NCBI RefSeq assembly: GCF_965200405.1
Contig: NZ_OZ241356.1
Span: 2,186,370 to 2,250,369, forward strand
From: Glacieibacterium sp.
GTDB taxonomy: Bacteria > Pseudomonadota > Alphaproteobacteria > Sphingomonadales > Sphingomonadaceae
Length of the DNA stretch: 64,000 bases
Direction of reading: 5' to 3'
This document shows, piece after piece, positions 1-64,000 of the stretch; the first letter of the stretch is position 1, and each line of letters begins with the position of its first letter. The translations under genes were made by a program, and so were the position numbers. A model generated the notes under the pieces. It ran no database searches, was not told the DNA's origin, and saw nothing but the letters and a program-made list of their open reading frames with translations.

Positions 1-785
1 TCGTCGGTGATCTTGACCACGTCCATGCCGCCGAGGACGTTGTGGCCGGTGTCGAGGATCAGGTGGACATAGGTCGGGTCGGTCAGCTCCATGACCCGGC
101 GGAACTCGTGCTCGCGCTCCATCGGGCCCCATAGATGCGGGTGGAGCGCCAGCTTGACGCCGTGCGCCAGCGTCCGGCGGCCGATTTCGTTGCTGGTGTC
201 GGCCAGCGCCTTCAACTGGTCGTCGGTCGGGCCACCCTCGGGCCGGCCGCCCATGTTGTTCTTCCAATGGTCGACGCCCAGCGGCTGGAGGAAGTCGCGG
301 GCGCAGGCTTCCATGTCGGCGATCAGCTGGGCCCGGCCGGCGCCGCCGAGCCAGGGATATTGCGCGGCTGCACCGACCGAGATCGAGGTCGTGGCGGGGG
401 CGGGTGCCGAGCGGCTGCGGGGCAGGTCGCCGACGCTGGCCAGGGTCATGCCGGTCTCGGTCAGCAGGCGCTTGAGGTCGGCCGGGCGGCCGACATAGTC
501 GCTGACCTGCGAGGAATAGGGCTCGAACCCCTCCAGGCCATAGGCTTTGCAGGCCAGCAGCATCATCCGCATGTTCGACGACATCTGCAGCGCCAGCGTC
601 GTCGGCGCGGTGCCGGCCCAGGTCGCGAAGATCGATCCCGTCGTGCCGAAGCGGATATCGGGGTCGAGCGGATCGAGCCCCCGGCCGGCGCCCAGCACCG
701 GCGAGGCACCGCACCAGGCCGCCGCCGCCAGCGTCGAGAGCAGGACCTCGCGGCGGCTTGGCCGGGGCGGGGTAATCGGGTTCAT
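1..785 (-). CDS. Sugar phosphate isomerase/epimerase (xylose isomerase-like TIM barrel) with twin-arginine signal; 3' end cut by window edge
   Basis: Hand translation of the minus strand from ATG (complement of cat 783-785) gives MNPITPPRPSRREVLLSTLAAAAWCGASPVLGAG..., a Tat-type signal. It runs open to ...LALHPHLWGPMEREHEFRRVMELTDPTYVHLILDTGHNVLGGMD at position 1, a block typical of the AP-endonuclease-2/xylose-isomerase-like fold. It is absent from the ORF track because no stop lies in the window. Confidence 0.7.
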   Translation of the reverse strand, partial: MNPITPPRPSRREVLLSTLAAAAWCGASPVLGAGRGLDPLDPDIRFGTTGSIFATWAGTAPTTLALQMSSNMRMMLLACKAYGLEGFEPYSSQVSDYVGRPADLKRLLTETGMTLASVGDLPRSRSAPAPATTSISVGAAAQYPWLGGAGRAQLIADMEACARDFLQPLGVDHWKNNMGGRPEGGPTDDQLKALADTSNEIGRRTLAHGVKLALHPHLWGPMEREHEFRRVMELTDPTYVHLILDTGHNVLGGMDVVKITD

Positions 786-906
786 GCGCAGTCCTCCCAG
801 GATTCAGCCCGCAATGTCGCCTCTGACGAGCGACTTAAGACGATGCCAGCGCCGGCAATGTCGGCGAACGGCGGGACTTTGTCGACAGGTTCCGGGTTCG
901 TCGATC

Positions 907-1551
907 TCAGGTTGCGCCGTGGCGGGCGACGACGGCATGGACCGTGCGCGTCAGGATCAGCAGGTCGATCGCCAGCGACTTGTTGCGGGAATACAGCGTG
1001 TCGAGCGCTACCCTGCGGCGATAGCTCAGCAGATTGCGTCCGCTGACCTGCCACAGGCCGGTGATGCCGGGGCGGACCCGGCAATAGTCGCGGATATAGC
1101 GGCCGTAGCGCGGCACTTCGGCGGCGACGATCGGACGGGGGCCGACCATGCTCATCTGGCCGACCATGACATTGAACAGCTGCGGCAGCTCGTCGAGGCT
1201 CGACTTGCGCAGGAACGCACCGAGGCTGGTGATCCGCGGATCTTCGCGCAGCTTCTGGTCGAGCGCCCATTCGCGCGCCGCATCGGGGTCGGTCTCGAGC
1301 AGCTCCTCGAGGCGGCGCTCGGCATCGGGCACCATCGTCCGCAGCTTCAGGCACGGGAACGACTCCCCACCCCGGCCGATGCGCCAGTGCACGAAGATCG
1401 GGCTGGCGCCGTCGTGCAGCCAGATCACCAGGCACAGGATCGCGATGATCGGCGCCAGGATGACCGCAAGGCTTGCGGCCAGCAGCACGTCGATCACCCG
1501 GACGATCCGGTCGGTGGTGCCTTGGGTGATGATGGCCTGGATACCTGTCAT
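907..1551 (-). CDS. Polyprenyl-phosphate sugar-1-phosphate transferase (bacterial sugar transferase family, ExoY/WbaP-C/PglC type)
   Basis: ORF 907..1674(-) trimmed to the internal ATG at 1551 (MTGIQAIITQ...). It has one N-terminal TM helix, then ...SLDELPQLFNVMVGQMSMVGPRP...RPGITGLWQVSGRN..., the family signature. Confidence 0.85.
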   Translation of the reverse strand: MTGIQAIITQGTTDRIVRVIDVLLAASLAVILAPIIAILCLVIWLHDGASPIFVHWRIGRGGESFPCLKLRTMVPDAERRLEELLETDPDAAREWALDQKLREDPRITSLGAFLRKSSLDELPQLFNVMVGQMSMVGPRPIVAAEVPRYGRYIRDYCRVRPGITGLWQVSGRNLLSYRRRVALDTLYSRNKSLAIDLLILTRTVHAVVARHGAT

Positions 1552-1691
1552 GCGTCGTTCGCCGGGATGCCGATCAGCGGGATCCAGGGAGCGACCGAAT
1601 TGAGAAGCTGGTCGGGAGCGGCAACGGCATCTTCGCCATTGCTGAGGAACCAGTTTTCGAGGGCGGCGTCGCACGGCGTCGGATTGATCAT
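1548..1691 (-). CDS. Possible 47-aa micro-ORF translationally coupled to the sugar transferase
   Basis: This is the inner part of ORF 1548..1934(-): MINPTPCDAALENWFLSNGEDAVAAPDQLLNSVAPWIPLIGIPANDA. GAGG lies 5 nt upstream of the ATG, third codon positions are mostly G/C, and its stop overlaps the transferase start (ATGA). No family was recognised. Confidence 0.3.
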   Translation of the reverse strand: MINPTPCDAALENWFLSNGEDAVAAPDQLLNSVAPWIPLIGIPANDA

Positions 1692-1839
1692 CGCAGCCTC
1701 GACCGAAGGTTGACCGCGGTCCGTTTCCGGCAGACCGCGGCCGGAGTGGTCGGGCGGTGACGAAGGCGAACTCTCGTCAGGCACGACCGGCGATTTCTCC
1801 GATGGCTGAGCCGATGGTCTGCATCGCCCTGCTTGCCGG

Positions 1840-1874
1840 CTCGACCCCGCGCCGGTGATGGCGGCGGGGTCGAG
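1840..1874 (-). terminator. Hairpin downstream of the PEP-CTERM gene (11-bp stem, 13-nt loop, no clear U tract)
   Basis: CTCGACCCCGC (1840-1850) is complementary to GCGGGGTCGAG (1864-1874), just 3' of the minus-strand stop at 1888. Confidence 0.35.
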
Positions 1875-1887
1875 CGCGACGCCTCGA

Positions 1888-2490
1888 TCAGGCGGCGACG
1901 GCGGCGGTGGTGGTGCGACGGCGCTTGGCGGCACCGACGAGGCCGAAGCCGACGACCAGCATCGCCCAGGTGGCGGGCTCAGGCACGGCGGCGACCGAGA
2001 TGTTGTCCAGTTCGAAGGAGTTGGTGTCCGAACCGAAGACCAGCTTGGTGACGTTCGACGAGGCAGCGTAGTTCAGCGTGACGAAGCGGTTCGTCGCGGC
2101 CGAGCCGATCGCACCGGTGGCCGGCGGGAAGGCCGAGCCGTAGATCGTCGAGACGAGGCTGTCGCCGCTGTACGCCTTGATGAAGTTGAAGCGGTCGATC
2201 GAGCCCCAGTCGTAGCCGACCGAGGTGATCCGGCCCATCGCCTGGCTGAAGGTCGCGGTGCCGCCGCCGAGAACGGCGAGGTACTTGGTGGTGTCGGCGA
2301 CGCCGCCGATCAGCGGTGCAGCGTACTTGTTCTTGACCGAGCCGGAAACGACCTGCGCGAACGGGCTGAGCGTGAAGACGCTCTTGTAGGCATTGTTATC
2401 GAAAGTATAAGTCGTCGTGTTGACGGCGGCAGCCATCGACGACGTGCCGAGCAGTACGGCGGTGGCAATGAGCTTGATCATGCTGGTCAT
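1888..2490 (-). CDS. PEP-CTERM (PEPxxWA type) sorting-domain surface protein
   Basis: It has a signal peptide (MTSMIKLIATAVLLGTSSMAAA) and the C-terminal sorting signal ...VPEPATWAMLVVGFGLVGAAKRRR. Confidence 0.85.
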   Translation of the reverse strand: MTSMIKLIATAVLLGTSSMAAAVNTTTYTFDNNAYKSVFTLSPFAQVVSGSVKNKYAAPLIGGVADTTKYLAVLGGGTATFSQAMGRITSVGYDWGSIDRFNFIKAYSGDSLVSTIYGSAFPPATGAIGSAATNRFVTLNYAASSNVTKLVFGSDTNSFELDNISVAAVPEPATWAMLVVGFGLVGAAKRRRTTTAAVAA

Positions 2491-3053
2491 GCGGCGTTCC
2501 TACAAACCAGCTGGCTCTGACCAGCTGGGAAATACACTTGGTTTTCAGCGGGCCCGGGGAGCGGACCAACCTTGCGGAAGCCTATGCAATGATGATGCCA
2601 ACTATTTGGCGATTATATTTAACAATGGGTTAGCGTGTGAAAACGAGATCAGTTCGGTAACGGAATGTAAAGTTATATTACAAACTTCTTAACACTTTAT
2701 GGTTAATCGTCGTCGGTGCCGGTTTTCGGCAGCGTGGCAATCGGCCGGTATCAGGCTGGAGTTGCCCGGAAAATCGACCTCAAGGTGCAGCGCCATCGTC
2801 CGGAGCGCCCGCTGCCCGGGCGGCGGCGCCCAGCAGCAACCGTTCAGCATGACTAAGAGAGCAGTCGCGAGACAGAGACTATGCCGGTCTTCGCCGCCAT
2901 CGAACGAGCAATGTCACAATTCTGCCGAATGGCTGAAATGTACAGGTAACACGCCTTAACTAGATCGGGATCAGGCTTGCACCACGATATCTTGCCACTG
3001 GTGCAGGGTTGTCTGAACACTGGCGTTGCCGGTCTACTCAAGGGGCTATTCGA

Positions 3054-3689
3054 ATGCGATTCCTGAAAACCTGTGTCTCTGCGCTCGCGTTGTTGACTGC
3101 CGTTACCGGCGCCCAGGCCGCCAACCTTGTGGAAAACTTCAACGAGCCCTTCGTCGGCTGGGAAAGCCGCTGGTTCGGTGCCGAGACCAGTGCCGTGAAC
3201 TATTATGTCTCCGAGCAGGGACCAAGCAATGCCGACTATCGTGGCGCGCCGGATCATAGCGGCCTGGTCCTGAGCGATGGCGACAGCTATCGCGACGGTG
3301 GCAATTACGGCCAGATCCTGATCAGCTTCAGCAGCAGCTTTGGCGCATCGCTCAAGTCGTTCAGCATGGATGTCGCTTCGGCGCTGCCGAACTCGACGCT
3401 GTTCTTCTACGACATGCAGGGCGCGACGATCGCGTCGTTCGTCCTCCCCGGCTCGCCGCTGTCGCCATATTACACGCCGACCAGCTACACGAACGTGTCG
3501 GTTACCTCGACAAATGGCATCGGCGGCTTCAGCTTCACCGACTTCGCGCAGGGCAACACGATCATCGACAACCTTGCCGCGGCGACGGTCCCGGAGCCGG
3601 CGAGCTGGGCGATGATGGTGCTCGGCTTCGGCGCGATCGGCAGCGCGCTGCGTCGCCGCAAGACCGCCTCGACCGTCAACTTCGCTTGA
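3054..3689 (+). CDS. PEP-CTERM (PEPxxWA type) sorting-domain surface protein, second paralogue
   Basis: ORF 3009..3689 trimmed to ATG 3054 (MRFLKTCVSALALLTAVTGAQA, signal peptide) with AAGGGG upstream. The C-terminus is ...VPEPASWAMMVLGFGAIGSALRRRK. Confidence 0.85.
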   Translation: MRFLKTCVSALALLTAVTGAQAANLVENFNEPFVGWESRWFGAETSAVNYYVSEQGPSNADYRGAPDHSGLVLSDGDSYRDGGNYGQILISFSSSFGASLKSFSMDVASALPNSTLFFYDMQGATIASFVLPGSPLSPYYTPTSYTNVSVTSTNGIGGFSFTDFAQGNTIIDNLAAATVPEPASWAMMVLGFGAIGSALRRRKTASTVNFA

Positions 3690-3747
3690 GCAAGCGAAGC
3701 ATCTGAGACGGCGCGTACCGCCCGGCCGAGTTTCGCCGGGCGGTACG

Positions 3748-5580
3748 TCATCGCCGCCCGAACAGCTTCTCCAGGTCGCTCTTCGCCAGTTTCACCCAGG
3801 TCGGTCGGCCGTGGTTGCATTGGCCGGAGTGGGGAGTGACCTCCATCTCGCGGAGCAGGGCGTTCATCTCGGCGACGCTGAGCAACCGGCCGGCACGGAC
3901 GCTGCCGTGGCAGGCCATGGTAGCGGCGACGGCGTCGAGTTTCTCCTTCAGCGTCAGTGCGCTGCCCCAGCTCGCGAGGTCGTCGGCAAGGTCGCGGATC
4001 AGTCCCGCGGCGTCGGTCTGGCCGAGCAGCGCCGGGGTGGCGCGGACCAGGATCGCGGTGCGGCCGAAGCGTTCGACCTCCAGCCCCAGTTCGGCCAGTT
4101 CGGCGGCGCGGTCGGCGATGCGGCCGGCGGCGAGTTCGTCGAGTTCGACGACTTCGGGGAGCAGCAGCGACTGGCTGTGGACGCCCCCATTAGCCAGCGC
4201 CTTGTTGAGCCGCTCCAGCGTCAGCCGCTCGTGCGCGGCGTGCTGGTCCACCAGAATCAGGCCGTCGCGCGCCTCGGCGACGATGTAGGTGCCGGCGACC
4301 TGGCCCCGCGCCACGCCCATCGGGAAGTCGTTGAGCGGCTGGGCGGGTTCGGTGCGGGCGAATGGCATCGCGGCATCGGCGAACATCGAGCCCGTTGAAG
4401 ACCCACCCCTAGCCCCTCCCGTTCCGGGCGGGGAACCCGCTTGTGGCCAGTACCCGCCCAAATTTCTGTCCAGTGGGGAATAGCCCGCCCACGCGTGTCC
4501 CCCGCCCGAAACGGGAGGGGCCAGGGGTGGGTCTTCTGCGCGGAATGCATTCAGCACCCCAGCCGCCACCGTCGTCGAAGCCCGGTGCCCCGCCGAATCG
4601 AGCGCCCGCCGCAGCCCGGAGACGATCATCCCCCGCACCAGCGCGGCGTCGCGAAAGCGCACCTCGGTCTTCGCCGGATGGACGTTGACGTCGACGAAAT
4701 CGGCGGGGACGTCGAGGAACAGCGCCACCACCGGATGCCGGTCGCGCGCCAGCAGGTCCATGTAGGCGCCGCGCACCGCCCCGACGAGCAGCCGGTCGCG
4801 CACCGGACGGCCGTTGACGAACAGGAACTGATGGTCGGCGACGCCGCGATTATAGGTCGGCAGCCCGGCGAGCCCACCGAGCCTCAGCTCCTCGCGGACG
4901 AAATCCAGCGCCACCGCATTGTCGGCGAAATCGACGCCGAGCAGCGCCGCCAGCCGGGGTGGCAGGCCGGCATCGCCCGCTGCGCCAGCCTCGGCACTGA
5001 GCATCCGGCGGCCGTCGTGGCGGACCTCGAACACGACCTCGGGCCGAGCCATTGCCAGCCGGCGCACGACATCGATGCAGGCGCCGAGCTCCGAGCGTTC
5101 CGACTTCAGGAACTTGCGCCGGGCGGGAACGCGTTCGAACAGCCCGTCGACCGAGACTCGCGTGCCGGGCGGCAGGGCGGCGGGGGCATCGACGACGATC
5201 CGGCCATTGTCGACGACCAGCGTCCAGCCCTCGGACCCCGGCGGCCGGCTGCTCAGCCGAAGCCGGGCGACGCTGGCGATCGAGGGCAGGGCCTCGCCGC
5301 GAAAGCCCAGGGTGGCGATGGCTTCCAGGTCGTCGCCCGCCAGCTTGGAGGTCGCGTGGCGCTCGATCGCCAGCCGCATTTCCGACGCGACCATGCCGTG
5401 CCCGTCGTCGGTCACCGACAGATGGTCGATTCCCCCCGCCGACAGTTCGACGATTATGCGCCGCGCCCCGGCATCGAGGGCGTTCTCGACCAGCTCCTTG
5501 AGCGCGGAGGCAGGGCGTTCGACAACCTCGCCGGCCGCAATCTGGTTGACGAGATGGTCCGGCAGGCGGCGGATCGGCAT
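3748..5580 (-). CDS. mutL: DNA mismatch repair protein MutL
   Basis: 610 aa with the N-terminal GHKL ATPase motif ([38 protein letters not shown]). The C-terminal endonuclease/dimerisation region ends ...HGRPTWVKL. Confidence 0.95.
4397..4536. repeat. Palindromic MITE/REP-like element embedded in frame in the mutL linker
   Basis: The 37-nt arm GAAGACCCACCCCTAGCCCCTCCCGTTCCGGGCGGGG (4397-4433) is the reverse complement of 4500-4536 (CCCCGCCCGAAACGGGAGGGGCCAGGGGTGGGTCTTC) with 2 mismatches. Each arm also holds its own short hairpin. Both strands translate to EDPPLAPPV[PS]GG (ORF 4289..4483 + and mutL). Confidence 0.75.
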
Positions 5581-5593
5581 GCCGACGCTTTAG

Positions 5594-6751
<1,158 letters not shown>

Positions 6752-6772
6752 GTTTAAAGTAGGAACCGGGGC

Positions 6773-7828
6773 GTGGATTGGTCGCCCCCCTCCCGACGAT
6801 CCGCCAGCCGGCGCGAGCAGAACCTCGCGCTGATCGGCGCCGTGCTGTCGGGGATAGTCATCGCCTTCGGGCTGCTCCTGCTGCTGATCGGGCGCGTCAA
6901 CCCGGAGCAGGGCGACCGCCTGCGCGCCGCCGCGCTCGACATCGTCACGCCGCTGTGGAGCATCGTCCGCGCGCCGTTCGATGGCGCGGCGCGGATCACC
7001 AGCGACACCGGCGACTATCTGGGGACGGTGTCCAAGAACCGCGCGCTGACCGCCGAATTGAACGCGCAGCGCGCGACGCTGCAGCAGGCCTCGGCGATGG
7101 CGGCGCAGAATGTCCAGCTCAAGCGCCTGCTCAAGGTCGTCGAGCCCAATGTCCGGCTGATCGCCACGGCGCGGCTGGCGGGCGCGTCGAGCGGGTCGTA
7201 CATTCGCTCGGCGGTGATCTCGGCCGGCCGCGTCGATGGTGTCGTGCCGGGGTTGCCGGTGCGGTCGGCATCGGGCCTGGTCGGGCGGACGCTGGAGGCG
7301 GGCAATCATGCGACGCGGGTGCTGTTGCTCACCGACCCCGGCAGCCGGATCCCGGTGATCCTGCAGCGCACCGGCGAGCCGGCGATCGCGGTCGGCGCCA
7401 ATGGGCCCTTGTTGGAGATCCGCGACCGCGGCGGGGCGGAAGTGCCGCTGCGCATCGGCGATCATTTCGTCACCTCGGGCGACGGCGGCGTGTTCCCGCC
7501 GGGCATTCCGGTGGCGACCGTCGCGACGACCGGCGAACCGGCCAAGGCACGGCTGGCGACAGACCCGAACGGCCTTGGCTTCGTGCTGATCCAGGCGGCG
7601 TACCTGCCGGTCCCCGCGCCGCCGCCGGCATCGACGACAGCGCCTGTTCCGGTGCCGCGTGAGGCGGGTGGCGGCACGGCGCGCAAGAAACTGGTGGTGA
7701 CGCCCGTGCCCGCGCCGCCGAAGACCGGCGCTGCGGCGGTTCGGCCCGCGGTCACCCCGCCTGCCGCCGCGCGACCGACGCCGACCGCACCCGCTGCAGC
7801 CCGACCGACTCCGGCGGCGCCGCGGTGA
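6773..7828 (+). CDS. mreC: Rod shape-determining protein MreC (with Pro/Ala-rich C-terminal tail)
   Basis: It lies between mreB and mreD. It has an N-terminal TM helix, a coiled-coil segment (LTAELNAQRATLQQA...NVQLKRLL) and a beta-barrel core (GLPVRSASGLVGR...). Confidence 0.85.
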   Translation: MDWSPPSRRSASRREQNLALIGAVLSGIVIAFGLLLLLIGRVNPEQGDRLRAAALDIVTPLWSIVRAPFDGAARITSDTGDYLGTVSKNRALTAELNAQRATLQQASAMAAQNVQLKRLLKVVEPNVRLIATARLAGASSGSYIRSAVISAGRVDGVVPGLPVRSASGLVGRTLEAGNHATRVLLLTDPGSRIPVILQRTGEPAIAVGANGPLLEIRDRGGAEVPLRIGDHFVTSGDGGVFPPGIPVATVATTGEPAKARLATDPNGLGFVLIQAAYLPVPAPPPASTTAPVPVPREAGGGTARKKLVVTPVPAPPKTGAAAVRPAVTPPAAARPTPTAPAAARPTPAAPR

Positions 7829-8349
7829 GCGACGACTATCGCCTGCGCTCCCCGGCCGATCGGCTGTACTGGGCGCTCGGCCTGTGGCGCTTCTTCGTGC
7901 CCGCGACGATGGTGCTGTTGCTGATCGTCGCGATGACGCTGCCGATCGTGCTGCCGTGGCCGGGGCTGCCGCAGCTCGGGCTGCTCGGGGTGTTCGTCTG
8001 GGCGACCTTCCAGCCGGGGCTGATGCCACCGTGGCTGGCCTTCCTGCTCGGGCTGGTCGCCGACCTGCTCGGCGCGATGCCGTTCGGCGTGGAGGCGACG
8101 TTGTTCGCCGCGACCGCGCTGTTCGTGCGGCTGTTCGAGGATCGCTTCGGGCACCATCGCTTCGGCTTCGACTGGACGATGCTGGTGCTGGTCGCGCTGG
8201 TCCATGCGGTGCTCGGCTGGTGGTTCCTGGGCTTCGCCGGGATCGACGGGCCGTTCACGCCGCTACTGATCCAGGCGGCGACGACGGCGGCGACCTATCC
8301 GATCGTCGTGGTGCTGTGCGCGCGCGTCCAGCGCCGCCTGCTGGCCTGA
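7825..8349 (+). CDS. mreD: Rod shape-determining protein MreD
   Basis: It is a 174-aa polytopic membrane protein with a 4-nt overlap with mreC, in the conserved position before mrdA. Confidence 0.8.
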   Translation: MSDDYRLRSPADRLYWALGLWRFFVPATMVLLLIVAMTLPIVLPWPGLPQLGLLGVFVWATFQPGLMPPWLAFLLGLVADLLGAMPFGVEATLFAATALFVRLFEDRFGHHRFGFDWTMLVLVALVHAVLGWWFLGFAGIDGPFTPLLIQAATTAATYPIVVVLCARVQRRLLA

Positions 8350-8362
8350 GGGCGGCTGGCGC

Positions 8363-10288
8363 GTGGCGACGATCACCGAGGCCGGGCACGAGCAGATGTT
8401 CTCCAGGCGCGCCTTCGTGCTGGGCGGCGGCATGGCGGCGGTCGGCATGACATTGGCGGCGCGGATGGCGTGGCTGTCGATCTTCGAGGGCGACAAGTAC
8501 AAGCTGGCGTCGGAGGACAACCGCGTCTCGCTGCGCCTGATCCCGCCGCGCCGGGGCTGGATCGTCGATCGCAACGGGCTGCCGCTCGCCTCCAACGCGC
8601 CCGACTACCGGCTGGAGCTGATCCCGGAGCAGGTCGGCGACCTGGAGGCGACGTTGCGCGCCATCATGGGCGTGCTGCCGCTGACGCTCGACGACCTCAA
8701 CCGCATCCGGGGCGATATCGCGCGCCAGCCGGAATACATGCCGGTCGAGATCGCGCACGGGCTTGCGTGGCCGCAGTTCGCCGCCTTGAACGTCCGCCTG
8801 CCCGACCTGCCCGGGGTCCTGCCGGTGCATGGCTTCAGCCGGGTCTATCCGGGCGGCGAGGCCTTTGCGCACCTGCTCGGCTATGTCGCGGTGCCGACGC
8901 CGGAGCAGTACAAGCGCACGCACGATCCGCTGCTGATCTTCCCGGGGTTCAAGCTCGGCAAGGACGGCATCGAGCGGACGCAGGATGCGCCGTTGCGCGG
9001 TACGGCGGGGGCGCGGCGGGTCGAGGTAAACGCCCGCGGCCGGGTGATCCGCGACCTCGACACGCGCAGCGACATCCCCGGCAAGAGCGTCCGCCTGACC
9101 ATCGACCGCGGCTTGCAGGCCTATGCGGCGAAGCGGCTGGGCGACAACAGCGCCAGCGTCATCGTCATGGACTGCCGCACCGGCGACGTGCTGTGCATGG
9201 TGTCGATGCCGGCCTATGATCCCAACGTCTTCTCGACGCGGGTGACGACCAAGCTGTGGGCGGAACTGCAGGCGTCGAACCATCACCCGCTGATCAACAA
9301 GAGCGCGCAGGGACTGTACCCGCCGGGCTCGACCTTCAAGATGATGACCTCGCTGGCAGCGCTGAAGGCGGGGGTCAACGCCGACCAGGGGGTGATCTGC
9401 AACGGCACCTATCGGCTGGGGAACGGCATCTGGCACTGCTACAGCCGCCGCGGTCACGGGCGTGTCGACATGCACACCGCGCTGCCGCAGAGCTGCGACG
9501 TGTATTTCTACACGGTCGGGCGGGCGGCGGGCATCCAGGGCATCGCCGACATGGCGCGCAAGTTCGGGTTGGGCCAGAAATACGAGCTGCCGGTGCCGGG
9601 CCAGTCGGCGGGTATCGTCCCCGATCCGGCGTGGAAGACCCGGCGCTACAAGAAGGACTGGACGATCGGCGAGACGCTGAACACCACGATCGGGCAGGGC
9701 TATCTGGTGGTCAATCCGCTGCAACTCGCGGTGATGGGCGCCCGGCTGGCGAGCGGGCTGGAAGTCCAGCCGCGACTGCTCGCCGATAGCCCGCGCGTCG
9801 AGTTCCCGTCGCTGGGCATCGACCCGGAGCATCTGGCGATCGTTCGGTCGGGGATGAGCGGCGTCGTCAACGGTCCGCGCGGCACGGCGCGGGCGGCGCG
9901 GCTGCAGGTCGACGGCGTCACCATGTCTGGCAAGACCGGCTCGGCGCAGGTCCGGCGGATCAGCATGGCGGAGCGCAAGCGCGGCGTGGTGCGGCAGGAG
10001 GCGGTGCCGTGGCAGTACCGCGACCACGCGCTGTTCGTCGCCTTCGCACCGACCGATGCGCCGCAATATTCGGTCAGCGTCATCGTCGAGCATGGCGCGC
10101 ACGGCAACACCACCGCCGCGCCGATCGCGCGCGACGTGCTGACCTATCTGTTCGAGCCGGAGCGCGCGATGGCGACGCTGGCGCCGCTGGAGCGCGCCCT
10201 GGAGCAGAAGCGTGCCGCCGAGGCCGCCGCCCTGGCCAATGCGAGCCCGGAGCCCGCGGAAGAGGACGCTGCGGGACCGCCGGAGTGA
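8363..10288 (+). CDS. mrdA: Penicillin-binding protein 2 (elongasome transpeptidase)
   Basis: 641 aa with a TM anchor, a PBP dimerisation domain and the transpeptidase motifs STFK (PPGSTFKMMT) and KTG (SGKTGSAQV). Confidence 0.92.
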   Translation: MATITEAGHEQMFSRRAFVLGGGMAAVGMTLAARMAWLSIFEGDKYKLASEDNRVSLRLIPPRRGWIVDRNGLPLASNAPDYRLELIPEQVGDLEATLRAIMGVLPLTLDDLNRIRGDIARQPEYMPVEIAHGLAWPQFAALNVRLPDLPGVLPVHGFSRVYPGGEAFAHLLGYVAVPTPEQYKRTHDPLLIFPGFKLGKDGIERTQDAPLRGTAGARRVEVNARGRVIRDLDTRSDIPGKSVRLTIDRGLQAYAAKRLGDNSASVIVMDCRTGDVLCMVSMPAYDPNVFSTRVTTKLWAELQASNHHPLINKSAQGLYPPGSTFKMMTSLAALKAGVNADQGVICNGTYRLGNGIWHCYSRRGHGRVDMHTALPQSCDVYFYTVGRAAGIQGIADMARKFGLGQKYELPVPGQSAGIVPDPAWKTRRYKKDWTIGETLNTTIGQGYLVVNPLQLAVMGARLASGLEVQPRLLADSPRVEFPSLGIDPEHLAIVRSGMSGVVNGPRGTARAARLQVDGVTMSGKTGSAQVRRISMAERKRGVVRQEAVPWQYRDHALFVAFAPTDAPQYSVSVIVEHGAHGNTTAAPIARDVLTYLFEPERAMATLAPLERALEQKRAAEAAALANASPEPAEEDAAGPPE

Positions 10289-10310
10289 CGGACGTGCAGG
10301 CAATGCCGCC

Positions 10311-11411
10311 ATGCTGAACGGCGCCTGGACGCTGCGGCTGCGGGCGATCCCCTGGGCGATCGTGCTGGTCATCATCGCGCTGACCGGCTTTGGACTGGTG
10401 ATCCTGTATTCCGCGGCGGGCGGCAGCCTGCAGCCCTGGGCGCTGAAGCAGGGCATCCGCTTTGTCGTGCTGCTGCTTGCCATGCTGGTGCTGGCGCAGA
10501 TCGATACCGGGGTGTGGCTGAAATGGGCCTATGCCCTGTACGGCGCGGTGTTGCTCGCCCTCGTCGGGGTCGAGCTGCTGGGGCAGATCGGCGGCGGCAG
10601 CCAGCGCTGGCTCGACCTGGGCATCATCCAGCTGCAGCCGTCGGAGTTCATGAAGCTGGCCATCATCCTGGCCCTGGCGCGCTTTTATCAAAATCTGCCG
10701 CGGCCGTTCCTGACCACCATCCAGGGGCTGTGGCCGCCGCTGCTGTTGATCGCGATGCCGGCGGCGCTGGTCATGCTGCAACCCGACCTCGGCACGGCGC
10801 TGGCGATCTCGTTCGGCGGGGTCGTGATGATGTTCCTGGCGGGGGTGCGGCTGTGGCTGTTCCTGGGGGCCGGGGCGGCGGTCGGTGCGGCGCTGCCGGT
10901 GGCGTGGACGATGCTCCACGACTACCAGCGCAAGCGCGTGCTGATCTTCATGGATCCGGCCAGCGATCCGCTCGGTGCCGGCTATCATATCACCCAGTCG
11001 AAGATCGCCATCGGCAGTGGTGGATTGTCGGGTAAAGGTTTCCTGCAAGGAACGCAGTCTCACCTCGACTATCTGCCAGAACTTCACACCGACTTTATCT
11101 TTGCGACTATGGCTGAAGAGTGGGGTTTACTTGGTGGCTTGTTTGTCATCATCGGCTTCGGCACCCTGCTGGCCTGGGGCATCGGCGTTGCACTCAGGGC
11201 GCGCACCCGGTTCGAGCGACTAGCCGCGCTGGGGCTGACCTTCACGCTGTTTTTCTATTTGGCGATCAACATGATGATGGTGATGGGATTGGCGCCCGTC
11301 GTCGGCATTCCGCTGCCGTTGATCAGCTATGGCGGCTCGGCGATGATGACCGTGCTGATCCTGCTCGGTTTGCTGATGGGGATCGCCCGCCAGACCCGAC
11401 GCGCCGCCTGA
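10311..11411 (+). CDS. rodA: Peptidoglycan glycosyltransferase RodA (SEDS family)
   Basis: ORF 10212..11411 trimmed to ATG 10311 (MLNGAWTLRL...). It contains SEDS blocks (...QPSEFMKLAIILALARFY..., ...DFIFATMAEEWGLLGG..., ...PLPLISYGGSAMM...). Confidence 0.9.
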   Translation: MLNGAWTLRLRAIPWAIVLVIIALTGFGLVILYSAAGGSLQPWALKQGIRFVVLLLAMLVLAQIDTGVWLKWAYALYGAVLLALVGVELLGQIGGGSQRWLDLGIIQLQPSEFMKLAIILALARFYQNLPRPFLTTIQGLWPPLLLIAMPAALVMLQPDLGTALAISFGGVVMMFLAGVRLWLFLGAGAAVGAALPVAWTMLHDYQRKRVLIFMDPASDPLGAGYHITQSKIAIGSGGLSGKGFLQGTQSHLDYLPELHTDFIFATMAEEWGLLGGLFVIIGFGTLLAWGIGVALRARTRFERLAALGLTFTLFFYLAINMMMVMGLAPVVGIPLPLISYGGSAMMTVLILLGLLMGIARQTRRAA

Positions 11412-11840
11412 CCAGGCGAGCCGCGCGCGTCACCACTGCAAGGCGCTGATTCTAACGGTGCATCGCGCGAATCACGTCGTTCGTCGCGACAAATCAGATA
11501 ATCGGCGCGGTATCCGGGCCAATCCTTGCCTCGTTATTACCAGAACAGCGCGGCAGGACAGTCACGCTACAAGATAATCGCATCATGACAGTCACAGCAC
11601 TACGGCTTTACTGACCCGTAACGATCTTTCTTGCGTCGATGGTTAGGTCGAAACAACGCGCGATCGATTAGCCGTTATTTAATAACTTGTACAAACAATA
11701 GTCATACCGGTCATGAAACAACCGCTTGCAACTGTTCTATGCTTTTTGTCTATTTCAATCGTTGAGGCTCTGAAACGCAGTAATTTAACTTCAAAGTAAG
11801 TCGCCTTAACCGAGTGTTTATTCAAGAGGGGAGAGTTCTA

Positions 11841-14800
11841 GTGGCGTATTTACCAGGCGGGGATCTACGATCCTGTCGATCAGGTCGCGATGGTCTGGCT
11901 GTCGCCCGATCTTCACGCCGCAAGCTCTCCTCGGTGTCGGCGATCGCGATCGCCAGCGCGATGTCGATGGTCTCGGCACCGACTGCAGCAGCAATCCCCA
12001 GCTCGCTGGTCAGCGCCTGTTCGGGCGTCAGCCTGCCTCGCTCGGTCGTGACCAGCATTCTCGGGCCGGCCCTGATCGCGACCACCAACGGATTGCAGAG
12101 CGCACTCAACGGCTTGCTTGGACCGGTGCTCGGCATCAACGTCGACGCTGCCGGCCTGGTTGCCGCGGCTGCGAACGGCCAGAACATCGGCGTCTCGGCG
12201 GTCAATCTGAACGGCACGCTCGTCGGACCGGGCACCAGCTGCAACACCACTTCCAACTCGTATCAGCTCGACGTTCCCGCCGGCCTGTCGATCGGTGGCA
12301 ACCGGATCACCGGCCTCGGCTCCAACGGCCTAGATGCGACGGCCGGCGAGCTCAACTCGATCGCCCTCGGCAACAGCGCCTCGACCCTCGGCACGGCAAC
12401 GGGCGCGGTCGGCATCGGTAACGTCGCGGTCGTCAACGGCGCCGGCGGCGTCGCGATCGGCGCGAACGCCGTCGCCGGCACGGCGGGCAGTCCGTTGCTC
12501 GTCAACCAGGTGGCGCTGGGTAACGGTGCACGCGCAACCGCAAACAACAGCATCGCCATCGGCGCGGGCTCCCGGGCCATCGCTGCCAACAGCGTTGCCA
12601 TCGGCAACAACTCGCTGACCGGCGGACGTGGCGCTTCGATCGGCTATACCGCAACGGGCCTGACTGCCCCGCAGAACTCGGTCGGCACCGTGTCGGTCGG
12701 TTCGTCGGGCGCGGAACGGCAGATCACCAACGTCGCTGCGGGTTCAGCGGCGACCGACGCCGTCAACGTCCTGCAGCTCGCGACCGTCGCGGCGGCCGGC
12801 CAGAATTCACTGAAGTATGATTTGATCGGTGGCACGCCGACCAACACCGTCACCTTGGCCAGCGGCGTGCCGGGTTCGGTCAAGGTCACCAACCTGACCG
12901 CCGCGACGCTTACTGCAGGCTCCACCGACGCGGTCAACGGCGGCCAGCTGTTCGCGACCAACACCCAGGTCGCGACCAACACTGCCGGCATTGCCACCAA
13001 CACCAGCGCCGTCGCCAGCAACACCGCCGCGATCACCGCGAACGGCACGATCACGGCCGGCAAAACGATCAGCATCGCTGCCCTCAACAACGGCACCGCC
13101 GGCCTGGTGCAGCAGGATGGCGGCGCACCCAGCGACGGCCCGATCCGTGTCGGCGCGGGAACCGGCAGCACCGTCGTCAGCTTCCTCGGCACCGAGGGTA
13201 ACCGCCGCCTGACCGATGTCGCCGACGCCACGGCAACGACCGACGCAGTCAATCTGGGGCAGCTCAACAGCGTGGCCGCCCAGTCCGCCAATGCGATCGT
13301 CTACGACGTCGATGGCCTCGGTGTCCGCACCAACCGCGCGACTCTCTCCGGTGCCCAGGGCGCCGCGGTGACACTCGCCAATGTTGCTCCCGGTACACTG
13401 ACAGCCACTTCGAGCGAGGCAGTCAACGGCGCCCAGCTGTTCGCGACCAATGGCCAGGTCGAGACCAACACCGCCAACATCACCACCAACACCACCAACC
13501 TGGGTAACCTGACGACCGGCCTCGCCAACGGCACGGTCGGGCTGGTGCAGCAGGCGGGTGGCCTGCCGGACGGCGTCATCAGCATCGGCGGCGCCACCGG
13601 TGGTGCCGCGATCAACGTCGCCGGCACCGGTGGCACGCGCACCATCACCGGCGTCACCGCCGGCGTCGATGCGACCGATGCGGTCAACGTCGGCCAGCTC
13701 TCGGCGGTTGGCGCTGTCGCCCAGAACGGCGTGCAGTACGACACTGCCGGTGGCGTCAAGACCAACACCGTGACGCTGGCGGGTACTCCGGGCGCCGCGG
13801 TGACCGTCACCAACGTCGCCCCGGGTGCGCTGAACGCTACATCGACGGATGCAGTCAACGGCGCCCAGCTGTTTGCGACCAACGGTCAGGTCGAGACCAA
13901 CACCACCAACATCGCGACCAACACGACGAACATCACGGCCAACACCACCAACCTGGGTAACCTGACGACCGGCCTCGCCAACGGCACGGTCGGGCTGGTC
14001 CAGCAGGCGAATGGCCTGCCGGGCGGTGTCATCACCATCGGCAGCGCAACCGGTGGTGCCAGCATCAACGTCGCCGGCACCGGTGGCACGCGCACCATCA
14101 CCGGCGTGACCGCCGGCGTCGATGCGACCGATGCGGTCAACGTCGGTCAGCTTGCGGCAGTCGGCTCGGTCGCCGAGAACGCCGTGCAGTACGACACCGC
14201 CGGTGGCGTCAAGACCAACACCGTGACCCTGGCCGGTACCCCGGGCGCTGCGGTGACCGTCACCAACGTCGCCGCCGGACAGCTTAGCGACACCTCGACC
14301 GACGCGGTCAACGGTTCGCAACTGTTCGCCACCAATACCCAGGTGACGACCAACACCAACAACATCGCCACCAACACCACCAACCTGGGCAATCTGACGA
14401 CCGGCCTCGCCAACGGCACGGTCGGCCTGGTCCAGCAGACCGGTGGCCTGCCGGGCGGCGTCATCACCATAGGCGCAGCGACCGGCGGGACATCCGTCAA
14501 CGTCGCGGGCAACGATGGCGCGCGCGTCATCTCCGGCGTCGCCACCGGTGTCGCCGCGACCGATGCGGCGAACGTCGGCCAGGTCGCCGCAATCGGCGCC
14601 GTGGTCCAGAACTCGGTCCAGTACGACACCGTCGGCACGGTTCGGACCAACACCGTGACCCTCGCCGGCGGCAGCACCGGCACGGTGACCGTCACCAATG
14701 TCGCTCCGGCGGCGTTGACGGCGACGTCGACCGACGCGGTTAACGGCGCCCAGCTGTTCGCCACCAACACCCAGGTTGCGACCAACACCGCCGACATCAT

Positions 14801-15923
14801 CACCAACACTACCAACATCGCCGGCAACACCACGGCGATCACGAACCTGACGACCAGCCTCAACAACGGCTCGGTCGGCCTGGTCCAGCAGACCGGCGGC
14901 ACCCCGGGTGCCGGGCAGATCACGGTCGGCGGCAACACCGGCGGTACCAGCGTGACCATCGCCGGCACCGACGGCAACCGCACGCTGACCGGCCTACGGG
15001 CAGGTCTCGCCGGCAGCGACGCTGCGACCGTGGGCCAGCTTGCCCAGGTCACGGGCGGCGCCTTCAACGCCCTGCAGTACGACACCGATGCCGATGGTGG
15101 CCGTCTCAACACCGTCACCCTGATCGGTGGCACCGCTGCTCCGGTCGGGATCACCAACGTCGCTGACGGGAATGTCGCGGCGGGCTCCACCGACGCGGTC
15201 AATGGCGGCCAGCTGGCTGCGACCAACGCCAGCGTCGCGGCGAACACCGCCGGCCTGGCGGCGACCAACGTCACCGTCGCCAACAACACCACGGCGATCA
15301 CGGCGATCAACAACGGTGCAGCGGGCGCCTTCCGCTCCAACAACACCGCTGGGGCAGCGGCTCCGTCGGCAACCGGGGCGAACGCCACGGCGGGCGGCTT
15401 CGGCGCCACCGCAACGGCATCGCGCGCCGTCGCGATCGGCAACGGTGCGACTGCGACCGGCATCAACTCGGTCGCACTGGGTGCGGGCAGCAGCGACGGC
15501 GGCGTCGCCAACGTCGTCTCGGTCGGCTCCGTCGGGGCCGAGCGTCGCCTGACCAACGTCGGTCCGGCGCTCAACGGCACCGATGCGGTCAACCTGTCGC
15601 AGCTCCAGGCGGTCCAGAGCCAGTTCGGCGCGGCCACGACCGGCCTGCAGAACCAGATCAACAACCTGAACTTCGACGTTCGTCGCGTCCGTCGCGACGC
15701 CGATGCGGCGACCGCAGGGGCGATGGCAGTGGCGGCATTGCCACAGGCCTTCACCCCGGGCGCCGGCATGGTCGGCGGCGGCATCGGCGAATGGCGCGGC
15801 CAGGTCGCCTTCGCGGTCGGCGGTTCCAAGATCATCGGCGACCAGACGGTGATCAAGGCCGGCGCCTCGATCAACACGCACGGCACCGGCGGCTTCAATG
15901 CCGGCGTCGGATACCAGTTCTAA
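11841..15923 (+). CDS. Trimeric autotransporter adhesin (YadA-like, type Vc)
   Basis: ORF 11814..15923. The preferred start is GTG 11841, which has GAGGGGAGAG 6-10 nt upstream. The protein has a signal-like segment (SAIAIASAMSMVSAPTAAA), repeated SIALGNSA/AIGANA head motifs, many DAVNxxQL neck motifs and a C-terminal YadA-type membrane anchor (...AATAGAMAVAALPQAF...GGFNAGVGYQF). Confidence 0.9.
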   Translation: MAYLPGGDLRSCRSGRDGLAVARSSRRKLSSVSAIAIASAMSMVSAPTAAAIPSSLVSACSGVSLPRSVVTSILGPALIATTNGLQSALNGLLGPVLGINVDAAGLVAAAANGQNIGVSAVNLNGTLVGPGTSCNTTSNSYQLDVPAGLSIGGNRITGLGSNGLDATAGELNSIALGNSASTLGTATGAVGIGNVAVVNGAGGVAIGANAVAGTAGSPLLVNQVALGNGARATANNSIAIGAGSRAIAANSVAIGNNSLTGGRGASIGYTATGLTAPQNSVGTVSVGSSGAERQITNVAAGSAATDAVNVLQLATVAAAGQNSLKYDLIGGTPTNTVTLASGVPGSVKVTNLTAATLTAGSTDAVNGGQLFATNTQVATNTAGIATNTSAVASNTAAITANGTITAGKTISIAALNNGTAGLVQQDGGAPSDGPIRVGAGTGSTVVSFLGTEGNRRLTDVADATATTDAVNLGQLNSVAAQSANAIVYDVDGLGVRTNRATLSGAQGAAVTLANVAPGTLTATSSEAVNGAQLFATNGQVETNTANITTNTTNLGNLTTGLANGTVGLVQQAGGLPDGVISIGGATGGAAINVAGTGGTRTITGVTAGVDATDAVNVGQLSAVGAVAQNGVQYDTAGGVKTNTVTLAGTPGAAVTVTNVAPGALNATSTDAVNGAQLFATNGQVETNTTNIATNTTNITANTTNLGNLTTGLANGTVGLVQQANGLPGGVITIGSATGGASINVAGTGGTRTITGVTAGVDATDAVNVGQLAAVGSVAENAVQYDTAGGVKTNTVTLAGTPGAAVTVTNVAAGQLSDTSTDAVNGSQLFATNTQVTTNTNNIATNTTNLGNLTTGLANGTVGLVQQTGGLPGGVITIGAATGGTSVNVAGNDGARVISGVATGVAATDAANVGQVAAIGAVVQNSVQYDTVGTVRTNTVTLAGGSTGTVTVTNVAPAALTATSTDAVNGAQLFATNTQVATNTADIITNTTNIAGNTTAITNLTTSLNNGSVGLVQQTGGTPGAGQITVGGNTGGTSVTIAGTDGNRTLTGLRAGLAGSDAATVGQLAQVTGGAFNALQYDTDADGGRLNTVTLIGGTAAPVGITNVADGNVAAGSTDAVNGGQLAATNASVAANTAGLAATNVTVANNTTAITAINNGAAGAFRSNNTAGAAAPSATGANATAGGFGATATASRAVAIGNGATATGINSVALGAGSSDGGVANVVSVGSVGAERRLTNVGPALNGTDAVNLSQLQAVQSQFGAATTGLQNQINNLNFDVRRVRRDADAATAGAMAVAALPQAFTPGAGMVGGGIGEWRGQVAFAVGGSKIIGDQTVIKAGASINTHGTGGFNAGVGYQF
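12927..15191 (+). repeat. Five in-frame tandem stalk modules (432-489 bp each) inside the adhesin gene
   Basis: The module start motif GA(C/T/G)GC(G/A)GT(C/T)AA(C/T)GG recurs at 12927, 13416, 13848, 14301, 14733 and 15192. The periods are 489/432/453/432/459 bp, all multiples of 3. Segments 13611-13697 and 14064-14150 differ at only 1 of ~83 nt. Confidence 0.85.
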
Positions 15924-15944
15924 CCTGTCTCCCCTGAAAACTCT

Positions 15945-15980
15945 GGCCGGGATGAGCAATCGTCCCGGCCTTTTTCTTTT
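15945..15980 (+). terminator. Rho-independent terminator of the adhesin gene
   Basis: GGCCGGGA (15945-15952) pairs with TCCCGGCC (15963-15970), followed by TTTTTCTTTT. Confidence 0.75.
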
Positions 15981-16016
15981 TGCGGTCTACCCGTCGAGCC
16001 GACTACAGCGCTCGGC

Positions 16017-18260
16017 ATGGATGACACCGTAGCGCTGCCCCGCAGTTTCTCGCGCCGCCTGCCGCTACGGCCGCTGTTCACCGCGACGGTGCTGCTCGGC
16101 TCGTTCCTGCTGTTCATGATCCAGCCGATGTTCGGGCGCAGCGTCCTGCCCGTGCTCGGCGGCGCGCCGTCGGTGTGGAACACGGCGATGCTGTTCTACC
16201 AGACCGTGCTGCTGCTCGGGTATCTCTACGCCCATGCGCTGCGCCACCTGCCGCTGCGGCGCCAGCTGATGCTCCACCTGGTCCTGTTCGTCGTCGCCGG
16301 GCTGACCCTGCCGGTCGCGGTCGCGCAATGGCTGCCGGCGATCGGCGCGGCGCCGCCGGTGCTGTGGCTGCTCGGGCTGCTGGCGGCGTCGATCGGGCCG
16401 GTGTTCTTCGTCACCTCGGCGCAGGCTCCGCTGATGCAGTCGTGGTTTGCGCGCTCCGGTCATCCGCTGGCGGGCAATCCCTACTTCCTCTACGCCGCGT
16501 CGAACTTCGGCAGCTTTGCCGCGCTGATCGCCTATCCGCTGCTGATCGAGCCGGCGCTGCGCCTCGGCGACCAGGCCCGGCTGTGGTCGGCGGGCTTCGT
16601 CATCCTGGCGCTGCTGGTCGCCGCCTGCGGCTATGCGGTGCGCGGCGGCACCGCGACCGCGACCGCGATCGCGACGGTGCCGGTAACCTGGCGCCAGCGC
16701 GGCCGGTGGACCCTGCTCGCCCTCGTGCCGTCGGGGCTGCTGCTGTCGACGACCACCCACCTGACCACCGACATCATGGCGATGCCGCTGCTGTGGGTCA
16801 TCCCGCTGGCGGTCTACCTGCTCAGCTTCGTGCTGGCGTTCGGGCGCTGGGGCAGGGCGTTCACCAACTGGGCGCTGGGTGGCGCACCGCTGGCGCTGCT
16901 GCTGCTCGGCGGCTCGGCTTTCATGTCGATCGGCATGGTGGCGTGGATGTTCGCCGCGGCCGGCGTGGTGTTGCTGTTCGTCGTGGCGCTGGCCCTGCAC
17001 GGCACGCTGGCAGAGGAACGCCCGGAAGCCGCCTCGCTCACCGATTTCTATCTGTGGATCTCGGTCGGCGGTGCGCTTGGCGGCGTGTTCTGCGCGCTGC
17101 TCGCACCGGCGGTGTTCGACTGGCCCTACGAGCATCCGCTGCTGTTGATTGCCGCCGCCGCGCTGATCCCGGCCCGCCTGCTGGTGCCGCTGGCGGGGCG
17201 CCTCTGGTCCAGCCCGGTGGCGCGGATCGTCGTGATTGTCGGCGCGCCGTTGCTGTCGCTGTGGATCGGTCGCGCCTTCCTCTCGGTGTCGAGCGGCGTC
17301 GCGCCGGCGGACTCGGCGCTCGTCGCCTTGTGCCTGCTGGGCGGCACGGCGGTGCTGGCGATCGGACGTCCGCTGCTGTTCGCCGTCCTGTTCACCTGCG
17401 TGGTCCTGGCGTTCGGCGGCTGGCACCAGCTCGAACTATCGCGGAACGGCGTGCGCGAGCGCAGCTTCTTCGGCATCTACACCGTCGAGGACGTGCGCTC
17501 GACCAACGTCCGCCACCTGCTGCACGGCACGACGCTGCACGGTGTCCAGTCCCTCGACCCGCGCTTCGTCACGGTGCCGATGACCTATTATGCGCCGGGC
17601 AGCGGTGTCGGACTGGCCTTGAAGGCGGTGCCGCCCATGTTCGGGCCGAACGCCCGCATTGCCTTTGTCGGGCTGGGGAGCGGAACGTTGAGTTGCTATG
17701 CCCAGCCGGGCCAGGCCTGGACGGCGTACGAGATCGACCCGGTGATCGTCGGCATTGCGAAGCGCCGCTTCAGCTATGTCTCGCGGTGCCGGCCCGACCT
17801 GCGGATCGTGCTAGGGGATGCGCGGTTGACGCTGGCGGCGGCGGCACCGGCCGGGCTCGACGTGCTGGCGGTCGACGCCTTCTCGTCCGACGCGATCCCG
17901 CTGCACATGGTGACGCGCGAGGCGTTCCGCGTCTACGGTCGCGCCCTGCAGCGTGACGGCGTGCTGCTGCTGCATATCTCGAACCGCTACCTTGAGCTGG
18001 AGCCGGTGGTCGCCGCGATTGCCAAGGCAGAGGGCTGGACGGCGCGGGTCCACGACTATACCGCGCCGAAAAACCAACCACGCGGCGTGCAGTTCACCAA
18101 CTCGTCGTGGATCGTGCTGACGCGCTCGCCGCAGCACATGGACGCGGTCGTCGCCGCGACGCCGCCGGGCAGTTGGCGGCCTCTCCTCGAGCAGCCCGGC
18201 CTGACCGCCTGGAGCGACGACTTCGCCAGCATCCTGCCGGTATTGAAGCGTCCGCACTGA
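16017..18260 (+). CDS. Fused polytopic membrane domain / spermidine synthase-like methyltransferase-fold protein
   Basis: 747 aa. The N-terminal ~470 aa form many TM helices. The C-terminal part (...FGIYTVEDV...LLHGTTLHGVQ...IAFVGLGSGTL...AYEIDPVIV...LDVLAVDAFSSDAIPLHMVTREAF...) follows the spermidine synthase/aminopropyltransferase-like pattern. Confidence 0.8.
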   Translation: MDDTVALPRSFSRRLPLRPLFTATVLLGSFLLFMIQPMFGRSVLPVLGGAPSVWNTAMLFYQTVLLLGYLYAHALRHLPLRRQLMLHLVLFVVAGLTLPVAVAQWLPAIGAAPPVLWLLGLLAASIGPVFFVTSAQAPLMQSWFARSGHPLAGNPYFLYAASNFGSFAALIAYPLLIEPALRLGDQARLWSAGFVILALLVAACGYAVRGGTATATAIATVPVTWRQRGRWTLLALVPSGLLLSTTTHLTTDIMAMPLLWVIPLAVYLLSFVLAFGRWGRAFTNWALGGAPLALLLLGGSAFMSIGMVAWMFAAAGVVLLFVVALALHGTLAEERPEAASLTDFYLWISVGGALGGVFCALLAPAVFDWPYEHPLLLIAAAALIPARLLVPLAGRLWSSPVARIVVIVGAPLLSLWIGRAFLSVSSGVAPADSALVALCLLGGTAVLAIGRPLLFAVLFTCVVLAFGGWHQLELSRNGVRERSFFGIYTVEDVRSTNVRHLLHGTTLHGVQSLDPRFVTVPMTYYAPGSGVGLALKAVPPMFGPNARIAFVGLGSGTLSCYAQPGQAWTAYEIDPVIVGIAKRRFSYVSRCRPDLRIVLGDARLTLAAAAPAGLDVLAVDAFSSDAIPLHMVTREAFRVYGRALQRDGVLLLHISNRYLELEPVVAAIAKAEGWTARVHDYTAPKNQPRGVQFTNSSWIVLTRSPQHMDAVVAATPPGSWRPLLEQPGLTAWSDDFASILPVLKRPH

Positions 18261-18336
18261 CGCCTGAACAGGATGGCGTTTTCGTTGCGGTTCCATCATC
18301 CTGACGATCGGCGGCAGGGGCCGTCGACAGGAGGCG

Positions 18337-19257
18337 ATGATGAGGATCTTGGCAGCGGCGGTAGGATTGAGCCTGGCAAGTGCGGCAACAGCGGGGATCG
18401 TGCCATTCCCGGCCGGCTTCAAGGTCGAGGACATCGCAGCGAACGGCACGACGATCCACATCCGCAGCGGCGGCAAGGGGCCGGCGGTGGTGCTGCTCCA
18501 CGGCTATGGCGAAACCGGCGACATGTGGGGCGCGCTGGCCGTCGACCTGGCGCGCGACCACCGCGTCGTGGTTCCCGACCTGAGGGGACTCGGACTGTCC
18601 GCACGCCCGCCGGGCGGCTATGACAAGAAGACCCAGGGCGCCGATGTCACGGCGGTCCTCGATGCGCTGAAGATCGGCAAGGTCGATGTCGTGGCGCACG
18701 ATATCGGCAACATGGTCGCCTATGCCTTCGCCGCCGAGAATCCTTCGCGGGTGACCAGGCTGGTCCTGATGGACGCGCCGGTCCCGGGCATCGGGCCGTG
18801 GGAGGAGATCCTCAAGAACCCGCTGCTATGGCATTTCCGCTTTGGCGGCCCCGACATGGAGCGGCTGGTGGCGAGGCGCGAGCGCATCTACCTCGACCGC
18901 TTCTGGAACGATTTCTCGGCCGATCCCAAGCACTTCGACGAAGCATCTCGGCAGCATTACGCGGCGCTGTATGCCTTGCCCGGCGCCATGCACTCCGGCT
19001 TCGCGCAGTTCGCCGCCTTCGACCAGGATGCCATCGACAACAAGGCGTTCCTGGCGACGGGCGGCAAGCTGACCATGCCGGTGCTGGCCATCGGCGGCGC
19101 GGCGTCGTTCGGCGAGACGATGGCGACCGTAGTGCGCTTTGCCGCCACCGACGTGCAGGGCGCGGTGATCGCCGGCTCGGGGCATTGGCTGATGGAGGAG
19201 CAACCTACGGCAACGGTCGCGGCAATCCGCGCCTTCCTCGACAAGCCGGCGCGCTGA
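18337..19257 (+). CDS. Secreted alpha/beta hydrolase, epoxide hydrolase/dehalogenase-like (Asp nucleophile)
   Basis: It has a signal peptide (MMRILAAAVGLSLASAATA), HGYGETGDMW, the nucleophile elbow VVAHDIGNMVA and the C-terminal GHWLMEEQP. Confidence 0.85.
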   Translation: MMRILAAAVGLSLASAATAGIVPFPAGFKVEDIAANGTTIHIRSGGKGPAVVLLHGYGETGDMWGALAVDLARDHRVVVPDLRGLGLSARPPGGYDKKTQGADVTAVLDALKIGKVDVVAHDIGNMVAYAFAAENPSRVTRLVLMDAPVPGIGPWEEILKNPLLWHFRFGGPDMERLVARRERIYLDRFWNDFSADPKHFDEASRQHYAALYALPGAMHSGFAQFAAFDQDAIDNKAFLATGGKLTMPVLAIGGAASFGETMATVVRFAATDVQGAVIAGSGHWLMEEQPTATVAAIRAFLDKPAR

Positions 19258-19265
19258 CACGCGAA

Positions 19266-19291
19266 GGCCCGCACCGTTGCCGGTGCGGGCC
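19266..19291. terminator. Bidirectional terminator-like hairpin between convergent genes
   Basis: GGCCCGCACCG (19266-19276) and CGGTGCGGGCC (19281-19291) flank loop TTGC, between the hydrolase stop (19257) and the receptor stop (19312). Confidence 0.5.
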
Positions 19292-19311
19292 CCCATGTCA
19301 GCTCGGAAGAT

Positions 19312-22131
19312 CTAGAAGCGCGTGCGAACGGTCGCGCCGTAAGTGCGCGGCTCGGCCAGAAAGCTGGAGAACAGCTGGTTGCCGGTGCCGCCGAACGCCG
19401 CGACCTGGGCCGCGGAGCCTGCACCCTGGAACGGCGCGTTGAAGGCGACCTGCTGGTAGTTCTTGTTGAAGATGTTCTGGCCCCACAGTTCGACCGACCA
19501 GCGCTGATCCTTGCCGCGCAGGCCGATGCGGGCGTTGACCGTGACGAAGCCGTCCTGGGCCTTTTCGGGGAACAGGTCGGAGCCGGTGTTATAGTCGCTG
19601 CTCAAGCGGCTATCGACGTAGAACAGCGCGCTCATGCCGTTCGTGCCGACGTCGGGGGTGAAGCCGAGCGAGGCGGTGACGACGTGCTTTGGAGCATTCG
19701 AAACCTGGCGGCCGGGCAGCAGGAACAGTGCCGGATCGAGCGCCGCGCCGCTGGTGCTGCCGACCAGGTTCTTGCCGTAGTGCGTGTCGGCATAAGTATA
19801 GCCGACGGTCAGCGCGAGGTTGCGCGCCGGGTAGACCGCGGACTCGATTTCGACACCCTGCGAGATGACGCCGGGCTTGATCTTGCCGGTGCAGACGCCG
19901 GTCGCGCCGCTGCTGTCGGTGTCGCCGCCGTTCAGGTTGTTGCTGCACGAGTTGATGTTCTGGACGACGAAGACCGTGCCGTTGAAGGTGTTGAGCTGGA
20001 AGCTCTTGAACTCCTGGCGGAAGGCGGCGACGTTGAGCGAGAAGGCGCGCTTCTTGAGCTTGACGCCGACTTCATAGGCATCGACCTTCTCGGCCTCGAA
20101 CTGCAACTGGTCGCCATTGGTGTTGGCGTTGGTCCGCGGCGAGAATACGCCGGTCGGGCCACCGAGCGGTGAGCGGTCGAGGTTGAAGCCGCCGGCCTTG
20201 TAGCCCTTGGCATAGCTCGCATAGGTCATCACGCCGTCGACCGGCTTCCACGACAGGATCGCGGTGCCGGTGAACTGGCCGTCGGTCAGCTTGCTGCGCA
20301 GGTTGAGTGCGTTGAGCTGGCTGCTCGAGTTGCCGGTGCAGGTCAGCGTGATGATACCGCCGGCCAGCGCCGCCAAGCCGGGGTTGGCGAGCAGCGGGCC
20401 GAGGGCGGCCTGCTGCGCCGGGCAGACGGTGTTGTTGTTGTTGAACTCGGCGTCGAACTTCTTGCTCTCGTGCGTGTAGCGCACGCCGACCGTCAGGCTG
20501 AGGCGGTCGGTGACGTTGAAGATGTTGTGCGTGAAGAACGCGTAGTTCTGGCTGTCCTGGTTATAGACCGAGCGCACGTCGCCGACGTTGTTGACCGTCG
20601 ACAGGCGGTTGAGACCTGCGATGATCGGCGCGGCACCGGCGCCAAGGACGGCGTTGAGCGTGCCGATGCCGGTGGCGCTCAGGCAGCCTGGAGCAGCCGG
20701 GTTGCGCAGCGCGGCCGCCGGGCTGACGTTGGCGATGACGCGGCAGGCGGCGAACGCGCCGTACTGCGAACCGAAGCGCGAATTGTCGACGAGTTGGAGC
20801 TTCTCGCGGCTGTAGAAGCCACCGACCAGCCAGTCGAGCTTGCCGTCGAACAGCGAGCCCTGAAAGCGGGCTTCCTGCGTGAAGGTCTTGAAGCGGCGAT
20901 AGCTGTTGCCGTCGTCGGCGCGATAATAGAGGTCGACGTTGCCGTAATCCAGGTCGCCGGCACCGCCCGCCTTGTACTGGCGATAGGCGGTGATCGAGGT
21001 CAGCTTGACGTCGCCAAGATCCCAGTCGAGCTGGCCGGAGCCGCCCCAGTCGGTCGTGGTGTTGCGATAGGTCCGGCCCGGCGTCGTCGCGATCCCGCGG
21101 CCGTACGGGTTGCCCGGGAAAACGCCGCCGAGGCTGCGCAGGATGTCGACGATGCGGTTGTTCGGGTTCTCGGTGACGTTGCGGTCGGTGTTGAAGCCCG
21201 GCGTCGTGGTGTTCGGCGTAGTGTCGGTCGTCTCGCGCAGCGACGTGTAGGCGGCGCCGCAGCATGACTCGTTGCGGTGCGTATAGTCGCCGATCAGGCG
21301 CAGGCTGATGTCGTCGGTCGGCGTGAACAGCAACTGGCCGCGAACGAAGTACCGATTGCGATTGTTGACGCGGTCGCCGGTGGTGATGTCCTTGTAGAAG
21401 CCGTCGCGCTTGACATAGACGCCGTCGATGCGCGCCGCGAGCTTGTCGGGGATGATCCCGCCGGTGACGCCGCCGGCCAGCCGGTAGGCGTTGTAATTGC
21501 CATAGGTGGCCTCGGCATTGCCGCCCAGCTCGAACGACGGCTTGGCGGTGATGATGTTGATGAGGCCGGCCGAGGCGTTGCGGCCGAACAGCGTGCCCTG
21601 CGGACCGCGTAGCACTTCGATGCGCTCGACTTCGCCAAGCTCGTTGAGGCCGGAGCCGGTGCGCGAGCGGTAGACGCCGTCGATGAACACTGCGACCGAG
21701 CTCTCGAGGCCGGGATTGTCGCCGACCGTGCCGATGCCGCGGATACGCGCCGAACCATTGGCCTCGCTGCCGGTCGACGAAACGAGCAGCGACGGGGCGA
21801 GCTGGTTGAGCGCGCGAATGTCGTTGGCGCCGGAGTTCTGCAGCGACTCCTGGCTGACCGCCGAGACCGCGATCGGCACCGTCGACAACGCCTGGGCGCG
21901 GCGGTTGGCGGTGATGATGATCTCGCCGCCCTCGCCGATGGAGTTGCCGGTATCGGCAGCGGTTGCGGCACCGGCATTGGTGGCGCCCGACGCAGCGGTC
22001 GCCGCAGCCGGGGTCTGCGCGGGAGGCGCCGTCACCTGGTTCGGCATCGCCGGCTGGTTGGCGGTATCCTGGGCGGCGGCAAAGGTCGGCAACGCCAGCG
22101 CGCACACGGACGCGAGAAGAAGATGCTTCAT
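19312..22131 (-). CDS. TonB-dependent outer-membrane receptor
   Basis: ORF 19312..22287(-) trimmed to ATG 22131 (MKHLLLASVCALALPTFAAAQD, signal peptide). It has a plug domain (...IIITANRRAQALSTVPIAVSAVS...EVLRGPQGTLFGRNASAG...) and the C-terminal aromatic ...TYGATVRTRF. Confidence 0.9.
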   Translation of the reverse strand: MKHLLLASVCALALPTFAAAQDTANQPAMPNQVTAPPAQTPAAATAASGATNAGAATAADTGNSIGEGGEIIITANRRAQALSTVPIAVSAVSQESLQNSGANDIRALNQLAPSLLVSSTGSEANGSARIRGIGTVGDNPGLESSVAVFIDGVYRSRTGSGLNELGEVERIEVLRGPQGTLFGRNASAGLINIITAKPSFELGGNAEATYGNYNAYRLAGGVTGGIIPDKLAARIDGVYVKRDGFYKDITTGDRVNNRNRYFVRGQLLFTPTDDISLRLIGDYTHRNESCCGAAYTSLRETTDTTPNTTTPGFNTDRNVTENPNNRIVDILRSLGGVFPGNPYGRGIATTPGRTYRNTTTDWGGSGQLDWDLGDVKLTSITAYRQYKAGGAGDLDYGNVDLYYRADDGNSYRRFKTFTQEARFQGSLFDGKLDWLVGGFYSREKLQLVDNSRFGSQYGAFAACRVIANVSPAAALRNPAAPGCLSATGIGTLNAVLGAGAAPIIAGLNRLSTVNNVGDVRSVYNQDSQNYAFFTHNIFNVTDRLSLTVGVRYTHESKKFDAEFNNNNTVCPAQQAALGPLLANPGLAALAGGIITLTCTGNSSSQLNALNLRSKLTDGQFTGTAILSWKPVDGVMTYASYAKGYKAGGFNLDRSPLGGPTGVFSPRTNANTNGDQLQFEAEKVDAYEVGVKLKKRAFSLNVAAFRQEFKSFQLNTFNGTVFVVQNINSCSNNLNGGDTDSSGATGVCTGKIKPGVISQGVEIESAVYPARNLALTVGYTYADTHYGKNLVGSTSGAALDPALFLLPGRQVSNAPKHVVTASLGFTPDVGTNGMSALFYVDSRLSSDYNTGSDLFPEKAQDGFVTVNARIGLRGKDQRWSVELWGQNIFNKNYQQVAFNAPFQGAGSAAQVAAFGGTGNQLFSSFLAEPRTYGATVRTRF

Positions 22132-22334
22132 GATACTCCCAAGGACTTGATACGTCTTTTTACGAGCTTCGTTCGGTAAGGTAGGTTCACGTTTACGGCA
22201 AGCTGCGACTGCACTCGCCGCCAGTTGCGGACAAGGCGTTGCACTAAGGGCACAGTTTCTGGCTGGGAGGTTGCTGACCCGTTGCAATACTTGATGCTCG
22301 GCCGCCGGCGCCGCGTCGCCGGACGGTGCCCGCT

Positions 22335-22838
22335 CTAGCTGGCGCCGAGATAGTCCAGCTTGCCGATCGTCACGCCGCCGTGGCGAAGGAGGCTGTAGGC
22401 GACGGTGACGTGGAAGAAGAAGTTCGGCAGCACGAAGCCGAGCAGGAAATCCTGGCCGCTTAAGGTCATCTCGCGCTGGCCGGCCTTCAGGTTGATAACG
22501 CGCTCCTCGCTGCCGTCGATCTGCTCCGGGGTGATGGTCTGGAGGAAGGCGATGGTCTTGGCGATGCGCTGCTTGAGGTCGTCGAAGGTCACTTCCTCGT
22601 CGGCGAACGCAGGAATCTCGATGCCGGCAAGGCGCGCCGAACCCTTGGCGCCGTCGGTGGCGATCTGGACCTGGCGGGGCAGGGCGAACATGTCCGGCGC
22701 GAGCCGGGCGGAGAGCAAGGTCGCGGCGTCCAGCGTGCCGGCGGCCGACTGCTCGATGGCCTTGTCAAGAATCTTGGAGAGGGCGGTAAGCTGGCGTACG
22801 AACACCGGCACCGATGCCTGGTACATCGACAGGGTCAT
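22335..22838 (-). CDS. DUF1993 family protein
   Basis: ORF trimmed to ATG 22838 (MTLSMYQASVPVFVRQLTALSKILDKA......LPNFFFHVTVAYSLLRHGGVTIGKLDYLG). This is the typical DUF1993 layout. Confidence 0.8.
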   Translation of the reverse strand: MTLSMYQASVPVFVRQLTALSKILDKAIEQSAAGTLDAATLLSARLAPDMFALPRQVQIATDGAKGSARLAGIEIPAFADEEVTFDDLKQRIAKTIAFLQTITPEQIDGSEERVINLKAGQREMTLSGQDFLLGFVLPNFFFHVTVAYSLLRHGGVTIGKLDYLGAS

Positions 22839-22915
22839 GGATCGTCCTTGGTTGGATGGTCGCGACGTTGCGGGTCCGATCCATAGCGGACGCCGGCGGG
22901 TCCGTGCAAACGACA

Positions 22916-22944
22916 TTGACCCGTCGGTGACTCCGCAGTATAGG
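22916..22944 (+). promoter_or_regulatory. Candidate sigma70-type promoter of the str operon (rpsL-rpsG-fusA-tuf)
   Basis: TTGACC (22916-22921), a 17-nt spacer and TATAGG (22939-22944) lie ~190 nt upstream of rpsL. Confidence 0.45.
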
Positions 22945-23134
22945 CCCGCTTCCGTTCACGAACCGGTGACAGGCTAACGCCCAGGCACGGATCGGGTCGG
23001 AATTTTGGCAACGACGGGCTGTGCCGCGCGCGTGGGGCCTCTGCAAGGAGGCCGCTCGCGCTTATGCCGTGAGGGCGGGACTAGTCTGGAGTAGGTGGCC
23101 GCAAGCCACCGAACAGCAGGATGACGAATACTCT

Positions 23135-23506
23135 ATGCCGACTATCAACCAGTTGATCCGCAAGGGTCGCGAGCCACAAAAGGCTCGCAACAAGGTCCCA
23201 GCAATGGAGGCCTGCCCGCAGAAGCGTGGTGTTTGCACCCGCGTCTACACGACGACCCCGAAGAAGCCGAACTCGGCTCTGCGTAAGGTCGCCAAGCTGC
23301 GCCTGACCAACGGCTTCGAAGTCATCGGGTACATCCCGGGTGAGAAGCACAACCTTCAGGAGCATTCGGTCGTCATGATCCGCGGCGGTCGCGTCAAGGA
23401 TCTTCCCGGCGTTCGCTACCACATCATTCGTGGCCAGCTCGATACGCAGGGCGTCAAGGACCGGAAGCAGTCGCGCTCGAAGTACGGCGCGAAGCGGCCT
23501 AAGTAA
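23135..23506 (+). CDS. rpsL: 30S ribosomal protein S12
   Basis: [52 protein letters not shown]...; the ORF-track start 23021 was trimmed. Confidence 0.97.
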
Positions 23507-23517
23507 GGATCAGATAG

Positions 23518-23988
23518 ATGGCTCGTCGTAGGCGCCCGGAGAAGCGCGAAATTCTCCCAGATCCTCGCTTCGGTGACGTGATCCTTTCGAAATTCATGAA
23601 TCTCGTCATGTACGAGGGCAAGAAGTCGGTCGCCGAGTCGATCGTCTATTCGGCTCTCGAGACCGTCGAGACCAAGACCCGTCGCGATCCGATCGGCGTG
23701 TTTCACGACGCGCTGGCGAACGTCCGCCCGGGCATCGAAGTTCGCAGCCGCCGCGTCGGTGGTGCGACCTACCAGGTGCCGGTCGAAGTTCGTCCGGAGC
23801 GTTCGCAGGCCCTCGCCATTCGCTGGCTCATCGGTGCGGCGCGTAACCGCTCCGAGCACACGATGGCACAGCGCCTGTCGGGCGAACTGGTCGATGCCGC
23901 CAACAACCGTGGCACTGCCGTGAAGAAGCGGGAAGACTCGCATCGCATGGCCGAAGCCAACCGCGCTTTCTCGCACTACCGCTGGTAG
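23518..23988 (+). CDS. rpsG: 30S ribosomal protein S7
   Basis: [28 protein letters not shown]...[12 protein letters not shown]. Confidence 0.97.
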
Positions 23989-24011
23989 TGGCGAGCTAGA
24001 GAGTAACAGTC

Positions 24012-26084
<2,073 letters not shown>

Positions 26085-26173
26085 GAGTCGTAACGCGGCT
26101 TTACATTTTGACTGGCGACAACTAGACGCCCCGCCTTCCGGGCCGGGCAGCAATTCGACGAAGGATAGGACTC

Positions 26174-27364
26174 ATGGGTAAGGCGAAATTCGAGCGGAAC
26201 AAGCCGCACTGCAACATCGGCACGATCGGCCACGTCGATCATGGCAAGACCTCGCTGACGGCAGCGATCACCAAGGTTCTCGCCGAGACCGGTGGCGCCA
26301 CCTTCACCAGCTACGCCAACATCGACAAGGCTCCCGAGGAGCGCGAGCGCGGCATCACTATCTCGACCGCACACGTCGAGTATGAGACTGCCAACCGCCA
26401 CTACGCGCACGTCGATTGCCCAGGCCACGCCGACTATGTGAAGAACATGATCACCGGTGCCGCCCAGATGGACGGCGCGATCCTGGTCGTCTCGGCCACC
26501 GATGGCCCGATGCCACAGACCCGCGAGCACATCCTGCTCGCCAAGCAGGTCGGCGTTCCTGCCATGGTCGTCTTCATGAACAAGGTCGACCTGGTCGACG
26601 ACGCCGAGATCCTCGAGCTCGTCGAGATGGAGATCCGCGAGCTTCTGTCGAAGTACGACTTCCCGGGTGACGACATTCCGATCACCCAGGGTTCGGCAGT
26701 TTGCGCCCTCGACGGCAAGCGCGACGACATCGGCCATGACGCGGTCCTGGCGCTGATGAAGACGGTTGACGACTACATCCCGCAGCCTGAGCGTGCGCTC
26801 GATCGCCCGTTCCTGATGCCGATCGAGGACGTGTTCTCGATCTCGGGTCGCGGCACCGTCGTCACCGGCCGCGTCGAGAGCGGCGTCGTCAAGGTCGGCG
26901 AAGAAATCGAGATCGTCGGTATCCACGACACCCGCAAGACCGTCTGCACCGGCGTCGAGATGTTCCGCAAGCTGCTCGACCAGGGCCAGGCCGGCGACAA
27001 CATCGGCGCGCTGCTTCGCGGCGTTGGTCGTGACGACGTCGAGCGTGGCCAGGTTCTCTGCAAGCCAGGCTCGATCAAGCCGCACACCGAGTTCTCGGCT
27101 GAGGTTTACGTGCTGTCGAAGGACGAGGGTGGCCGTCACACGCCGTTCTTCGCCAACTACCGCCCGCAGTTCTACTTCCGCACGACCGACGTCACCGGTA
27201 CCGTGGAGCTGCCTGAGGGCACCGAGATGGTCATGCCGGGCGACAACGTCCAGCTGCAGGTCAAGCTGATCGCTCCGATCGCCATGGATCCAGGTCTTCG
27301 CTTCGCAATTCGCGAAGGCGGACGTACCGTTGGCGCCGGCGTGGTTGCAACGATCACCAAGTAA
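26174..27364 (+). CDS. tuf: Elongation factor Tu
   Basis: [32 protein letters not shown]...; 396 aa. Confidence 0.98.
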
Positions 27365-27408
27365 GGCTATAGGGCCGCTCTACTTCGGAACATTGATTCG
27401 AGGTTTGA

Positions 27409-27441
27409 GCGGCCCGATCGCTTTCGGGCCGCTTTGTTTTT
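27409..27441 (+). terminator. Rho-independent terminator/attenuator between tuf and rpsJ
   Basis: GCGGCCCGA (27409-27417) pairs with TCGGGCCGC (27424-27432), followed by TTTGTTTTT. Confidence 0.75.
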
Positions 27442-27474
27442 GAGAATTCGTTCAGGTTGGTTGATCAAGACGTC

Positions 27475-27789
<315 letters not shown>

Positions 27790-27871
27790 TCGACACTATG
27801 AAATACGCGGAGCGAACTTCATTTGGATCACGCCCAGTATGTCTGGGCCTCTGGCAGGAAAGGAATTGATC

Positions 27872-28624
27872 ATGCGCAGTGGCGTGATCGCGAAGAAAAT
27901 GGGAATGACCCGGCTCTTTCAGAGCGACGGGAAGCATGTCCCGGTAACCGTGATGGCCCTCGAGGGCTGCCAGGTTGTCAGCGTCCGCACCGACGAGCGT
28001 GATGGCTATACCGCCGTCCAGCTCGGTGCCGGCGTCAAGAAAGCCAAGAACACTTCGAAGCCAGAGCGTGGCCACTTCGGCAAGGCCGAAGTCGAGCCCA
28101 AGGCGAAGGTCGCGGAATTCCGCGTCTCGGCCGATGCTTTGCTCGAAGCCGGCGCGACTATGTCGGCCGATCACTTCGTCGCTGGCCAGCTCGTCGATGT
28201 CACCGGTCACACGGTCGGCAAGGGCTTCCAGGGCGGCATGAAGCGCTGGAACTTCGGCGGCCTACGGGCAACCCACGGCGTCTCGGTCTCGCACCGTTCG
28301 CTCGGCTCGACCGGCCAGCGGCAGGATCCAGGCAAGGTCTTCAAGGGCAAGAAGATGGCCGGCCACATGGGCGACCGCCAGCGTACCCAGCAGAACCTCG
28401 AAGTCGTCTCGACCGATGTCGAGCGCGGCCTCATCTTCCTCAAGGGTTCGGTCCCCGGCCACAAGGGCGGCTGGCTGATGATCAAGGACGCGGTCAAGGT
28501 TCCGGCTCACGCCGATGCGCCGTTCCCGGGTTCGCTCAAGAGCAACGCTGCTGCGCCTGTCGCCGAGACGACCCCAGCGGTCGAAACCGTTGACACCACC
28601 GAAGCTACCGGCGGGGAGGCTTGA
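27872..28624 (+). CDS. rplC: 50S ribosomal protein L3
   Basis: [27 protein letters not shown]...; trimmed from ORF 27758. Confidence 0.96.
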
Positions 28625-28626
28625 TC

Positions 28627-29250
28627 ATGAAGCTTGAGGTCAAGACCTTCGATAACGCCGCGTCCGGCGACATCGAACTCTCGGAGAGCGTGTTCGGCAT
28701 GCCGGCCCGCGCCGACATCCTGCACCGCGTCGTGACGTGGCAGCTCGAGAAGCGCCGGGCGACTGCCCGCGGTGCTCGCGAGCGGTCGGACGTTGCTCGC
28801 ACCGGCAAGAAGCTCGGCAACCAGAAGGGCGGCGGTGTCGCTCGCCATGGTAACCGCGCTGCGCCGCAGTTCACCGGTGGTGGTAAGGCTCATGGTCCGC
28901 GCGTTCGCGACTTCGACCCGGGTCTCAACAAGAAGATCCGCCGTCTCGGTCTCGCCACCGCGCTGTCGGTCAAGGCTGCCGAAGGCAAGCTGATGATCGT
29001 CGAGAACCTTACCCTGGGTGAGGCCAAGACCAAGACGCTGATCGCGCGTCTCGCGGGTCTGGGCATCACGTCGGGTCTGTTCATCGATGGCGATGCTGTC
29101 GACCAGCATTTCGGCCTGGCCTGTGCAAACCTGCACAAGATCGACGCGCTGCCGGCGATCGGTGCCAATGTTTACGACATCCTCAACCACGACACGCTGG
29201 TCTTGACCCGCGCCGCGGTTGCGAGCCTGGAGGCACGCGTCAATGGCTAA
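28627..29250 (+). CDS. rplD: 50S ribosomal protein L4
   Basis: [24 protein letters not shown]...; ATG 28627 is preferred over TTG 28621. Confidence 0.95.
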
Positions 29251-29566
29251 GGCCCTAAAGACCGCTCCGGCGGCAATCGACCTGAAGCATTACGATATCA
29301 TCGTAAAGCCGGTTATCACCGAGAAGTCGACCTTGGTGAGCGAGTTCAACCAGGTCGTGTTCAAGGTTGCGAACACTGCTTCGAAGCCCGAGATCAAGGC
29401 CGCCGTCGAGGCGCTGTTCTCGGTCAAGGTCATGGCGGTCAACACCATGATCCAGAAGGGCAAGAGCAAGCGCTGGAAGGGTCGTCCCTATACCCGCGCC
29501 GATAAGAAGAAGGCCGTTGTGACGCTCGCCGAAGGCGACCGTATCGACGTGACGACGGGAATCTAA
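29243..29566 (+). CDS. rplW: 50S ribosomal protein L23
   Basis: [30 protein letters not shown]... Confidence 0.95.
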
Positions 29567-29569
29567 GTC

Positions 29570-30409
29570 ATGGCTTTGAAATCCTATAATCCGACAAGCC
29601 CGGGCCGCCGCGGCCTGATCCTCGTCGACCGTTCGGCCCTCCACAAGGGTCGTCCCGTCAAGTCGCTGACCGAGGGTCTGCGCAAGTCGGGCGGCCGAAA
29701 CAACATGGGCCATGCGACGGCACGCGGTATCGCGGGCGGTCACAAGCAGTTGTACCGCATCGTCGACTTCAAGCGTCGCACCTGGGACGAGGCCGCTACG
29801 GTCGAGCGTCTCGAGTATGACCCGAACCGCTCGGCGTTCATCGCGCTGGTCAAGTATCCGGACGGCAAGCAGTCCTACATCATCGCGCCGCAGCGTCTTG
29901 CGGTCGGTGACTCGGTCATCGCCGGCAAGAAGGTCGACGTGAAGCCCGGCAACGCGATGGAAATCGGGCAGATGCCGGTCGGTACCATCGTCCATAACTG
30001 CGAGCTGAAGCCCGGCAAGGGTGGCCAGCTGGCACGTGCCGCCGGCACGTTCATCCAGGTCGTCGGTCGTGACCGCGGCATGGTGATCATCCGCCTCAAT
30101 TCCGGCGAGCAGCGTTATGTGCGCTCGGAGTGCATGGCGACGGTCGGTGCCGTGTCGAACCCCGACAATTCGAACCAGAACCTCGGCAAGGCCGGCCGCG
30201 TGCGCTGGATGGGCTATCGCCCGCTGACGCGCGGTGTCGCCAAGAACCCTGTCGACCATCCGCACGGCGGTGGTGAAGGCCGGACCTCTGGCGGACGTCA
30301 CCCGGTTACGCCTTGGGGCAAGCCAACCAAGGGCGCCAAGACGCGCTCGAACAAGTCGACGGACCACATGATTATCCGGTCACGTCACGCCAAGAAGAAG
30401 AAGGGCTAA
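29570..30409 (+). CDS. rplB: 50S ribosomal protein L2
   Basis: [27 protein letters not shown]...[13 protein letters not shown]... Confidence 0.97.
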
Positions 30410-30413
30410 GCGC

Positions 30414-30689
30414 ATGAGCCGCTCCGTCTGGAAGGGTCCTTTCGTCGACCTGCACGTATTGAAGAAGGCCGATGCCGCGCAGGCTTCGGGCGCGCGTCAG
30501 CCGATCAAGACCTGGTCGCGCCGCTCGACGATCCTGCCGAACTTCGTCGGCCTGACCTTCAGCGTCCATAATGGCCGCAAGTTCATCCCGGTCTCGGTCA
30601 ACGAGGACATGGTCGGCATGAAGCTCGGCGAATTCGCACCGACGCGGACCTTCACCGGTCACGCCGCCGACAAGAAGGCCAAGCGCTGA
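30414..30689 (+). CDS. rpsS: 30S ribosomal protein S19
   Basis: [18 protein letters not shown]...[10 protein letters not shown]... Confidence 0.97.
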
Positions 30690-31081
30690 TGGGCAAGCCC
30701 AACAACCCCCGCAAGGTCGGCGAGCGCGAAGCGATCGCCATCGCGACGACGCTTCGTGGCAGCCCGTACAAGCTCAACCTGGTCGCCGGTCTTATCCGCG
30801 GCCGCAAGGTTGGCGATGCGCTGAACATCCTCAGCTTCTCGACCAAGGGCATGGCGCCCGAGGTTCGCAAGGTTCTCGCTTCGGCGATCGCCAATGCCGA
30901 GAACAACCACAACCTCGATGTCGATGCGCTCATCGTCCACGAGGCGAGCGTCGGCAAGGCGCTGGTAATGAAGCGTTTCACGCCTCGTGCCCGTGGTCGT
31001 GCCGCTCGTATCGAAAAGCCGTTCAGCCGCCTTCGCGTCGTCGTGCGTGAATTGAGCGATGCTCCGGTGGAGAACGTTTAA
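30689..31081 (+). CDS. rplV: 50S ribosomal protein L22
   Basis: ...[30 protein letters not shown]... Confidence 0.96.
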
Positions 31082-31776
31082 TGGGTCATAAGTCCAACCC
31101 GATCGGTCTGCGCCTGCAGATCAACCGTACCTGGGACAGCCGCTGGTACGCCGAAGGCGATGCCTATGGCACGATGCTGCTTGAAGACCTGCGGATCCGC
31201 AACTTCATCATGAAGACGCATCTGCAGGCGGCGATCTCCAAGGTCGTCATCGAACGCCCGGCCAAGCTTTGCCGCGTCTCGATCTACGCTGCCCGTCCCG
31301 GTGTGATCATCGGCAAGAAGGGCGCCGACATCGAGAAGCTGCGCAAGCAGATCGCCGCGATGACCAAGAGCGACGTGTCGCTCAACATTGTCGAGATCCG
31401 CAAGCCGGAAGTCGATGCCCGCCTCGTGGCACAGGGCATTGCCGACCAGCTCGAGCGCCGTATCGCCTTCCGTCGCGCGATGAAGCGTGCCGTGCAGTCC
31501 GCCATGCGTCTCGGTGCCGACGGCATCAAGGTGTCGTGCGGTGGCCGTCTCGGTGGTGCGGAAATCGCTCGTAGCGAGCAGTACCGCGAGGGCCGGGTGC
31601 CGTTGCACACGCTGCGCGCCAACATGGACTTTGCCGAGGCACAGGCACACACCGCTTACGGTGTCTGCGGCGTTAAGGTCTGGATCTTCAAGGGCGAAAT
31701 CCTGGGTCACGACCCGATGTCGCAAGACCGACTGATGATGGAAGCACAGACTTCCGGCGTCCGTCCGGCGCGCTGA
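31081..31776 (+). CDS. rpsC: 30S ribosomal protein S3
   Basis: [24 protein letters not shown]... Confidence 0.97.
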
Positions 31777-31786
31777 GGTAAAGTAG

Positions 31787-32215
31787 ATGTTGTCCCCAAA
31801 GCGCACTAAATTCCGTAAGCAGTTCAAGGGTCGCATTCATGGCGACGCCAAGGGCGGCACGGCGCTCAACTTCGGTGCCTTCGGCCTGAAGGCGATGGAG
31901 CCGGACCGGATCACGGCTCGCCAGATCGAGGCCGCACGCCGGGCGATCTCGCGTCACATGAAGCGCGCCGGCCGGTTGTGGATCCGGATCTTCCCGGACG
32001 TCCCGGTCACGCAGAAGCCGAACGAAGTCCGCATGGGTAAGGGCAAGGGTTCGCCCGAGTTCTGGGCCGCGCGGGTCAAGCCAGGTCGCATCATGTTCGA
32101 GATCGACGGCGTCAGCCACGAGATCGCCAAGGGTGCTTTCGAGCGTGCAGCGGCGAAGCTGCCGATCAAGGTTAAGGTCGTCGTTCGCCTCGGCGAGCCG
32201 ACTGGCGAGGCATAA
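31787..32215 (+). CDS. rplP: 50S ribosomal protein L16
   Basis: [19 protein letters not shown]... Confidence 0.97.
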
Positions 32216-32219
32216 GACG

Positions 32220-32429
32220 ATGAAGACGAAAGATTTGAAGGTCCAGTCGGACGACCAGATGGCGACCCAGCTGGGTGAGATGAAGCGCGAGCAGTTCAAC
32301 CTGCGCTTCCAGGCAGCGACGGGCCAGCTCGAGAAGCCAGCCCGCGTGCGTGAGGTGCGTCGCACCATCGCGCGCATCAAGACGCTGCAGACCCAGCGGT
32401 CGACCGCTGCTGCGCAGGAGACGAAGTAA
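32220..32429 (+). CDS. rpmC: 50S ribosomal protein L29
   Basis: [31 protein letters not shown]...; trimmed from ORF 32133. Confidence 0.93.
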
Positions 32430-32695
32430 TGCCCAAGCGCGTGCTGCAGGGAATGGTCGTCTCCGACAAGACCGACAAGACGGTGGTCGTGCTGATCGAG
32501 CGCAAGGTTGCGCATCCGGTCTATGGCAAGATCATCCGTCGCTCGAAGAAGTATCACGCCCATGACGAGGGCAACACGGTCAAGGCCGGCGACACGGTGC
32601 GCATCGAGGAGTGTGCCCCGATCAGCAAGCTGAAGACCTGGAAGGTCATCGAGACCGTGGGCATCAACAAGACCGTGGAGGGATCGCACTCATGA
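32429..32695 (+). CDS. rpsQ: 30S ribosomal protein S17
   Basis: [26 protein letters not shown]... Confidence 0.96.
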
Positions 32696-33060
32696 TCCAG
32701 ATGCAGACGAACCTAGATGTCGCCGATAACTCCGGCGCCAAGCGGGTGATGTGCATCAAGGTGCTCGGCGGCTCGAAGCGCCGTTTTGCCGGCGTCGGCG
32801 ATACCATCGTGGTGTCGGTGAAGGAAGCAGCACCCAAGGGCAAGGTCAAGAAGGGCGACGTGCACCGCGCAGTCGTCGTTCGCACCGCCAAGGACATCCG
32901 CCGCGCTGATGGCTCGGTCATCCGTTTCGACGGCAACGCCGCCGTCCTGATCAACAAGAACGAGGAGCCGATCGGCACCCGTATCTTTGGGCCGGTGGTT
33001 CGCGAACTGCGCGCCTCGGGTCACATGAAGATCATCAGCCTAGCGCCGGAGGTGCTGTAA
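32692..33060 (+). CDS. rplN: 50S ribosomal protein L14
   Basis: [28 protein letters not shown]...; its start overlaps the rpsQ stop (ATGA). Confidence 0.97.
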
Positions 33061-33383
33061 TGAGTGCCGCAAAAATCAAGAAGGGCGACAAGGTCGTCGT
33101 CTTGTCCGGTAAGGACAAGGGCAAGCACGGCGTCGTGACGGCTGCCATGCCGAAGACCGGCAAGGTCATCGTCAGCGGTATCAACATGATGACCCGCCAC
33201 AAAAAGGCCAGCCAGACCAACCCGCAGGGCGGTCTCGAGCGTATCGAAGCGGCGATGTTCGTCTGCAAGGTTGCGATCGAGGATCCAACCACGGGCAAGC
33301 CGACGCGCATTGGCTTCAAGATTAACGAAGACGGCAGCAAGGTGCGTATCGCCAAGCGGTCGGGAGCAACGATCGATGGCTGA
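33060..33383 (+). CDS. rplX: 50S ribosomal protein L24
   Basis: [22 protein letters not shown]... Confidence 0.96.
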
Positions 33384-33960
33384 TTCGGCAAACCTCACGA
33401 AGATGCAGCGGCTCTACGAAGAGAAGATCCGCGCCGCGATGACCGAGGAGTTCGGTTACACCAACGTCATGCAGGTGCCACGGATCGACAAGATCGTCAT
33501 CAACATGGGCGTCGGTGAAGCCACGCAGGACAAGAAGAAGGTCGACCAGGCCGCCGCTGAAATGGCGCTGATCGCCGGCCAGAAGCCAGTGATCACCAAG
33601 GCCAAGAAGTCGGTCGCGACTTTCAAGCTCCGCGAAGGCATGCCGATCGGCTGCAAGGTGACGCTGCGCCGCGAGAAGATGTACGAGTTCCTCGATCGCC
33701 TGATCACCATCGCACTGCCCCGCGTCCGCGACTTTCGCGGCCTGAACCCCAAGTCCTTCGACGGCCGTGGCAACTATGCCATGGGCCTGAAGGAGCAGCT
33801 GGTGTTCCCGGAAATCAGCTACGACCGGATCGACCAGGTTCGCGGCATGGACGTGATCATCACCACCACGGCGCGTTCGGATGACGAGGCGCGCTCGTTG
33901 CTGAAACTCTTCGGGATGCCGTTCATCGGCATGACCGAGCCGGCGCAGAAGGCGGCCTGA
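33376..33960 (+). CDS. rplE: 50S ribosomal protein L5
   Basis: [47 protein letters not shown]... Confidence 0.96.
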
Positions 33961-33963
33961 CCG

Positions 33964-34269
33964 ATGGCAAAGCTCTCCTCGATCAAGAAGAACGAGCACC
34001 GCAAGGCGCTGGTCAAGAAGTACGCCCCGAAGTTCGCTGCGCTTAAGGCGATCGCTGCCGACGAAAGCAAGGATGACGGGGAGCGCCTGATGGCCCGCCT
34101 CAAGCAGTCCGAGCTGCCGCGCAATGCTACGCCCGGCCGTGTGCGCAACCGCTGCGAGCTGACCGGCCGTAGCCGCGCTTATTATCGCAAGTTCAAGCTG
34201 TCGCGGATCATGCTCCGGGAGCTGGCCAACAAGGGCCTGATCCCCGGCGTGACCAAGAGCAGCTGGTAA
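33964..34269 (+). CDS. rpsN: 30S ribosomal protein S14
   Basis: [20 protein letters not shown]...[11 protein letters not shown]. Confidence 0.96.
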
Positions 34270-34280
34270 GGACTGCCTAG

Positions 34281-34679
34281 ATGTCGATGACCGATCCACT
34301 GGGTGACATGCTCACCCGCATCCGCAACGGCCAGCAGGCGCGCAAGGATTCCGTGCTCACGCCGGCGTCGAAGCTGCGCGCCCGCGTTCTCGACGTGCTT
34401 CAGCGCGAAGGCTATATCCGTGGTTACAGCGACGCGCCCGACGGCTCGGCGACTGCGATCCTGCGGATCGACCTGAAGTATTTCGAAGGCCAGCCCGCCA
34501 TCCAGCACGTCGCCCGCGTGTCGAAGCCCGGCCGCCGCGTTTATTCCGGCGCTGCCGAGATCCCGCGCGTTCGCAACGGTCTGGGTATCATGATTGTCTC
34601 GACGCCCAAGGGTGTTCTGTCCGACGCGGAAGCGCGTGAGCAGAATGTCGGCGGCGAAGTCCTCTGCCAGGTATTCTGA
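34281..34679 (+). CDS. rpsH: 30S ribosomal protein S8
   Basis: [20 protein letters not shown]... Confidence 0.96.
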
Positions 34680-34680
34680 T

Positions 34681-35214
34681 ATGTCGCGCATTGGAAAGAA
34701 GCCGGTCCCGGTACCGGCAAGCGTTACCGCCACGATGGACGGTGGTCAGCTGAGCGTGAAGGGCCCCAAGGGCAGCCTCGCGATGCCGATGGTCGACGAT
34801 ATCTCGTATGTCCTCGAGAACGACGGCATCAGCGTCACGCCAGCAAACGATACCAAGCGCGCCCGGGCCTATTGGGGCTTGCAGCGTACCCTGGTTTCGA
34901 ACCTGATCGTCGGCGTGACGGACGGCTTCACCAAGGTTCTGGAAATCACCGGCGTCGGCTACCGTGCCAACGTCCAGGGTTCCAACCTGAAGCTGCAGCT
35001 TGGCTATAGCCACGACGTCGACTATCCGATCCCGGAAGGCATCACGATCAAGACTCCCGACCAGACGACGGTCGAGATCAGCGGTTCGGATCGCCAGAAG
35101 GTCGGCCAGGTCGCCGCAGAAATCCGCCGCTGGCGCAAGCCGGAGCCTTACAAGGGCAAGGGCATCAAGTACCGCGGCGAGTTCATCTTCCGCAAGGAAG
35201 GGAAGAAGAAGTAA
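34681..35214 (+). CDS. rplF: 50S ribosomal protein L6
   Basis: [31 protein letters not shown]... Confidence 0.96.
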
Positions 35215-35570
35215 TGGGCAAGAACCTCTCCCTCTTCGAACAGCGCCGCCGGCGCGTTCGCACCTCGCTTCGTGCCAAGGGCGGCTCGCGTCCGCGCCTG
35301 TCGATCCACCGCACGTCGCAGCACATGTACGCGCAGATCATCGACGACAGCCTCGGCACCACGGTCGCTGCTGCCTCGACGCTCGAGAAGGACGTCCGCG
35401 ACACCAGCGGCGCGACCTGCAGTTCGGCGACCGAAGTCGGCAAGCGCCTGGCCGAGCGTGCCAAGGCAGCCGGTGTCTCGGCCGTAGTGTTCGACCGCGG
35501 CGGATTTCTGTTTCACGGTCGCGTCAAGGCGCTGGCCGAGGGAGCCCGCGAAGGCGGGTTGGAGTTTTAA
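35214..35570 (+). CDS. rplR: 50S ribosomal protein L18
   Basis: ...[20 protein letters not shown]...[22 protein letters not shown]. Confidence 0.96.
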
Positions 35571-35573
35571 TCG

Positions 35574-36266
35574 ATGGCAGCTGAAACAGCAGGCGCCGGC
35601 CCCAACGCGGGCCGTGGTCCCGGTGGCAATCGCGGCGGTCCTGGTGGCCCCGGCGGCGGTCGTGGACGTCCCGGCAGCGATCGTGGCGGCCGTGGTCGTA
35701 ACGATGGTCGTGGCGGCAGCAGCGATGGCGGCGAAGAGCTCGTCGAAAAGCTGGTCCACATCAACCGCGTCTCCAAGACGGTAAAGGGCGGCAAGCGCTT
35801 CGGTTTTGCGGCGCTGGTCGTCGTCGGTGACGGCAAGGGTCGCGTCGGCTTCGGCCACGGCAAGGCTCGCGAAGTTCCGGAAGCGATCTCCAAGGCGACT
35901 GCCGCTGCGAAGAAGGCGATGATCCGCGTTCCGCTGCGCGATGGCCGTACCCTGCACCACGATGGCTACGGCCACTTCGGCGCCGGCAAGGTCTATGTTC
36001 GCTCGGCATCGCAGGGCACCGGCATCATCGCTGGTGGTCCGATGCGCGCCGTGTTCGAATCGCTGGGCGTGGCAGACGTGGTGACCAAGTCGGTCGGCAC
36101 CAGCAACCCGTACAATATGATCCGCGCGACGTTTGCTGCCCTGGGGCTGCAGACTTCGCCGAAGTCGGTGGCGCAGCGTCGCGGCAAGAAGATTGCCGAC
36201 CTGATGTCGCGCCGTGGTGATGCGTCGTCGCGCACTGCCGAAGCCGACGCCGAAGCGGTTGCGTAA
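35574..36266 (+). CDS. rpsE: 30S ribosomal protein S5 with Gly/Arg-rich N-terminal extension
   Basis: The core is ...[46 protein letters not shown]... It is preceded by ~55 aa of [36 protein letters not shown]. Confidence 0.93.
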
Positions 36267-36275
36267 GGACCTGAC

Positions 36276-36452
36276 ATGGCTACCGTAAAGATCACCCAGA
36301 CCGGCTCGCACATCCGTCGCCGCCCCGATCAGCAGGCAACGCTGATCGGTCTCGGCCTCAACAAGATGCACCGCACCCGCGAGCTGGAGGATACCCCTTC
36401 AGTCCGTGGCATGATCCGCAAGGTCGCGCATCTTATCACGATCGAGAGCTAG
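36276..36452 (+). CDS. rpmD: 50S ribosomal protein L30
   Basis: Hand translated, because it is too short for the ORF track: [58 protein letters not shown]. It lies between rpsE and rplO. Confidence 0.9.
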
Positions 36453-36508
36453 AACTTTCGCGCCCGCTTCGGCGGGCGTCCCCATCCGCGCGACTAAAGC
36501 GAAAGCGA

Positions 36509-37060
36509 GTGCACAGCATGAAACTGAACGATCTCCGAGATAATCCAGGCGCCCGCAAGTCGCGCGTCCGTGTCGGCCGTGGTATCGGCTCCGGCGTCGG
36601 CAAGACTGCCGGTCGCGGCCAGAAGGGCCAGAAGAGCCGTTCGGGCGTCAGCATTGCCGGCTTCGAAGGCGGCCAGATGCCGCTCCACATGCGGCTGCCG
36701 AAGCGCGGCTTCAACAACGTCTTCCGCAAGTATTTCGCCGAAGTTAACCTCGGCACGCTGCAGATCGCCGTCGATGCCGGAAAGATCAATGGCGACACCG
36801 TTCTCGACGGCGCGGCACTGGTTGCCGCCGGGGTCATCAGCCACGCTCGCGAAGGCGTCCGCCTGCTCGCCAAGGGCACGCTGACCACGCCGCTCAAGCT
36901 CAAGCTGACCGGTGCCAGTGCTGCCGCGAAGGCCGCCCTCGAGGCGATCGGCGGCACTCTCGAACTGCCGGCACCGAAGCCCGAGCCGATCAGCCGCGAC
37001 GACCAGAAGGTCAACCGCGCCGCTGCCCGGGCGGCCAAGGCGAGCGCCGCCAAGGCATAA
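36509..37060 (+). CDS. rplO: 50S ribosomal protein L15
   Basis: [43 protein letters not shown]... Confidence 0.96.
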
Positions 37061-37067
37061 GTCATCC

Positions 37068-37090
37068 GGCCCGCCCCAACCGGGCGGGCC
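37068..37090 (+). promoter_or_regulatory. GC-rich hairpin between rplO and secY (possible attenuator or processing site)
   Basis: GGCCCGCCC (37068-37076) pairs with GGGCGGGCC (37082-37090). It is followed only by the weak T tract GATTGCTTTCC. Confidence 0.4.
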
Positions 37091-37179
37091 GATTGCTTTC
37101 CGGCATGGCGCTATCGTTTGCCCATGCCTATCTAGGCCGTCGAGCCCCTGGCGTTGGGGTCGAGTGGGTGGGAACGTAA

Positions 37180-38532
37180 ATGGCGTCACAAGCGCAACAG
37201 ATGGCCGCGCAGCTCAGCTTCGCGAACTTCTCCAAAGCAACTGAACTCAAGAAGCGCCTGTGGTTCACCCTGGGCGCGCTGATCGTTTTCCGACTGGTGT
37301 CCTTTGTGCCGCTGCCGGGTGTCGATCCGACGGCGCTCGGTTCGCTGTTCAACAGCACCAAGGGCGGCGCGATCGACTTCTTCAACATGTTCTCGGGCGG
37401 CGCCTTGCAGCGCATGTCGTTGATTGCGCTCGGCGTGACGCCGTACATCACCGCCTCGATCATCATCCAGTTGATGACCAGCCTCGTGCCGGCCCTCGCC
37501 AGCCTGAAGAAGGAAGGTGAGTCCGGCCGCAAGAAGCTCAACCAGTACACGCGCTACGGCACCGTGCTGCTGACCGCTATCCAGGGCTACGGCATCGCTG
37601 TCGGCCTCGAGAGCTGGGGCGCCGGCACCGGCGCCAGCGCAGTGATCGATCCGGGCTGGTTCTTCCGCGTCACCACAGTGATCACGCTGATCGGCGGCAC
37701 GATGTTTCTGATGTGGCTGGGTGAGCAGATCACCAGCCGCGGTATCGGCAACGGTATTTCGCTGATCATCATGGCCGGCATCGTCGCGCATCTTCCCGTC
37801 GCACTCGGCCAGTTGTTCGAGCGCAGCCGCACCGGCGACCTGTCGGGTGGGTTCTTGGTCCTGGTCGCCGTCGTGGCGCTGGCAACGATCGCCTTCATCT
37901 GCCTGATGGAGCGGGCGCAGCGGCGAATATTGATCCAATATCCAAAGCGCCAGGTCGGTACCAAGCAGTTCCAGGGCGACAGCTCGCACCTGCCACTGAA
38001 GATCAACACCGCCGGCGTCATCCCGCCAATCTTCGCCTCGTCGCTGCTGCTGATGCCGCTGACGGTCGCGCAGTTCGCCGGCCGCACCGGCAACGGTCCC
38101 GATTGGCTGCTGACGATCACCACGGCGCTCCAGCACGGCGCGCCGCTGTATATGCTGCTCTACGCAGCCGGCATCATCTTCTTCAGCTTCTTCTACACGG
38201 CCGTCGTCTTCAATCCCGAGGAGACCGCCGAGAACCTCAAGAAGTACGGCGGCTTCATTCCCGGCATCCGTCCAGGCGTGCGGACCTCCGAGTACCTCGA
38301 TTACGTGCTGACGCGCATCACCGTCATCGGTGCCGCCTATCTGACCGTGATCTGCCTGCTGCCGGAATTCCTGTCCTCGCAGATGGGCACCGGGCTGGCG
38401 CTCGGCGGAACGTCCTTGCTCATCGTCGTCAATGTGACCATGGATACCGTAGCGCAGATCCAGTCACACCTGCTCGCGCATCAATATGAGGGGCTCATCA
38501 AGAAGTCCAAGCTGAGGGGAAATCGTCGTTGA
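37180..38532 (+). CDS. secY: Preprotein translocase subunit SecY
   Basis: 450-aa polytopic protein (...ALGVTPYITASIIIQLMT...GGTSLLIVV...) in the conserved position after rplO. Confidence 0.96.
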   Translation: MASQAQQMAAQLSFANFSKATELKKRLWFTLGALIVFRLVSFVPLPGVDPTALGSLFNSTKGGAIDFFNMFSGGALQRMSLIALGVTPYITASIIIQLMTSLVPALASLKKEGESGRKKLNQYTRYGTVLLTAIQGYGIAVGLESWGAGTGASAVIDPGWFFRVTTVITLIGGTMFLMWLGEQITSRGIGNGISLIIMAGIVAHLPVALGQLFERSRTGDLSGGFLVLVAVVALATIAFICLMERAQRRILIQYPKRQVGTKQFQGDSSHLPLKINTAGVIPPIFASSLLLMPLTVAQFAGRTGNGPDWLLTITTALQHGAPLYMLLYAAGIIFFSFFYTAVVFNPEETAENLKKYGGFIPGIRPGVRTSEYLDYVLTRITVIGAAYLTVICLLPEFLSSQMGTGLALGGTSLLIVVNVTMDTVAQIQSHLLAHQYEGLIKKSKLRGNRR

Positions 38533-39179
38533 TCATCCTTGTTCTGCTTGGGCCTCCGGGCGCGGGCAAGGGCACTCAGGCGCAACGGCTGACGGCCGAG
38601 CGTGGACTGGTGCAGCTATCGACGGGTGACATGCTGCGGGCCGCGGTAAAAGCCGGCTCGCCGCTGGGCCAGCGCGCCAAGGCAGTAATGGACGCCGGCG
38701 AGCTGGTCTCGGACGACATCGTCAACGGCCTGATCGGTGAGCGTCTCGACGTGCCGGCGGATCACCCGGGCTTCATCCTCGACGGCTATCCGCGAACCCG
38801 GGCCCAGGCCGAGGCGCTCGACGCGATGCTCGGCGCCAAGGGCCTGCACGTCGACAAGGTCGTCGAGCTGGTCGTCGACGAGGACGCGCTGGTCGACCGG
38901 ATCACCGGACGTTTCACCTGCGCCAATTGCGGCGAGGGCTATCACAACCGCTACAAGCTGCCCAAGGTCGCAGACACCTGCGACGTCTGCGGCTCGCACG
39001 ACTTCAAGCGTCGCATCGACGACAATGAGGCGACGGTCCGCACCCGGATGGCGGAATACCGCGCCAAGACTGCGCCGATCCTGCCCTATTACGACGCCAA
39101 GCACATCGTTGCGCGCGTTGACGGCATGGCCAGCATGGCCGTTGTCGGTGCCGCGATCGACGCGGTCCTGCCTGGGTGA
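38529..39179 (+). CDS. adk: Adenylate kinase
   Basis: (TTG start)IILVLLGPPGAGKGTQAQRL..., with the zinc-lid CANCGEGYH...CDVCG. It overlaps secY by 4 nt. Confidence 0.93.
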   Translation: MIILVLLGPPGAGKGTQAQRLTAERGLVQLSTGDMLRAAVKAGSPLGQRAKAVMDAGELVSDDIVNGLIGERLDVPADHPGFILDGYPRTRAQAEALDAMLGAKGLHVDKVVELVVDEDALVDRITGRFTCANCGEGYHNRYKLPKVADTCDVCGSHDFKRRIDDNEATVRTRMAEYRAKTAPILPYYDAKHIVARVDGMASMAVVGAAIDAVLPG

Positions 39180-39210
39180 AATCGTCGGTCGGATGTGATA
39201 GGCGTGCGGT

Positions 39211-39795
39211 ATGAACGTACGCCTCGATCATCCGCTGGCACGGTCGGACGACACCCGACTTCTGGTGTTCGACGCCGACCTGTACAAGCGGCTGACCTTG
39301 GCCGGGGCGTTTGTCGATGCCGGGCGTGTCGAACTCATCGACGGGGTAATCATACAGATGAACGCGCAGGCGGTGCCGCACATGCGCGTCAAGGGCGACC
39401 TGGCTTATCGCCTGCGCCGGGCGATCGATGATCTGGGCCTTTCTCTGAGGGTCGATCAGGAAGGCTCGGTGCAACTGTCGAACATGAGCGTGCCTGAGCC
39501 CGATATCCTGATCTGGGACGGCGTCGCCACGACTGGCTTTGTCGACGGCCGCAGTGTCGTGCTGATCGTCGAGGTAGCGGATACTACGTTGGCGAAAGAC
39601 CTGACGCTGAAGGCTGAACTCTACGCGGCCGCAGGTGTGCCCGAGTATTGGATCGCCGACGTCAATGGGCGGGCGATCCACCGTTACAGTAGTGCTCGGG
39701 AAGACGGGTACGGCGCACGCGCGATATTTCGGTTCGGCGAACAGATCGACAGCGTTGCAATCCCGGGACTTGGCATAGATCTCGGGGATCTGTAG
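39211..39795 (+). CDS. Uma2 family (DUF820) PD-(D/E)xK endonuclease-like protein
   Basis: 194 aa with ...VELIDGVIIQMNAQAVPH..., ...EPDILIWDG..., ...VLIVEVADTTLAKDLTLKAELYAAAGVPEYWIADVNGRAIHRY. This matches the Uma2 motif layout. Confidence 0.8.
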   Translation: MNVRLDHPLARSDDTRLLVFDADLYKRLTLAGAFVDAGRVELIDGVIIQMNAQAVPHMRVKGDLAYRLRRAIDDLGLSLRVDQEGSVQLSNMSVPEPDILIWDGVATTGFVDGRSVVLIVEVADTTLAKDLTLKAELYAAAGVPEYWIADVNGRAIHRYSSAREDGYGARAIFRFGEQIDSVAIPGLGIDLGDL

Positions 39796-39825
39796 CGATC
39801 CCGCGGGAAAGATCCATGCCCGAGC

Positions 39826-39854
39826 TTGACATTACGGGATTCGCTGCCTAGCTA
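39826..39854 (+). promoter_or_regulatory. Candidate sigma70-type promoter of the alpha operon (rpsM-rpsK-rpoA-rplQ)
   Basis: TTGACA (39826-39831), a 17-nt spacer and TAGCTA (39849-39854) lie ~115 nt upstream of rpsM. Confidence 0.5.
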
Positions 39855-39968
39855 CCCTGCTTCCGAATGAACGGATGAACTCACCGGGATGCCCTCTGGC
39901 TTTCCGGTGTCACGCTTTGAGATGGACCACTTAGCCCGAGTGGACCGTGGAGCCTGGGAGACCAATCT

Positions 39969-40337
39969 GTGGCACGTATCGCGGGTATCAACATCCCGAC
40001 CAACAAGCGCGTCGAGATCGCGCTGACTTACATTCACGGCATCGGGCGCACCAAGGCGCTCGGGATCGTCACCGAACTCGGCTTCCCACGCGAGCGTCGC
40101 GTCCAGGACCTGACCGACGCCGAGGTGCTGCAGATCCGCGAGAAGATCGACAAGGACATGACGGTCGAGGGTGACCTTCGCCGCCAGACCGCGATGAACA
40201 TCAAGCGCCTGATGGACCTCGCCTGCTATCGTGGCCTGCGCCACCGTCGCGGCCTGCCGGTCCGCGGTCAGCGCACCCACACCAACGCCCGTACCCGCAA
40301 GGGCAAGGCCAAGCCGATCGCCGGCAAGAAGAAGTAA
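39969..40337 (+). CDS. rpsM: 30S ribosomal protein S13
   Basis: (GTG start)[25 protein letters not shown]... Confidence 0.96.
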
Positions 40338-40406
40338 CGAACTACGCTCATCGCGTAATTCCGCTCATTTTCAGTCCGACAGCTTAGCCTTTCAAGGAAC
40401 GATCCG

Positions 40407-40796
40407 ATGGCCCGTGAACCAGCCCGCATCAAGCGCCGCGAGCGCAAGAACATCACCTCCGGCGTTGCCCATGTGAACGCCAGCTTCAACAACACGATGA
40501 TCACCATCACCGACGCGCAGGGCAATGCGATTGCCTGGTCGTCGGCCGGCACGATGGGCTTCAAGGGCTCGCGCAAGTCGACGCCGTACGCCGCCCAGAT
40601 GGCTGCCGAAGACGCCGGCAAGAAGGCCGCCGAGCACGGCGTCCGCACTCTCGAAGTCGAAGTCCGCGGCCCCGGTTCGGGTCGTGAGTCGGCCCTGCGC
40701 GCGCTGCAGGCCGTCGGCTTCAACATCACGGCAATCCGCGATGTCACCCCAATCCCGCACAACGGCGTTCGTCCGCCGAAGCGCCGTCGCGTCTGA
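40407..40796 (+). CDS. rpsK: 30S ribosomal protein S11
   Basis: ...[36 protein letters not shown]... Confidence 0.96.
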
Positions 40797-40895
40797 CGCT
40801 GCCCTTGCTGCCGGCTGAATCCGCCGGCAGCACTCAAAGATTTACGGATGCGCGGGTGACGATCCGCTGCGTCCCAGCTTCCCGAGGTGGAAAAA

Positions 40896-41951
<1,056 letters not shown>

Positions 41952-41966
41952 GCGCCGGTCGCCGGA

Positions 41967-42007
41967 CGATAACGGGAAATTTGCACTTCGCGAATTTCAC
42001 GTTATCG
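41967..42007 (+). promoter_or_regulatory. AT-rich 15-bp-stem hairpin in the rpoA-rplQ spacer
   Basis: CGATAACGGGAAATT (41967-41981) pairs with AATTTCACGTTATCG (41993-42007) with one mismatch and an 11-nt loop. Confidence 0.5.
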
Positions 42008-42086
42008 ACCGGGACGACCAAGCGCGGCCGGCGGGTGCAACCCGACCGACGACGCGGCTTTGCCGCGGCGCTAATGACGGAAACTG

Positions 42087-42108
42087 GGCCGCGCAATCCT
42101 GCGCGGCC
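42087..42108 (+). promoter_or_regulatory. Perfect 9-bp GC hairpin in the rpoA-rplQ spacer
   Basis: GGCCGCGCA (42087-42095) and TGCGCGGCC (42100-42108) flank loop ATCC. No U tract follows. Confidence 0.5.
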
Positions 42109-42155
42109 TGCTCCGGGGTACCTGACACGGCCCCCGAACGAACAAGGACAGACAC

Positions 42156-42569
42156 ATGCGTCACGGTAATTCCAATCGCAAGCTCGGCCGGACGACCAGC
42201 CACCGCCTCGCGATGTTCAAGAACATGGCCGCCTCGCTGATCAAGCACGAGCAGATCACGACGACGCTGCCCAAGGCTCGCGAAATCCGCCCGTACGTCG
42301 AAAAGCTGGTGACGCTCGCCAAGGTCGGTGGCTTGTCGAACCGCCGTCTCGCCGATGCGCGCCTCAAGGACGATGTCCAGCTGACCAAGCTGTTCGACGT
42401 GCTGGCCGTGCGTTACGCGGATCGTCCAGGCGGCTACATCCGTATCGTCAAGGCCGGTATCCGCCGCTCGGACGCGACCCCGATGGCGATCGTCGAGTTC
42501 GTCGAGCGCGACACCTCGGCCAAGGGCCAGGACAGCGGTCCGGTCGAAAGCTTCGACGACGCCGCCTGA
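42156..42569 (+). CDS. rplQ: 50S ribosomal protein L17
   Basis: [25 protein letters not shown]... Confidence 0.96.
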
Positions 42570-42585
42570 TTCGGGAGTGGGCGAG

Positions 42586-43020
42586 ATGGCACAGCCGCCG
42601 TATCGCCCACGCTCTGCCTATCGGGCCTATCGCTCCATCCCGACGCGCTGGATGGACAACGACGTTTACGGGCACGTCAACAACGTCGTCTATTACAGCT
42701 GGTTCGACACCGCGGTGAACGCGTACCTGGTCGAGGCCGGGCTGCTCGACATCAAGGACGGCCCGCTGATCGGCCTGGTTGCCGAGACTGGCTGCCGCTA
42801 CGCCCGCTCCTTCGCCTTCCCCGAGACCGTCGAGGCCGGGATCCGTGTCGCTCACATCGGCACGTCGAGCGTCAGGTTCGAGGTCGGGCTGTTCGCGGCA
42901 GGCCAGCAGACCGCTGCCGCCGAGGGCTTTTTCGTCCATGTCTATGTCGACCGCGGCAGCCGTCGACCGATGCCGCTGCCTCCCGAATGGCGTGCCGGAC
43001 TGGCGCTGATCGCCGCCTGA
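42586..43020 (+). CDS. Acyl-CoA thioesterase, hotdog fold (4HBT/YbgC-like)
   Basis: ...IPTRWMDNDVYGHVNNVVYYSWFDTAVNAYL... is typical of 4HBT thioesterases. The start is ATG 42586 or GTG 42577. Confidence 0.8.
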   Translation: MAQPPYRPRSAYRAYRSIPTRWMDNDVYGHVNNVVYYSWFDTAVNAYLVEAGLLDIKDGPLIGLVAETGCRYARSFAFPETVEAGIRVAHIGTSSVRFEVGLFAAGQQTAAAEGFFVHVYVDRGSRRPMPLPPEWRAGLALIAA

Positions 43021-43080
43021 CCCGGTTCATCGCGGGTACAATGTGTCCTGTCTAGATAGGGCACAACAAGGAGCACTTCG

Positions 43081-43626
43081 ATGAGCATCGGTTTCCGCAT
43101 CGCTTCGGGCCTGGCACTGTCGCTGGCACTGGTCAGCGCCCCGCTGTCGGCGCGCGATTATTATCGTGGCGGCTATCACCATTATCATCGCGGTGGCGGC
43201 GGTATCGGCCTGGGCGGCGCACTGCTCGGTGCAGCGATCATCGGCGGCGTCGCGATCGCTGCCTCGAACAGCAACAACAACCGCCAGCGCGTCTACGAGC
43301 AGGGCTATGACCCCAACACCGGCGGCGAGTACCGCAGCTATGGCGGCGTCCAGAGCTATGGCGGGCAGGGCGGCCCCGGCTATGACGACCAGCAGGCGCA
43401 GAACGGCGACCCGGTCGAGGCCTGCTCGCGCGCGGCAGAGCGCGAGGCGCAGAACGGCGGCGGCTTCGCGCGCGTCGCCGGGATCGACCGCGTCGACAAT
43501 ATTCGCGGCGGTGTCCGCGTCCGCGGCTCGGTCGACATCAATGGCGGCGACCGCTCGCCGAGCCAGCGCGTGCCGTTCACCTGCAGCGCTGCCTATGGCG
43601 ACATCACCGACCTGCGCCTCGGCTAA
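43081..43626 (+). CDS. Secreted/membrane-anchored Gly-rich protein of unknown function
   Basis: It has a signal peptide ([24 protein letters not shown]), a Gly-zipper hydrophobic segment ([24 protein letters not shown]), a Gly/Tyr/Gln-rich stretch and a C-terminal ~70-aa domain with two Cys. No family was recognised. Confidence 0.6.
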
Positions 43627-43685
43627 ACTGGACTCGGACGGGATGCGTGCCTAGACCGCGCGCATCCCCGTATCGAAAGCGCCCA

Positions 43686-45239
43686 GTGCAAGAGCCTGAA
43701 TCCATCCTCATCCTTGACTTCGGCAGCCAGGTCTCGCAGCTCATCGCCCGCCGCGTCCGCGAAGCCGGGGTCTATTGCGAGCTGGTGCCCTTCTCAAAGG
43801 GCGAGGAGGCGATCGCCCGGCTCGACCCGCGCGCCGTCATCCTGTCTGGAAGCCCCGCCTCCGTCACCGATATCGGCGCCCCGCGCGCTCCCGACAGCCT
43901 GTTCGAGCGCGGCATCCCTATCCTCGGCATCTGCTATGGCGAGCAGACCATGGCGGCCCAGCTCGGCGGCGAGGTCGGGCCGTCGCTGCACCGCGAGTTC
44001 GGCCGCGCCTATATCGACATCGCCGACGACTGCATGCTGTTCGACGGCCTGTGGAAAGCCGGCGAGCGCCACCAGGTGTGGATGAGCCACGGTGACCGCA
44101 TCGACTCGATCCCGGCGGGCTTCCGTGTCGTCGCCACGACCGAGGGTGCACCGTTCGCCGCCATCGCCGACGACATCAAGCGTCGCTACGGCGTGCAATT
44201 CCACCCGGAGGTCATGCACACGCCCGACGGTGCCAAGCTGATCGCCAACTTCGTTCGCCACGTCGCCGGCTGTACCGCGACCTGGAGCATGGCCGGCTAC
44301 CGCGCCGCCAAGGTCGCCGATATCCGCGCCCAGGTCGGCGACGGCAAGGTGATCTGCGGGCTGTCGGGCGGCGTCGACTCAGCCGTCGCGGCGGTGCTGA
44401 TCCACGAGGCGATCGGTGACCAGCTGACTTGCGTCTTCGTCGATCACGGCCTGATGCGCGCCGGCGAGGCCGAGCAGGTCGTCGGCCTGTTCCGCGAGCA
44501 TTATCATATCCCGCTCGTCCATGTGGACGCCGCCGACACTTTCCTGGGCGGCCTGGCGGGCGTCACCGACCCGGAGCTCAAGCGCAAGTTCATCGGCAAG
44601 ACCTTCATCGACGTCTTCGAGGCCGAGGCGGCACGGATTGGCGGGGCAGGGTTTCTGGCGCAGGGCACGCTGTACCCCGACGTCATCGAGAGCGTCAGCT
44701 ACACCGGCGGACCGAGCGTGACGATCAAGAGCCATCACAATGTCGGCGGTCTGCCGGAGCGCATGAACATGCAGCTCGTCGAGCCCCTGCGCGAGCTGTT
44801 CAAGGACGAGGTCCGCGTCCTCGGCCGCGAGCTCGGCCTGCCCGAGGCCTTCGTCGGCCGCCACCCGTTCCCCGGCCCCGGCCTGGCGATCCGCATCCCC
44901 GGCGAAGTCACCAAGGAAGCCTGCGACACGCTGCGTAAGGCCGACACGATCTTCCTCGACGAGATCCGCAAGGCCGGGCTGTACGATGCGATCTGGCAGG
45001 CGTTCGCCGTGCTGCTGCCGGTGCGGACGGTCGGCGTGATGGGCGACGGCCGGACCTATGACAAGGTCTGTGGCCTGCGCGCCGTGACCTCGGTCGACGG
45101 CATGACCGCCGACGTTTACCCCTTCGACAGCGCCTTCCTCAGCGCCTGCGCCACCCGCATCGTCAACGAGGTGCCCGGCATCAACCGCGTCGTGTATGAC
45201 TATACGTCGAAGCCACCGGGCACGATCGAGTGGGAGTGA
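43686..45239 (+). CDS. guaA: GMP synthase (glutamine-hydrolysing)
   Basis: ...[20 protein letters not shown]...GICYGEQ... (GATase), ...[12 protein letters not shown]... (ATP-PPase), ending GTIEWE. The start is uncertain: GTG 43686 is preferred, GTG 43647 is possible. Confidence 0.93.
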
Positions 45240-45351
45240 GCTGAGACACTGGCAGCTTCGCTCGGTAAGGTATTGTGCCAAAACGGTACAATCTAGATTG
45301 AGATTTTAGCCGAATTGCCGTAAGTTCGCTTCTTGGTAAAGGGGCGAGCAG

Positions 45352-45618
45352 ATGCATGTTGTCGATGACGTATCGGCCGCGCCGGCCTCCAGCCGAAGCT
45401 GGTTTGTAACTTACCTTCGTACCGGCAGGCGTGTTCCGATTGAGATCGCTGTCACCGAGGGCCTGAAGTTCAATCACCAGCACGACCCGGCGAATGGCCA
45501 GTTTACTTTCGGCAATGGCGGCAACTCGGGGCGGCAGCCACTCAGGGGCGGCGGCGGTGCATCCGGAGGTGGCGGCGCCGGCGGTTCGTTTAGGGGCGGC
45601 GGTAGCGGTGGCTCCTGA
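45352..45618 (+). CDS. 88-aa ORF: unknown N-terminal domain plus Gly-rich linker; probably the detached N-terminus of the downstream nuclease toxin
   Basis: ATG 45352 has AAGGGG upstream. The sequence is MHVVDDVSAAPASSRSWFVTYLRTGRRVPIEIAVTEGLKFNHQHDPANGQFTFGNGG...GGGGASGGGGAGGSFRGGGSGGS*. It overlaps the next ORF by 125 nt in another frame. Confidence 0.45.
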   Translation: MHVVDDVSAAPASSRSWFVTYLRTGRRVPIEIAVTEGLKFNHQHDPANGQFTFGNGGNSGRQPLRGGGGASGGGGAGGSFRGGGSGGS

Positions 45619-46177
45619 AGAGAACCCGCGTGGCCGCGGCACACGCCCGGCCACATCTGTAGGGCCCGGGCGGGCGACGAAGCCTATACCAATAACGCCG
45701 GCCACTCCGCTTTTGCGCTTGGCGCTACCATCCCAGTTAGCCACGGGTTGGCAGGCGATCACACGCAACGGCTACAAGTTCGAAATCGATTCTGCGCAAC
45801 GGACGCGCCGGATCTCTGGAGCGATCACGCTTAATCCCAGCAAGCCGCGTTCTCGGCAAACCCAAGCGCGAGCCGGGGGCACTGACCGATTGCTGACCGA
45901 CGATGGCGGCCACTACATAGCTCGCCAGTTCAACGGACCGACGGACGCGTTCAATCACTTTGCGCAAGACGCGGGGTTCAACCGCGGCGTCTACCGCGTC
46001 CTCGAAGGAAGATGGGCAAAGGCAAGGCTGCAGGGCAAGCTGGTATCGGTCGACATCACTCCCTCATACAACGGCACCTCGACAAGACCCACCTCGGTCA
46101 CCGTTGATTATCGTGTTGGTAGCGCAGAATATACGCATATATTCGCAAACAAAGTTAAGGTGAAACGAGATGATTGA
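45494..46177 (+). CDS. Polymorphic-toxin-like protein with C-terminal Endonuclea_NS_2-type DNA/RNA non-specific nuclease domain (true start uncertain; likely frameshifted relative to 45352 ORF)
   Basis: ...RISGAITLNPSKPRSRQTQARAGGTDRLLTDDGGHYIARQFNGPTDAFNHFAQDAGFNRGVYRVLEGRWAKARLQGKLVSVDITPSYNGTSTRPTSVTVDYRVG... follows the D-x-GH-x-IA / N-x-x-x-Q / NRG / W / G-x-V-x-V / RP pattern of YeeF/YobL-type toxin nucleases. Confidence 0.7.
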   Translation: MASLLSAMAATRGGSHSGAAAVHPEVAAPAVRLGAAVAVAPEENPRGRGTRPATSVGPGRATKPIPITPATPLLRLALPSQLATGWQAITRNGYKFEIDSAQRTRRISGAITLNPSKPRSRQTQARAGGTDRLLTDDGGHYIARQFNGPTDAFNHFAQDAGFNRGVYRVLEGRWAKARLQGKLVSVDITPSYNGTSTRPTSVTVDYRVGSAEYTHIFANKVKVKRDD

Positions 46178-46544
46178 CCTTACAGCGGAGCAGATATTGA
46201 GAGAAATCGGTGAAGCCGTCGGACACGAAACAGACAGGCTTGCAAGCGAGATATTCCTGTATGTCGAAATTCAGCCAGCGGTGATTTCGCCTTCCATGTT
46301 CATGGATTACGGAGAAAAGGTAATACACCATTCCGCCTCCGAAAGGCTGACATTTCTTCTTTACGATCTTTGGCTTGCAGACCCGGAAGCTAAGCGTTGG
46401 GCCGCGATGAAGTACATCGTAAACGACGGTCACTTCGAGGCGCTTTTCACTTATCCAAACGAGATCGATCCCGAGGAAGACCAGGACGATCGTCGAGATC
46501 GCATCGTCAGCGAACGGTATCACAACAAGCAAATCATCTTTTAG
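46170..46544 (+). CDS. Cognate immunity protein candidate (YezG/DUF600-like)
   Basis: 124 aa, acidic and low-GC. Its start overlaps the toxin stop by 8 nt (ATGATTGA). The pattern ...EIFLYVEIQPAVISPSMFMDYGEK...LYDLWLADPEAKRWAAMKYIVNDGHFEALFTYPNE... resembles YezG-family antitoxins. Confidence 0.65.
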   Translation: MIDLTAEQILREIGEAVGHETDRLASEIFLYVEIQPAVISPSMFMDYGEKVIHHSASERLTFLLYDLWLADPEAKRWAAMKYIVNDGHFEALFTYPNEIDPEEDQDDRRDRIVSERYHNKQIIF

Positions 46545-46551
46545 GCGCGAT

Positions 46552-46578
46552 ATCGTCGGGGCGGACACCGCCTACGAT
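46552..46578 (+). terminator. Weak terminator-like hairpin after the immunity gene
   Basis: ATCGT...GGCGG ACA CCGCC...ACGAT is followed by TTTG. Confidence 0.3.
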
Positions 46579-46931
46579 TTGAAGTCGGGCACAGGGTGCT
46601 CGCCCAATGGCTCGGCAGTAATTTGACAGATCGTATATGGTCCCACGCCGGCTGGCGACGCAACACTCGGCGCCACACCTGAAACTTGCCAGCCCAACTG
46701 CGCGGGCGACATTTTGCGCGACCTTGCAGGCGCCGTCACTCCGCCGACTACCGGTTGGAGGTTCGGGACCAGGGGCGGACGCGCTGTTCGACACTGGCTA
46801 GATCGAGCATGTCGAGGCTGCACGCAACTATGTCGAACCGCACACGACGCAAGGCATTACACCCGCCGCTTCCGGGATGGAATGTCCGCCCGCCTTTGCC
46901 CCGCACCGCCCGCTGTGGCATGAGCGGCACC

Positions 46932-47798
46932 ATGTCCACGACCTTCACCCTCGACACCTCGACCAGCCGCGCGACACCGACGCCGGCGCCGATGAAGCGG
47001 CTGACGGTGCCGATGATCGCCAGGCGCAAGGGCGGCGAGCCGGTGGTCATGCTGACTGCCTATACGGCGCGGATGGCGCAGTTGCTCGACCGGCACTGCG
47101 ACCTGCTGCTGGTCGGCGACAGCCTGGGGCAGGTGATCTATGGGCTCGACACCACGGTCAAGGTGACGCTCGACATGATGTGCGCGCACGGCGCGGCGGT
47201 GGTGCGCGGCTCCTATCATGCGGTGGTGATCGTCGACATGCCGTTCGGCAGCTATGAGGCGAGCCCGGAGCAGGCGTTCCACTCGGCCTCGCGCGTCATG
47301 GCCGAGACCGGCGCGGCCGGGGTCAAGCTGGAGGGCGGGGTGGCGATGGCGCCGACCGTCGCTTTCCTGGTCGAGCGCGGCATTCCGGTGATCGGCCATG
47401 TCGGCCTGACGCCCCAGGCGGTCAACGTGCTGGGCGGCTATGGCGCGCGCGGCAAGAGCCAGGCGGAATATGCGAAGATCGTCGACGACGCGCAGGCGAT
47501 CGCGCGGGCCGGAGCCTTCGCAATCGTCGTCGAGGGCGTCGTCGAGCCGCTGGGCCGGGCGATCACGTCGAGCGTCGACTGCCTGACCATCGGCATCGGC
47601 GCCTCGCCGGCCTGTGACGGGCAGGTGCTGGTGGTCGACGACATGCTCGGGATGTTCGAGCGCACGGCGCGCTTCGTCCGCCGGTTCGACGACTTTGCCG
47701 GGCGCATCGACACCGCGGCGGCGGCCTATGCGGCGGCGGTTCGCGACCGCAGCTTCCCGGCGGAGGCCGAGCTCTACGCCCCCGTTGCCGCGGGTTAA
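46932..47798 (+). CDS. panB: 3-methyl-2-oxobutanoate hydroxymethyltransferase
   Basis: ...[53 protein letters not shown]...VKLEGG... The start is ATG 46932 or 46920; the ORF-track start 46686 was rejected. Confidence 0.9.
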
Positions 47799-47887
47799 TC
47801 GACCCCGCCTTATGTTTTGCGCGAAACGACGGTCATGGCTATGGTCCGCCGCGCAAACGCACCTACACATGCCTCGGAGCGACCCAA

Positions 47888-48643
47888 TTGGCCAACACTG
47901 GCGATACTGACGATTCCTTCATCCGCGAAGTCGACGAGGAATACCGGCGCGATCAACTGTCCAGCTTCTGGCGCCGTTATGGCCGTTGGCTGGTCATCGG
48001 CGTCGCCGTCCTGCTGATCGCGCTGGGTGGTTGGCTGTGGTGGAAATCGGAGCAGGCGCGCGAGGCCGGGATCGACGGCGAGCAGTTCAACCTGGCGCTG
48101 ACCAAGCTGGAAACCGGCAACACGCCCGACGCGGTGCCGATCCTCGACAAGCTCGCGGCCGGCAAGACCGGTGGCTATGCGACGCTGGCCCGACTGATGC
48201 AGGCGGCAAACGCGGTCCAGGCCGGCGACAATGGCAAGGCCGTGACGCTGTACAATGCGATCGCCGCCGACACGTCGGAGCCGCAGCCGTTCCGCGACCT
48301 GGCGACGATCAAGGCGACCCGCCTCGAGTTCGACACACTGACGCCCGCCGCCATCGTCGAGCGGATGAAGCCGTTGAGCGTGCCGGGCAATCCGTGGTTC
48401 GGCGTCGCCGGCGAGATGCGGGCGATCGCTTATCTGCGCGACAACAAGGCACCGCTGGCAGCGCCGCTGCTCGCCGGGATCGCCGCCGACATCAGCGTGC
48501 CGCCGACCCTGCGCAACCGCGCCCAGCAGCTTGCCGCGACGATCGGGCAGGGCGTCACGACACCGGCTCCTGCCACGGCTGCCGCCACTCCGGCGGCGCC
48601 CCCTGCCGCAGCTCCCGCTGCCGCCACGCCTGGAGCGAAGTAG
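47888..48643 (+). CDS. YfgM-like TPR membrane protein (ancillary SecYEG translocon subunit family)
   Basis: It has an N-terminal cytoplasmic stretch, a TM helix (WLVIGVAVLLIALGGWLWW) and a TPR-like periplasmic domain. It sits immediately upstream of bamB-der, as yfgM does in E. coli. Confidence 0.7.
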   Translation: MANTGDTDDSFIREVDEEYRRDQLSSFWRRYGRWLVIGVAVLLIALGGWLWWKSEQAREAGIDGEQFNLALTKLETGNTPDAVPILDKLAAGKTGGYATLARLMQAANAVQAGDNGKAVTLYNAIAADTSEPQPFRDLATIKATRLEFDTLTPAAIVERMKPLSVPGNPWFGVAGEMRAIAYLRDNKAPLAAPLLAGIAADISVPPTLRNRAQQLAATIGQGVTTPAPATAAATPAAPPAAAPAAATPGAK

Positions 48644-48646
48644 ATC

Positions 48647-49963
48647 ATGCGTAAGGCAAATTGGGTCGCGGTGCCGCTGGTGCTCGCACTGGCGTCGTGC
48701 GGCGTCTTCAAGACCAAGGTCAAGCCGACCACCGTCGGCGAGCGCGTGCCGGTGCTGGATTTCGAGACCAAGGTCGAGGCCGAGGGCGAACTCGCCGACC
48801 TCAAGGTGACGCTGCCGCCGCCCGAGGTCAACGCCGACTGGGCCCAGCCCGGCGGCTCGCCGTCAAAGGCGATGGGGCATCTCGCGGTCGGCGACACGCT
48901 GAGCCAGGCGTGGAGCGTCAGCATCGGCAAGGGCAGTTCCTCGACGGTTCGCCTCAACGCCGCGCCGATCGTGTTCGGCGGCATGGTCTATGCGGTCGAC
49001 ACGACGGGCACCGTCCGCTCGTTCGATGCCACCACCGGTGCCGCCGGCTGGTCGGCGGCGATGACGGTCAAGGGGCAGGAGCAGCACGCCGCCTTCGGTG
49101 GCGGCGTCAGCGCCGGCGATGGCCGCGTCTATGTCATCAGCGGCTTCGGCATCGCCGCGGCGTTCGACGCCAAGACCGGCGCGGAAATCTGGCGCAAGAC
49201 GCTGGGTACGCCGTTCCGCGGCGCGCCGACGGTCGCCAACGGCCGCATCTATGCGCTGACCCAGGACAACCAGTTGTACGCGCTCAGCGCCGACAAGGGC
49301 GAGACCGTATGGAACGTCGCCGGCACCGTCGAGGTCGCCGGCCTGCTCGGGACCGCGGCACCGGCGTTCGCGCAGGACACGCTGGTCGTCGGTTACTCCA
49401 GCGGCGAGCTCAACGCGTTGCGCGCCGAGAACGGCCGCACGGTCTGGGCCGACGCCCTGGCGCGCAGCGGGCGGACGACGGCGCTCAACGCGCTGACCGA
49501 CATCGACGCCTCGCCGGTCATCGATCGCGGCCGGGTGTTCGCCATCGGCCACGGCGGCCGCATGGCGGCGATCGAGCTGTCGACCGGGCAGCGGGTGTGG
49601 GAGCGCAACTTCGCCGGCACCTCGACGCCCTGGGTCGTCGGCGATTTCGTCTATGCCGTGACGCTGGACGGCGAGGTCGTCTGCATGACGCGCGGCGACG
49701 GCAAGATCAAATGGGTCCAGCGGCTGCAGCGCTACACCAACATCAAGAAAAAGACCGGCGCGGTCGAATGGTCGGGCCCGGTGCTGGCCTCCGACCGGCT
49801 GCTCGTCTCGGGCTCCAACCGCGAGCTGGTGACCCTGTCGCCGTATACCGGCAAGCCGATCTCGACGGTCAAGCTCAAGGCCGCGGCCTTCCTGCCGCCG
49901 GTGGTCGCGGGCAAGACGGTGTACCTGCTCACCGACGACGGCAAGCTAACAGCGTATCGTTAA
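48647..49963 (+). CDS. bamB: Outer membrane protein assembly factor BamB
   Basis: It has a lipoprotein signal (VPLVLALASCG) and repeated PQQ-like beta-propeller blades (...VYAVDTTGTVRSFDATTG..., ...IYALTQDNQLYALSADKGE...). It lies upstream of der. Confidence 0.9.
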   Translation: MRKANWVAVPLVLALASCGVFKTKVKPTTVGERVPVLDFETKVEAEGELADLKVTLPPPEVNADWAQPGGSPSKAMGHLAVGDTLSQAWSVSIGKGSSSTVRLNAAPIVFGGMVYAVDTTGTVRSFDATTGAAGWSAAMTVKGQEQHAAFGGGVSAGDGRVYVISGFGIAAAFDAKTGAEIWRKTLGTPFRGAPTVANGRIYALTQDNQLYALSADKGETVWNVAGTVEVAGLLGTAAPAFAQDTLVVGYSSGELNALRAENGRTVWADALARSGRTTALNALTDIDASPVIDRGRVFAIGHGGRMAAIELSTGQRVWERNFAGTSTPWVVGDFVYAVTLDGEVVCMTRGDGKIKWVQRLQRYTNIKKKTGAVEWSGPVLASDRLLVSGSNRELVTLSPYTGKPISTVKLKAAAFLPPVVAGKTVYLLTDDGKLTAYR

Positions 49964-49990
49964 AGGCCAAGGGGCTGTAAGAGGCCCCGC

Positions 49991-51379
49991 ATGTCCACCC
50001 CGATCAAACCAATAGTCGTCATCGTCGGTCGCCCGAACGTCGGCAAGTCCACCCTGTTCAACCGCCTCGTCGGCCGCCGCCTGGCCCTGGTCGACGACAC
50101 GCCCGGCGTCACCCGCGACCGTCGCGAGGGCGCGGCGTCGCTGTTCGACCTCGACTTCACCATCGTCGACACCGCTGGCTTCGAGGATGCCGACGCCGCC
50201 AGCCTGGCGGGCCGGATGCGCGCCCAGACCGATGCCGCGCTCGGCCATGCCGATGTCGCGCTGCTGGTCTTCGACGCCCGCGCCGGCGTGACGCCGCTCG
50301 ACCGGCATTTCGGCCAGTGGCTGCGCGGTCACAACATGAAGGTCCTGCTGGTCGCCAACAAGGCGGAAGGGCGCGCTGCCGAGGGCGGCGTCGCCGAAAG
50401 CTACGAACTGGGCTACGGCGAGCCGATCCAGATCTCCGCCGAGCACGGCGAGGGCCTCGCCGACCTGTACGAAGCGCTGATGCCGATCCTCGACCCGATC
50501 ATCGCGGCGAACGTCGTGCCCGAGGACACCGACCCCGACGAGAGCGAGGAGGCCGAGGCCGCCCGCCGCTATGCAGAGCCGCTGAAGCTCGCCATCGTCG
50601 GCCGCCCGAACGCCGGCAAGTCGACGCTGATCAACAAGCTGCTCGGCGAGGACCGGCTGGTCGTCGGTCCCGAGGCGGGGATCACCCGCGATTCGATCGC
50701 CATCGACTGGGAATACAATGGCCGCGACGTCCGGCTGGTCGACACCGCCGGCCTGCGTAAGCGCGCCAAGGTCGTCGACAAGCTGGAGCGCATGTCCGCC
50801 GTCGACACCAAGCACGCCGTCGACTTCGCCGAGGTCGTGGTGCTGCTGCTCGACGCGACGCTGGGCCTGGAGTCGCAGGACCTGCGCATCGCCGACCTGG
50901 TGATCAGCGAGGGGCGCGGCCTGATCATCGCGCTCAACAAATGGGACGTCGCCGCCGACCAGTCGAAGCTGTTCCAGGGCGTCCGCAAGGCGCTGGACGA
51001 GGGACTGGCGCAGATCAAGGGCGTGCCGCTGCTCACCGTCTCCGGCCAGACCGGGCGCGGCCTCGACGTGCTGATGAAGGTCGCGTTCGAGGCGCGTGAT
51101 GCGTGGAGCCGGCGCGTCCCGACCTCCGGTCTCAACCGCTGGTTCGAGGCGACCATCGACCGCAACCCGCCGCCGGCCCCCAAGGGCCGCCGCATCAAGC
51201 TGCGCTACGTCACCCAGGTCGCGAGCCGCCCGCCGACCTTCGTGGTCTTCGGCAACCGCACCGACGAGCTGCCCGAGAGCTATCGCCGCTACCTCGTCAA
51301 TGGCCTGCGCGACGAACTCGGCTTCGAGGGCGTGCCGATCCGCCTGACCTTCCGCGGCAGCAAGAACCCCTTCGACTGA
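49991..51379 (+). CDS. der: Ribosome biogenesis GTPase Der (EngA)
   Basis: It has two tandem G domains ([14 protein letters not shown] and [14 protein letters not shown]) and a KH-like C-terminus. Confidence 0.95.
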
Positions 51380-51426
51380 CGCGACGAGCGGGACAGCATT
51401 CAGTGAAGCCAGAGAGTGGTGCAGGC

Positions 51427-52071
51427 ATGAACGACCGGGTGCTCTACGATTATTGGCGCTCGTCGGCGTCGTATCGGGTGCGGATCGCGCTGGCGATCAA
51501 GGGGCTGGATTACACCGCCAAGCCGGTCGACCTGCGCAGCGGCGCGCAGTCCGGCGTCGGCTTCACCATGCTCAACCCGCAGGGGCTGGTGCCGCTGCTG
51601 ATCGACGGCGACGTGGCGATCAACCAGAGCCTCGCGATCATCGAATGGCTGGAGGAAACGCATCCCGAGCCGTCGCTGCTGCCCGGCGACGCGACCGCCC
51701 GGGCGCGCATCCGGGCCGCCGCGCTGACCATCGTCGCCGACGTCCATCCGATCAACAACCTCCGCGTCCTCAAGTATCTGAAGAGCGAACTGGGACAGGA
51801 GCAGGAGGCGATCGACACCTGGGGCCGGCACTGGATCGAGCTTGGCCTGTCGGCGCTGGAGGAGATCGCGGAAGGCTCGCCCGGCCCGTTCCTGTTCGGC
51901 GCGCAGGTGACGCTCGCCGACGTCTGCCTGGTGCCGCAGATGTACAATGCCCGCCGCTTGCAGGCCGATGTTGCGCGCTTCCCCAAGCTGGGTAACATCG
52001 ACAAGCGGCTGAACGGCCTCAAGGCCTTCCAGCAAGCGCGTCCGGAACGCCAGCCGGGGGCGGATCAATAA
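51427..52071 (+). CDS. maiA: Maleylacetoacetate isomerase (zeta-class GST)
   Basis: MNDRVLYDYWRSSASYRVRIALAIKGLDY...NPQGLVPLL...; trimmed from ORF 51103. Confidence 0.85.
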   Translation: MNDRVLYDYWRSSASYRVRIALAIKGLDYTAKPVDLRSGAQSGVGFTMLNPQGLVPLLIDGDVAINQSLAIIEWLEETHPEPSLLPGDATARARIRAAALTIVADVHPINNLRVLKYLKSELGQEQEAIDTWGRHWIELGLSALEEIAEGSPGPFLFGAQVTLADVCLVPQMYNARRLQADVARFPKLGNIDKRLNGLKAFQQARPERQPGADQ

Positions 52072-52090
52072 CGGCGGGGGGAGAAGCGCC

Positions 52091-53008
52091 GTGCATCCAC
52101 ACACCATCGTCGCCGAGGGGCTGCAGTTTCCCGAAGGCCCGGTGTGGTGCGAGGACGGCTCGATCATCGTCGTCGAGATCAAGGCGGGGCGACTGACCCG
52201 TATCCACCCGGACGGCCGTACCGAAGTCATCGCCACGCCCGGCGGCGGCCCAAACGGTGCCGCGATCGGCCCCGATGGCGCGCTGTACCTGTGCAACAAC
52301 GGCGGCTTCGAATGGAGCGAGATGGGCGGCATGACGCTGCCCGGCGGCGCCGCGGCCGATTATGCCACCGGACGGATCGAGCGCGTCGACCTGCGCACCG
52401 GCACGGTCGAGCGATTGTACGCTGAGTGTGACGGCGTTGCGCTGTCAGGGCCGAACGACATCGTCTTCGACGCGGATGGCGGCTTCTGGTTCACCGACCT
52501 CGGCAAGCATTTCCATGCGCACACCAGCCACGGTGGGCTGTTCCATGCCCGCGCCGACGGCTCCCGCATCACCTGCGCCGTCCGTGGTCCGAACCTCAAC
52601 GGCGTCGGCCTGTCGCCCGATGGCCGCACCGTCTATGCCGCGCACACGCAGGAGCGGCTGGTGCTGGCGTTCGACATCACCGGCCCCGGCAGCGTCGCGC
52701 CGTCGCCGCTGCCCGCGCTGCCCGGCCGGGTGGTGACCAGCTTTCCCGGCCGCGTGCTGCTCGACAGCCTGGCGATCGAGGCGGACGGCAACATCGCCCA
52801 GGCGACGCTGGTCGAGCATCCCGGCGTCTGCTCGATCGACCCGGCCACCGGCGCGCAGGCGTTCTTCGACTTCCCCGACCTGCTGACCACCAACATCTGC
52901 TTCGGCGGCGGCGACATGATGGACGCCTGGGTGACGCTGTCCTCGACCGGCAAGCTGGCGCGCTGCCGCTGGCCGCGTCCGGGCCTGCGGCTGGCGCATT
53001 ACTGTTGA
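52091..53008 (+). CDS. SMP-30/gluconolactonase/LRE family protein
   Basis: (GTG start)HPHTIVAEGLQFPEGPVWCEDGSIIVVE...GGPNGAAIGPDGALY...NDIVFDADGGFWFTD...NGVGLSPDG... has the six-blade propeller lactonase pattern. Confidence 0.85.
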   Translation: MHPHTIVAEGLQFPEGPVWCEDGSIIVVEIKAGRLTRIHPDGRTEVIATPGGGPNGAAIGPDGALYLCNNGGFEWSEMGGMTLPGGAAADYATGRIERVDLRTGTVERLYAECDGVALSGPNDIVFDADGGFWFTDLGKHFHAHTSHGGLFHARADGSRITCAVRGPNLNGVGLSPDGRTVYAAHTQERLVLAFDITGPGSVAPSPLPALPGRVVTSFPGRVLLDSLAIEADGNIAQATLVEHPGVCSIDPATGAQAFFDFPDLLTTNICFGGGDMMDAWVTLSSTGKLARCRWPRPGLRLAHYC

Positions 53009-53084
53009 GCCGCAAAGCGGAGCTTTCGGGCAGCATCCGCTTGGTTGCTGGTCAACCACGGCGAAATGATCGACACGACGCCGG

Positions 53085-53981
53085 ATGACGCTGACCCACC
53101 TCGACCGGCTCGAAGCCGAGGCCATTCACATCCTGCGCGAGACCGTCGCCGAGGCCGAGAACCCGGTGATGCTGTACTCGATCGGCAAGGATTCCGCCGT
53201 GATGCTGCACCTGGCGAAGAAGGCGTTCTATCCGGCGCCGCCGCCGTTCCCGCTGCTCCACGTCGACACCAGCTGGAAATTCCGCGCGATGTACGACCTG
53301 CGCGAAAAGGCGGCCGACGCGGCGGGCATGAAGCTGCTGGTCTGGAAGAACCCCGATGCGGTGGCGCGCGGCATCAACCCGTTCGATCACGGCTCGGCGG
53401 TGCATACCGACCTGTGGAAGACGCAGGGGCTGAAGCAGGCGCTCGACCATTACAAGTTCGACGTCGCCTTTGGCGGTGCCCGCCGCGACGAGGAGAAGAG
53501 CCGCGCCAAGGAGCGCATCTTCAGCTTCCGCTCCGCCAGCCACGGCTGGGACCCCAAGGCGCAGCGCCCCGAATTGTGGCGCCTCTACAATGCCCGCAAG
53601 CACCCGGGCGAGAGCATCCGCGTCTTCCCGCTGTCGAACTGGACCGAGCTCGACGTCTGGCAGTACATCGCCGCCGAAAAGATCGACATCGTCGACCTGT
53701 ACTTCGCCGCCGACCGCCCGGTCGTCGAGCAGGACGGCATGCTGGTCATGGTCGACGACGAGCGCTTTCCGCTGAACGGCCGGGTGCCTGAAATGCGCTC
53801 GGTGCGCTTCCGGACTTTGGGCTGCTACCCGCTGACCGGCGCGGTCGAGAGCGACGCGACGACGCTTCCCGACGTGATCCGCGAGATGCTGCTGACCACC
53901 ACATCCGAGCGGCAGGGCCGGGCGATCGACCGCGACGCCTCCGCCAGCATGGAGCTGAAGAAGCGCGAGGGCTATTTCTGA
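53085..53981 (+). CDS. cysD: Sulfate adenylyltransferase subunit 2
   Basis: [44 protein letters not shown]... Confidence 0.95.
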
Positions 53982-55891
53982 TGGCGGACCATGCTTACGA
54001 GCCCGCCGCGGACATCGCCGGCGACATCGGCGGCTATCTGGAGCGCCACCGTGCCAAGTCGCTGCTGCGCTTCATCACCTGCGGATCGGTCGACGACGGC
54101 AAGTCGACGCTGATCGGGCGGCTGCTGTACGACACCAAGGCGATCTTCGCCGACCAGCTCGACGCGCTGGAGGCCGATTCGAAGCGCGTCGGCACGCAGG
54201 GCCAGTCGATCGACTTCGCGCTGCTGGTCGACGGACTGGCCGCCGAGCGCGAGCAGGGCATCACCATCGACGTCGCCTACCGGTTCTTCTCGACTGACCG
54301 GCGCAAGTTCATCGTCGCCGACACGCCGGGGCATGAGCAATACACCCGCAACATGGTCACTGGCGCCTCGACCGCCGACTTGGCGGTGGTGCTGATCGAC
54401 GCGCGCAAGGGCGTTCTGACCCAGACGCGGCGGCACAGCTGGATCGCCCACCTGCTCGGCATCCGCAACATCGTGCTGGCGGTCAACAAGATCGACTTGG
54501 TCGGCCATGACCAGGCGCGCTTCGACGAGATCGTCGCCGACTACCGCGCCTTCGCGACCAGCATCGGCATCGCGGACTTCGTCGCCATCCCGATCTCCGG
54601 GCTTGGTGGCGACAACATCGCGGCGCGGTCGGAGGCGACGTCCTGGTACACCGGCCCGACACTGATCGAGCATCTGGAGACGGTGCCGCTCGACGTCGAT
54701 GCCGAGGCGGCCAAGCCGTTCCGGATGAGCGTGCAATGGGTCAACCGCCCGAACCTCGACTTCCGCGGCTTTGCCGGGATGATCGACGCAGGGACGGTCG
54801 TGCCGGGTGACGCCGTGCGCATCCTGCCGTCGGGGCGGATCACCAGCGTCGCGCAGATCGTCACCGCCAACGGCGACCTGCCACGAGCGGTCGCTGGCCA
54901 GTCGGTGACGCTGACGCTGGCCGACGAGGTCGATTGCTCGCGCGGCAACGTCATCGCCGCATCCGCCTCCCCGCCGCAGGTCGCCGACCAGTTCGAGGCG
55001 ACTTTGGTGTGGATGGACGAGACGCCGCTGCTGCCGGGGCGGGGCTACCTGCTCAAGCTCGGCGCGCAGGTGGTGACGGCAACGGTGCAGCCGCCGAAAT
55101 ATGCGCTCAACGTCAACACCGGCGAGCATCTGGCGGCCAAGACGCTGGAGCTGAACGCCATCGGCGTGGCGACGCTGGCGACCGACGTGGGGCTGGTGTT
55201 CGAGCCCTATGCCGACAGCCGGACGCTGGGCGGCTTCATCCTGATTGACCGCGAGACCAATGCCACCGTGGCGGCGGGGATGATCAATTTCGCGCTGCGC
55301 CGGTCGCAGAACATCCACCGCCAGGCGACCGACGTCGACCGTGCCCAACTCGCCGCGCTGAAGAACCAGAAGCCGGCGGTGCTGTGGTTCACCGGGCTGT
55401 CGGGCGCGGGCAAGTCGACGATCGCCAACCTCGTCGAGAAGCGCCTGCACCGGATGAACCGGCACACCTTCCTGCTCGACGGCGACAATGTCCGGCACGG
55501 GTTGAACCGCGACCTTGGCTTCACCGATGCCGACCGGGTCGAGAACATCCGTCGCGTCGGCGAAGTGGCGCGGCTGATGACCGATGCCGGGCTGATCGTC
55601 ATCACCGCCTTCATCTCGCCGTTCCGCGCCGAGCGCGACATGGTGCGGGCGATGATGGCGCCGGGCGAGTTCATCGAGATCCATGTCGATACGCCGCTCG
55701 CCGACGCCGAGGCGCGGGACGTGAAGGGGCTGTATGCCAAGGCGCGGGCCGGGGAATTGGCGAACTTCACCGGGATCGACAGTCCCTACGAAGCACCCGA
55801 GGCGCCGGAGCTGAGGATCGACACGCTGGCGTTGAGCCCCGGGGCTGCGGCGGACCTGATCGTCGAGTATCTGATCGACAGCGCCGACTGA
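53981..55891 (+). CDS. cysNC: Bifunctional sulfate adenylyltransferase subunit 1 / adenylylsulfate kinase
   Basis: It has an N-terminal GTPase ([29 protein letters not shown]) and a C-terminal APS kinase ([20 protein letters not shown]). Confidence 0.95.
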
Positions 55892-56029
55892 AGCACTTGA
55901 CTAGCATGTACCTTTATGGTACAAGAATATCGCAGGGCTGAACCTTTTTAGGTCTGGGACTCCGAAACAGGCCGCGTCCGTGTAACCTTCGTAACCTTAT
56001 TCATCTTCGGGAGGCTCTCGGACCGTCTG

Positions 56030-56491
56030 TTATCGGCGGGCAGAGAAAAATTCCCTGAGCAGCGTGGCGGACGCGACTTCGCCGATGCCGCCATAGACAT
56101 CGGGCGCGTGGTGGCACGTCGGCAGGGTGTAGATGCGCGGACCGTGGTCGACACCGCCGCCCTTGGGATCGGGAGCGCCGTAGTAGAGCTTGGCGATGCG
56201 GGCGAAGCCGATGGCGGCAGCGCACATCGGGCAGGGCTCCAGCGTGACGAACAGCGTGTGCCCGATCAGGCGCTCGCTGCCCAGTGCGGCACAGGCGGCC
56301 CGGATCGCCAAGATCTCGGCGTGCGCGGTCGGATCGGAGAGTTCGCGGGTGCGGTTGCCGGCGCTGGCGACGATTTTGCCGCCGGGGGCCAGGATGGTGG
56401 CGCCGACGGGGACTTCGCCACGCTCGGCGGCGGCGCGGGCCTCGGCCAGCGCTTGCGCCATGCCGGGGGAAGCGGGGAAGGGCGGGGACAT
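56030..56491 (-). CDS. tadA: tRNA adenosine(34) deaminase
   Basis: It carries the CDA-fold zinc motifs HAEILAIRAA and PCPMCAAAI; 153 aa. Confidence 0.9.
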   Translation of the reverse strand: MSPPFPASPGMAQALAEARAAAERGEVPVGATILAPGGKIVASAGNRTRELSDPTAHAEILAIRAACAALGSERLIGHTLFVTLEPCPMCAAAIGFARIAKLYYGAPDPKGGGVDHGPRIYTLPTCHHAPDVYGGIGEVASATLLREFFSARR

Positions 56492-56507
56492 TGCTGCCCC
56501 CGCCGTA

Positions 56508-56672
56508 TCAGCGTGCCTTCGACAAGACCACCCACAGAGCGTGGATGACGCCCGGCAACCAGCCGAGCAAAGTCAGTACGACGTTGATCCAGAAGTCGGT
56601 CCCGATGCCGCGCGCCAGGAAGACTCCCAGCGGCGGCAGCAGGATCGATGCGATGATCAGCAGGATCGGCAT
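56508..56672 (-). CDS. YqaE/Pmp3 family small membrane proteolipid
   Basis: Hand translated (54 aa, below the ORF-track cutoff): MPILLIIASILLPPLGVFLARGIGTDFWINVVLTLLGWLPGVIHALWVVLSKAR. Its ATG overlaps the stop of the upstream gene (TGATG). Confidence 0.8.
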   Translation of the reverse strand: MPILLIIASILLPPLGVFLARGIGTDFWINVVLTLLGWLPGVIHALWVVLSKAR

Positions 56673-57025
56673 CAGTTGGTCTTGTTCGGCGCGTCCTTCG
56701 CCGGCGTCACGTCGACCGTCGGGACTTCGACGGTGGTCTTCTTGGTGCCGACATTGACGTCGGCGGTGTTGACGTCGAACTTGGGCAGCGAACCGCCGCT
56801 GGTCTCGACCTTGACGTCGGGCAGCGAGCCCTTGCTGGTCTGGCCGATGTCGATCAGGCCGAACGCGAACGCGGCGACGACCAGCGCGACGATGATGAGC
56901 AGGGCGACGAGCCAGCCCATGCCGCCCCGGCGACGCTCGACATAGACCGGCTCGTCGCGAACGACGGTGCGATCGACGACAGGACGCCCGGCTGCATCGG
57001 TACGCGTAGTTTCGTATTCGGCCAT
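56672..57025 (-). CDS. Single-pass membrane protein of unknown function
   Basis: ORF 56672..57130(-) trimmed to ATG 57025 (MAEYETTRTD...). It has a TM helix (GWLVALLIIVALVVAAFAFGLI), then a short internal repeat GSLPDVKVET / GSLPKFDVNT / ADVNVGT. Confidence 0.6.
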   Translation of the reverse strand: MAEYETTRTDAAGRPVVDRTVVRDEPVYVERRRGGMGWLVALLIIVALVVAAFAFGLIDIGQTSKGSLPDVKVETSGGSLPKFDVNTADVNVGTKKTTVEVPTVDVTPAKDAPNKTN

Positions 57026-57131
57026 GTACTCACTCCACCTTGTTGATGCGCGAATAACTGCCGATCCGGATAAAAGTTGCTCAGCCGAAAGGAATGTTGC
57101 CTGCCCAAATCGATTTTTGGAAATGCGCATG

Positions 57132-57164
57132 AAAAAGGCCTCGCACCGTCTCGGGTGCGAGGCC
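57132..57164 (-). terminator. Rho-independent terminator of typA
   Basis: GGCCTCGCACC (57137-57147) pairs with GGTGCGAGGCC (57154-57164). The A5 run at 57132-57136 gives a U tract on the minus strand. Confidence 0.8.
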
Positions 57165-57187
57165 GCTTTCGTCCGCCAGGCGATTGC

Positions 57188-59026
57188 CTAGGCGGCGTTC
57201 TTCGCCCGCGAGGCGCGCTTGCGCTCGTTGGGCTCGAGGTGGATCTTGCGCAGCCGGATGAAGTTCGGCGTCACCTCGACCAGCTCGTCCTCGTCGATAT
57301 AGGCGATCGCCTGCTCCAGCGTCAGGCGCTTGGGCGGGCTGAGCTGGATCGCATCGTCCTTGCCGCTGGCGCGGAAGTTGGTCAGCGCCTTCGACTTGAG
57401 CGGGTTGACCTCGAGGTCCTCGTCACGGGCGTTCTCGCCGATGACCATGCCCTGGTAGACCGCCTCGCCCGGCTCGATCATCAGCGTGCCGCGCGGCTGC
57501 AGATAGCCGAGCGCGTAGCCGACGGCCTCGCCGGTCTCGGTCGAGATCAGCACGCCGTTGCCGCGACCCGACACCGGACCCTTGTAGGGGCCGTACTTGT
57601 CGAACAGGCGGTTCATGATGCCGGTGCCGCGGGTGTCCGACAGGAACTCGCCGTGATAGCCGATCAGGCCGCGTGCCGGTGCGGTGAAGGTCAGGCGGGT
57701 CTTGCCGCCGCCCGATGGACGCATGTCGGTCATCTCGGCCTTGCGGCCCGCCATCTTCTCGACGACCGTGCCCGAATACTGCTCGTCGACGTCGATGACG
57801 ACGGTCTCGTAGGGCTCGGTGCGCTTGCCGTGGTCGTCGGTGCCGTAGATGACCCGCGGACGCGAAATCGACAGCTCGAAGCCTTCGCGGCGCATCGTCT
57901 CGATCAGCACGCCGAGCTGAAGCTCGCCGCGACCGGCGACTTCGAAAGCATCCTTGGACGCGCTCTCGGTGATCTTGACCGCGACATTGCCCTCGGCTTC
58001 GCGAACCAGGCGGTCGAAGATCATCCGGCTGGTGACCTTGGAGCCATCGCGACCGGCGTAAGGCGAATCATTGACCGCAAAGGTCATCGACAGCGTCGGC
58101 GGATCGATCGGCTGGGCATGCAGCGGCTCGGTGACCGAGATGTCGGCGATGGTATCGGCGACGGTCGCCTTGCTGAAACCGGCCAGCGCGATGATGTCGC
58201 CGGCATGGGCCTCGTCGACCGGGACCCGCTCGAGACCGCGGAAGGCGAAGATCTTGGAGGCGCGGCCTTCCTCGGCGATGGTGCCGTCGGGGCGGAGCGC
58301 ACGGATCTGGGTGTTGAGCTTGAGCGTCCCCGAAAGGATGCGACCGGTCAGGATGCGGCCGACGAAGTTATCGCGGTCGAGCAGCGACACCAGCATCTTG
58401 AACTCGCCGTCGACGTCGGCGGCAGGCGGCGGGACATGCGAGACGATGGTCTCGAACAGCGGCGTCAGGTCGCCGGAGCGAACCTCGGAGTCGCGCCCGG
58501 CATAGCCGTTGCGACCGGAGGCGAAGATCACCGGGAAATCGAGCTGCGCATCGTTCGCCTCGAGGTTGACGAACAGGTCGAAGACCTCGTCCAGCACTTC
58601 CTGCGCACGAGCGTCCTGGCGGTCGATCTTGTTGACGACGACGATCGGGCGGAGACCCAGCGCCAGCGCCTTGCCGGTGACGAACTTGGTCTGTGGCATC
58701 GGGCCCTCAGCGGCGTCGACCAGCAGCACGACACCGTCGACCATCGACAGGATGCGCTCGACCTCGCCACCGAAGTCGGCGTGGCCCGGGGTGTCGACGA
58801 TGTTGATGTGGGTGGTGACGTCGCTGGTCTTGTCGGTCCACTCGATCGACGTGCACTTGGCGAGAATGGTGATGCCACGCTCTTTTTCGAGGTCGTTCGA
58901 ATCCATCGCACGCTCGGCGACGCGCTGATTGTCTCGGAACGTGCCGGACTGGCGGAAGAGCTGATCGACGAGCGTGGTCTTGCCATGATCGACGTGCGCG
59001 ATGATCGCAATGTTGCGCAAGCGCAT
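57188..59026 (-). CDS. typA: Translational GTPase TypA/BipA
   Basis: ORF trimmed to ATG 59026 ([24 protein letters not shown]...[14 protein letters not shown]...). Confidence 0.95.
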
Positions 59027-59240
59027 GCGGGGAAACTTTCGTGACAGTGGATTGAGGCGCGGCCATAGCCGTAATTGTGCGTCGCAACAAGGGCGATGCG
59101 CGTTGTGGGCCATTGAACCGGCCGATCACGTTCGGCAGAACGGTACGGGACCGCGCTGGACACCGTTGACTTGCATCGGCGGTCAAGCGACGGTGCGGCG
59201 TCTCGTCCGTGCCGGCAAAGAACAGCTTTGGGTCAGCGAC

Positions 59241-60170
59241 ATGGGGGCCGAAGGGCGTAATCGCGTGGAATTGAAGGACCCGGTCGAATTGAGCCAGATC
59301 ACAGAGCGGGCCCCGCTGCCCGACCGCCTCGGCGCGACATTGGCCGCGGCGCGTGTCGCCGCGGGCCGCGAACTCGATGACATCGCCCGGGAGACGCGCG
59401 TGCCGTTGCGGCACCTCCGCGCCATCGAGGCCGATGCGCACGACAGCCTGCCGGCGCTGCCCTATTCCGTCGGCTTCGTGAAAAGCTTTGCCCGCGCCGT
59501 CGGTCTCGACGGCGAGGTCGCCGGGGCGCGTTTCCGTGCCGAGACTTCGAAGACCGCGCATGTTCCCGCCCAGGCACAGCTCGAGCCGCTCGACGAGCGC
59601 CGCCTGCCGTCGCGCGGGCTGGTGATGGCGAGTGTCGTCCTGCTGGTGCTGCTGCTCGGCGGGCTGACCGCCTATGGTTCGGGCTGGTTCGATGCGCGTC
59701 CCGAAAGCCAGACTGCTACCGCCGTTCCGGCTGCCAGCGAAGCCACGGTCACGCCGCCGGTCACCGAGACCGCGAACGCCGGCACCGCGGCTTCGGTACC
59801 GGTACCCGTGCCGACCGAGCCGGCGAGCGACGTGGTGACGACACCGGTACCGGCCGGCCCGGGTTCCGGCGTCGCCATCACCGCCAACGAGGACGCCTGG
59901 GTCCGCATCTTCGCCGTCAGCGCCGAAACCGGTCGCCCGGTCACCGTCCACACCGGCGTCATCACCAAGGGGCAGACCTACGACTTGCCCGCGACCCCTG
60001 GATTGCGCCTGTGGACCGGTCGCGCCGGTGCCCTGAAGATTACCGTCAACGGCCGTGTCATCCCGTCCCTCGGTGGCCCGGTAGAGACGGTCCGTAATGT
60101 CAGCCTGACGCCGAGCGACCTGCTTGCCCGCATTGCACCGCGTCCCGCCACCGCCACCGGAGCCCCATGA
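59241..60170 (+). CDS. RodZ-like cytoskeleton protein (HTH + TM + DUF4115)
   Basis: ATG 59241 (MGAEGRN...). It has an HTH region (LGATLAAARVAAGRELDDIARETRVPLRHLRAIE), a TM helix (LVMASVVLLVLLLGGL), a Pro/Thr-rich linker and a C-terminal DUF4115-like beta domain (...EDAWVRIF...LWTGRAGALKITVNG...). Confidence 0.75.
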   Translation: MGAEGRNRVELKDPVELSQITERAPLPDRLGATLAAARVAAGRELDDIARETRVPLRHLRAIEADAHDSLPALPYSVGFVKSFARAVGLDGEVAGARFRAETSKTAHVPAQAQLEPLDERRLPSRGLVMASVVLLVLLLGGLTAYGSGWFDARPESQTATAVPAASEATVTPPVTETANAGTAASVPVPVPTEPASDVVTTPVPAGPGSGVAITANEDAWVRIFAVSAETGRPVTVHTGVITKGQTYDLPATPGLRLWTGRAGALKITVNGRVIPSLGGPVETVRNVSLTPSDLLARIAPRPATATGAP

Positions 60171-61054
60171 TCCGTTTCCTGCTTGCAACTACCGCGACAC
60201 TGTTGATCGTCACGCCCGCTCTCGCTCAGGACAGCGATCCGGTGCTTGGCAAGCGCGTCGGCAAGCTCGAATCCGAGATGCGCGCGGTTCAGCGCAAGGT
60301 CTTCCCCGGTGGCGATGCGCGTTACTTCGAGCCCGAGATCGCACCGGCGCAGGCGGCGCCGCCCGAGACCGTCGGCTCGCCTGCGCTGGCGCCGCTTGCC
60401 GACCTGACCACTCGCGTCGGCGAGATCGAGACGCAGCTTCGCACCCTGACCGGGCAGGTCGAGGCGCAGCAGAACCGCCTGCGCCTGCTGGAGGAAGCCC
60501 AGACCAAGTTCCGCGCCGACACCGAGTTCCGCCTGACCACGATCGAGGGCGGCGGCAAGTCCCCCGTCGCAGCGGTTCCCGGCGGTGCCGCGCCGCCCGA
60601 GGCGACCGACGGCCCGGCACCCGCGCCCAAGCCTGCCGCCACAAAGCCCGACACCGCGCCCGCAACGCCCGAAGCGCAATGGCGCGCCGCTTATGCGCTG
60701 GTGATCGCCAAGAACTACGACGAGGCCGAGCCGGCGCTGCAGGACTTCATTGCCGCCAATCCCAAGTCGACGCGCGCCTCGGACGCCCAATATTGGCTGG
60801 GCAAGACCTATGCGGCGCAGGACCAGCCCGCCCAGGCCGCCAAGGCCTATCTCGATGGCTATCAGAAGTTTCCCAAGGGCACGCGGGCCCCGGATAGCCT
60901 GTTGGGCCTGTCGCAGGCGCTGATCGACCTGAAGAAGCCGCAGCAGGCATGCCGCTCCTTGAACGAGCTCGATGCGGTCTATGCGGCGAAGCTGACGCCG
61001 GCCTTGAAGGCGCAGGCGGCCAAGGCGCGAACGACGGCGAAGTGCACGGGCTGA
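60167..61054 (+). CDS. cpoB: Tol-Pal system protein CpoB/YbgF
   Basis: It has a signal peptide (MIRFLLATTATLLIVTPALAQ), a coiled coil (LTTRVGEIETQLRTLTGQVEAQQNRLRLLEE) and C-terminal TPR repeats (...AQYWLGKTYAAQDQPAQAAKAYLDGYQKFPKG...). Confidence 0.85.
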   Translation: MIRFLLATTATLLIVTPALAQDSDPVLGKRVGKLESEMRAVQRKVFPGGDARYFEPEIAPAQAAPPETVGSPALAPLADLTTRVGEIETQLRTLTGQVEAQQNRLRLLEEAQTKFRADTEFRLTTIEGGGKSPVAAVPGGAAPPEATDGPAPAPKPAATKPDTAPATPEAQWRAAYALVIAKNYDEAEPALQDFIAANPKSTRASDAQYWLGKTYAAQDQPAQAAKAYLDGYQKFPKGTRAPDSLLGLSQALIDLKKPQQACRSLNELDAVYAAKLTPALKAQAAKARTTAKCTG

Positions 61055-62007
61055 GCCGGGACGACCTTGCAAGTAACGTAGCGGCGTTGATCGGTCGACC
61101 GCTGCGTGATGACGAGGTCCTTGCCGTGGCGGTATCCGGCGGCCCCGACAGCCTGGCCCTGTTATTGCTCGCGCATGCGGCTTTCGGTTGTCGGTTGCAG
61201 GCGGTGACCGTCGATCACGGGTTGCGCGACGCCTCCCCTGGCGAGGCGGCGATGGTCGCGGACATCTGTACGGCGCGCGGCATCCCGCATGCGACGCTGC
61301 TATGGCGCGGGGACAAGCCGCTCGCGAACCGTCAGGCGGGAGCGCGGGAGGCCCGCTATGCACTGATGCGCGACTGGTGCTCGGTTCGCGGCATCGGTTG
61401 GTTGGCGACCGGGCATCATGCCGACGATGCAGCGGAGACGCTGCTGATGCGGCTCGCGCGGGGTAGCGGGAGCGCCGGGCTCTCCGGTATTCGGCCGCGC
61501 CGCGATCTGGGGCAGGGTGTGACATTGCTGCGCCCTCTGCTCGGCAAGCGCCGCGCCGAACTGGCGGCAGTCGTCGCGTCTGCCGGTCTCGATCCGGTGG
61601 ACGACCCGTCGAACGATGATCCGCACTACGACCGAACGCAGGCGCGGACGCTGTTGGCCGATACCCCATGGCTATCGCCGGAGCGGCTAGCGTCGAGCGC
61701 TGCCAATCTTCGAGATGCCGAGGCGGCGCTCGACTGGGCCGCCGGCCTCGCCTGGGACAGCAGGGTCCAGACCTTGGCGGATGACGTGGCGGTGGATGTC
61801 GCGGAGTTGCCTGTCGAGCTGGTGCGGCGGCTGGTCCACCGGGCTCTCGAGTCGTTCGAGGCAAACCCGGACGGGCCGCAAGTTACGCGGATGATTGCCG
61901 TTCTTCAGGCTGGTGGAACCTGTACGTTAGCCGGCATCCAGGGCCGCGGAGGCGATAGATGGACCTTTCGCCGCGTCGCCGGGCGGCAGAATAACCATCT
62001 GCGCTGA
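61042..62007 (+). CDS. tilS: tRNA lysidine(34) synthetase
   Basis: It has the PP-loop (LAVAVSGGPDSLALLLLA) and ...ATGHHADDAAETLLMRLARGSG... The start is uncertain: GTG 61042 overlapping the cpoB stop is proposed. Confidence 0.85.
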   Translation: MHGLSRDDLASNVAALIGRPLRDDEVLAVAVSGGPDSLALLLLAHAAFGCRLQAVTVDHGLRDASPGEAAMVADICTARGIPHATLLWRGDKPLANRQAGAREARYALMRDWCSVRGIGWLATGHHADDAAETLLMRLARGSGSAGLSGIRPRRDLGQGVTLLRPLLGKRRAELAAVVASAGLDPVDDPSNDDPHYDRTQARTLLADTPWLSPERLASSAANLRDAEAALDWAAGLAWDSRVQTLADDVAVDVAELPVELVRRLVHRALESFEANPDGPQVTRMIAVLQAGGTCTLAGIQGRGGDRWTFRRVAGRQNNHLR

Positions 62008-62073
62008 TTGCGCGCGCGCATATCTCGCCTATTTAGGCTATAACCGTTCTGTTCCTGTCAAAGGCTTACCCGC

Positions 62074-64000
<1,927 letters not shown>

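Follow-up and report, generated by a model that had tools for sequence, protein, structure and literature searches.

The closest described counterparts of the element reported here are the BoxC/PIT/TM repeats (Hoyne & Maher 2000, 2002; Holder et al. 2015, PMC4666352), in which three 9-nt stems (one of C, one of G, and a mirror G stem giving G.G-C and T.A-T triads) are separated first by a loop of 3-6 nt and then by one of 3 nt; the same three-segment layout, with one stem mismatch allowed, is found here. These triplex motifs (TMs) are spread across bacteria and also occur as inverted pairs (as TMECO does in E. coli), of which partial deletions are known, while Holder et al. detected no association with transposons, phages or plasmids. 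TMECO is regarded there as a single member of a wider class of G/C-rich TMs, and only for TMECO has a stable intramolecular triplex of single-stranded DNA been established in vitro (by CD and NMR); in vivo a triplex has never been demonstrated, that of TMECO in E. coli included (PMC4666352). A second group is formed by the intragenic REPs (GTAG- or CGTC-tagged; Di Nocera et al. 2013, PMC3733652), which are likewise short, GC-rich palindromic units placed in frame, often as head-to-head dimers able to fold into a larger hairpin. They are unusually frequent in genes of replication and repair, with uvrA/B/D, polA, recBCD, dnaE2 and tRNA synthetases among their hosts; mutL does not figure as a host in the text and the supplements searched, and neither do mutS and mismatch repair in the latter (PMC3733652). 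The Rickettsia palindromic elements (RPEs; Ogata et al. 2000, 2002; PMC10969869) are also alphaproteobacterial palindromes of ~100-150 bp that lie in frame in housekeeping genes in a function-compatible manner, and Di Nocera et al. count RPE-4 and RPE-6 among the CGTC REPs (PMC3733652). REPINs (RAYT-mobilised; Bertels & Rainey 2011; Nunvar et al. 2010, PMC2817692), finally, share with the present element an inverted doublet with a spacer and a long hairpin.

The window, i.e. the whole 64-kb stretch of Glacieibacterium sp. DNA that was analysed, contains a single element of this kind, located inside mutL, with the following features:

3748-5580, minus strand: mutL, 610 aa, encoding a MutL of the endonuclease type (ORF list)
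4397-4536, no strand assigned: entire palindrome, made up of two inverted triplex-motif units and a spacer, encoding MutL residues 349-395 (inverted-repeat analysis, RNA fold)
4401-4433, minus strand: triplex-motif unit A, with 7/9 triads and 8/9 Watson-Crick pairs (generalised pattern match)
4500-4532, plus strand: triplex-motif unit B, with 7/9 triads (pattern match)
4434-4499, no strand assigned: spacer of 66 nt (inverted-repeat extension, orthologue comparison)
4289-4483, plus strand: antisense ORF of 64 aa carrying a 12-residue peptide also found in the MutL insert (ORF list)

As proposed in a preliminary description of this locus, the 37-nt arms (4397-4433 and 4500-4536) are reverse complements with 2 mismatches (95% complementarity), each arm holds a sub-hairpin of its own (CCCCTCCCG-ttc-CGGGCGGGG at 4413-4433, with its mirror copy at 4500-4520), and the element is read through in frame without a stop (mutL nt 1045-1184, frame offset 0), contributing 47 aa to the linker between the two MutL domains. 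Gapless extension leads to 47-nt arms (4397-4443 and 4490-4536) that are 89% complementary, the pairing being prolonged by the outer 10 nt of the spacer on each side (4434-4443 and 4490-4499), while the centre of the spacer varies in length between orthologues (a 30-nt in-frame indel). It is the sole inverted repeat of at least 24 nt in the window, dinucleotide shuffles of the window gave 0 matches to the arm, and the RNA of the element folds into a very stable hairpin (-123.7 kcal/mol, z = -10.6). The opposite-strand ORF pointed out earlier does encode the same 12 residues; because the element is palindromic, this is a mechanical, mirror-image by-product, and with no evidence for a gene the ORF is not to be regarded as one.

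On the minus strand, unit A reads CCCCGCCCG-gaa-CGGGAGGGG-cta-GGGGTGGGT (on the plus strand: ACCCACCCC at 4401-4409, TAG at 4410-4412, CCCCTCCCG at 4413-4421, TTC at 4422-4424 and CGGGCGGGG at 4425-4433) and, on the mutL sense strand, is the 3' unit. Unit B (CCCCGCCCG at 4500-4508, AAA at 4509-4511, CGGGAGGGG at 4512-4520, CCA at 4521-4523 and GGGGTGGGT at 4524-4532) is the 5' unit of that strand, where it is read in C-rich orientation. The first two segments of both units, CCCCGCCCG-(gaa/aaa)-CGGGAGGGG, form a hairpin with 8/9 Watson-Crick pairs (up to 9/9 in orthologues), each stem having one G x A mismatch, so that the units are slightly degenerate. The third segment (cta or cca plus GGGGTGGGT) is Hoogsteen-compatible at 8/9 positions and completes 7/9 full triads. 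In this triad test, which counts the purine-motif triads G.G-C, A.A-T and T.A-T, orthologues reach up to 8/9 (window: 7/9) and two further subfamilies, B and C, 9/9 and 10/10, compared to 2/8 for the CGTC-REP control and a mean of 2.7 (maximum 6) for shuffles. Moreover, the position in the third segment that is not G follows the A of the stem in three subfamilies.

Both window units match the generalised pattern CCCCNCCC-N3-8-GGGNGGGG-N3-GGGGNGGG. Neither matches the TMECO consensus CCCTCNCCC-N3-6-GGGNGAGGG-N3-GGGNGAGGG, as they represent another sequence subfamily (CCCCTCCCG / CGGGAGGGG / GGGGTGGGT, versus CCCTCNCCC / GGGNGAGGG / GGGNGAGGG), while the TMECO regular expression is matched exactly by the type C inserts at four other mutL loci (L139, L148, L182 and L200). 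Judged by its sequence, the mutL element is an inverted pair of BoxC/PIT/TM-type units, i.e. of putative triplex formers. The initial label of a MITE/RPE-like palindromic element is therefore right in so far as it is a miniature palindromic repeat, but not in the family to which it was assigned. What sets it apart from the E. coli TM, which is reported as always intergenic, is that the pair is translated in frame within a conserved gene. A G-quadruplex or i-motif reading of the four C-tracts was considered first and displaced by the mirror-repeat match to the published triplex motif; for TMECO, a subfamily other than that of the window, NMR favours triplex over G4 (Holder et al., PMC4666352). 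An Rfam scan of 3500-5800 returned only sub-threshold matches to miRNA precursors, which are generic chance matches of long hairpins, and a literature text search for the motif sequence led to eukaryotic Sp1-site papers only.

The search for copies that had been proposed gave a divided answer. A second copy in the 64-kb window was not found by pattern search, blastn, nhmmer or triplex-motif scan, and in the ~10-kb flanks of mutL in relatives no further triplex-motif copies were found, those present being confined to mutL. The 21-nt arm motif, in turn, has more than 117 exact matches in species-representative genomes of many phyla, where ~1-2 are expected (a rough estimate). The family is thus widespread, and the insert of the relatives is palindromic as well (see below), so that the element is neither without related copies nor a counterpart of a non-palindromic linker of the same length in all relatives.

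Compared to the REPs, the window element has no GTAG or CGTC tag, a different stem sequence and an extra mirror-repeat third segment; the tetranucleotide adjoining its stem is CTAG, CTGG or TTAG, and its stems do not begin with AT as those of CGTC REPs do. The analogy with RPEs drawn at the outset is apt, as is that with intragenic REPs (in-frame REPs in replication and repair genes are known, PMC3733652), but it is a likeness by situation and description, not by alignment: RPEs are AT-rich elements of another lineage, with reduced genomes, no shared motif was identified, and no report of a triplex-type mirror segment was found in the RPE literature surveyed. From REPINs it differs in having no GT[AG]G tetranucleotide, no detected RAYT and no evident within-genome population.

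These differences bear on the possibility, implied in the preliminary description, that a classical MITE or REPIN was recently inserted through mobilisation by a transposase. The inverted-doublet layout does resemble that of REPINs, in-frame palindromes are known from RPEs and REPs, and the arms of the element are readable as TIRs. Yet there is no GTAG/CGTC tag, no target site duplication is recognisable at the insertion junctions (where insert-free relatives are too diverged), no autonomous IS was found in the mutL loci and the window, and a search of the same DNA for RAYT gave 0 tblastn matches, although with an approximate E. coli RAYT query, a weak probe, and over a small fraction of each genome. 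In addition, exact motif matches in viral contigs (tested as a vehicle for cross-phylum spread) amounted to 0, TMs have been reported as unlinked to transposons, phages and plasmids (PMC4666352), and the insertion is common to several genera. A recent transposase-mobilised insertion is therefore very unlikely.

In fact, the insertion is old. Its peptide is common to 11 of the 20 close MutL orthologues, down to ~77% identity and including Glacieibacterium frigidum, the orthologue inserts keep the palindrome at the DNA level, and more distant orthologues have no insert; as suspected, the ~47 aa thus represent an insertion, homologous in relatives. It has been in frame in the linker since the ancestor of a Sphingosinicellaceae clade and is shared across genera of this family. 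Two loci, L126 and L127, are without the insert (complete loss in L126, reduction to a remnant in L127), and because they are nested within the insert-bearing clade they must have lost it; a third, L125, carries a partial deletion.

The protein into which the element is translated has a GHKL ATPase domain at its N-terminus and an endonuclease domain at its C-terminus, joined by a disordered linker. PF13589, PF01119 and PF08676 are present in homologues of the window MutL, and CNHGRPT and a second endonuclease-domain motif (17 residues) are invariant across the orthologue alignment. The linker is poorly conserved, as had been stated, and the element-encoded segment is predicted to be intrinsically disordered: in the AF2 model residues 345-420 are coil with a pLDDT below 50 (26-35), confidence being low from residue 332 onwards. 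Measured from NVHPxK to DQHAAHER, the linker is ~130-140 aa long with the insert, and 106-116 aa in orthologues of the same clade without it. In E. coli the MutL linker is ~100 aa, Pro-rich and disordered; a version shortened by 40% gives no mutator phenotype, while roadblock bypass by MutL depends on linker length (PMC6902014).

Relative to the closest relative (L122), the element differs at 17 of 140 positions (12.1%), so that its recent divergence is about that of the 4-fold sites of mutL itself (10.6-12.8%). Hypermutability of the element, which seemed indicated by a rate ~4-fold above the overall 2.8%, was rejected on the basis of this equality. Over the long term the arms are 76% identical at the nucleotide level, versus 63% for 4-fold sites, and the arms may thus be under some constraint. 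Such constraint could be on the protein, if the Pro/Gly-rich stretch of 47 aa had become functional in MutL, as a partner-binding motif or by providing a clade-specific linker length, and were conserved for that role. PPL(A/T)PPVPGGG...PGTGGVRGG is indeed recognisable across genera, and the length dependence of roadblock bypass in E. coli would fit, as would the conservation of the arms. However, amino acid identity of the arms (0.61) is not above that of the neighbouring linker (0.62) and far under that of the domains (0.84), the segment was lost in the nested lineages L126 and L127, and unrelated peptides, derived from other repeats or frames, occupy the equivalent place in other Sphingomonadales. 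Third-position identity in the arms (0.71) is, moreover, higher than their amino acid identity, which suggests conservation at the nucleotide rather than the peptide level. It is thus quite unlikely that the peptide is kept for a function of its own.

At the nucleotide level, the long helix and the unit hairpins behave differently. The long helix is 81.9% paired, which is equalled by 379 of 500 shuffles, and there is no covariation between the arms. The unit hairpins, in contrast, are 90.3% paired, with 4 pairs altered on both sides and a covariation of 0.139 versus 0.074 that is reached by 4 of 500 shuffles (in a small sample of 8 related sequences; ranks of this order among shuffles, by score or by percent paired, are also attained by 5-25% of null alignments). 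L118 and L120 share the change of an entire triad in their 3' unit, from C-G.G to T-A.A; this is a single event in two sister sequences, and one conversion from another genomic copy could account for it. It is therefore the structure of the unit (the hairpin stems and one whole triad) that is maintained and not the 140-nt hairpin. This speaks for a process or constraint that acts on the repeat unit at the level of DNA (for instance templated correction, conversion by other copies, or selection for the motif) rather than for a regulatory hairpin in the mRNA.

Such a hairpin, kept because it lowers MutL synthesis via RNase III cleavage or ribosome stalling, would have in its favour the very stable fold (-119 to -124 kcal/mol), the fact that the arms pair better in the window copy than in any other orthologue, and a double change in this copy at pair 33-108 (A-U to C-G) that preserves the long helix at the cost of both local stems. 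Apart from the absence of covariation in the long helix, however, L121 and L124 show decay of the helix and L125-L127 its deletion, with the gene being retained, the dimers of other families have the opposite orientation and different sequences, and ribosomes in translation unwind such hairpins within coding sequences. Regulation through the mRNA is accordingly very improbable.

The most likely explanation (with a probability of roughly two in three) is that the element is an old inverted triplex-motif pair that became fixed in frame in the MutL linker, and is a tolerated repeat that extends this Pro/Gly-rich segment. The insertion was fixed in the variable, disordered linker of the ancestor of the Sphingosinicellaceae clade. 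Since C-tracts are read as prolines and G-tracts as glycines, translation of the element would yield more of a flexible Pro/Gly-rich linker, and it was presumably tolerated for that reason. Afterwards it diverged from its closest relative at approximately the 4-fold-site rate of mutL, with in-frame spacer indels and partial or complete loss in some lineages, while a DNA-level process or constraint may have kept the structure of the units. This reading joins three literatures that have been separate, namely those on BoxC/PIT/triplex motifs, on in-frame palindromes (RPEs and intragenic REPs) and on the length-sensitive, disordered linker of MutL.

The window clade is not the only one in which the linker has received such sequences. 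At the same site, other Sphingomonadales carry the triplex-motif subfamilies B and C, which alternate between sister lineages, as well as CGTC-type REP dimers (CGTC-1-type in L155, L174 and L137), and the orientation of the units is (-,+) in the window clade versus (+,-) in Sphingomonadaceae. In L148/L182, compared to L168/L188, the insert appears to replace linker sequence. Over 678 kb from 90 mutL loci, 39 of 41 TM matches lie in the linker; these 39 represent roughly 10 lineages, being inflated by shared ancestry, and the flanks used for comparison consist largely of essential coding sequence. For long inverted repeats the density is 0.667 per kb in the linker, versus 0.027 per kb outside it. 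(The density of generic 8-bp GC-hairpins, with a background of 2-3 per kb in DNA of 66% GC, was replaced by these long-inverted-repeat and triplex-motif criteria.) The MutL linker is thus a recurrent home for structure-forming repeats in Sphingomonadales, where most of the length variation of the linker stems from them.

Whether the linker is a true hotspot, beyond mere permissiveness, is more doubtful. Independent gains and subfamily turnover would then reflect a targeting or favouring of mutL, with the triplex geometry being maintained within the coding sequence; active upkeep of this geometry is suggested by the three-way compensatory change. Transient impairment of mismatch repair could aid the spread of repeats by recombination or conversion, or hitch-hiking with mutators might fix them. 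We consider this rather unlikely.

A related but less probable explanation, which we hold to be unlikely, is that the repeat pair acts as a mutability switch, destabilising mutL (through replication stalling, slippage or breaks at the triplex or cruciform) to give mutL-defective mutators and revertants at a raised frequency, so that second-order benefit or hitch-hiking would explain the recurrence. TMs have been tied to local instability in E. coli, where partial deletions of palindromic pairs keep a hairpin (PMC4666352), and the spacer indel, the partial deletion in L125 and the losses in L126 and L127 are similar changes; the strong concentration of TMs and REP dimers in the mutL linker and the surplus of intragenic REPs in genes for replication and repair (Di Nocera et al., PMC3733652) would fit as well. 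Nevertheless, all alleles seen are in frame at the element with intact catalytic motifs, and the lone frameshifted allele (L122, on a contig of 2x coverage) is broken near the C-terminus, outside the element. The divergence of the element is not elevated above the 4-fold-site rate, the inverted arms supply no direct repeats for precise, reversible excision, and deletions in the linker need not inactivate MutL, given that the 40% shortening in E. coli does not produce a mutator (PMC6902014).

If the concentration in mutL does result from targeting or selection, it would offer a natural system for studying whether mismatch repair and mutation rate are modulated by non-B DNA repeats; if it results from tolerance alone, it would be a clean example of selfish or structural repeats serving as raw material for disordered protein linkers. 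In either case triplex-motif units can be translated, and not in MutL alone: the window-type unit is also found in frame in conserved enzymes of several other phyla, i.e. in a class II aaRS, ArgRS, ValRS, the CPSase small chain, biotin carboxylase and HsdM.

The inverted repeat at 4397-4536 is real and far beyond chance. Its outer arms (4397-4433 and 4500-4536, 37 nt each with 2 mismatches) lengthen without gaps to 47 nt (89% complementary, leaving 46 nt in the centre), each arm forms a 9-bp sub-hairpin of its own with 1 mismatch, and no such arm matches were found in shuffled windows, all of which bears out the preliminary description of the palindrome. It is the sole inverted repeat with arms of at least 24 nt in the 64-kb window, and its RNA is predicted to fold strongly, as anticipated (-123.7 kcal/mol, z = -10.6). 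The proposed count of further copies gave none within the window by pattern search, blastn, nhmmer or triplex-motif scan. The only other inverted repeat there with arms of at least 20 nt (41962-42012) is AT-richer (CGATAACGGGAAATTTGCAC ...), with an 11-nt spacer, directly after a TAG stop and without a T-run; a protein-binding site and a terminator-like hairpin are both conceivable.

Features in and around mutL
3748..5580, minus strand: mutL ORF, 610 aa, enclosing the whole element
4401..4433, minus strand: repeat unit A
4434..4499: spacer
4500..4532, plus strand: repeat unit B
4289..4483, antisense to mutL: ORF with mirrored peptide
3009-3689, plus strand: 226-aa ORF directly downstream of mutL, with a PEP-CTERM-like sorting signal at its end (VPEPASWAMMVLGFGAIGSALRRRK); PF07589-matching genes also lie close to mutL in several relatives (L119, L120, L122)

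The element occupies gene nucleotides 1045-1184, begins at a codon boundary and is translated in frame into the same 47 aa that had been quoted (residues 349-395). In the AlphaFold model confidence is low from residue 332, and residues 345-420 are coil with a pLDDT of 26-35, so that the insert falls in a predicted disordered interdomain linker, in agreement with its earlier placement. The opposite-strand ORF does exist with its mirrored peptide, but is a mere by-product of the palindrome. With the insert, the span from NVHPxK to DQHAAHER measures 130-140 aa, versus 106-116 aa in insert-free orthologues of the same clade. The E. coli MutL linker (~100 aa) is likewise Pro-rich and disordered, and loss of 40% of its length gives no mutator phenotype (PMC6902014). 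The element would be tolerated because its C- and G-tracts are translated as Pro and Gly, residues that fit such a linker, and its chief phenotypic effect, if any, would be a longer linker.

For a 21-nt arm motif, ACCCACCCCT[A/G]GCCCCTCCCG, the exact matches listed in species-representative genomes number more than 117, against a roughly estimated chance expectation of 1-2. The hosts comprise Sphingomonadales, Bacteroidota, Cyanobacteria, Chloroflexi, Verrucomicrobiota, anammox Planctomycetota and CPR bacteria, at loci spanning 35-71% GC. The GAGGGG closing a short hairpin follows in 107 of the 124 occurrences listed, and an inverted partner lies within 200 nt in only 13 of them. Read along its G-rich strand, the unit is CCCCTCCCG-loop-CGGGAGGGG-CTA-GGGGTGGGT: a pyrimidine stem is followed by the complementary purine stem, and after a 3-nt loop the purine stem recurs as a mirror copy. 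Judged by sequence, this is the architecture of the published G/C-rich intrastrand triplex motif (successively BoxC, PIT and TM), whose E. coli form, TMECO, has the consensus CCCTCNCCC-N3-6-GGGNGAGGG-N3-GGGNGAGGG (Holder et al. 2015, PMC4666352). According to the same study TMECO forms a triplex in vitro, though not demonstrably in vivo; its 23 copies, including 5 inverted pairs, are intergenic without exception; and it is neither linked to mobile elements nor known to have a function, but accompanies local instability, for instance the partial deletion of palindromic pairs. Membership was assessed by counting purine-motif triads per unit.

Purine-motif triads per unit
Window units A and B: 7/9 each
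Orthologous units: up to 8/9
Types B and C (other mutL subfamilies): 9/9 and 10/10
CGTC-type repetitive palindromic unit (REP), control: 2/8
Shuffles: mean 2.7, maximum 6

In three subfamilies the non-G position of the third segment tracks the A of the purine stem, and in the 3' unit of the relatives L118 and L120 all three members of one triad have changed in concert (C-G.G to T-A.A), which is more than a plain hairpin would require. Being of another subfamily, the window units depart from the TMECO consensus, to which the inserts that L139, L148, L182 and L200 carry at this mutL site conform exactly. The element is thus an inverted pair of triplex-motif units. The core of the earlier interpretation stands: a miniature palindromic repeat sits in frame in the MutL linker, as a counterpart of the Rickettsia palindromic elements (RPEs). 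Its architecture and triad counts place it in the BoxC/PIT/TM class, and it should be classed neither as RPE nor as MITE.

What is conserved is not the 140-nt hairpin. Among eight related sequences (a small sample), no covariation was seen in the long arm-to-arm helix, whose 81.9% pairing was equalled by 379 of 500 shuffles. Both unit hairpins, by contrast, covary: pairing is 90.3%, both partners have changed in four pairs, and 4/500 shuffles attain this level; in such a sample the result is suggestive only. In the window lineage a symmetric double change at pair 33-108 saves the long helix while adding a mismatch to both unit stems, consistent with templated correction from arm to arm. The kept unit-level geometry suggests some process or constraint that would act on the repeat as DNA, rather than a regulatory mRNA hairpin.

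The window MutL is closest to Sphingosinicellaceae (named matches include Glacieibacterium and Polymorphobacter), and the insert peptide PPL[A/T]PPVPGGG.AWG.YS...PGTGGVRGG is common to 11 of 20 close orthologues in the alignment, down to 77% identity. The proposed alignment therefore did recover the insert in close relatives, while in Polymorphobacter and a few others it is missing or down to one unit; the insertion is old and cannot be read as recent. At the DNA level (ten orthologues), the palindrome is kept in L119 (-97.6 kcal/mol), L123 (-112), L118 and L120, decaying in L121 and L124, partly deleted in L125, a remnant in L127 and absent from L126; the last two are nested in the insert-bearing clade and hence represent losses. 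The spacer shows a 30-nt in-frame indel. Long-term nucleotide identity is 76% in the arms, as against 63% at 4-fold sites, 70% in adjacent linker sequence and 81% for the domains; at the amino-acid level the arms (identity 0.61) are as conserved as the adjacent linker. The element is thus ancient, drifting and sometimes lost.

It would be attractive to regard the element as a mutability switch of mutL, but this is unsupported: all alleles are intact, inverted arms give no path to precise, reversible excision, and recent divergence proceeds at the gene's own 4-fold-site rate. Against L122, the closest relative (97.2% identical over 15.6 kb), 17 of 140 positions differ, which equals the 4-fold-site rate of mutL (10.6-12.8%), so that neither constraint nor hypermutation is seen. 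The L122 mutL (10001-11834) is called at 567 aa, owing to a frameshift that lies close to the C-terminus and not in the element; with 2x contig coverage, either an assembly error or a truly defective mutL allele may be behind it. In L120 (1-4032), a tyrosine integrase and type IV secretion genes (VirB8, CagX, TrbI) adjoin the rodA-mreBCD-mutL cluster, which suggests an integrative conjugative element inserted nearby.

Insertion in this linker is not confined to the window clade. In 80 further, metagenomic mutL loci (63-73% identity), other Sphingomonadales carry different inserts at the same position, all in frame.

Other inserts at the MutL linker
Type B: same C-rich family, opposite dimer orientation, SPSPSGEGLGWG...HPNPSPEGEGL
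Type C: TMECO-type family, SPSPQGGEGWGEG...SPYPSPPRGEG, with singlets SPSPHLWGEGRGEG
Classic CGTC-1 REP dimers: RHPGEGRDL...PAFAGVT

Over 90 mutL loci (678 kb), 39 of 41 triplex motifs lie inside ~21 kb of linker, a number inflated by shared ancestry (roughly ten lineages, not 39 events), and REP-dimer-sized inverted repeats occur at 0.667 per kb of linker versus 0.027 per kb elsewhere, the flanks being mostly essential genes. This enrichment is real, with tolerance and targeting as candidate causes. The units are oriented (-,+) in the window clade versus (+,-) in Sphingomonadaceae, which inversion of a palindrome cannot interconvert, so triplex motifs must have been gained at least twice, and REPs separately. 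On a linker-free tree the insert types are patchy, B and C alternating at one and the same site between sister lineages (L150 vs L200 and L139). The MutL linker has therefore been repeatedly colonised by structure-forming repeats across an order. In L132 (~1414-1656) and L134 the palindromic insert is replaced by several tandem copies of (S/P)PQALA(D/E/G) (units of ~21 nt), a different route of linker expansion whose copy number may be variable.

The same triplex-motif unit, of a kind described so far as intergenic, is also translated in several other conserved proteins of CPR bacteria, Planctomycetota, Bacteroidota and Sphingomonadales, mostly where domains meet or within loops.

Triplex-motif units in frame in other proteins
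L004, Falkowbacteria: class II aaRS, ~aa 346, between catalytic and anticodon-binding domains
L020, Moraniibacteriota: ArgRS, ~aa 478
L035, Scalindua: HsdM methylase, ~aa 132
L068, Bacteroidaceae: CPSase small chain, ~aa 190, between its two domains, several inserts
L098, Sphingomonadales: ValRS, ~aa 557
L012, Sphingomonadales: biotin carboxylase, ~aa 385

A parallel is offered by GTAG and CGTC REPs, which occur in frame in genes, with an excess in replication/repair genes and tRNA synthetases (Di Nocera et al., PMC3733652); mutL is not named in that paper or in the supplements searched, and no report of such repeats in mutL was found in the literature searched. REP-type dimers near mutL in relatives, most of them CGTC-type (L118 17535-17628, L119 20372-20464, L120 7773-7866, L125 355-448 and L126 15451-15554), indicate that those genomes hold dispersed palindromic repeat families. 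L118 also has a C-rich hairpin dimer close to mutL (18172-18307); its dimers lie between called ilv genes, and that of L120 inside the called mreC range. In L124 (3673-3822, minus strand) a further C-rich hairpin dimer (CCCCTCCCCTCCAGGGGAGGGG ... GGGGGTGGGG) is in frame at the 3' end of mreC, in the Pro/Gly-rich C-terminal tail of MreC (...DPTPGPPAASLAPPLEGRGKLPNPR*), another disordered segment hosting such repeats.
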